A stretch of DNA of 32,000 nt. It comes from Pasteurellaceae bacterium RH1A. GTDB taxonomy: Bacteria; Pseudomonadota; Gammaproteobacteria; Enterobacterales; Pasteurellaceae. Position numbers and translations under genes: made by a program. The stretch is taken from positions 883,771 through 915,770 of the forward strand of contig CP015195.1 of the NCBI GenBank assembly GCA_012221805.1, written 5' to 3'. Under the pieces are notes generated by a model. It saw only the letters and a program-made list of their open reading frames with translations, was not told the DNA's origin and searched no databases. Shown piece by piece: positions 1 to 32,000 of the stretch; within the stretch, counting starts at the first letter, position 1; every line of letters begins with the position of its first letter.

Positions 1-40
1 TCCTATGTTGGGAAGAGAAAAATGTCAATTTTTCTTGCCC

Positions 41-103
41 CCTCGCTGGTGCCTTATATATCAACAAGTTACCAACACCAGCCTAGAGGCTGGCCCTATT
101 CTT
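41..103 (+). repeat. 63-bp direct repeat, copy A (upstream of yeeE). It contains two mutually exclusive hairpins: GCTGGTG...CACCAGC and CCAGCC-TAGA-GGCTGG.
   Basis: Hand alignment to 1619..1681 at a constant offset of 1578 bp gives 58/63 identical. The core 41..94 has only 2 mismatches, and both fall in the predicted loops. Confidence 0.8.
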
Positions 104-145
104 AGCTTGAGTAAGCTCACCAATCTTTCGAGCAATTTCTGATTT

Positions 146-161
146 TGTGATCCCGATCACA
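146..161. promoter_or_regulatory. Candidate CRP (cAMP receptor protein) binding site, TGTGA-TCCCGA-TCACA
   Basis: Perfect match to both half-sites of the TGTGA-N6-TCACA consensus, about 190 bp upstream of the yeeE start. Confidence 0.55.
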
Positions 162-347
162 GACCTTTTTTACCAAATATGCTTTAATAAACCTTAGAAC
201 ATCAGTATTAAGGTTTAATCTATGTTATCTCAACAACACGTCTTTTTCTTCCCAAACCCTAATATTCCATCCTCGCTAAATGGCTTAATGTAGCAATACA
301 GTAAGTTGATGTTATTTTTGTCCCATTTACTTAATTTAGGAGTTCCT

Positions 348-1361
348 ATGATCTTAGGGTTATTTTGCGGCATCTTATTGGGCTTTGTAATGCAACGTGG
401 CCGTTTTTGCATTACAGGCGCTTTCCGAGATATGTATCTGACCAAAAGCAGCAAAATGTTTGTTGCCTTTTTAATTGTTATTTGCGTACAAACAGTTGGC
501 CTACTTTCTTTGCAAGAAATGCGCATACTGGCCCCTAAAGTGAAAAATTTTGCTTGGCTGGCCACCCTCATCGGTGCCTTTATTTTTGGTGTGGGGATTG
601 TTTTAGCGGGTGGCTGCTCAGCGGGTAGTCTATATCGTGCGGGTGAGGGCCTGATTGGTAGTTGGATTGCCTTTGTAGTTTATGCCATTTTTAGTGCCCT
701 TTTCCGTGTTGGCCCCTTAAAAGAGGTAACCAATTCACTACGAGGAATTCAAGTCGAGCAAACCACCCTATATGGAAGCCTAGGGCTTTCCCCTTGGGTG
801 CTTGCTGGAATCTTGGTGCTTGTCACCTCATATTTGGTCTATCGATTTAATCAAAAATCAGGCAAGCCCATCAGCCTTCCAGCCAAGAAGACAGGACTGG
901 CCCACCTCCTCTTTGAAAAACGCTGGCATCCTTTTATAACCGCCCTTTTGATTGGCCTGATTGCAATTTTAGCTTGGGTAACCAGTGTACAAACTGGACG
1001 AAATGGCGGCTTGGGGGTAACAGGCCCATCAGTCCAGGCTCTGCAATATATCACAACAGGTGAAAGCAAATTCGTCAATTGGGGAACCTTACTGATTTTA
1101 GGGATCTTTATCGGCGGTTTTATTGCGGCTAAATTCAGTAATGAATTCCGCTTGCGTGTTCCCACGGCCAAAGATGCCATCAACAGTGTCTATGGTGGTG
1201 CCCTGATGGGAGTAGGTGCAAGCCTAGCAGGTGGTTGCTCCATTGGCAATGGTTTAGTTGAAACCTCTCTTTTTTCTTGGCAGGGCTGGGTGGCCTTGCC
1301 GCTGATGATCCTGGGCACCTGGGTGACAGCATATTTTCTTTTTATTCGTTCAACCAACTAA
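348..1361 (+). CDS. yeeE: YeeE/YedE family inner-membrane sulfur-compound (thiosulfate) transporter
   Basis: Polytopic membrane protein with the paired GGCSxG motifs typical of the family (GGCSAGSLYRAGEG and GGCSIGNGL). It is followed by a TusA-like gene, as in yeeE-yeeD. I moved the start from the track's 306 to the ATG at 348, which has a TAGGAG Shine-Dalgarno about 6 nt upstream. Confidence 0.85.
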   Translation: MILGLFCGILLGFVMQRGRFCITGAFRDMYLTKSSKMFVAFLIVICVQTVGLLSLQEMRILAPKVKNFAWLATLIGAFIFGVGIVLAGGCSAGSLYRAGEGLIGSWIAFVVYAIFSALFRVGPLKEVTNSLRGIQVEQTTLYGSLGLSPWVLAGILVLVTSYLVYRFNQKSGKPISLPAKKTGLAHLLFEKRWHPFITALLIGLIAILAWVTSVQTGRNGGLGVTGPSVQALQYITTGESKFVNWGTLLILGIFIGGFIAAKFSNEFRLRVPTAKDAINSVYGGALMGVGASLAGGCSIGNGLVETSLFSWQGWVALPLMILGTWVTAYFLFIRSTN

Positions 1362-1370
1362 GGAGTACTT

Positions 1371-1592
1371 ATGCACATTGAATTAGATACTGTCGGGCAC
1401 CTCTGTCCCTTCCCCCTTGTTGAGGGCAAAAAAGCAATGGCCAAGCTCAATAAGGGCGACTCGCTAACCATCCACTTTGACTGCGCTCAAGCAACCGAAA
1501 ATTTGCCGAACTGGGCGGCTGAAGAGAACTATCAGGTCAGCCACTTTGAGCAAACGGGTGAAGCCCAGTGGACAATTACTCTGATTAAGTAA
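1371..1592 (+). CDS. yeeD: TusA-like sulfurtransferase (YeeD family)
   Basis: 73 aa with the N-terminal CPFP (C-P-x-P) active-site motif. It starts 9 nt after yeeE and has an AGGAG RBS. Confidence 0.85.
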   Translation: MHIELDTVGHLCPFPLVEGKKAMAKLNKGDSLTIHFDCAQATENLPNWAAEENYQVSHFEQTGEAQWTITLIK

Positions 1593-1618
1593 GCTAGGAC
1601 ACACTGATGGCGCCAGCG

Positions 1619-1681
1619 TCCTCGCTGGTGCCTTATATATCAACAAGTTACCAGCACCAGCCTGGAGGCTGGCGCTATCTT
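1619..1681 (+). repeat. 63-bp direct repeat, copy B (downstream of yeeD)
   Basis: See copy A. The same hairpin arms are conserved. Confidence 0.8.
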
Positions 1682-1684
1682 TGC

Positions 1685-1719
1685 CAAAAAAGGCCTCGTT
1701 ATCACGAGGCCTTTCTTTT
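1685..1719. terminator. Bidirectional rho-independent terminator between yeeD and the purine permease
   Basis: AAAAAAGGCCTCG-TTATCA-CGAGGCCTTTCTTTTC: an 8-bp GC-rich stem flanked by an A-run and a T-run. Confidence 0.8.
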
Positions 1720-1723
1720 CTCT

Positions 1724-3019
1724 CTATCCCACCCAAACAAACTTGGCGATAAAGAGCAGGGAAACCACTGCAACGGGGGCGTTGATTTCCTTCCAACGGC
1801 CGGTGCAGAGCTTCATCACACAGTAGCTAATAAAACCAAAGGCGATGCCCTCTGTAATAGAATAGGTGAAGGGCATCATGGCCGTGGTGATAAAGGCGGG
1901 CGTGGCTTCGGTTAAATCGTCCCATTTGACCTCAATCAGGCTGGAGGCCATAAGAATACCCACGAAGACCAAGGCACCTGCTGTGGCATAAGGAGGCACA
2001 ACCGCAGCCAGGGGCGAGAAGAAGATGGTCAATAAGAAGAGCAAGCCAACAACAACCGCCGTTAAACCTGTGCGGCCACCCACAGACACGCCAGAGCCAC
2101 TTTCAATATAGGTTGAAATGGCCGAGGTGCCCATGTAAGAACCGGCCATGGCGCTGACACTGTCCACATAAAGGGCCTGTTTCATTTTAGGGAAGCGGCC
2201 TTTTTCATCGGTAATGCCGGCCTTGTCGGTCACGGCCAAAAGGGTGCCTGAGGAGTCAAAGAGATTGACCAACATAAAGGAGAAGATAATCCCTAGAAGT
2301 GCGGTATCCAGTGCGCCGGCCACATCCACCTGGCCAACCACGGCCTCTAGGCTTGGCGGGGCAGAAATCACGCCCGTGAATTTGACATCAGGGTCGAAAA
2401 CCAAGGCCAGGCCTGTCACCACCACGATAGAAATCAAGACGCCTGAGTGGAAGCCCTTGGCAGCCAAGGCTACGATGATAAAGAAGCCTAAGATCCCCAT
2501 CAGGACTTTGGGATCGTGCAGTTCGCCCAAGGTCACCAGTGTTTCAGGGTTAGCCACCACCAGCCCCATATTCTTAAAGCCAATTAAGGCAATAAAGAGG
2601 CCGATACCCGCCCCGATGCCCACTCGCAGGCCTAGCGGAATGGAGGACATAAGCCAGTAACGCACTTGGAAGAGGGTAAAGAGGAAGAGGCCAACCGACT
2701 CCCAGAAAATGGCGCCCATACCGACCTGCCAGGAGTAGCCCAATTTTTGCACCACCACAAAGGCAAAGAAGGCGTTCAGCCCCATGGCAGGGGCAAGGGC
2801 AATGGGCAGGTTACTGAAAAGCCCCATGGCGATGGTGCCAAAGGCGGCAATTAAACAGGTGGTCACAAAGACCACTTGGGTGTCCATGCCAGCCACGCCT
2901 AGAATAGACGGGTTCACGAAGACGATATAGACCATGGTAAAGAAGGTGGTAATGCCTGCCACAATTTCTGTTTTGACATTAGAACCCTTGGCCTTGAGTT
3001 GGAAGAGTTTTTCTAACAT
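1724..3019 (-). CDS. NCS2/AzgA-family purine (adenine/guanine/hypoxanthine) permease
   Basis: 431 aa, polytopic. The N-terminus MLEKLFQLKAKGSNVKTEIVAGITTFFTMVYIVFVNPSILG is characteristic of PurP/GhxP/AdeQ-type permeases. Confidence 0.85.
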   Translation of the reverse strand: MLEKLFQLKAKGSNVKTEIVAGITTFFTMVYIVFVNPSILGVAGMDTQVVFVTTCLIAAFGTIAMGLFSNLPIALAPAMGLNAFFAFVVVQKLGYSWQVGMGAIFWESVGLFLFTLFQVRYWLMSSIPLGLRVGIGAGIGLFIALIGFKNMGLVVANPETLVTLGELHDPKVLMGILGFFIIVALAAKGFHSGVLISIVVVTGLALVFDPDVKFTGVISAPPSLEAVVGQVDVAGALDTALLGIIFSFMLVNLFDSSGTLLAVTDKAGITDEKGRFPKMKQALYVDSVSAMAGSYMGTSAISTYIESGSGVSVGGRTGLTAVVVGLLFLLTIFFSPLAAVVPPYATAGALVFVGILMASSLIEVKWDDLTEATPAFITTAMMPFTYSITEGIAFGFISYCVMKLCTGRWKEINAPVAVVSLLFIAKFVWVG

Positions 3020-3050
3020 AGTTTGTCCTTTAAAGAAGGGAGAGGAGAAC

Positions 3051-3079
3051 GGAAAAAAGACCGCTCAACAAGCGGTCTT
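3051..3079 (-). terminator. zipA rho-independent terminator built around a USS
   Basis: The minus strand reads AAGACCGCT-TGTTG-AGCGGTCTT followed by TTTTTT. The stem arm contains ACAAGCGGTC. Confidence 0.8.
3068..3077 (+). other. Apl-type DNA uptake signal sequence core (ACAAGCGGTC)
   Basis: Exact 10-mer. Further exact copies lie on the minus strand at 18113..18122 and 23805..23814, with one-mismatch variants at 16904..16913 and 25146..25155. Confidence 0.7.
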
Positions 3080-3100
3080 AAGACTTAAATTTCTTGCAAG

Positions 3101-3919
3101 TTAGACCCGTTGCATATAGGCAAGACGGGCATTGTCGTCAAAGAGCTGGCGGTTTTCATCTAAGACAAAGCCGCCCAGATTTTGAGCCAGGTTTTCCACG
3201 GTGTTGATCATAAGCCGCAGATTGGCCTGATCGTTGCCAGAAGACGGCACATTCATAAAGAAGACCAAGCCCACCGTGCTAAAGCGGTGCAGGGTGTTGA
3301 GATCGAAAATCCCTGGCTGGAGCATATTGGCCACACTAAAAATGACTGGGCTGGCCGCGGTGTCAATATGGCGGTGGAAGATTTGGTATTCGGTGTCGTA
3401 TTGGAAGCCCATGGCCTCAAGCTGGGCCACCACCACTTCGCCTGAGAAGGCCTGGTTTTCAGGGGCCACCATATAAAGCATAAGGGTTTGATTTGCAAGA
3501 TTTGGCTCATTTTCCACCGCTTGCATAGGTACTTCAGGCTCTAAATGCACCTCTGGCGCCACCACAGCTTCAGGCTTGGCCAGGCTGGAATAAACCTGCT
3601 CCACCACCTGCGGCTCAGGCACGGGGGCATTTTCTTGGCCAGGCAGGCGGATGGTGATGCCCTTGGCAGCCTGCTCAATTTCTTGGGCGATTTGGGCCTC
3701 GGTCAAATCCGTTTGGGCGGGCTGGCTTGGAGCGTAGTCTGGGCCTTGGGCGAATTCAGGCACACTGCCTGGGTTGCCTTGCTCGGTTTGCAGGCCACGG
3801 GTGGCAAAGCTGTTGGAAAAGACGCGGGATTTCTCACGGCGGGCCGACCAAATGGAATAGCCAACCAGCACCGCAATCAAAAGTCCTGCTAAAATAAAGA
3901 AAAGAATATGGAGTTCCAT
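3101..3919 (-). CDS. zipA: Cell division protein ZipA
   Basis: N-terminal TM anchor (MELHILFFILAGLLIAVLVGYSIW), a P/Q/E-rich linker and a C-terminal FtsZ-binding-type domain. It is divergent from cysZ, as in enterobacterial and Pasteurellaceae synteny. Confidence 0.9.
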   Translation of the reverse strand: MELHILFFILAGLLIAVLVGYSIWSARREKSRVFSNSFATRGLQTEQGNPGSVPEFAQGPDYAPSQPAQTDLTEAQIAQEIEQAAKGITIRLPGQENAPVPEPQVVEQVYSSLAKPEAVVAPEVHLEPEVPMQAVENEPNLANQTLMLYMVAPENQAFSGEVVVAQLEAMGFQYDTEYQIFHRHIDTAASPVIFSVANMLQPGIFDLNTLHRFSTVGLVFFMNVPSSGNDQANLRLMINTVENLAQNLGGFVLDENRQLFDDNARLAYMQRV

Positions 3920-4015
3920 GTTATCCTCTTAGCCTCAAGTGATTTTGTACTTTGCGAAAATGTCACATTAGCTTACCATATTTATTCATTTTTTTGAGCA
4001 GAAAAAGGAAAAGTT

Positions 4016-4861
4016 ATGACTTCACCCTTTGATTCCCCGCAAAATCCCCTTGCAGCGGGCTTTCACTATTTTATTTACGGCTGGAAGCTGATGATGCAGC
4101 GTTCCCTCCTGCCCTTTATTGTCCTGCCCATTCTCATTAACGTGGTGCTGATTGTGGGCTTAATTTGGCTCTTTTTGTCTTATTTATCGGGCTGGATGGA
4201 TGTCTTGGTCAGCTTTACCCCAAGCTGGCTAGACTGGTTGAGCTACCTGATTATTCCCCTGGCGCTCTTGCTCCTCCTGGTGCTGTTTTACTTTGCCTTT
4301 ACCACCCTGGCCAACTTTATCGCCGCCCCCTTTAACGCCCTCTTATCAGAAAAGGTGGAGCTGCAATTAACGGGCGAAAGCTTGGGCGACACCTCCATCG
4401 CTGCCATGCTCAAGGACGTGCCTAGAATGCTCAAGCGGGAATGGCAAAAGATGTGGTACAGCATTCCCCGCCTGATTGCCCTCTTTCTCCTGGGCTTTGT
4501 GCCGGTGCTGGGCCAGAGTGTTGTGCCCGTCTTGGCCTTTATGTTTAGTGCCTGGCTGGTGGCCATTCAGTATTGTGACTACCCTTTTGATAACCACAAG
4601 ATCAGCTTTGGCCGTATGCGTAATGCCTTAGCCGAAAAACGCACCCTGAACTTTACCTTTGGATCCTTGGTCAGCCTCTTTACCATGCTGCCCTTTGTCA
4701 ATTTGGTGGTGATGCCGGTGGCCGTATGTGGGGCAACGGCCATGTGGGTCAAAGAGTATCGCCATCGCTTTGTGGGCCAAGATTTGAAGCCAACTTTTAG
4801 TCGTTCGGCCTCTAAGGAAGTGGCTACCCGCAGTGCTTCTAAAGATCTGACCAAGCCATGA
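4016..4861 (+). CDS. cysZ: Sulfate transporter CysZ
   Basis: Collinear with my recollection of E. coli CysZ (GWKL..., AAPFNxLLSEK, KDVPRMLKREWQK, AIQYCDYPFDNHK, MPVAVCGATAMWV). Confidence 0.9.
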   Translation: MTSPFDSPQNPLAAGFHYFIYGWKLMMQRSLLPFIVLPILINVVLIVGLIWLFLSYLSGWMDVLVSFTPSWLDWLSYLIIPLALLLLLVLFYFAFTTLANFIAAPFNALLSEKVELQLTGESLGDTSIAAMLKDVPRMLKREWQKMWYSIPRLIALFLLGFVPVLGQSVVPVLAFMFSAWLVAIQYCDYPFDNHKISFGRMRNALAEKRTLNFTFGSLVSLFTMLPFVNLVVMPVAVCGATAMWVKEYRHRFVGQDLKPTFSRSASKEVATRSASKDLTKP

Positions 4862-4925
4862 TAAAACTATTCCGCAAAGTGCCGAATTAGGCTAGACTAG
4901 CCAACCAACATAAAGAGGTGATAAT

Positions 4926-6398
4926 TTGAAAGGTCTTGCCATTCGGCTTATTTTAGGTATTGCGCTCCTGCTCTGGGCCTGGGATATGGTTTACCCCTGG
5001 CAGAAGATCATGCAACGTGAAGATAATCAGTACTCCCGTGTCCTGCAAGAAAAGCAGCTCACGGTGGGCATGATCAACCATCCCCTGTCCTATTTTGTCG
5101 GGCGGGAAGGCAACGCTGGCATTGAATACGAGCTGGCCAGTGCCTTTGCCGATTACTTGGGCGTGAGCCTGGCGGTCAAAACCTATGATCACAGCGAACA
5201 GCTCTTTGACGCCCTGCGCAATAACGACATAGACCTGGCCGCCGCTGGCCTGGTTTATCAGCCCCAACACAGCCAAGAATTCCAACTGGGGGCCAGCTAC
5301 TACAGCAGCCAGCTCCAAGTGGTTTATCAAAAAGGCACTCAACGGCCCTATCAGGTCAGTGAGCTGATGGACGAGCTGCTTGTGCCAACAGGGGCCAATA
5401 TTGTCCCCCTGCTGGAAGCCCTGCAAAAAACACAACCCAACCTCAAATGGCAGACCAGCGATAAATTCACCCAAGAAGAGCTGCTTATTCAGGTGGCTGA
5501 GGGCAAGATCCCCTACACAGCGGCCCTGTCTGTGGATGTGCGGGCGGCCCAGCATATCAACCCTAACCTGGCCGTGGCCTTTGACTTAACCGACAAGCTG
5601 CCTGTTTTATGGTACTTGCCCAACAGTTCCTACAGTGAACTCCAGGCTGCCCTTTTAGGTTTTATGGACGAGGCCCAAAAAAGCAGCCTCATTGCCCGCA
5701 TTGAGGAAAAATACTTCAACCACCTAGATAATTTCAACTATGTGGACATTCAGAGCTTCCACCGTGCCATTGAAAACACCCTACCCAAATACCAGCCCCT
5801 CTTTGAAAAATACAAGGGCAGCCTAGACTGGCAGACCCTGGCCGCCATCGCCTACCAAGAATCCCACTGGAACCCCAATGCGGTTTCACCAACAGGCGTG
5901 CGGGGCATGATGATGCTAACCCGAGATACGGCCGAACGGATGAACGTAACCAATCGAACTGACCCAGAACAAAGCGTCAAGGCCGGTTCAGACTATCTCC
6001 ATCTCCTTATCAGCCAGCTGCCCACCACCATTGCAGATGAAGACAAGATCTGGTTTGCACTTGCCGCCTACAACATGGGCATGGGCCATCTCATCGACAT
6101 CCGCCGCCTGACCAAGGACTTGGGCGGCAACCCTGATGACTGGTTGGAGGTGAAGAAAAACCTCCCTCTTTTGGCGGAAAAACGTTATTATCAAAGGCTC
6201 AAATATGGCTACGCCCGAGGCTTTGAGGCCTTTCAATATGTGGAAAACATCCGCCGCTACCTCAACAGCCTCTTAAATTACCAACGGGTCAAGGCACAGG
6301 CTAACACCCTTGAGCAGGAAGAACTGACGAAACAAGAAAGCCAGCCCCAAGACGAGGCCACCTTGCCCCAAACCCCCACAACAGGAGCAGAACAATGA
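4926..6398 (+). CDS. mltF: Membrane-bound lytic murein transglycosylase F
   Basis: N-terminal solute-binding-like domain plus a C-terminal SLT domain with AYQESHWNP and GVRGMMMLT motifs. TTG start preceded by AGAGG. Confidence 0.88.
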
Positions 6399-6538
6399 AA
6401 AAGAAAACCTTTCTAAAACGCCGTGTACAACGCCTACGCAGCACCAACCGCCACCACCGAATCCTACAAATTCGGGCGAGAAAGCACACCATTGCCCAAC
6501 GCCAGCGGGTGGGGTTTATGATCAGGAATGATGTGTAG
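6395..6538 (+). CDS. Hypothetical 47-aa Arg/Lys-rich micro-protein, translationally coupled to mltF
   Basis: Its ATG overlaps the mltF stop (ATGA). The peptide is [47 protein letters not shown]. It is below the ORF-track size cutoff and I recognised no homologue. Confidence 0.3.
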
Positions 6539-6550
6539 GATATATAAAAA

Positions 6551-7639
6551 GGCATATAGGACAAAATAGTTGGTAAAAAGTGGCTTAAAGCCTTATAGTA
6601 CAAGGCTTTAAGCCCTCTTTTTGAAATATGCACAAAAAACTGTCCTTTCTGCCAACATTCCCCAATCCAGAAGTATGGCAAACAAAATAATTTACAGCGT
6701 TATAAATGTCTTAGCTGTAATAAAACATTTACGTTTAAAAATAAATTAGATCCTGAAAGAATTTGGCTTGATTATTCATCTGGAAAACAAACACAAGCAC
6801 AGCTAGCAGAAAAATACTCCTGCTCTTCTCGAACTATTCGAAGATATTTAGAGAAACACCCTAAATCCTCCTTAAATAAACCTCAAAACACATACTTGAA
6901 CTTAATTATTGATACAACATTCTTTCACCGGGATTTTGGTGTAATGGTGTTTGTTGATAGCTCTACAAAAAAGTAATTTATCACCAAATAGTCAAAACAG
7001 AAAAAGATATCTATTACAAGAAAGCGATGAACTGCTTAAGGGAAAGAAACTATATTATTCAATCAGTTACCTGTGATGGACGCAGAGGTCTATTAAAAGA
7101 CTTATTCAATACACCAACACAGATGTGTCAGTTTCATCTTGTCGCAATCGTAATGAGGGCATTGCGAAAGAAGCACCAATCACATGCGGGAAGAGAACTA
7201 AAAAGTATTATTAAGACACTTAAAACCAGCTCTAAAAATGAATTTTATTTAAAAATATATGAATGGAAGAAAAAACATCAATCATTTTTAAATGAACGGT
7301 CAGATAAACCAAATGACAAAGGGAAATACCCTTATAAACATCGAAGTGTAAGAAGTGCTGCTGCGAGTATTAAGCGTTATTATGATTATATTTTTACCTA
7401 TGAGAAACATCCTGAGTTAAATATTGAAAAGACAACAAATAGGATTGAGGGTTTATTTAAGGAGTTAAAAGACAAATTACGCCCGCACAGCGGTTTAACA
7501 AGAAAGCATAAGATCTTGTTTATACAGGATTTTTTGAATAAAAAGAGCTGGTAAAGATCCTTTAAAATAATCCTTACCAACTTTTTTGTCCTATAGAAGC
7601 ATAAAGTGCAAAAAGACCAACTATTTTGTCCTATATGCC
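6551..7639 (+). mobile_element. IS element copy 1, 1089 bp, zinc-ribbon + DDE transposase (IS1595/IS1-like organisation)
   Basis: Perfect 24-bp terminal IRs: GGCATATAGGACAAAATAGTTGGT at 6551..6574 and its reverse complement at 7616..7639. The 8-bp target duplication TATAAAAA is at 6543..6550 and 7640..7647. An internal terminator-like hairpin at 6582..6622 lies upstream of the tnp ATG. Confidence 0.9.
6628..7554 (+). pseudogene. Transposase of IS copy 1, split over three reading frames
   Basis: The ATG at 6628 is +1 out of frame with the CPFC...RYKCLSCNKTF zinc ribbon, which starts at 6641. That frame stops at TAA 6974..6976, immediately after the heptamer A_AAA_AAG. The DDE part (ITCDGRRG, TNRIEGLFKELK) continues in the -1 frame to 7554. 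Confidence 0.75.
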
Positions 7640-7642
7640 TAT

Positions 7643-7679
7643 AAAAAAGAAGGGTAGATTGAACCAACCTGCCCTTCTT
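7643..7679 (-). terminator. tbpA rho-independent terminator
   Basis: The minus strand has an 11-bp stem (AAGAAGGGCAG.../...CTACCCTTCTT, one G-T pair) followed by a T-run. The T-run is the IS copy 1 target site. Confidence 0.7.
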
Positions 7680-7691
7680 AGCATTATGAAG

Positions 7692-10481
7692 TTAGAACTT
7701 CATTTCTAAACTCGCCGTATAGTTACGCCCTGGCGCAGCATAACGGGCAAAATTGCCGTCACTTGAGTGCTGATTAATGGCCCCCACTGCCGTTTGACGA
7801 ACAGACTCCCACATGCTGTAGCGGTAGTTCATCAGGTTATAAACGCCTGCACGCAAGGTGATGTTTTTATTCACATTCCAATAACCGGTTAAATCCACCA
7901 CTGTCCATTTACGAGTACGTTGTGGCGTGACGGCCACATTGACCTCACGATTTTTAACCACATAACGTGATTTCAACTCGTCTTCACTTTTGGCCTTAGA
8001 GTGGGTGAAGGTTAAACTTGCCCCCCATTTTTCACTTGGGCTGTCGTAATTTAGGCCAAGTACATATTTAGGTGGCTGTAAGGTATCAAGAAAATAAACA
8101 TAACCATTGGTTAGCCCCTCATTTGTGCTAACCTTATCTGGTCTAGAGCGGCTATAGCCAAAGATAAGAGTGACCCCTTCAGGTACTTTACCCCACATAC
8201 TGTTAAGATCTAAGCCCCCTTGAATATTGATCCCTTTCACGGAAATATTCTGGAAATTAAAATAACCAAATTGATTCAAATCTTCACGGAAGGCTGCCGC
8301 AATCAGATCACGATATTGGCTCTTATAATAAGCCAAGTCAATATAGCCCCAGTTATTATTAAGACTTAAACCCACTTCATGGCTGGAGGATTTCTCTGGA
8401 GCAAGATCACTTTTGGCAGTATACCTACCATCAGTTCCCTCTATTAAGTAACCAAAGGTTTCTTGGAAGCTTTGCACACGGAAGCCCGTTGAGTGACGGT
8501 AAGAAGCAGCAATATTCTCTGTTGGCTTTAAGACAATCCCCGCATTATAGGACCAAACACGGTGCTTTTTGTTGATAATATGCTCATCATCAGAACGGAA
8601 AGAGTAAGTGTCATAACGGCCACCCAATCCTAAATCCACATATTTACCCAAAGCAATCTTATCATTTAAGCCGACAAAGCGGTTTTCCCCCTTAACCACG
8701 AGCGGGGCACAACGCACATTTAAACCACTGCTATGCACACAGCCATCAAAGTGTCTCATCACATTATTTGGCGTATAAATCTCCTTGCCACCAACCTTTT
8801 GTACGGTATTATTACCCTGAGTCACCTTTCTAATGTGATGTTGTTTGCTATGAGTAGATTTATACCAGTCCACACCCGTTAAAAGTTGCATATTGTGCTG
8901 ACTAAAGCCAAGATCAAAACGTTTTTGCCATTTAAAACTTAAACGGCGGTGTTTCTCTTTGTAGTGGTTTTGGCGAATATCTTCTTGCGAACCGACTTTT
9001 TCAGTGATGGCTCGGCAATTTTTGTCTGCCGTGGGATAAGGCGCACAATTTAAGTAGTAATTGGTCGTATCCAGCTTGATCCCTTGAAAGTCTAAATTCA
9101 CTTCAAATAAATCTGCCCAAGTCTTATCACCATTATAGCGGTAAATGATACCCTGACGGGTTTTATGGTGACGTTCATCAATAAAGTGAGTTCTTGTCCA
9201 GGCTAGTATGCCGCCCGTACCTTCATCTGGACTATTAACCCAATAGCTACTGCTTGCAATATCGCCAGCATACCTTCTACGCTCCTTCAAAAAGTCCTCT
9301 CGGCTACCACTATAATAGGCTTGGTAATGCATATCACGAATGTCATAGCGTTGGCGAGTATCCTCTACAATCCCTCCTAAGTAATGTTGAGGTGAGAAGT
9401 GATATCCCAAGCGGACTAACATGGAACCCGTTTTATATTCCATTGGGTTAGGTGCAATTCTATTCTTTCCAGTATATTCTTTGGGAGAAAGGTATTCCAC
9501 AGGTGAATGCTGGTTACGAATTTGTTCTAGCTCTTCAGGTGTCCAAGGTTCCGTTCTGCCAGCAGGCAAGGCAATATGACTTGGATCACTTAAGGCGCTT
9601 TCCTCAGCAGGGAAACGGATGTGCTCATCCGTACATGAAGCCAGCGTTGCTGCTGAACAGCCATTGGTTGAAACATAAAATCCATTATTCTTATCAGGCT
9701 GAGAATGATCATAGGTGCCATCTAGGGTATTAGGAATCTTTGCTAGAAGATCATATTTTCTCTCATAAGAACGATAACGCTGGATTTGATACTGGGTCGC
9801 CTTTTCCGCATCAGGGTGTATGCTGATTTCATGGCCCTTACGGCCCGTGTATTGAATCAAGCCCTCAAAACCATTATGGCGGAAGGCCCCACCCACAGTT
9901 TGACCAAAGCGTTTATCTTTACTGCTGTAAACGCTTTTACTGGTTAGCCCCCAGCTCTTATCGTCAATAATGAAATCATCAACGTCCTTGGTAGCAAAAT
10001 TGACCGAACCACCCATCGCCCCGCTGCCGCTGTAGGCCGAGTCGCTGCCCTTGGCAAATTCAATGGCCGAGACGTTTTCATATTCAATTTCATTAATCGC
10101 TCCACTACTTGAAGTCGAATGGGCCTGGGTTGGATCTACATAAGACTGAATTTGTGGAATGCCATCCACACTAATGGCTACACGGTTTTTATCGACACCA
10201 CGAATGGAATAGCCCGTAGAAGCACCATTACCCTGTTCCACCACAGAAATACCAGGATCATAGCGAGTGGCATCACGAATGCCGATCACCTGATCCTTAT
10301 TGAGCTGTTCACTGGTCTTAATCACACGGCCCAGGCCTGTGACATCCTTATCTTGTTTACCAATCTTGTTATAGGCCTTTACTTCGATGGTATCTAACAC
10401 TTCATCTGCAAAGAGGCTTGGGCTTAGGCAGATGCTGGCAATGGCCAAACTTAAGGGAGCAATCTTGTACTGTTTCTTCAT
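7692..10481 (-). CDS. tbpA: TonB-dependent transferrin receptor, TbpA-like
   Basis: 929 aa with a signal peptide, a TonB-box-like region (DTIEVKA) and the TbpA/LbpA signature GAINEIEYENV. It ends in the C-terminal ...LEMKF and lies immediately downstream of a TbpB-like lipoprotein gene. Confidence 0.85.
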   Translation of the reverse strand: MKKQYKIAPLSLAIASICLSPSLFADEVLDTIEVKAYNKIGKQDKDVTGLGRVIKTSEQLNKDQVIGIRDATRYDPGISVVEQGNGASTGYSIRGVDKNRVAISVDGIPQIQSYVDPTQAHSTSSSGAINEIEYENVSAIEFAKGSDSAYSGSGAMGGSVNFATKDVDDFIIDDKSWGLTSKSVYSSKDKRFGQTVGGAFRHNGFEGLIQYTGRKGHEISIHPDAEKATQYQIQRYRSYERKYDLLAKIPNTLDGTYDHSQPDKNNGFYVSTNGCSAATLASCTDEHIRFPAEESALSDPSHIALPAGRTEPWTPEELEQIRNQHSPVEYLSPKEYTGKNRIAPNPMEYKTGSMLVRLGYHFSPQHYLGGIVEDTRQRYDIRDMHYQAYYSGSREDFLKERRRYAGDIASSSYWVNSPDEGTGGILAWTRTHFIDERHHKTRQGIIYRYNGDKTWADLFEVNLDFQGIKLDTTNYYLNCAPYPTADKNCRAITEKVGSQEDIRQNHYKEKHRRLSFKWQKRFDLGFSQHNMQLLTGVDWYKSTHSKQHHIRKVTQGNNTVQKVGGKEIYTPNNVMRHFDGCVHSSGLNVRCAPLVVKGENRFVGLNDKIALGKYVDLGLGGRYDTYSFRSDDEHIINKKHRVWSYNAGIVLKPTENIAASYRHSTGFRVQSFQETFGYLIEGTDGRYTAKSDLAPEKSSSHEVGLSLNNNWGYIDLAYYKSQYRDLIAAAFREDLNQFGYFNFQNISVKGINIQGGLDLNSMWGKVPEGVTLIFGYSRSRPDKVSTNEGLTNGYVYFLDTLQPPKYVLGLNYDSPSEKWGASLTFTHSKAKSEDELKSRYVVKNREVNVAVTPQRTRKWTVVDLTGYWNVNKNITLRAGVYNLMNYRYSMWESVRQTAVGAINQHSSDGNFARYAAPGRNYTASLEMKF

Positions 10482-10534
10482 GTTTTGATTCTCAAATTTG
10501 TAAATTCTTGGTTGATTTAATCCGCTTGTTAGTC

Positions 10535-12487
10535 TTATTCAGCCTTTTGCTGTCTAGCACCAAAGACCACAGATGCTTTTCCATCACTGCCACCGTCATG
10601 GCTGAACTGGCCACCTAGCTCAAGAGCATTAGGGCCATAGAAGCCACCGGTAACAGGGACATCTTTAAAGTCCACCTTATAGAGCTGGTTTTGGTTGCCC
10701 TTGTCCAACACAATACCGCCTTCTTTGGCTACACTGGCTTTCACATCCTTAAAGCCATTGCCCTCAATACCACCTTTCAAATTAATCGCCACCAGATAAT
10801 CGTCCTCTTGGAAAAGCTCTCCAGCCAAGGTTTTATTGCCAAAATCGACATCAAATTTGGCTTCCCCCTTGCCGACTTGCATGCTGGCTTCTTGCTCAAG
10901 CGTAATAGTGTTGGTAAAGCTACCCTGCCAGGTGCCTGCATATTTAGCAGTACCGGCCGTTGGCACGCTTTCACTTCGCTCGCCCTGTAAGAACAAGGTG
11001 TCTTGGCCCTTATCATACATTCGGCCAAAACGTACATAATTTAAATTACTACAGCAAACGGTAATCTCTTGGTTATTGGCAACAGCCTTGATAACCTTGC
11101 TATGGGTTCCTTCACTTACGCTGCCATTTTCATCGCCTGAAAAGGCTTTCCAAGCAGCCGCAAGTTTGTCTTTATTTAAGAGAGGTAGGGTCTTACCCTT
11201 ATAGTAGAGGTACATGGCATTGCCATAATTATCTAGGGCAACCGCCTTGGCATTGGAGCTGTCAATCTGATAGGCATCAAAGAGTTTACGCACAGTTTCG
11301 CTTACTTCTTCCTCACGTTTAGCACCGAATACGGCGAAAAGGGTATTCTTATCTGTTAAGAATTTGCCCGCAAGTTCCTGAGCCTTATCACCATAGAAAC
11401 CACCTTCAACACTGCTGGAATCGCTGTCTGCCCAAGTAGAAAGAGGGTTATTTATATCCCTGTTAGCCTTGGCGGTGCCAATAAAACGGCTACCTTTCAT
11501 ATTGGCATCAATTTCATAGACCAATACTTCAGGCTCAAAAGTACTTTGCCCTGATCGTTTTTGAGCATAATTCAATTTACCTTTCACAGTTTTATCCGCA
11601 AAATTCACATCAAATCTTGAAGCCAATAAGTAGGCAGCTTGCGTATCGGTTCTTGCTTCTTTACCTGATGAGAACATCAAGCCACTAGTATAATTTCCTA
11701 TGCCTGACGCTCTGTCTGTTCCAGACTTAACATGATCAGCAAAGACCTCATTTTCCATACTCTTGTCTTTGGAACTATTGGATATAAATAGCCATTCACC
11801 TACATAGGTAAATGTTTTATTTTCAGTAGGAATAGCAGAAGATGGGTTTTCGCCTAAATAGTAAGCAATAATATGCGGCCCATTCATCCAAATCCTTCTA
11901 TTTTGCCCATTAACAGAATGATTTTTTATTCCTTCTGTAAAGCTACGATATAAATATCCTGCCTTGATATGTTTGAAGTCGTTAAGAACAGCCATTTCAT
12001 ATCCGTCAGATGATGCATAGTTGCTTGCATTAGCTTCTTTAGTTTCTTGATTAACTAAATGAAGTATTGAATCAAAAAGTTCCTTATCTTCATTAGAAGC
12101 ACCCGCATTAAGTCTTACATCATAATGAAAGGTATTATCTGCCGGCCACGGACCATTTGGGTCAGAGACATCTGTAGTTGAAATGGCTTTTAAATTTTGA
12201 GGGCTTAAATTTGAAGTGGCACGGTTTCTTAAATTCCAACGCTCAAGACGCACGCCTGCCATGGCATAACCATTAGCCGGCTGGGTTAGGGCATCCAACT
12301 CCTCCTCTGAACGAGGTTCAGATTGAGCAAAAGACTCATCCCGCTCCTTTTGTAACTGTTCGAGTGACTTAGGTTTTTCGTTGATGACCGTAACAGGATC
12401 GGTCTCAAAACTCCCTCCGCTGCCACAGGCAGTTAAGAAGGTGCTTAAGACAATAGCAATTGAGGTGCGGCAATATTGTAGTCGCAT
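10535..12487 (-). CDS. tbpB: Transferrin-binding lipoprotein TbpB-like
   Basis: 650 aa with lipobox LTAC followed by a Gly/Ser linker. The motif GGFYG(x)xAxELGG/AGKF is duplicated at the end of each lobe, which marks a bilobed TbpB. Confidence 0.85.
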   Translation of the reverse strand: MRLQYCRTSIAIVLSTFLTACGSGGSFETDPVTVINEKPKSLEQLQKERDESFAQSEPRSEEELDALTQPANGYAMAGVRLERWNLRNRATSNLSPQNLKAISTTDVSDPNGPWPADNTFHYDVRLNAGASNEDKELFDSILHLVNQETKEANASNYASSDGYEMAVLNDFKHIKAGYLYRSFTEGIKNHSVNGQNRRIWMNGPHIIAYYLGENPSSAIPTENKTFTYVGEWLFISNSSKDKSMENEVFADHVKSGTDRASGIGNYTSGLMFSSGKEARTDTQAAYLLASRFDVNFADKTVKGKLNYAQKRSGQSTFEPEVLVYEIDANMKGSRFIGTAKANRDINNPLSTWADSDSSSVEGGFYGDKAQELAGKFLTDKNTLFAVFGAKREEEVSETVRKLFDAYQIDSSNAKAVALDNYGNAMYLYYKGKTLPLLNKDKLAAAWKAFSGDENGSVSEGTHSKVIKAVANNQEITVCCSNLNYVRFGRMYDKGQDTLFLQGERSESVPTAGTAKYAGTWQGSFTNTITLEQEASMQVGKGEAKFDVDFGNKTLAGELFQEDDYLVAINLKGGIEGNGFKDVKASVAKEGGIVLDKGNQNQLYKVDFKDVPVTGGFYGPNALELGGQFSHDGGSDGKASVVFGARQQKAE

Positions 12488-12522
12488 CTGACTCTCCTTT
12501 TAGTAAACCAATATAGTTAAAA

Positions 12523-12541
12523 TATGATGATAACAATTATC
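12523..12541. promoter_or_regulatory. Fur box upstream of tbpB
   Basis: TATGATGATAACAATTATC matches GATAATGATAATCATTATC at 15/19 positions (hand count). It lies 36-54 nt upstream of the tbpB ATG, in the divergent tbpB/tpx intergenic region. Confidence 0.65.
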
Positions 12542-12726
12542 AATCACTAAGAATTGTAATCACAAATGTCAAATTTGTCTATATGGATTTACATATGTAT
12601 GAAAAAGCGTAAATTTCATCAGCAAGGTAAGATTTTTGTAGGAAAGTTTGCTATCCTATTTTGCAAATTTTCCCCCTTTTCTACCCGCTTGCTGGGTAGG
12701 ATTTCACGCAACCTAAAGGAGTTTTT

Positions 12727-13224
12727 ATGGCAACCGTTACCCTTGCAGGCAATCCAATCGAATTAGCAGGCAACTTCCCACAAGTGGGCCAAACCCTAAG
12801 CCAAGTTACCCTCACCAACGGTGACTTGGCCGATGTGGATCTCACGAGCTTTGGCGCAGTACGCAAGATCCTCAACATTTTTCCAAGCGTGGATACCGGC
12901 GTGTGTGCCGCTTCTGTGCGTAAGTTCAACCAAGAAGCCGCCAACTTGGAAAACACGGTGGTGCTTTGTATTTCTGCTGACCTGCCCTTCGCTCAAGCCC
13001 GTTTCTGCGGGGCAGAGGGGATTGAGAATGTCAAATCCCTGTCCACCTTCCGCCATAAGGAAGCCCACGATGGCCTAGGCGTAAACGTGGTCACAGGCCC
13101 CCTTGCAGGCCTCACTGCCCGTGCTGTAGTGGTTTTAGATGAACAAAACAAGGTTTTACACGCTGAACTCGTGCCAGAAATCAAGCAAGAGCCAAACTAT
13201 GAAGCAGCCCTAGCGGTGCTTTAA
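12727..13224 (+). CDS. tpx: Thiol peroxidase (atypical 2-Cys peroxiredoxin Tpx)
   Basis: 165 aa with [10 protein letters not shown] around the peroxidatic Cys and [13 protein letters not shown] around the resolving Cys. AAAGGAG RBS. Confidence 0.92.
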
Positions 13225-13245
13225 TCGAAAGCCCAATAAACAAAA

Positions 13246-13278
13246 AGTCCTCAACCCGTTAAGGTTGAGGACTTTTTT
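13246..13278 (+). terminator. tpx rho-independent terminator
   Basis: AGTCCTCAACC-CGTTAA-GGTTGAGGACT followed by TTTTTT. IS copy 2 begins directly after the T-run. Confidence 0.85.
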
Positions 13279-14367
13279 GGCATAATAGACAAAATAGTTG
13301 CTAAAAAGTGGCTTAAAGCCTTATAGTACAAGGCTTTAAGCCCTCTTTTTGAAAAATGAACAAAAAACTGCCCTTTCTGCCAAAGCACGAATATCAAGAA
13401 ACATGGCAAACAAAATAATATTCAGCGTTATTATTGTAATCAATGCAATAAAACCTTTACCCATCAAAAGAAATTAGACCCAATAAAGATCTGGGATGAT
13501 TACACTTCAGGAAAACAAACCTATCAACAACTTGCCAATAAGTATCATTGTTCGATTAGAACAATCCAAAGATATATTGATAAAGCCCCTAAAACATTAT
13601 TACATCCACCTCAAAGCACATCGCTTAATATAATTATGGACACTACCTTTTTTAAGCGTAATTTCGGCGTATTAGTGTTAATGGATTCTCATACAAAGAA
13701 AGTGGTATTTCACAGTTTTGTAAGAACAGAAAAAGACGTTTATTATAAGCTGGCACTTAATAGATTGAGAGAGAAAAGCTATATAATACAATCCATTACT
13801 TGTGATGGTAGGCGAGGCCTGATGAAGGACTTGTTCAATACACCTGTGCAGATGTGTCAATTCCATATGGTTGCAATAGTGATGAGAAAACTCAGGAAAA
13901 AGCATCAATCACAAGCGGGAAAAGAATTAAAAATTATTGCAAAAACACTGGTAGAGAGTTCAAAAAATGAATTTTACAAACGCCTTCATTATTGGTATTT
14001 AAAACATGAAGAGTATTTAAAAGAAAGAAGTGATAAGCCAAATGAAAAGGGATGTTTACCTTATAAGCATCGTAGTGTTAGAGGGGCTTATGCAAGCCTT
14101 AAATGGTATATGAAATATTTATTTACTTTTGAAGAACGGTCAGATTTAAATATAGAAAGGACAACAAATAGGCTTGAAGGGCTATTTAAACATATGAAGC
14201 GACAGTTAAATAATCACAATGGATTAAGCAAAAAACATAAAGCCATGTTTATAAAGGGTTTTTTGAATAAAAATAGCTGCTAACATTTTAGAAAATAAAC
14301 ATTAGCAACTATTTTGTCCACTTGGCATAGTTTTTGACGAATCAGCAACTATTTTGTCTACTATGCC
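13279..14367 (+). mobile_element. IS element copy 2, 1089 bp, same family as copy 1 but diverged
   Basis: 24-bp IRs: GGCATAATAGACAAAATAGTTGCT at 13279..13302, with the reverse complement (1 mismatch) at 14344..14367. The 8-bp target duplication ACTTTTTT is at 13271..13278 and 14368..14375. The internal hairpin is the same as in copy 1. Confidence 0.9.
13356..14283 (+). CDS. Transposase of IS copy 2 (zinc ribbon + HTH + DDE in one frame from 13369; the upstream ATG is +1 out of frame)
   Basis: CPFCQSTNIKKHGKQNNIQRYYCNQCNKTF continues uninterrupted into the track ORF 13636..14283 (IIMDTTFF, ITCDGRRG, TNRLEGLFKHMK). The only upstream ATG (13356) is offset by one nucleotic position across an A6 run, and a TGA blocks the zinc-ribbon frame at 13357. 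Confidence 0.7.
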
Positions 14368-14383
14368 ACTTTTTTAGTATGTA

Positions 14384-14514
14384 GCTCTTGCACAAAACGG
14401 TTGCTGAGCTTGTCGAAGCATAAGTTTTGTGCATGAAGCTCATGCTTGGACTAATGGTTCGACTAATGCTTCGACAAGCTCAGCAACCGTCTCACCAACC
14501 GCTCCAGCAAGAGC
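14384..14514. repeat. 131-bp palindromic MITE-like element downstream of asd
   Basis: The perfect 24-bp inverted repeat ACGGTTGCTGAGCTTGTCGAAGCA at 14397..14420 pairs with 14467..14490. It is nested inside the outer 8-bp IR GCTCTTGC / GCAAGAGC (14384..14391 and 14507..14514). A related copy lies at 24205..24289. Confidence 0.8.
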
Positions 14515-14531
14515 CTTTCATCTAGAAAAAT

Positions 14532-15647
14532 TTATTTAGTTAATTGCACCAAAATACGGCGAACTGGCTCTGCCGCACCCCAGAGGAGCTGGTCGCCCAC
14601 GGTAAAGGCTGCCAGGTATTCAGGGCCCATGGCCAGCTTGCGTAAACGGCCAACAGGTACGCTTAAGGTGCCTGTTACCTTGGCTGGGGTTAATTCACGT
14701 AAGGTGGTTTCCTTATCGTTTGGAATCACTTTGACCCATTCATTGTGGGCGGCGATGATTTGCTCAATTTCGGCTAATGGTAGATCTTTCTTGAGCTTGA
14801 TGGTAAAGGCCTGGCTGTGGCAGCGCAGCGCACCGATACGCACACATAAACCATCCACAGGGATTGGGTTGTCGCTTAGGCCTAAGATCTTATTGGTTTC
14901 GGCATAGCCCTTCCATTCTTCCTTGGTTTGTCCTGTTTCTGGCAGGAGTTTGTCGATCCAAGGAATTAAGCTACCACCCAGGGCTGCGCCGAAGTTGTCG
15001 GTTGGGAAGTCTTCAGCACGCATTTTAGCGGTGACCTTGCGTTCAATATCTAAAATTGAAGAAGCTGGATTGGCCAGCTCAGGGGCAACAGAATCTCTTA
15101 ACTCACCCATTTGCACCAAGAGTTCACGCATATTCTTGGCACCCGCACCCGAAGCGGCTTGATAAGTCGCTACAGACACCCATTCTACTAAGTCCTTCTC
15201 AAAGAGGCCGCCGATGGCCATGAGCATAAGGCTAACTGTACAGTTGCCGCCTACAAAGGTCTTGACACCATTTTTCAGGCCTTCCGAAATCACGTTTTGG
15301 TTTACAGGATCGAGTACGATAATAGCATCGTCTTTCATACGCAGGGCAGAAGCCGCATCAATCCAGTAGCCATTCCAGCCTGTTGCCTTGAGTTTTGGAT
15401 AGACTTCATTGGTGTAGTCACCGCCCTGGCAGGTTACAATAATGTCTAGTTTTTGAAGTTCGGCAATATCGAAGGCATCCTTTAAATTGCCGGCTTCCTT
15501 ACCTGCAAAAACAGGGGCTTTTTGGCCCGCTTGTGAGGTGGTGAAAAAGACTGGATTGATATTGGCGAAGTCATTTTCTTCCACCATACGATCCATCAAT
15601 ACCGAGCCAACCATACCACGCCAGCCGATAAATCCTACATTTTGCAT
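14532..15647 (-). CDS. asd: Aspartate-semialdehyde dehydrogenase
   Basis: 371 aa with N-terminus [21 protein letters not shown] and the active-site region [11 protein letters not shown]. Confidence 0.95.
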
Positions 15648-16022
15648 TTGCTGCTCCTATATATAAAAGTTAGAGTTGAAATAAAAAAAGATAGGGCGAT
15701 AAATACCTGATTTAGGCACGAATTGCAATGGTTTTCACGTTTTTTTGTGCTGAATGCTTGAAAATAAGCATCTCTAAACAACAACTTCTCCCTTTCCCTA
15801 TTCTAATTCAGCTATAGCAGTGAGGGGTTGGATATCGGACTAGGATTTATAATTCAGCAATGTGGGAGTCAGTGTAGGTAAAAGCCCGTAGCTCTTAATC
15901 ACATTAAATGCAGCATTTTGGGTTGCGTTTGGAATACGAACATTTGCAGCAACTATGTTATTTCCTCTTTTTAAATTTATTGATAATACTTTGTTTAGAA
16001 TTGGAGGAGATTACAAAAACTC

Positions 16023-16038
16023 TGTGATCTCCCTCTCA
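16023..16038. promoter_or_regulatory. Possible CRP site upstream of lacZ (TGTGA-TCTCCC-TCTCA)
   Basis: One mismatch to TGTGA-N6-TCACA, about 80-95 bp upstream of the lacZ ATG. Confidence 0.35.
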
Positions 16039-16094
16039 TTTTTCAGATTTTTATTGGGCTTTTTGTGTGGAATAGGGTATATTACTGGTTATAA

Positions 16095-19572
<3,478 letters not shown>

Positions 19573-19574
19573 CA

Positions 19575-19612
19575 AGAAAAATGGCACACCCTGTGGTGTG
19601 CCATTCTTTTTG
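19575..19612. terminator. Bidirectional rho-independent terminator
   Basis: AATGGCACACC-CTGT-GGTGTGCCATT flanked by an A-run and a T-run, between convergent genes. Confidence 0.85.
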
Positions 19613-19617
19613 GTGGC

Positions 19618-21006
19618 TTATAGCCAGAAGAGGTAGCCGACTGTGGCGATAACTAAGACAGAGCCGATATTGAGCCAGAAACCGACCTTAACCATTTCAG
19701 ACTGCTTGATATGGCCCGTACCAAATACGATAGCATTTGGTGGTGTGGCCACTGGCAGCATGAAGGCACAGGAGGCACCGAAGCCGATAATGAGGGCTAG
19801 GCCAAGCGGTGGGGCATTAAGGGCTTGGGCAATGGAGATAAAGATTGGCACCAAGAGGGCGGCACTGGCCGTGTTGGAGGTAAACTCGGTTAGGAAGATG
19901 ATAAAGGCAGCAACAATCAGGCCGATGATGAAAAAATGGCCGCCTTCAATCATAAAGACCACACCGTCAGCCAAGACCTTGCTGGCCCCAGTTTTGCCCA
20001 AGATAGAGCTGAGGGTTAAGCCACCACCAAAGAGCATAAGCACGCCCCACTCGGTGTTTTTGGCAATCTGATCCCAGGTTGCCACTCGGCTGATACAAAG
20101 GGCTGCCGCAGCGGTCAAGGCGATAACCGTATCAAAGTTCGCCATCTTGCCATCAATGCCAAAGAGGCTAGACAAAATTGGGTTGAGGCTGCTGCTGAAT
20201 GTCCAGCACAGAGCGGTGATAACAAAGATTGTGAGCGTTGTGATCCGGCTACGGTTCATCTCAATTTGTTCTAGCTCAAGCTCGAAGGTTTGGTCAAATT
20301 TCGGTTTGAGGAGCATATACATCACACCAATCATCATTGGCAGGAGGATAAGCACCAAGGGAATGCCGTACATCATCCATTCGCCAAAGCTCATTTTGAT
20401 GTTAGAGACCACAATGGCATTAGGCGGGCTGCCGATGATGGTACCCATGCCGCCGATACTGGCACTATAAGCAATGCCCAGTAGCACAAAAACATAGGTA
20501 TTGTGGTTGGCCTTGGCATCCATCTTGCTTAAGATCCCCATGGCCAAAGGCAGCATCATAGCGGCGGTGGCCGTGTTACTCATCCACATAGAGAGGAAGG
20601 CCGTGACCCCAAAGAGATACATAACGGCCAAGAGCAAACGTCCACGGGCTAGGGCCATAATCTTATTGGCAATGAATTTGTCCAGTTGCTGAACGTGTAA
20701 GGCTGCTGCTAAGGCAAAGCCCCCAAAGAAGAGGAAGATGGTTGGATCGGCAAAGCCAGTTAGGGCCTCTCGGGTTTTCACCAGCCCCAGGGCGATGGCC
20801 AAAATAGGGATTAAGAGGGCGGTTACGGTGACGTGCAAGGCTTCGGTTAGCCAAAGCACGGCTACAAAGGCCAGCAAGGCCAAGCCCTTGTTGGCTTCAG
20901 GCGTGAAAGGCAAGATATTGAGAAGGATAAAAAACAAAATGGCATCGGCAATCAGGATGATCCCGTTGCGCATACCTGTTTTATCAAGGACTTGATTTTC
21001 TGTCAT
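19618..21006 (-). CDS. DASS (SLC13-like) family sodium-coupled anion/dicarboxylate symporter
   Basis: Polytopic, about 463 aa, with duplicated hairpin motifs (SNTATAAMMLP / SNTASAALLVP) typical of DASS. I trimmed the start to the ATG at 21006 (MTENQ...); the track's upstream extension looks non-coding. Confidence 0.8.
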   Translation of the reverse strand: MTENQVLDKTGMRNGIILIADAILFFILLNILPFTPEANKGLALLAFVAVLWLTEALHVTVTALLIPILAIALGLVKTREALTGFADPTIFLFFGGFALAAALHVQQLDKFIANKIMALARGRLLLAVMYLFGVTAFLSMWMSNTATAAMMLPLAMGILSKMDAKANHNTYVFVLLGIAYSASIGGMGTIIGSPPNAIVVSNIKMSFGEWMMYGIPLVLILLPMMIGVMYMLLKPKFDQTFELELEQIEMNRSRITTLTIFVITALCWTFSSSLNPILSSLFGIDGKMANFDTVIALTAAAALCISRVATWDQIAKNTEWGVLMLFGGGLTLSSILGKTGASKVLADGVVFMIEGGHFFIIGLIVAAFIIFLTEFTSNTASAALLVPIFISIAQALNAPPLGLALIIGFGASCAFMLPVATPPNAIVFGTGHIKQSEMVKVGFWLNIGSVLVIATVGYLFWL

Positions 21007-21085
21007 AAGACACCCCACGAAGTAAAAAGAAACGCTTGGAATATACTCAAATTTGGGTAAGTAAAAAACAAGTTTGTGACAAAAA

Positions 21086-21101
21086 TGTGACATATATCAT
21101 A
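21086..21101. promoter_or_regulatory. Possible CRP site in the divergent DASS/tannase promoter region (TGTGA-CATATA-TCATA)
   Basis: One mismatch to the consensus. A second TGTGA half-site lies 11 bp upstream. Confidence 0.3.
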
Positions 21102-21245
21102 AAAAATCGACAAAATTTACATAATAGGGTAAAGGCAGCTGCTAACAAGCGGAGAAATTGGGGGGATTTTTTGCAAATTTTCTGGCCAAAGGAACTAAGT
21201 GACTCAAGGCTAGTTCTAAGAAATATTTTATATAGAGGATCTCCT

Positions 21246-22787
21246 ATGAAACAAAAGACATTCATTGCCAGCCTAGTTGCAGCAAGTGCTACAACGGCCT
21301 TTGCTGCCCTGCCGCCTGCCGCTGATCGCCTGGCTGAACAGCCCTATTTAAACCAAGCTGCACAGGGCTTTGACCTGGATTTTAAGGGCGATAATTACCA
21401 GGCCTTTGAAACCCAAGTTAATGGTCAAACCATCAAATTCCGTGCCTTTGAAAAGATTGTCTATGTGGCTAACCCTGTCGAGGCTGACTACCAAACCATC
21501 AATTTTTATGTGCCAGAAGCCTACTATCATGATGGCCAAATCAACGGTTTTAATGCTCAAACGGCGCCGATTTTCCTGCCTAATGCGGTAGGCGGTTATA
21601 TGCCGGCCAAGGCGGCTGCCTTTGACAAGAAGGGCATGGGCAATTCAGACAAGCCCAATGCCATTGTGACGGCACTTTCTAAGGGGTATGTAGTCGCCAG
21701 TGTGGGCGCCCGTGGCCGCACCTTGGAAAAAGACGGGAAATACACGGGCAAGGCGCCTGCTGTGATTATCGATCTTAAAGCAGCCGTCCGCTACCTCCAC
21801 CATAATGATGCCAAGATGCCAGGCGATGCCAAGAAAATCATTTCCAACGGCACCAGTGCAGGTGGGGCCATGTCGGCCCTTTTAGGGGCCAGTGGTGATC
21901 ACAAAGACTATGAGCCTTATTTCAAGGCCCTAGGTGCAGCCCAGGCTAGTGACGCTATTTTTGCAGTATCGGCCTACTGCCCTATTACCAACCTTGAAAA
22001 CGCCGATGCCGCCTATGAATGGGAGTTTAATGGCCTGAATGATTATAGCCGTATGGATATGAGCCGCCTAACGGCTGCCAGCTATAACGATCGCTCCCAA
22101 GTAGCGGCCAAGGCCACTATTGAGGGCACCTTAACCGAGCAACAAATCAAGGTATCTGATGAGCTTAAGGCTCTTTTCCCAAGTTATCTCAATAGCCTCA
22201 ACCTTAAAGATGAGCAAGGTAATGTCTTGACCCTCGATCAAGATGGCAACGGCTCTTTCAAGGATTATGTGAAAAGCGTGATTGTGCGGGCGGCTGACAA
22301 GGCTTTTAAATCAGGTACCGATTTTTCTGATAAAAGCTGGGTGAAAACCCAAAAAGATGGGGTGACAGATATTGATTGGGCAGGCTATATCCATTCTGAA
22401 AAACGCATGAAGTCACCGCCAGCCTTCGATGCCTTGGATTTAAGTTCAGGTGAAAACAACTTCTTCGGCACAGAAAGTATCAATAATCAACACTTTACCG
22501 ACTATGGCGTGAAAAATAGTGCAGTGGAAAAGGCCGGCCGAGCAGACAGCCAGCTTGTTAAAATGGTCAATGCCATGAATTATGTGGAAACCAGCCCAAC
22601 CCAGCACTGGCGGATTCGGGTTGGCACTTCAGACCGTGACACCTCTCACGCCATCAGTGCCATGTTGGCGGTCAAACTGCAAATGGCTGGCAAGCAGGTG
22701 GACTATGAAACCCCTTGGGGCGTGAAACATTCGGGCGATTATGACCTAGATGAGCTTTTCCTGTGGGCGGATAGCATCACTAAATAA
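21246..22787 (+). CDS. Secreted subtype-B tannase (tannin acyl hydrolase)-like alpha/beta hydrolase
   Basis: Signal peptide MKQKTFIASLVAASATTAFA and the nucleophile elbow GTSAGG. Long collinear blocks match my recollection of Lactobacillus plantarum tannase (TAPIxxPNxVGGY, GYVV..G.RGRT, DxKAAxRY, IFAVSAYCPIxNLExAD.AYEW.FNG, HWRIR.G..DRDTS.AI, HSGDYDL). I trimmed the start to the ATG at 21246, which has an AGAGGA RBS. Confidence 0.8.
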   Translation: MKQKTFIASLVAASATTAFAALPPAADRLAEQPYLNQAAQGFDLDFKGDNYQAFETQVNGQTIKFRAFEKIVYVANPVEADYQTINFYVPEAYYHDGQINGFNAQTAPIFLPNAVGGYMPAKAAAFDKKGMGNSDKPNAIVTALSKGYVVASVGARGRTLEKDGKYTGKAPAVIIDLKAAVRYLHHNDAKMPGDAKKIISNGTSAGGAMSALLGASGDHKDYEPYFKALGAAQASDAIFAVSAYCPITNLENADAAYEWEFNGLNDYSRMDMSRLTAASYNDRSQVAAKATIEGTLTEQQIKVSDELKALFPSYLNSLNLKDEQGNVLTLDQDGNGSFKDYVKSVIVRAADKAFKSGTDFSDKSWVKTQKDGVTDIDWAGYIHSEKRMKSPPAFDALDLSSGENNFFGTESINNQHFTDYGVKNSAVEKAGRADSQLVKMVNAMNYVETSPTQHWRIRVGTSDRDTSHAISAMLAVKLQMAGKQVDYETPWGVKHSGDYDLDELFLWADSITK

Positions 22788-22794
22788 TAAAGCA

Positions 22795-22824
22795 AAGGCA
22801 TCGTGTGACGATGCCTTCTTTTTT
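22795..22824 (+). terminator. Rho-independent terminator after the tannase-like gene
   Basis: AAGGCATCG-TGTGA-CGATGCCTT followed by CTTTTTTT. It overlaps the rlmKL stop codon. Confidence 0.8.
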
Positions 22825-25042
22825 AGCTTATGGGTTTAACCAGCCAGCAGTTATGAATCTGCGGATTGCGTTCAAAATCCAGTGGCAGGGTCTTATGCGA
22901 AATGTTTTCAGCCTGCAAGCCTAACTGCGCCAAGCCCTCAAAGTCCATCTTAAAGCCCCGCTTGTTGTTGGAGAAGACAATGGTGCCATTGGCGGTTAGG
23001 ATACGTTTAAGTTGTTTAAAGAGCTCAATATGATCCCGCTGCACATCCCAGCTGTTTTCCATTCGCTTGGAGTTGGAGAAGGTTGGCGGATCAACAAAGA
23101 TCAGCTCAAACCGCTCCCGACATTCGGCCAGCCATTGCAGGCAGTCGGCCTGGTGCAAGCGGTTGGTTTTTAGCGATAAATTGTTAAGCTCTAGGTTCTG
23201 CTCTGCCCAGTTGAGGTAGGTGTTGGACATATCCACTGTGGTAGTGGACTTGGCCCCATTCAGGGCAGCGTGAACCGTGGCCGAACCTGTGTAGGCAAAG
23301 AGGTTGAGGAAGGTTTTCCCCTTGGCCATTTGGCCGACCATCTTGCGGGTGAGACGGTGATCCAGGAAAAGCCCGGTGTCCAAGTAATCGGTTAAATTGA
23401 CCCAGAGCTTGGCCCCGTATTCATTAACATAGAAATAATCGCCCTTGTTGGCCAGCTTTTCATATTGGTTGGTGCCTTTTTGCTTTTGGCGAACCTTAAG
23501 TACCAGCTTATTGGTTTCCACGCCCGTCACATAAAGGGTGGCGGAAACGGCATCCAACAAGCGTTGGCGGGCCTTGTTTTCATCAATGTTTTTCGGAGCC
23601 TGATATTCCTGCACCACAATATGATCGCCATAGCGATCCACGGCCAGATTATATTCAGGCAGATCAGCATCATAGAGGCGGTAGGCATCTAGGCCTTCCT
23701 GCTTGGCCCATTTTTCGATTTTCTTGATGTTTTTGGTTAGGCGGTTAGCGAAGTCTTGGGCCACTTGTGGGTTTTGTTCCACTTGTAAGTTTTGGCCCAA
23801 ATCTGACCGCTTGTCGGCGTTTTCACTAATCTGGTAGTTCTTCTGTAAGCAGTCCAGCGGGCCATTTTTGGCCTTAAATTGGCGGTGGGAACGCAGCCTT
23901 AAACAGTTGAGCAGTTCGGGTTCGCCGCTAAAAATGGAAGCATTCCAGCCCGCAAATTGTTGTTTGAGTTTTTGGCCCAAGACCGAATAAAGGGCAATCA
24001 GGGCAGGCGTTGTGCCTAAACGTTCTCCGTAAGGCGGGTTACAAATCACCGTGCCCTTGGTTTCTGGGCAAGGGTTTTTGAGGGCAGAGACATCGCCCTG
24101 CTGGAAGCGGATAAGATGGCCCACGCCGGCATTTTGGGCGTTTTGCTTGGCCTTGGCCAGTACTCGGTGGTCGAGATCGAAGCCATAGAAGAGGGTTTCT
24201 GATGAGGCGGTTGGTGAGCTTGTCGAACCATTAGCCGAACCATCTTCGTTGCCGAAAAGCTCACGCTTCGACAGGCTCAGCGACCGCTTTTCTGTTTCCT
24301 TTTTCGCCTCCCCAAGCACTTCCTTCCACAAACCCAAATCATGCCCCTTCCAGGCATCAAAGCCCCAGTGCTTACGGCTTAATTGTGGGGGAATGTTCAT
24401 CGCCATTTGGGCTGCTTCAATGAGAAGTGTGCCCGAACCGCACATTGGATCAACCAAAGGCGAACCCTTCTCCCAGCCCGACCGCAGGACAATGGCCGCT
24501 GCCAGGGTTTCCCGCAAAGGTGCCTTGCCCGTTTCTTCACGGTAGCCCCGCATATGCAGGGCATCGCCGCTTAAATCCAGCGATACAACCAAATCATCCC
24601 GATTAAGGTAAACGTGCAGGCGAATATCAGGGCGGATCTTATCCACGCTTGGGCGAGCAAAGCCCTTGCGTTCAAAGTAGTCCACAATTCCGTCTTTAAC
24701 CCGCATAGCCCCGAATTGCGTGTGGCGGATTTCACGGTTGGTGCCGTTGAAATCGACAAAGAAGCAGTCACGAGGGTCGAAAATATCCTGCCAGTTGTAG
24801 CTGACAATGGCGGCATAAAGGTCGCTGTCGCTAAAAATTTTGGTGGAAATGAGCGGCAGGAGAATACGGGAGGCCAGGCGACTGTGGAGCAGGGCCTGAT
24901 ACATGCCCTTAGGCTCACAAGTAAAATGCACGCCCCCTTGGGCGATTTTGCAGTCGGCTTGGGTGATGTGTTCTAGCTCACTTTTGAGCATTTCTTCAAA
25001 GCCACGGGCAGTGGTGGCGAAGTAGGTATTGGGTTTGGTCAT
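22823..25042 (-). CDS. rlmL: Bifunctional 23S rRNA methyltransferase RlmKL (m2G2445 / m7G2069)
   Basis: 739 aa with an N-terminal THUMP domain, an MTase with NPPYGERL, and a C-terminal SAM-MTase ([18 protein letters not shown]). It is about 37 aa longer than the 702-aa E. coli protein as I recall it. Confidence 0.92.
24205..24289. repeat. Roughly 85-bp copy of the palindromic element family, embedded in frame in rlmKL
   Basis: The arms GCGGTTGGTGAGCTTGTCGAA (24207..) and CGCTTCGACAGGCTCAGCGACCGC (..24287) align by hand with the arms and the GGTTCGxCTAATG core of the 14384..14514 element. The segment encodes roughly ...[29 protein letters not shown]... Confidence 0.7.
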
Positions 25043-25123
25043 GGTTTGAATGGTTTGGAAAAATTAGCCTTAGTTAGTAGAGCAGTATAGCCTAATTAGC
25101 GGAGAGATTTGCGAATTTCTGTG

Positions 25124-25156
25124 AAAATTAACCCGCTTGCGGCTAACAAGCGGGTT
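25124..25156 (-). terminator. Probable potC terminator (USS-like hairpin)
   Basis: AACCCGCTTG-N7-CAAGCGGGTT, followed on the minus strand by AATTTT. The T-run is weak. Confidence 0.5.
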
Positions 25157-25161
25157 GGTTT

Positions 25162-25929
25162 TTAGGCTTTTTTGCGAGCAATCAGCTGGCTTAAGACCAC
25201 CAAGAGCAGTGAGAAGACAATCATCACCGTGGCCAGGGCATTGACCTCTGGGGTCACGCCAGTTTTCACCAAGGAGAAGATCTTAAGCGGCAAGACCTCA
25301 TAGCTCGGGCTGGTCACAAAAGAGGAGACCACCACATCATCAAGCGAGATGGTAAAGCTCAAGAGCCAGCCAGACACCACCGCTGGCAGGGCCAGTGGGA
25401 AGATGATCTTGCGTAAGATGGTCACTTCACTTGCCCCCAAGTCACGGGCGGCTTCCAGCATCTTGCCGTCAAAGTCGCTCAAGCGTGATGAAATGGCAAT
25501 CACCACATAAGGCAAGCAGAAGGTGATATGGGCGATGAGGAGCGAGAAGAAGCCCAGCTTGATGTTAATCAAGAGGAAGAGCACCAACATCGACACCGCC
25601 ATCACAATATCAGGCGACATCATCACGATAAAGAGCAAGCCTGTAACTGCCTGTTTGCCCCTAAAGCGGTAGCGATAGAGGGCGACCGAGGTGAGAAAAC
25701 CGATAATGGTCGCACAGGTGGCAGCAAAAAAGGCAATGGTTAGGGAATTGACGGCCGCCTGAATTAAGGTGTCGTTGTTCCACAAACGCTCATACCAGTT
25801 CCAGCTAAAGCCCTTCCAGGTTAAGCCAAAGCGGTCTGCATTAAATGAATTGACCACCAAGATGATGATCGGAATATACAAATAAGCGAAGACCAAAAAC
25901 ATAAAAAGGTTTCTAAATAAACGCTTCAT
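25162..25929 (-). CDS. potC: Spermidine/putrescine ABC transporter permease PotC
   Basis: 255 aa, six-TM ABC permease with an EAA-loop region (EAARDLGAS). It is the third gene of the potABC order. Confidence 0.9.
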   Translation of the reverse strand: MKRLFRNLFMFLVFAYLYIPIIILVVNSFNADRFGLTWKGFSWNWYERLWNNDTLIQAAVNSLTIAFFAATCATIIGFLTSVALYRYRFRGKQAVTGLLFIVMMSPDIVMAVSMLVLFLLINIKLGFFSLLIAHITFCLPYVVIAISSRLSDFDGKMLEAARDLGASEVTILRKIIFPLALPAVVSGWLLSFTISLDDVVVSSFVTSPSYEVLPLKIFSLVKTGVTPEVNALATVMIVFSLLLVVLSQLIARKKA

Positions 25930-26795
25930 TATTCTAACTCCACCTTTTTATTGAGTAATTTATTAGCACGATAGTAGAGGTATAACATCAAAGCCATAAG
26001 TGCCGTTAGGGCGATACTGACCGCAGAACCCAGCGGAAGCTGGTTGGTGGTCAAGAAGAGGCTCTTAATGATGTTCCCTACCAATGGGGTTTTACCGCCG
26101 CCCAAGAGGTCTGCTACATAGAACATCCCCATGGCAGGCAGAAGCACCAACAAGCAACCCGATACAATTCCCGGCATGGTAAGCGGAATGGTAATGCGGA
26201 TAAAGCGTTGGACAGCATTTGCTCCCAAGTCCTTGGCCGCTTCCAGTAGTCTGCCGTCAATCTTCTCAATAGAAGAGTAAAGCGGCAAAATCATAAATGG
26301 CAGCAGGATATACACAAAGCCAATGATAATGGCCGTTTCGGTGTTAAGCACCCGGAAAGGCGTGTCAATAACCCCTAGCCAGAGCAGGCTTTCGTTTAAA
26401 ATCCCTTTAACGCCCAAGAAAATCTTGATGCCGTAAATACGGATAAGCGAGTTAGTCCAAAACGGCAAGATAACCAAAAAGAGCATAATGGGCCGCCATT
26501 TGGCTGGCATTTTGGCAATCATAAAGGCAAAAGGATAGCCAATCACTAAGCAAATGATGGTCGCAATGCCCGACATATAGAGCGAGTTCCACAAGACCTT
26601 AAGATAGGTATCGTTGAAGAGCGCGGCATAAGCGTCTAGGCTAAACTCAAAATCGACAAAGTAGGCGCTTTGGCGGTTTTCGGTTAAGAAGCTGATAATA
26701 AGCACCAGCAGGTTTGGCACCAGCACAAAGAGCAGGAGCCAGCCGAAAATAATCGCAACAGTGGCGTTTTGGAAGCGATTAGTTGTAATTTTCAT
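25929..26795 (-). CDS. potB: Spermidine/putrescine ABC transporter permease PotB
   Basis: Collinear with E. coli PotB as I recall it ([32 protein letters not shown]-like C-terminus). I set the start at [10 protein letters not shown] (26795) by analogy with MKNTSKFQN. Confidence 0.9.
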
Positions 26796-27894
26796 CGTTG
26801 AGTACAACCTCCCAGCCTTCGTGCCAGGTTAAGGCAACTTTTTGTCCAACAGAGTGATCCATATTTGGATCGTCTTCGTTAAAGAATTCGCTAACCAGTA
26901 CCTTCTTGCCATTGTGGTCAAATTGTACGGTCGATTCAAGGGTCATGCCCTTGTAGGTACGGTCGATGATATGGCCAATCACCGCTTTTGAGGTTTCATT
27001 TTCGTCTAGTTCCTCAATCACGATATCTTCAGGGCGAAGGAGAACTTGCACCTCTTGGCCGATAATGACAGGCAAGTCGGTGTGAATATCACAAATCCGG
27101 CCTTCCACATTAGCCAGCACGGTATTTGGCGATTTACGCTCAATTACGGTAGCCTCTAAGACGTTGATTTCGCCAATGAACTTGGCCACAAAGAGGTTCT
27201 TCGGCTCTTCATAGATTTCACGAGGCGTGCCGTCTTGGGCGATCTTACCGCCGTTCATCACAATAATCCGGTCTGACATGGTCAGGGCTTCTTCCTGATC
27301 GTGGGTGACGAAGATAAAGGTAATGCCTAACTGACGTTGCAGGCGTTTGAGCTCGTGCTGCATTTCTTTACGCAGTTTGTAGTCAAGGGCGGATAGGGAT
27401 TCATCCAGCAGCAAAACTTTTGGCTTATTAACCACCGCACGGGCAATGGCAATACGTTGTTGTTGGCCACCTGACAGTTGTGAAGGCTTTTGTTTGGCAC
27501 GGTCTTCTAGCTTAACCATACGCAAAGCGTCCATCACGCGTGGCTCAATCTCATCTTCTGGCACCTTTTGCATTCTCAAGCCAAAGGCCACATTGTCAAA
27601 AATGGTCATGTGAGGGAAGAGAGCATAGCTTTGGAAAACCGTATTGACAGGGCGTTGCTCGGCTGGAATATCGGACACATCTTGGCCATCAAGAATGATG
27701 GATCCATCGGTCACTTCCTCAAAACCTGCAATTAAACGCAGGGCAGTGGTTTTACCACAGCCTGACGGGCCTAAAATGGTCAAAAACTCACCGTCGTTGA
27801 TGGTGAGATCTAAATTTTCAAGAATGGTTTTGCTACCGTAACGTTTAGTGACCGAACGAAGTTCGATGATCGGTTTTTGCTCTAACGTTTCCAT
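26779..27894 (-). CDS. potA: Spermidine/putrescine ABC transporter ATPase PotA
   Basis: Walker [10 protein letters not shown], signature LSGGQQQR, Walker B LLLDE, plus a C-terminal regulatory domain. Confidence 0.93.
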
Positions 27895-28205
27895 CTACTG
27901 AGTTTTCCCCCTAGGGCATGGTTGAAAAATCTGAATAAGCATCCAGTGTGAGTTGCGTAAAAACACGCTCTAAAAATAGCCTGTTATGATATAAGGAAAA
28001 AGGAGGAAATTAAAGTAAAAATTGTATGAATTGGAGAAAAAGGTGGCATTTTTAGGCCGCTATACAAGCGGGGGCTAAATCACTTATTTTTGCAAAGTCT
28101 ATCCAAGTTGCGTTTATTGATTGCTTGCACTAGGCCTCCTCCTAAACAGGAGGGGCCCAAATATGGAATTTGAGAATATTCATGAAGAAGAGAGGGAAAT
28201 ACCTC

Positions 28206-28550
28206 TTATCTTAAACTCAATCGTTCTCGTCCAATTTTCTCTTGAATCGCTTCGGTGACAAAGGTGTTGAGCGAACGCTTACCCGCCATAAGGCTGGCCT
28301 CACGGTGCAATTCCTCGCCGATCCGCACATTAAACACGCCCTTAAAGGGTTTATCAGGTGTTTTCCCGAGTTCGGCACAATCCTGTAAATAGAGATCAAC
28401 TGAGGTCTGAAATTCTTGTTCCAATTCAGGTATAGTTTGAGCCTCATAAGTGATTAAATCACGAATATAGGCTACTTTGCCAAACAAAATATTATTGTCT
28501 AAATCAGGCTCAATCGTACCGACATAGCCCTTGTAATTGAGTAACGTCAT
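28206..28550 (-). CDS. hicB: Type II antitoxin, HicB family
   Basis: 114 aa with an N-terminal HicB fold-type sequence (YKGYVGTIEPDLDNNILFGKV) and a C-terminal RHH-like DNA-binding tail. It overlaps the hicA stop by 4 nt. Confidence 0.8.
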   Translation of the reverse strand: MTLLNYKGYVGTIEPDLDNNILFGKVAYIRDLITYEAQTIPELEQEFQTSVDLYLQDCAELGKTPDKPFKGVFNVRIGEELHREASLMAGKRSLNTFVTEAIQEKIGRERLSLR

Positions 28551-28795
28551 AGAATACCTACCTGTTTCAATGCTAGTTTTACGGATTTCAAGGCTCCGCC
28601 CTTGATGGTATTTTCAGGATGAGGTTTGTGGAGCAAAATGGTGTGATCGAGTTTTTCATTGTAGAACCGTACTCGAGAACCTGCCATCTCCCGTTTTTCA
28701 TAGCCCTGTTGAGCCAAAAGTGTGACTAAATCAGACCAGTTAAAGGTTGCCTGTGCTTGAGCCAGTTTCTCTAAAAGCTTTCCTGCCTTGCCCAT
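28547..28795 (-). CDS. hicA: Type II toxin, HicA family mRNA interferase
   Basis: 82 aa, small and basic, with the HicA-type core GSRVRFYNE...HKPHPENTIKGGALKSV. Its position upstream of hicB is the canonical order. Confidence 0.78.
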   Translation of the reverse strand: MGKAGKLLEKLAQAQATFNWSDLVTLLAQQGYEKREMAGSRVRFYNEKLDHTILLHKPHPENTIKGGALKSVKLALKQVGIL

Positions 28796-28840
28796 TTATC
28801 TGCTCCAATATTGAAATTTGATACCAATTATAGTTACTCT

Positions 28841-28855
28841 TGATTAAAAATCAAT
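28841..28855. promoter_or_regulatory. Candidate hicAB operator palindrome TTGATT-AAA-AATCAA overlapping a -35/-10 (TATAAT on the minus strand at 28828..28833)
   Basis: Perfect 6-bp inverted repeat about 45-60 bp upstream of the hicA ATG. The minus strand reads TTGATT-N16-TATAAT. Confidence 0.4.
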
Positions 28856-28860
28856 GCCTC

Positions 28861-29496
28861 TTATAAGGGAAAGCCCCCCAAATCCTTAAGCCGATTAACC
28901 ATCTTACAAAAGAGTTCGGCCGTGCGTTCGGTGTCATAAAGGGCAGAATGAGCCTGCTTGCCGTCAAAGGGGATTTGAGCCATTTGACAGGCCTTGACCA
29001 GCACCGTTTGGCCGTACATGAGCCCAGCCAGACTTGCCGTATCAAAGCTAGAAAAGGGATGGAAGGGATCACGCTTGGCATTGATACGTTTAACCGCTGC
29101 CTGCAAAAAGCCCTGATCGAAGCTGGCATTGTGAGCCACAATTACCGCCCGCTGGCAACCATTGGCCTTGACTGCCTTGCGCACCATCTTAAACATTTCC
29201 GTAATGGCGATATTTTCCGCCACCGCTCCCCGTAGCGGGTTGTCAATATCAATCCCATTGACCTTGAGGGATTCTGGGTTGATATTGGCCCCTTCAAAGG
29301 GCTGGATATGAAAGTGGCACTTTTCATCCATCTGCAAGTAGCCATTTTCGTCCATTTTTAGCGTAATCGCAGCCAGCTCCAAGAGGGCATCGGTGCTGGC
29401 ATTGAGGCCTGCGGTTTCCAAGTCAATCACCACAGGCAAATAACCCCGAAAGCGGTTTTTTAAGAGGTTAAAATCGGTTGGTTCGGTTTGTTCCAT
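28861..29496 (-). CDS. rnt: Ribonuclease T
   Basis: 211 aa DEDDh exonuclease with motifs [19 protein letters not shown] and [14 protein letters not shown]. Confidence 0.93.
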
Positions 29497-29520
29497 TATT
29501 GATATATCTTGCTTCTATTC

Positions 29521-29557
29521 AAAAAAATAAATCCCCTCCCCGCAAGCAGGGGAGGGG
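29521..29557 (-). terminator. gloA rho-independent terminator
   Basis: CCCCTCCCC-GCAAGCA-GGGGAGGGG, with a T7 run a few nt downstream on the minus strand. Confidence 0.75.
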
Positions 29558-29572
29558 GGATGAGCGGTAATA

Positions 29573-29980
29573 CTAATTCCCTAAGGCTTTTTCCGCATCT
29601 TTGTTCTCGATAAATTCAATCTTATAGCCATCTGGATCTTGGGCAAAAGCAATTACCGTTTTACCACCCAAGACCGGGCCTGGTTCACGGGTGATGGTGC
29701 CGCCGGCCTGACGAATGGCCTCGCAGGTGGCGTAAATATCGTCCACGCCGATGGCAATATGGCCGTAGGCTGTGCCTAAATCATAGCTGTCCACGCCCCA
29801 GTTATAGGTTAGCTCCAAGACGGCCGTTTCGCTTTCCTCACCGTAGCCCAAAAAGGCCAGAGTATATTTATATTGCTCATTTTCGCTGGTGCGGAGCAGT
29901 TTCATGCCCAAGATTTCAGTATAGAATTTGATCGAACGGTCTAAATCCCCAACCCGTAGCATGGTATGTAAAATTCGCAT
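29573..29980 (-). CDS. gloA: Lactoylglutathione lyase (glyoxalase I)
   Basis: 135 aa with [30 protein letters not shown] and the metal-ligand pattern conserved. Confidence 0.95.
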
Positions 29981-30029
29981 AATCAGTCCTCAAGAGTTAA
30001 AAAAGTCTGCCTATTATGGCACAGTTAGA

Positions 30030-30428
30030 TTAGGTTCGTGAAGATTTTAATAATTGAATAATCTCATTTAAGGAAGCAATCTGCCTTTCTTTTTCTTTTA
30101 GGAGATCTTGATGATGTTTCAAGGCAAGTTTTAATTTTTCATTCTCTAGCGTAAGTGAATCATTGCCCGAGTAATAGGTGGTATTATTATGATTATCACC
30201 ATGCTCATTCATCAGAAAGAAAACGCCATTTTCTTTATTATTCATAAATTCAATAGCATCCATATTAAAAATATTGGCAATCTGCTCTAATTTTTCTAGG
30301 CTAAGCTTGGTCTCTCCTCGCTCAATTTTGGCATAGCCATTAAGAGACATATTCATTTTTTCAGCCATTTCTTCTTGCGACCATTGCTTGATTTCTCGCA
30401 TTACTCGGATCTTATCGTGCACACTCAT
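30030..30428 (-). CDS. XRE-family helix-turn-helix transcriptional regulator with a C-terminal coiled coil
   Basis: The N-terminal HTH_3-type sequence is IRVMREIKQWSQEEMAEKMNMSLNGYAKIERGETKLSLEKLEQIANIF. The C-terminus has a heptad-like pattern (LENEKLKLALKHHQDLLKEKERQIASLNEIIQLL). AAGGA RBS. Confidence 0.8.
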   Translation of the reverse strand: MSVHDKIRVMREIKQWSQEEMAEKMNMSLNGYAKIERGETKLSLEKLEQIANIFNMDAIEFMNNKENGVFFLMNEHGDNHNNTTYYSGNDSLTLENEKLKLALKHHQDLLKEKERQIASLNEIIQLLKSSRT

Positions 30429-30464
30429 TACTGTTCCTTAAACACACTCTTTGGGCAAATTTAA

Positions 30465-30477
30465 CCACATAATGTGG
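30465..30477. promoter_or_regulatory. Perfect palindrome CCACAT-A-ATGTGG in the divergent XRE/large-ORF intergenic region (candidate operator)
   Basis: Seen directly. It lies 37-49 bp upstream of the XRE start and about 100 bp upstream of the ATG at 30575. Confidence 0.35.
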
Positions 30478-30574
30478 GTCTTTTATCTACATTTGGTTTA
30501 TAGAATAAAGCTTCTACAACCTCTATCATAATAGCACTTTTTGCCTCGTTTACAACTTATTCAACCTCCTCCCT

Positions 30575-32000
30575 ATGAAACAGATTGAACAAAACCCCTT
30601 CAGAGTGATCGGGGTACTGGCCAACACAATGAAAAAGAGCTATTGAAGCAGAAGAATCGTTTTACAGCCTTTGCCAGAGCTAACAAATCTCTCTCTTCTG
30701 AGCTTGATTTTTCTTTTTTAACTCCCTTGTCTCGTGACAGTGAAATGATCAACAAGGCTTTCTCAGCCATTGAGTTAGCTGAAGATCGGGTTTTCCATGC
30801 CCTTTTGTGGTTTAGTAATAATACGCCTAGCGATACGATTTTTATTGATACGCTTAAAGCAGGAGAAAATGCTAAGGCACAAGAGTTGTTGGAAAAATTT
30901 ACTAGCAATAGAGCAATCTCTGCTCGAAATGTTTTTAATTTTAATAATATCTCAACTCTGTATTTTTTGGAAAATAACTTTAATAAAGCCCTATCCCTTA
31001 AATTAAGTTTAATTGAATCTGAGGCTTGGGATAATTTTGTGACAGGGATAACTGATGAAAATACTCGGGTTTCTAGCCATAAGATTATTGAGAGAGTGAT
31101 TGATGCCTTTGTTTCTGAAATAGAAACTTGTTTTGATACATCAGGATATAGAAATACAAAAAATAGTCTTACCATTCAAGATGGGTATGCGAGAAAATAT
31201 CTTGTTAAGAAGTTTTCTGATGAAGATCTCCATTATGTGGAAGGTTTAGTAGATAAAACAGAAAAAGAACGAAAAGGTAGGCCTGAAATAGCTGAAAAAT
31301 TGGCTTATAAGCTACATAAAGAATGCCAAGAAAAATTAAAAAAATTAAAAAATATTTTAGGGGAAATGGATCTGCAATACCAAATCCTAAGCGATCAGGT
31401 TGCTCAAGAAATAAATCAGTGTTCCATTGATTATTACAATTCTTCAGAAAGAAATGTTACTAAAGATTGTTTACCACTTTTGGAGCTTGCTCAACAATAT
31501 GCCACCCAAGCCTCAACAAGGAATAAGATTCAAGAAGATATTGAAACCATTAATGCAAAAATTGAAGAAGAAAAAATTAGTGGGGATTTAGAATCTATTC
31601 AATTTGAAATAAAGAGAATGACAGATAATTCACACTCCACTAATTCTAGTCTTAAGAAGCACGCTGAAAGGTGCTATTATCTATTGAAAAACATTAAAAA
31701 TGTAAATAAGGAACTTTATTTAAATCTATCTGATTTAATTGTCAATATTATACTAAGCAAATCTATTGAAATAGTGAATAAGGCCCAAGAAAAATTTTCT
31801 AGAGATAAAGACTTGGGGAATTTAAACTCTACACTTATCCATGCTGTTTCATTACTGAATTATCTTTCTTCTTTTGATATGGGGAATGATATAAGACAAC
31901 GTTTTATAACAAACAAGAATGTATTGGATAAATTATATTCTGAAGTTTCTACAGCGTATAAATCTCAAGTATCTGAAACATATAAAAATACTTCATCTCG
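30575..32000 (+). CDS. Large uncharacterised alpha-helical protein, 3'-partial (runs off the window), with an N-terminal frame break; not in the supplied ORF track
   Basis: My hand translation of the frame starting at 30589 is stop-free for 470 codons to 32000, in visibly AT-rich DNA. The ATG at 30575 (frame +1 relative to that frame) encodes MKQIEQNPFRVIGVLANT and then hits TGA at 30644. The two frames overlap over 30589..30646, and joining them near 30628 gives ...GVLANT(N)EKELLKQKNRFTAFARA... Confidence 0.6.

Follow-up and report, generated by a model that had tools for sequence, protein, structure and literature searches.

A low-GC islet of Pasteurellaceae bacterium RH1A as the predicted start of an acquired, XRE-controlled cassette around an unusual Hsp70 and an AAA ATPase

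We refer to the whole 32-kb stretch of RH1A DNA that was analysed as the window. Its last 2 kb differ sharply in composition from the rest: computed on this window, the GC content is 32.7% at positions 30001-32000 and 46.4% at positions 1-30000, and in 500-nt windows across the last 2 kb it amounts to 34, 37, 31, and 29%, against 41-50% for the neighbours. The original prediction had placed a sharp drop directly after gloA, and these values confirm it. The following features were identified in and beside the islet:

29573-29980: gloA; the islet begins directly 3' of it
30001..32000, no strand: left part of a low-GC islet, defined by GC contrast and attributed to horizontal acquisition; its right end lies past the window
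30030..30428, minus strand: XRE-family regulator of 132 aa (Pfam HTH_3), the presumed repressor of the divergent cassette
30429..30574, no strand: divergent control region of 146 bp, from the XRE start at 30428 to the ATG at 30575, as read from the sequence
30465..30477, no strand: perfect 13-nt palindrome CCACAT-A-ATGTGG, a candidate XRE operator
30575..30627, plus strand: true start and first 17-18 codons of gene 1 (MKQIEQNPFRVIGVLANT), in another frame than the long ORF
30626..30628, plus strand: frame break with one base missing in the Thr18 codon, placed by the RH1A/L001 DNA alignment
30628..32000, plus strand: rest of gene 1, residues 19-475 of a repaired protein of 512 aa, with a J-like module, a TPR-like unit, and a helical body
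30745..32000 (the part within the window), plus strand: GenBank CDS A4G20_04335 (QIW15611.1, 455 aa), with its start placed at the internal Met58
30600..31175, minus strand: antisense shadow ORF of 191 aa, not a gene

The neighbours upstream of the islet are gloA, rnt, and a HicA/HicB pair. This adjacent TA module had been taken as a sign of a defence locus; since rnt and gloA, both of native composition, set it apart from the islet, HicAB does not count in favour of a defence island at this site. The foreign composition itself is repeated elsewhere. The cassette that begins in the islet also forms a low-GC islet at two further chromosomal sites in Pasteurellaceae-type contigs, the homologous cassettes of contig L001 and of Lonepinella have a GC content of 31% (flanks 42%) and 35% (flanks 40-41%), respectively, and the closest genomic relatives found belong to Bacteroidota. 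On this comparative evidence we take the islet to open a cassette that was acquired horizontally, is controlled by a repressor, and centres on an unusual Hsp70 together with an AAA ATPase.

The minus-strand gene that opens the islet had been read as an XRE-HTH regulator, and its residues 7-58 match Pfam HTH_3 with an E-value of 3.3e-12 and 46.7 bits, above the gathering cutoff of 23; the C-terminal tail is heptad- or coiled-coil-like. The PADLOC matches of this protein (HTH_VI, control-protein, capH, and RmrA-type) are all to generic HTH regulator models, and an RstR-like NCBIfam match lies below cutoff. Contig L001 carries a 63%-identical XRE protein in the same divergent placement before its cassette, and by this arrangement the XRE gene counts as a conserved divergent partner of gene 1. 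In the gene and ORF lists of the Bacteroidota and Lonepinella copies examined, which are not an HTH-specific scan, no divergent XRE gene was seen directly upstream of gene 1. A small HTH_3 gene that diverges from its presumed target across a palindrome is also the layout of R-M control proteins and of CapH and RmrA-type operons, with the caveat that the palindrome here is a putative operator found only in degenerate form in L001. The length of the intergenic region and its perfect palindrome are as originally described; however, a 13-nt palindrome is not rare by chance in 146 bp (expectation estimated at ~0.03-0.3, depending on the loops allowed), and at the one comparable locus, L001, its counterpart at the same position is the weakly conserved ACACAA-A-ATGGGT with 4 of 6 pairs. 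The palindrome is a candidate XRE operator. Two blocks are conserved in the RH1A/L001 alignment of the intergenic region, TTTATAGAAT (about 30497-30506) and CTATCATA (about 30523-30530), the latter overlapped by a minus-strand promoter-like site (TTGTAA, 16 nt, TG-TATTAT; 30555-30528).

On the other side of this region, the plus strand has a frame without stops between 30589 and 32000, that is for 470 codons, with a probability of about 4e-18 by chance at the local composition, as improbable as had been supposed; the other five frames of the region contain 17-74 stops. The minus-strand ORF at 30600-31175 lies wholly within this conserved coding frame and is therefore not a gene, again in line with its earlier description as an antisense shadow. 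The original prediction had further assumed a single frame starting across from the 146-bp region. The open frame is there, but no start codon was found near its 5' end, and the ATG at 30575 belongs to a different frame that stops at 30644-30646 after 23 codons. The peptide encoded from this ATG, MKQIEQNPFRVIGVLANT, fits the invariant or near-invariant positions M1, N7, P8, R10, and G13 of the family in homologue alignments, and codons 6-17 show nine synonymous and no non-synonymous differences between RH1A and L001. At the break, RH1A reads GCCAACA-CAATG and L001 reads GCCAACACCAGTG, while residue 2 of the long frame aligns to homologue residue about 20 in nearly all of the best 150 representatives listed. 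These alignments show that the ATG 30575 piece and the long frame are one gene, which we call gene 1, split by the loss of a single base. The GenBank product QIW15611.1 (P0001) matches with 100% identity over 88% of the query and is without the conserved N-terminal module; by the same alignments, this 455-aa "hypothetical protein" is a truncated call of the frame-broken gene. Gene 1 ends 37 codons past the window (about 32112), in a hydrophobic tail. The ORF, originally described as large, is not especially so, the repaired protein having a length of 512 aa.

The gene 1 protein is rich in Lys, Asn, Glu, and Ser, and the AF2 model of a close full-length homologue (P0002; pLDDT 91.8) is all-helical, with a C-terminal helix at 500-528 after a disordered linker; composition and model agree with the Lys/Asn/Glu-rich, all-helical protein that had been predicted. 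It belongs to no family in Pfam, NCBIfam, or PADLOC, and it shows no enzymatic motif, as had been noted for its visible part. The further description as a big orphan protein has to be given up, because the family counts 1,133 representatives (at 50% identity) with E<=1e-3, 748 of them with E<=1e-10, and has a fixed operon context. The best 150 representatives listed have E-values from 6e-73 to 1e-27 and align over nearly the full length.

The first ~75 residues of the protein (to about 30815), followed by a TPR-like unit and then by an extended helical body, bear some resemblance to a J-domain. At the sequence level this module falls outside the canonical J-domains: the repaired RH1A protein has no match to Pfam DnaJ (PF00226) at E<=1, the profile is not recurrent among 77 family members, and the HPD motif is absent from RH1A and from alignments of 35 and 77 sequences, the family consensus after helix II being A-x-V-G-K followed by a loop of ~20 residues. 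Profile matches to PDB J-domains are weak (E 0.08-1.7), and no PDB match is individually significant; the J-domains account for seven of the 12 matches and share one register. The AF2 model of the N-terminus (pLDDT 89.5) gives no significant Foldseek match (best E 2.2), and at least six of the 17 weak matches are J-domains (TM 0.54-0.61, normalised to the J-domain), including those of CbpA, DNAJB12, Ydj1, Thermus DnaJ2, and a DNAJB1 chimera. Comparison with E. coli DnaJ by hhalign yields P 4e-4 over 25 columns. These results are suggestive of a divergent J-domain-like module without HPD. At the other end, a hydrophobic 19-mer (SEFGWVIWVLIALVIIAVM; residues 434-452 of P0001, three residues from the end; mean Kyte-Doolittle 2.33) forms a single predicted C-terminal helix, by which the protein is predicted to be tail-anchored. 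In other family members the anchor is replaced by CFI-box-CTERM, FGE-sulfatase, or beta-rich domains. Gene 1 diverges fastest, with 25-40% identity compared with 56-76% for the Hsp70.

The rest of the system was expected beyond the window, and it is represented there by an Hsp70 (QIW15612.1, 841 aa, 76% identical to the Hsp70 of L001) and a kinase-AAA protein (QIW15613.1, A4G20_04350, Pkinase+AAA, 528 aa). The accessions QIW15611-15613 are consecutive, with locus tags 04335-04350 on one 2.31-Mb replicon, their adjacency being derived from this numbering. The order of the cassette is gene 1 (J-like), gene 2 of ~300 aa, an HSP70 of ~840 aa, and Pkinase+AAA, sometimes followed by TerB. All complete loci have the Hsp70 two genes 3' of gene 1, and in RH1A it is the protein annotated next; by genomic linkage, gene 1 is paired with this predicted cognate Hsp70. 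The four tags of the RH1A run 04335-04350 correspond to three protein accessions; on the numbering alone, one tag without a protein record fits a pseudogene annotation of gene 2.

Gene 2 homologues, outside the window, combine a signal peptide, a coiled coil, a TM segment, and a GrpE-like C-terminal domain. Against Pfam GrpE (PF01025), the C-terminal domains score a sub-threshold 14.6-24.6 bits (cutoff 25.8; E 2e-5 to 0.03), always over model positions 68-165 of 165 and co-linear to the model end. By hhalign, gene 2 matches E. coli GrpE with E 0.0046 and a probability of 7.6%, and a profile search of PDB sequences with gene 2 returned no GrpE. This suggests that gene 2 encodes a bitopic membrane protein whose cytoplasmic domain is GrpE-like, and its RefSeq label "septum formation initiator" is probably a coiled-coil artefact. 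The Hsp70 has invariant phosphate-binding motifs, no DVLLLD linker, and about 200 extra C-terminal helical residues; a sub-threshold hhalign match (P 0.005 over 96 columns) is suggestive of an SBD-beta-like segment. Among 8,000 candidates scored, more than 7,700 proteins are related to it at E<=1e-30, and identity to the query is 60% or higher throughout the top 120. In gene 4, Walker A, Walker B, the pore loop, the sensor, and the Arg fingers of the AAA half are invariant. Bacteroidota copies retain the kinase Lys, H(N/R)D, and DFG, which RH1A, L001, and Lonepinella have lost; the RH1A kinase half has HNQ and GFG instead of HRD and DFG, so that both catalytic aspartates are gone. Searches of PADLOC-DB v2.0.0 gave no matches for gene 1, gene 2, or the Hsp70, and for gene 4 gave domain-level matches only (the AAA half to IetA, E 4.5e-35; the kinase half to PD-T4-6, E about 3e-9; also TRIP13). 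The cassette shows no classical effector such as a nuclease, NADase, or pore-former.

Altogether, the RH1A cassette has a frame-broken gene 1, a gene 2 tag without a protein record, and a kinase half without its aspartates, whereas the Hsp70 and AAA+ motifs are intact; the copy looks partly inactivated, and our best reading is that it is partly decayed or mis-assembled. A decayed pseudogene with stops shortly after 32000 had been considered from the outset. This applies in part, at the 5' end of the gene and not at its 3' end. A decaying remnant, in which gene 1 is truly frameshifted, gene 2 is a pseudogene, the kinase is dead, and no functional full-length product is made, is a serious possibility, if somewhat short of an even chance. 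The break strips M1, N7, P8, R10, and G13 from the products of the long frame, the slot between gene 1 and the kinase-AAA gene yields no accession besides the Hsp70, and the assembly is not generally frameshift-ridden, because the other ORFs of the window are long and intact. However, the long frame remains wholly open for 470 codons and 37 more, neither the Hsp70 (841 aa) nor the AAA half is damaged, and the exclusively synonymous differences from L001 upstream of the break imply that any inactivation is very recent. The HNQ/GFG kinase half, which could be counted as decay, is shared with the otherwise intact cassettes of L001 and Lonepinella and is thus a lineage trait. We also take seriously, without expecting it, that the break is a sequencing or assembly error, i.e. 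a single-base deletion call in AT-rich DNA, and that the gene is intact in the living strain. Only one base is missing, the two frame pieces are flawless and carry marks of purifying selection as far as the break itself, and a second neighbouring gene without a protein record is what indel errors clustering in a low-GC islet would produce; the lost base nevertheless falls in ACACC, outside any long homopolymer, and the other genes of the window are intact. Very improbable, finally, is a low-level production of the broken gene by -1 ribosomal slippage on G-AAA-AAG (30631-30637). In E. coli dnaX, the heptamer at which -1 frameshifting takes place is A-AAA-AAG, and the tRNA-Lys that decodes AAG is slip-prone. 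The geometry fits, since frame 0 past the break reads ATG-AAA-AAG, a -1 slip there leads back into the family frame, and the product ...ANTMKK-ELLKQKNR would equal in length the family sequence ...ANTSEKELLKQKNR. Yet the first base of the heptamer is G and not A, and the A5 run already belonged to the ancestral coding sequence (GAA-AAA-GAG in L001), which makes its placement a coincidence.

We compared the neighbourhoods of 14 related loci that carry the gene 1 family. The gene order is conserved in metagenome contigs, in most of the nine Bacteroidota genomes scanned, in a Lonepinella genome, and on plasmid pHALHY02. At four of the 14 loci, taken as a raw count, the cassette sits in a defence island: with a type I R-M system and a Dsr1-like SIR2 (L004), with MzaB/MzaC/DrmMII-like genes (L010), with HEC-06/Orf5 (L014), and with SIR2 and BREX brxL/pglZ (plasmid pHALHY02). 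No recognised defence neighbour was found among the genes tested at the other ten, so that enrichment near defence genes is not established by these raw counts. MobC and a relaxase lie directly upstream of the cassette in L009, and a gene pair of the same size in L017; the cassette is thus 3' of relaxase genes in at least one locus and probably two. Three different insertion sites are seen among Pasteurellaceae-type contigs, and some loci have TerB and a ClpB-like gene 3' of the cassette. Judged from these neighbourhoods, the cassette appears to be widespread and often located in phage-defence islands, and it is not described in PADLOC or in the searched literature. The phage-defence or abortive-infection role originally suggested for the islet is therefore plausible by association, defence itself being unproven.

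The cassette resembles the DnaK-DnaJ-GrpE and ClpB machinery in having an Hsp70 with intact ATPase motifs, a protein whose N-terminus is similar to J-domain helices I and II, another with a GrpE-like C-terminal domain, and an AAA+ unfoldase encoded nearby, as in the bi-chaperone logic. It differs in that its J-like protein has A-x-V-G-K in place of HPD, genes 1 and 2 do not reach the Pfam DnaJ and GrpE thresholds, both predicted co-factors are membrane-anchored, and all parts belong to one mobile XRE-controlled operon. Compared with DnaK, its Hsp70 is ~840 aa long, without the DVLLLD linker and with the C-terminal helical extension, and its AAA+ protein joins one classical-clade module to a kinase-like domain, in contrast to the two-ring ClpB. 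E. coli HscC (YbeW) reportedly works with the tail-anchored J-proteins DjlB/DjlC. HscC is a specialised, non-essential Hsp70 encoded beside proteins of ~480 aa that begin with a J module and end in a transmembrane anchor, a general architecture shared by gene 1. The differences are that the J-domains of DjlB/DjlC are canonical and contain HPD, that HscC, with 556 aa, is short, and that its locus has no GrpE-like or kinase-AAA partner. Hsp70-like NBD/SBD proteins also occur in predicted defence operons, namely CoCoNuT type III (CnuD/CnuCD) and GTPase-centric systems, one theme of the latter carrying GrpE and DnaJ-fused partners (PMC11090510; PMC7159879). Those systems are built on McrBC-type or GAP1-N2-type GTPases, HEPN nucleases, tubulin, and the like, none of which is present in the cassette; their Hsp70 Walker-like motifs are described as degenerate, in contrast to the invariant motifs found here, and a kinase-AAA partner appears in neither paper (PMC11090510; PMC7159879). 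The domain-level matches of gene 4 recall ietAS in the AAA half and PD-T4-6/Stk-type kinase systems in the kinase half. However, the cassette has no IetS protease partner, and the kinase-AAA fusion and the Hsp70, J-like, and GrpE-like partners are missing from those systems.

Our main reading, to which we assign a probability of about one half, is that the islet is the 5' end of an acquired, XRE-controlled, four-gene Hsp70 module, most likely for defence, whose RH1A copy is partly inactivated. In such a module, probably an uncharacterised Hsp70-centred accessory system directed against phages or mobile elements, the fast-evolving gene 1 protein would act as a membrane-bound adaptor or sensor that picks a client and recruits the Hsp70 dedicated to it. 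Reset by its GrpE-like partner, the Hsp70 would pass the client to, or activate, the kinase-AAA+ machine, in parallel to DnaK-ClpB; the output would be unfolding and/or phosphorylation. The XRE protein, bound to the intergenic palindrome, would hold the operon low until induction, and the likeliest role would be defence against phages or other mobile elements. The strong conservation of the Hsp70 across phyla is also compatible with a housekeeping-like accessory chaperone.

A bolder version, which we put forward tentatively and consider rather doubtful, is that this private, complete Hsp70 cycle constitutes an unrecognised class of prokaryotic immune system, with the RH1A window holding its regulator and a recently disabled sensor gene. 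A membrane-tethered, diversifying J-like sensor would then detect a phage or mobile-element product at the membrane and load the Hsp70, perhaps through a re-wired J-Hsp70 interface in which a conserved Lys/Arg replaces HPD and faces an invariant Glu at the DnaK-Arg167 position. The Hsp70, reset by the membrane GrpE-like factor, would trigger the kinase-AAA+ unfoldase, and the invader would be neutralised or the infection aborted. The opposite possibility, to our mind also on the unlikely side, is a specialised membrane-proteostasis or envelope-stress chaperone machine, comparable to HscC with DjlB/DjlC or to DnaK-ClpB, in which the J-like adaptor, the GrpE-like factor, and the Hsp70 would extract or remodel membrane-associated clients and pass them to the AAA+ unfoldase, the horizontal spread being that of an adaptive accessory trait. 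All four proteins are indeed chaperone-cycle or unfoldase parts with no classical toxic effector domain, genes 1 and 2 are both predicted to be membrane-anchored, and the Hsp70 is unusually conserved (56-76% identity across phyla). TerB, a stress- or tellurite-associated domain, and the ClpB-like gene found 3' of some cassettes point the same way, as does the absence of recognised defence neighbours at most loci. Such a machine fits less well with the patchy distribution, the foreign GC content, the three Pasteurellaceae-type insertion sites, and the relaxase linkage, or with the four of 14 cassettes that are immediately flanked by genes of SIR2, R-M, Mza, HEC-06, or BREX type; XRE control, a diversifying gene 1 with swappable C-termini, and an IetA/PD-T4-6-like gene 4 are more typical of conflict systems.

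For annotation, QIW15611.1 can now be recognised as a truncated call, and the "septum formation initiator" label of gene 2 is doubtful. More broadly, the islet leads to a very common and strongly conserved ~840-aa Hsp70 that always travels with its own J-like and GrpE-like partners and a kinase-AAA+ ATPase, in a cassette carried by a mobilisable element, by a plasmid, and by defence islands in Bacteroidota, as well as in animal-associated Pasteurellaceae. The pathogens that carry the cassette include Riemerella, Elizabethkingia, Capnocytophaga, and Flavobacterium psychrophilum. Should the module serve in defence, it would bring to bacterial immunity a mechanism based on a chaperone cycle and offer a tractable J-like protein without HPD paired with a co-evolved Hsp70. 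If it is not, it would still be an undescribed, horizontally spreading membrane proteostasis machine.

The last 2 kb of the window (30001-32000) form a low-GC islet that begins directly after gloA. The original prediction had described a sharp drop in composition at this point, and the drop is borne out: the GC content is 32.7% (34, 37, 31, and 29% in the four 500-nt windows) versus 46.4% in the rest of the window. The features in and beside the islet are as follows.

28206-28795, minus strand: HicA toxin (82 aa, E 1.3e-12) and HicB antitoxin (114 aa, E 2.9e-16)
29573-29980: gloA (Glyoxalase, E 1.5e-29)
30030-30428, minus strand: XRE regulator, 132 aa (Pfam HTH_3, E 3.3e-12)
30465-30477: perfect palindrome CCACAT-A-ATGTGG
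30575, plus strand: ATG of the gene that contains the long ORF (hereafter gene 1)
30589 to window end, plus strand: frame without stop codons

The XRE-HTH regulator expected on the minus strand scores above the Pfam cutoff, and it is also similar to RstR and to defence-attached HTH regulators in PADLOC (control protein, CapH, RmrA). The palindrome is present as described, within the 146 bp that precede ATG 30575; a terminator-like call on it was discarded as meaningless between two divergent start codons. A divergent XRE gene is common to RH1A and L001, the contig of the closest relative, and the two regulators are 63% identical; the gene and ORF lists of the other related loci show none immediately before gene 1. 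The islet had also been grouped with the neighbouring toxin-antitoxin module, but this grouping does not hold: rnt (RNase_T) and the HicA/HicB pair lie upstream of gloA, all with native composition, and rnt and gloA stand between HicAB and the islet, which rules out a shared island. No tRNA that could mark an integration site was found in the whole window. A second low-GC patch (6501-7500, 33-34% GC) carries a plus-strand ORF of 175 aa (7027-7554). This ORF is probably an IS remnant, having a weak match (E 5e-4) to a Mutator-family transposase in its C-terminal part. A third patch (13501-14500, about 34% GC) carries a plus-strand ORF of 215 aa (13636-14283) between a redoxin gene and asd, with no Pfam match.

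The predicted stop-free plus-strand frame extends over 470 codons. At its base composition, a frame of this length would lack stops with a probability of about 4e-18, and 17-74 stops occur in the other five frames, thus the frame is certainly coding; this probability and the existing homologues rule out a chance ORF. The listed minus-strand ORF (30600-31175) had correctly been taken for an antisense shadow, and is ruled out as a real gene since the conserved frame is the plus one. The prediction had, however, assumed a single frame from the 146-bp region onward. In fact, ATG 30575 lies outside the long frame, its own frame reading MKQIEQNPFRVIGVLANTMKKSY up to a stop at 30644, and there is no start codon near the 5' end of the long frame. 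The N-termini of the homologues all follow the pattern M-x4-5-NP(F/Y)R(V/I)xG...(S/T)E(K/R)E(L/I), which is what the 18 codons after 30575 give when joined to the long frame. Among the matches listed in a large homologue search, almost every protein pairs its residue about 20 with residue 2 of the frame in the window. In the DNA alignment with L001, the Thr18 codon lacks one base, at about 30626-30628 (GCCAACA-CAATG in RH1A versus GCCAACACCAGTG in L001). The repaired protein has 512 aa and ends 37 codons past the window in a hydrophobic tail, SEFGWVIWVLIALVIIAVM, with a mean Kyte-Doolittle hydropathy of 2.33. The GenBank product (A4G20_04335, QIW15611.1) is a 455-aa protein called from the internal Met58 at 30745, and it lacks the invariant M1, N7, and P8 and the near-invariant R10 and G13 of the family.

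Upstream of the break, codons 6-17 differ between RH1A and L001 by nine synonymous and no non-synonymous changes, indicating that the N-terminal segment was under selection until very recently, and therefore that the break is recent, unless it is an assembly error. Elsewhere in the window the large ORFs (1029, 929, 739, and 650 aa) are unbroken, so sequence errors are not pervasive here. Just past the break, frame 0 reads ATG-AAA-AAG, and a -1 slip on G-AAA-AAG (30631-30637) would regain the frame and the exact spacing of the family; since the A5 run is ancestral coding sequence (GAA-AAA-GAG in L001), this geometry is probably a coincidence.

No Pfam, NCBIfam, or PADLOC model matched the repaired gene-1 protein. 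It is nevertheless not the orphan that had been supposed, as clustering at 50% identity leaves its family with 1,133 representatives at E<=1e-3, of which 748 reach <=1e-10 and 107 reach <=1e-30. The AlphaFold2 model of its nearest full-length homologue P0002 (40% identical; pLDDT 91.8, pTM 0.79) agrees with the all-helical prediction, being wholly helical and ending in a helix that follows a disordered linker. The C-termini of the family differ, and include a tail anchor, CFI-box-CTERM (the RefSeq name), FGE-sulfatase, or beta-rich domains. When the full-length model was compared with PDB and BFVD (viral models), Foldseek returned only generic TPR, Sel1, and helical-repeat noise (TM <= 0.26), and no PDB sequence matched the profile of the entire family significantly.

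The N-terminal ~75 residues of gene 1 look like a J-domain without its HPD motif, and are followed by one TPR-like unit. In a search of PDB with the N-terminal profile, J-domains made up 7 of the 12 weak matches, all seven in one register (E 0.08-1.7), and hhalign against E. coli DnaJ gave P 4e-4 over helices I and II. With a separate model of residues 1-125 (pLDDT 89.5), Foldseek gave no significant match; its 17 weak matches include CbpA, DNAJB12, Ydj1, Thermus DnaJ2, and a DNAJB1 chimera, for which TM normalised to the J-domain is 0.54-0.61. Pfam DnaJ did not recur among 77 family members, and A-x-V-G-K stands in place of HPD. Given weak J-domain matches but neither a recurrent Pfam DnaJ nor HPD, we named gene 1 J-like rather than a J-domain protein.

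At every locus with enough DNA, gene 1 is the first gene of the same operon, followed by genes for a GrpE-like membrane protein (gene 2), an Hsp70 (gene 3), and a kinase-AAA+ protein (gene 4). Gene 2 (~300-320 aa) encodes a signal peptide, a Q/N-rich coiled coil, a TM segment, and a conserved C-terminal domain for which Pfam GrpE is the best or near-best match, below cutoff (E 2e-5 to 0.03) and always co-linear up to the model end; hhalign of this domain against GrpE gave E 0.0046. In PDB profile searches GrpE was not found: coiled-coil matches swamped the first search, and the C-terminal domain alone also gave none. RefSeq labels gene 2 on plasmid pHALHY02 (L018:10254-11153; NC_015512.1, HALHY_RS33405) a "septum formation initiator", which is probably a misannotation driven by the coiled coil.

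Gene 3 encodes an Hsp70 of ~840 aa, 56-76% identical between the Pasteurellaceae and Bacteroidota copies. The Pfam HSP70 match (E 1.5e-58) covers the NBD only, and the phosphate and adenosine motifs are invariant in the alignment of cassette Hsp70s. The DVLLLD linker is absent. A 96-column segment is co-linear with DnaK SBD-beta (hhalign P 0.005) and is followed by about 200 extra helical residues; a PDB profile search did not find the DnaK SBD. In DnaK, R167 pairs with D35 of the J-domain HPD. The position aligned with Arg167 (within residues about 150-165 of the cassette Hsp70 P0155) is occupied by Glu in all 22 cassette Hsp70s aligned, and gene 1 has a conserved Lys/Arg at the site where HPD would be. 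Judging from these residues, the two could form a charge-swapped interface.

Two fused parts make up gene 4 (~530-590 aa), a protein-kinase-like domain and a classical AAA+ module; in the latter, Walker A and B, the SK(F/W)V pore loop, ATNRP, and the Arg fingers are all invariant. The AAA half is similar to IetA in PADLOC (E 4.5e-35), and the kinase half to PD-T4-6. Bacteroidota copies retain the Lys, H(N/R)D...N, and DFG motifs. These are lost in the three Pasteurellaceae-type copies (HNQ/GFG in RH1A, YNE/DLD in L001, and Lonepinella), which are thus pseudokinases; their activation segment is also gone (P0276 of RH1A, A4G20_04350; L001:15091-16728; L019:12593-14209), and their AAA+ motifs are invariant. 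The switch from kinase to pseudokinase looks lineage-specific.

The window holds only the regulator and the frame-broken gene 1 of this cassette; the instance there is incomplete and possibly inactive. On the replicon of gene 1, RH1A also encodes an 841-aa Hsp70 (QIW15612.1) and a 528-aa kinase-AAA (QIW15613.1, A4G20_04350), whose accessions are consecutive with QIW15611.1. The four locus-tag slots yield three proteins; by synteny, the slot left without a protein would be gene 2, as expected for a gene annotated as a pseudogene. Other loci show variations. L004 and L005 have a 676-aa protein without a Pfam match between genes 1 and 2 (L004:12228-14258), and a ClpB-like double-AAA gene two genes beyond a TerB-domain gene. 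The TerB-domain protein directly follows the kinase-AAA in L004/L005 (L004:19505-22199 region) and on pHALHY02 (L018:15525-16064). In several Bacteroidota loci, the Hsp70 and kinase-AAA genes are separated by an extra small ORF of 133-226 aa for which Pfam gave no convincing match (L011:11323-11724, L013:14946-15626, L015:15369-15770, L017:13223-13864). Downstream of the Lonepinella cassette lies a VapBC-like toxin-antitoxin pair, made up of a 77-aa ORF and a PIN-domain protein (L019:14303-14953). A Dysgonomonas MAG (L016:10001-10768) has only a 255-aa N-terminal gene-1 fragment with no Hsp70 or kinase-AAA nearby, and this fragment is a solitary remnant.

In the three Pasteurellaceae-type contexts the cassette is always a low-GC islet, but its chromosomal site differs: in RH1A it adjoins gloA, in L001 it is flanked by a PTS gene and greB, and in Lonepinella by an ABC transporter gene and trpE. 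In the genome scan, the nearest relatives of gene 1 were all in Bacteroidota, and the Hsp70 and kinase-AAA are carried by, among others, Riemerella, Elizabethkingia, Capnocytophaga, Bergeyella, Myroides, Chryseobacterium, and Flavobacterium psychrophilum. One copy resides on plasmid pHALHY02. In L009, MobC-like (E 2e-61) and MobA/VirD2 relaxase (E 1e-27) genes lie directly upstream (6804-8505), hence the cassette there is cargo of a mobilisable element; a gene pair matched to these by size alone (144 and 420 aa) occupies the same position in L017 (5696-7397). A prophage or phage-encoded origin is not supported, as no gene-1 relative was found in phage genomes.

We rate the cassette as a specialised Hsp70/J/NEF module with a coupled AAA+ ATPase, and have high confidence in its anatomy. 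In the mechanism suggested by these domain resemblances, gene 1 would be a membrane-tethered adaptor or sensor whose J-like module engages the private Hsp70, the GrpE-like protein would recycle the Hsp70, the Hsp70 would recruit or activate the kinase-AAA+ unfoldase (cf. DnaK to ClpB), and XRE at the intergenic palindrome would repress the operon. We assign this mechanism together with a defence role a probability of about 0.5. Pointing to defence are the mobility, foreign composition, and patchy distribution of the cassette, its XRE-type regulator, a fast-diverging and module-swapping gene 1 beside highly conserved machinery, and the IetA-like and PD-T4-6-like domains of gene 4. The same parts list equally fits a membrane proteostasis machine, a classical effector is absent, and most loci have no known defence neighbour; a chaperone role outside defence is a tentative alternative. 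In favour of defence, four of 14 distinct loci (a raw count with no background rate) have recognised defence genes around them: type I R-M and a Dsr1-like SIR2 in L004, MzaB, MzaC, and a DrmMII-like methylase in L010, HEC-06/Orf5 in L014, and SIR2 and BREX brxL/pglZ on either side of the pHALHY02 copy. The phage-defence reading of the islet is thus plausible. Overall, the original prediction was right about the islet, regulator, palindrome, and long frame and wrong about the start frame, and its interpretation is partly supported.

PADLOC v2 has no model for genes 1-3. The cassette was not found in the literature searched, the coverage of which was incomplete, so an earlier description is possible. 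Published accounts describe other predicted conflict systems that use Hsp70, namely CoCoNuT type III and GTPase-centric systems with Hsp70, GrpE, and DnaJ fusions (PMC11090510, PMC7159879). The RH1A window leads to a widespread, conserved, and uncharacterised Hsp70-centred system that is worth experimental work.
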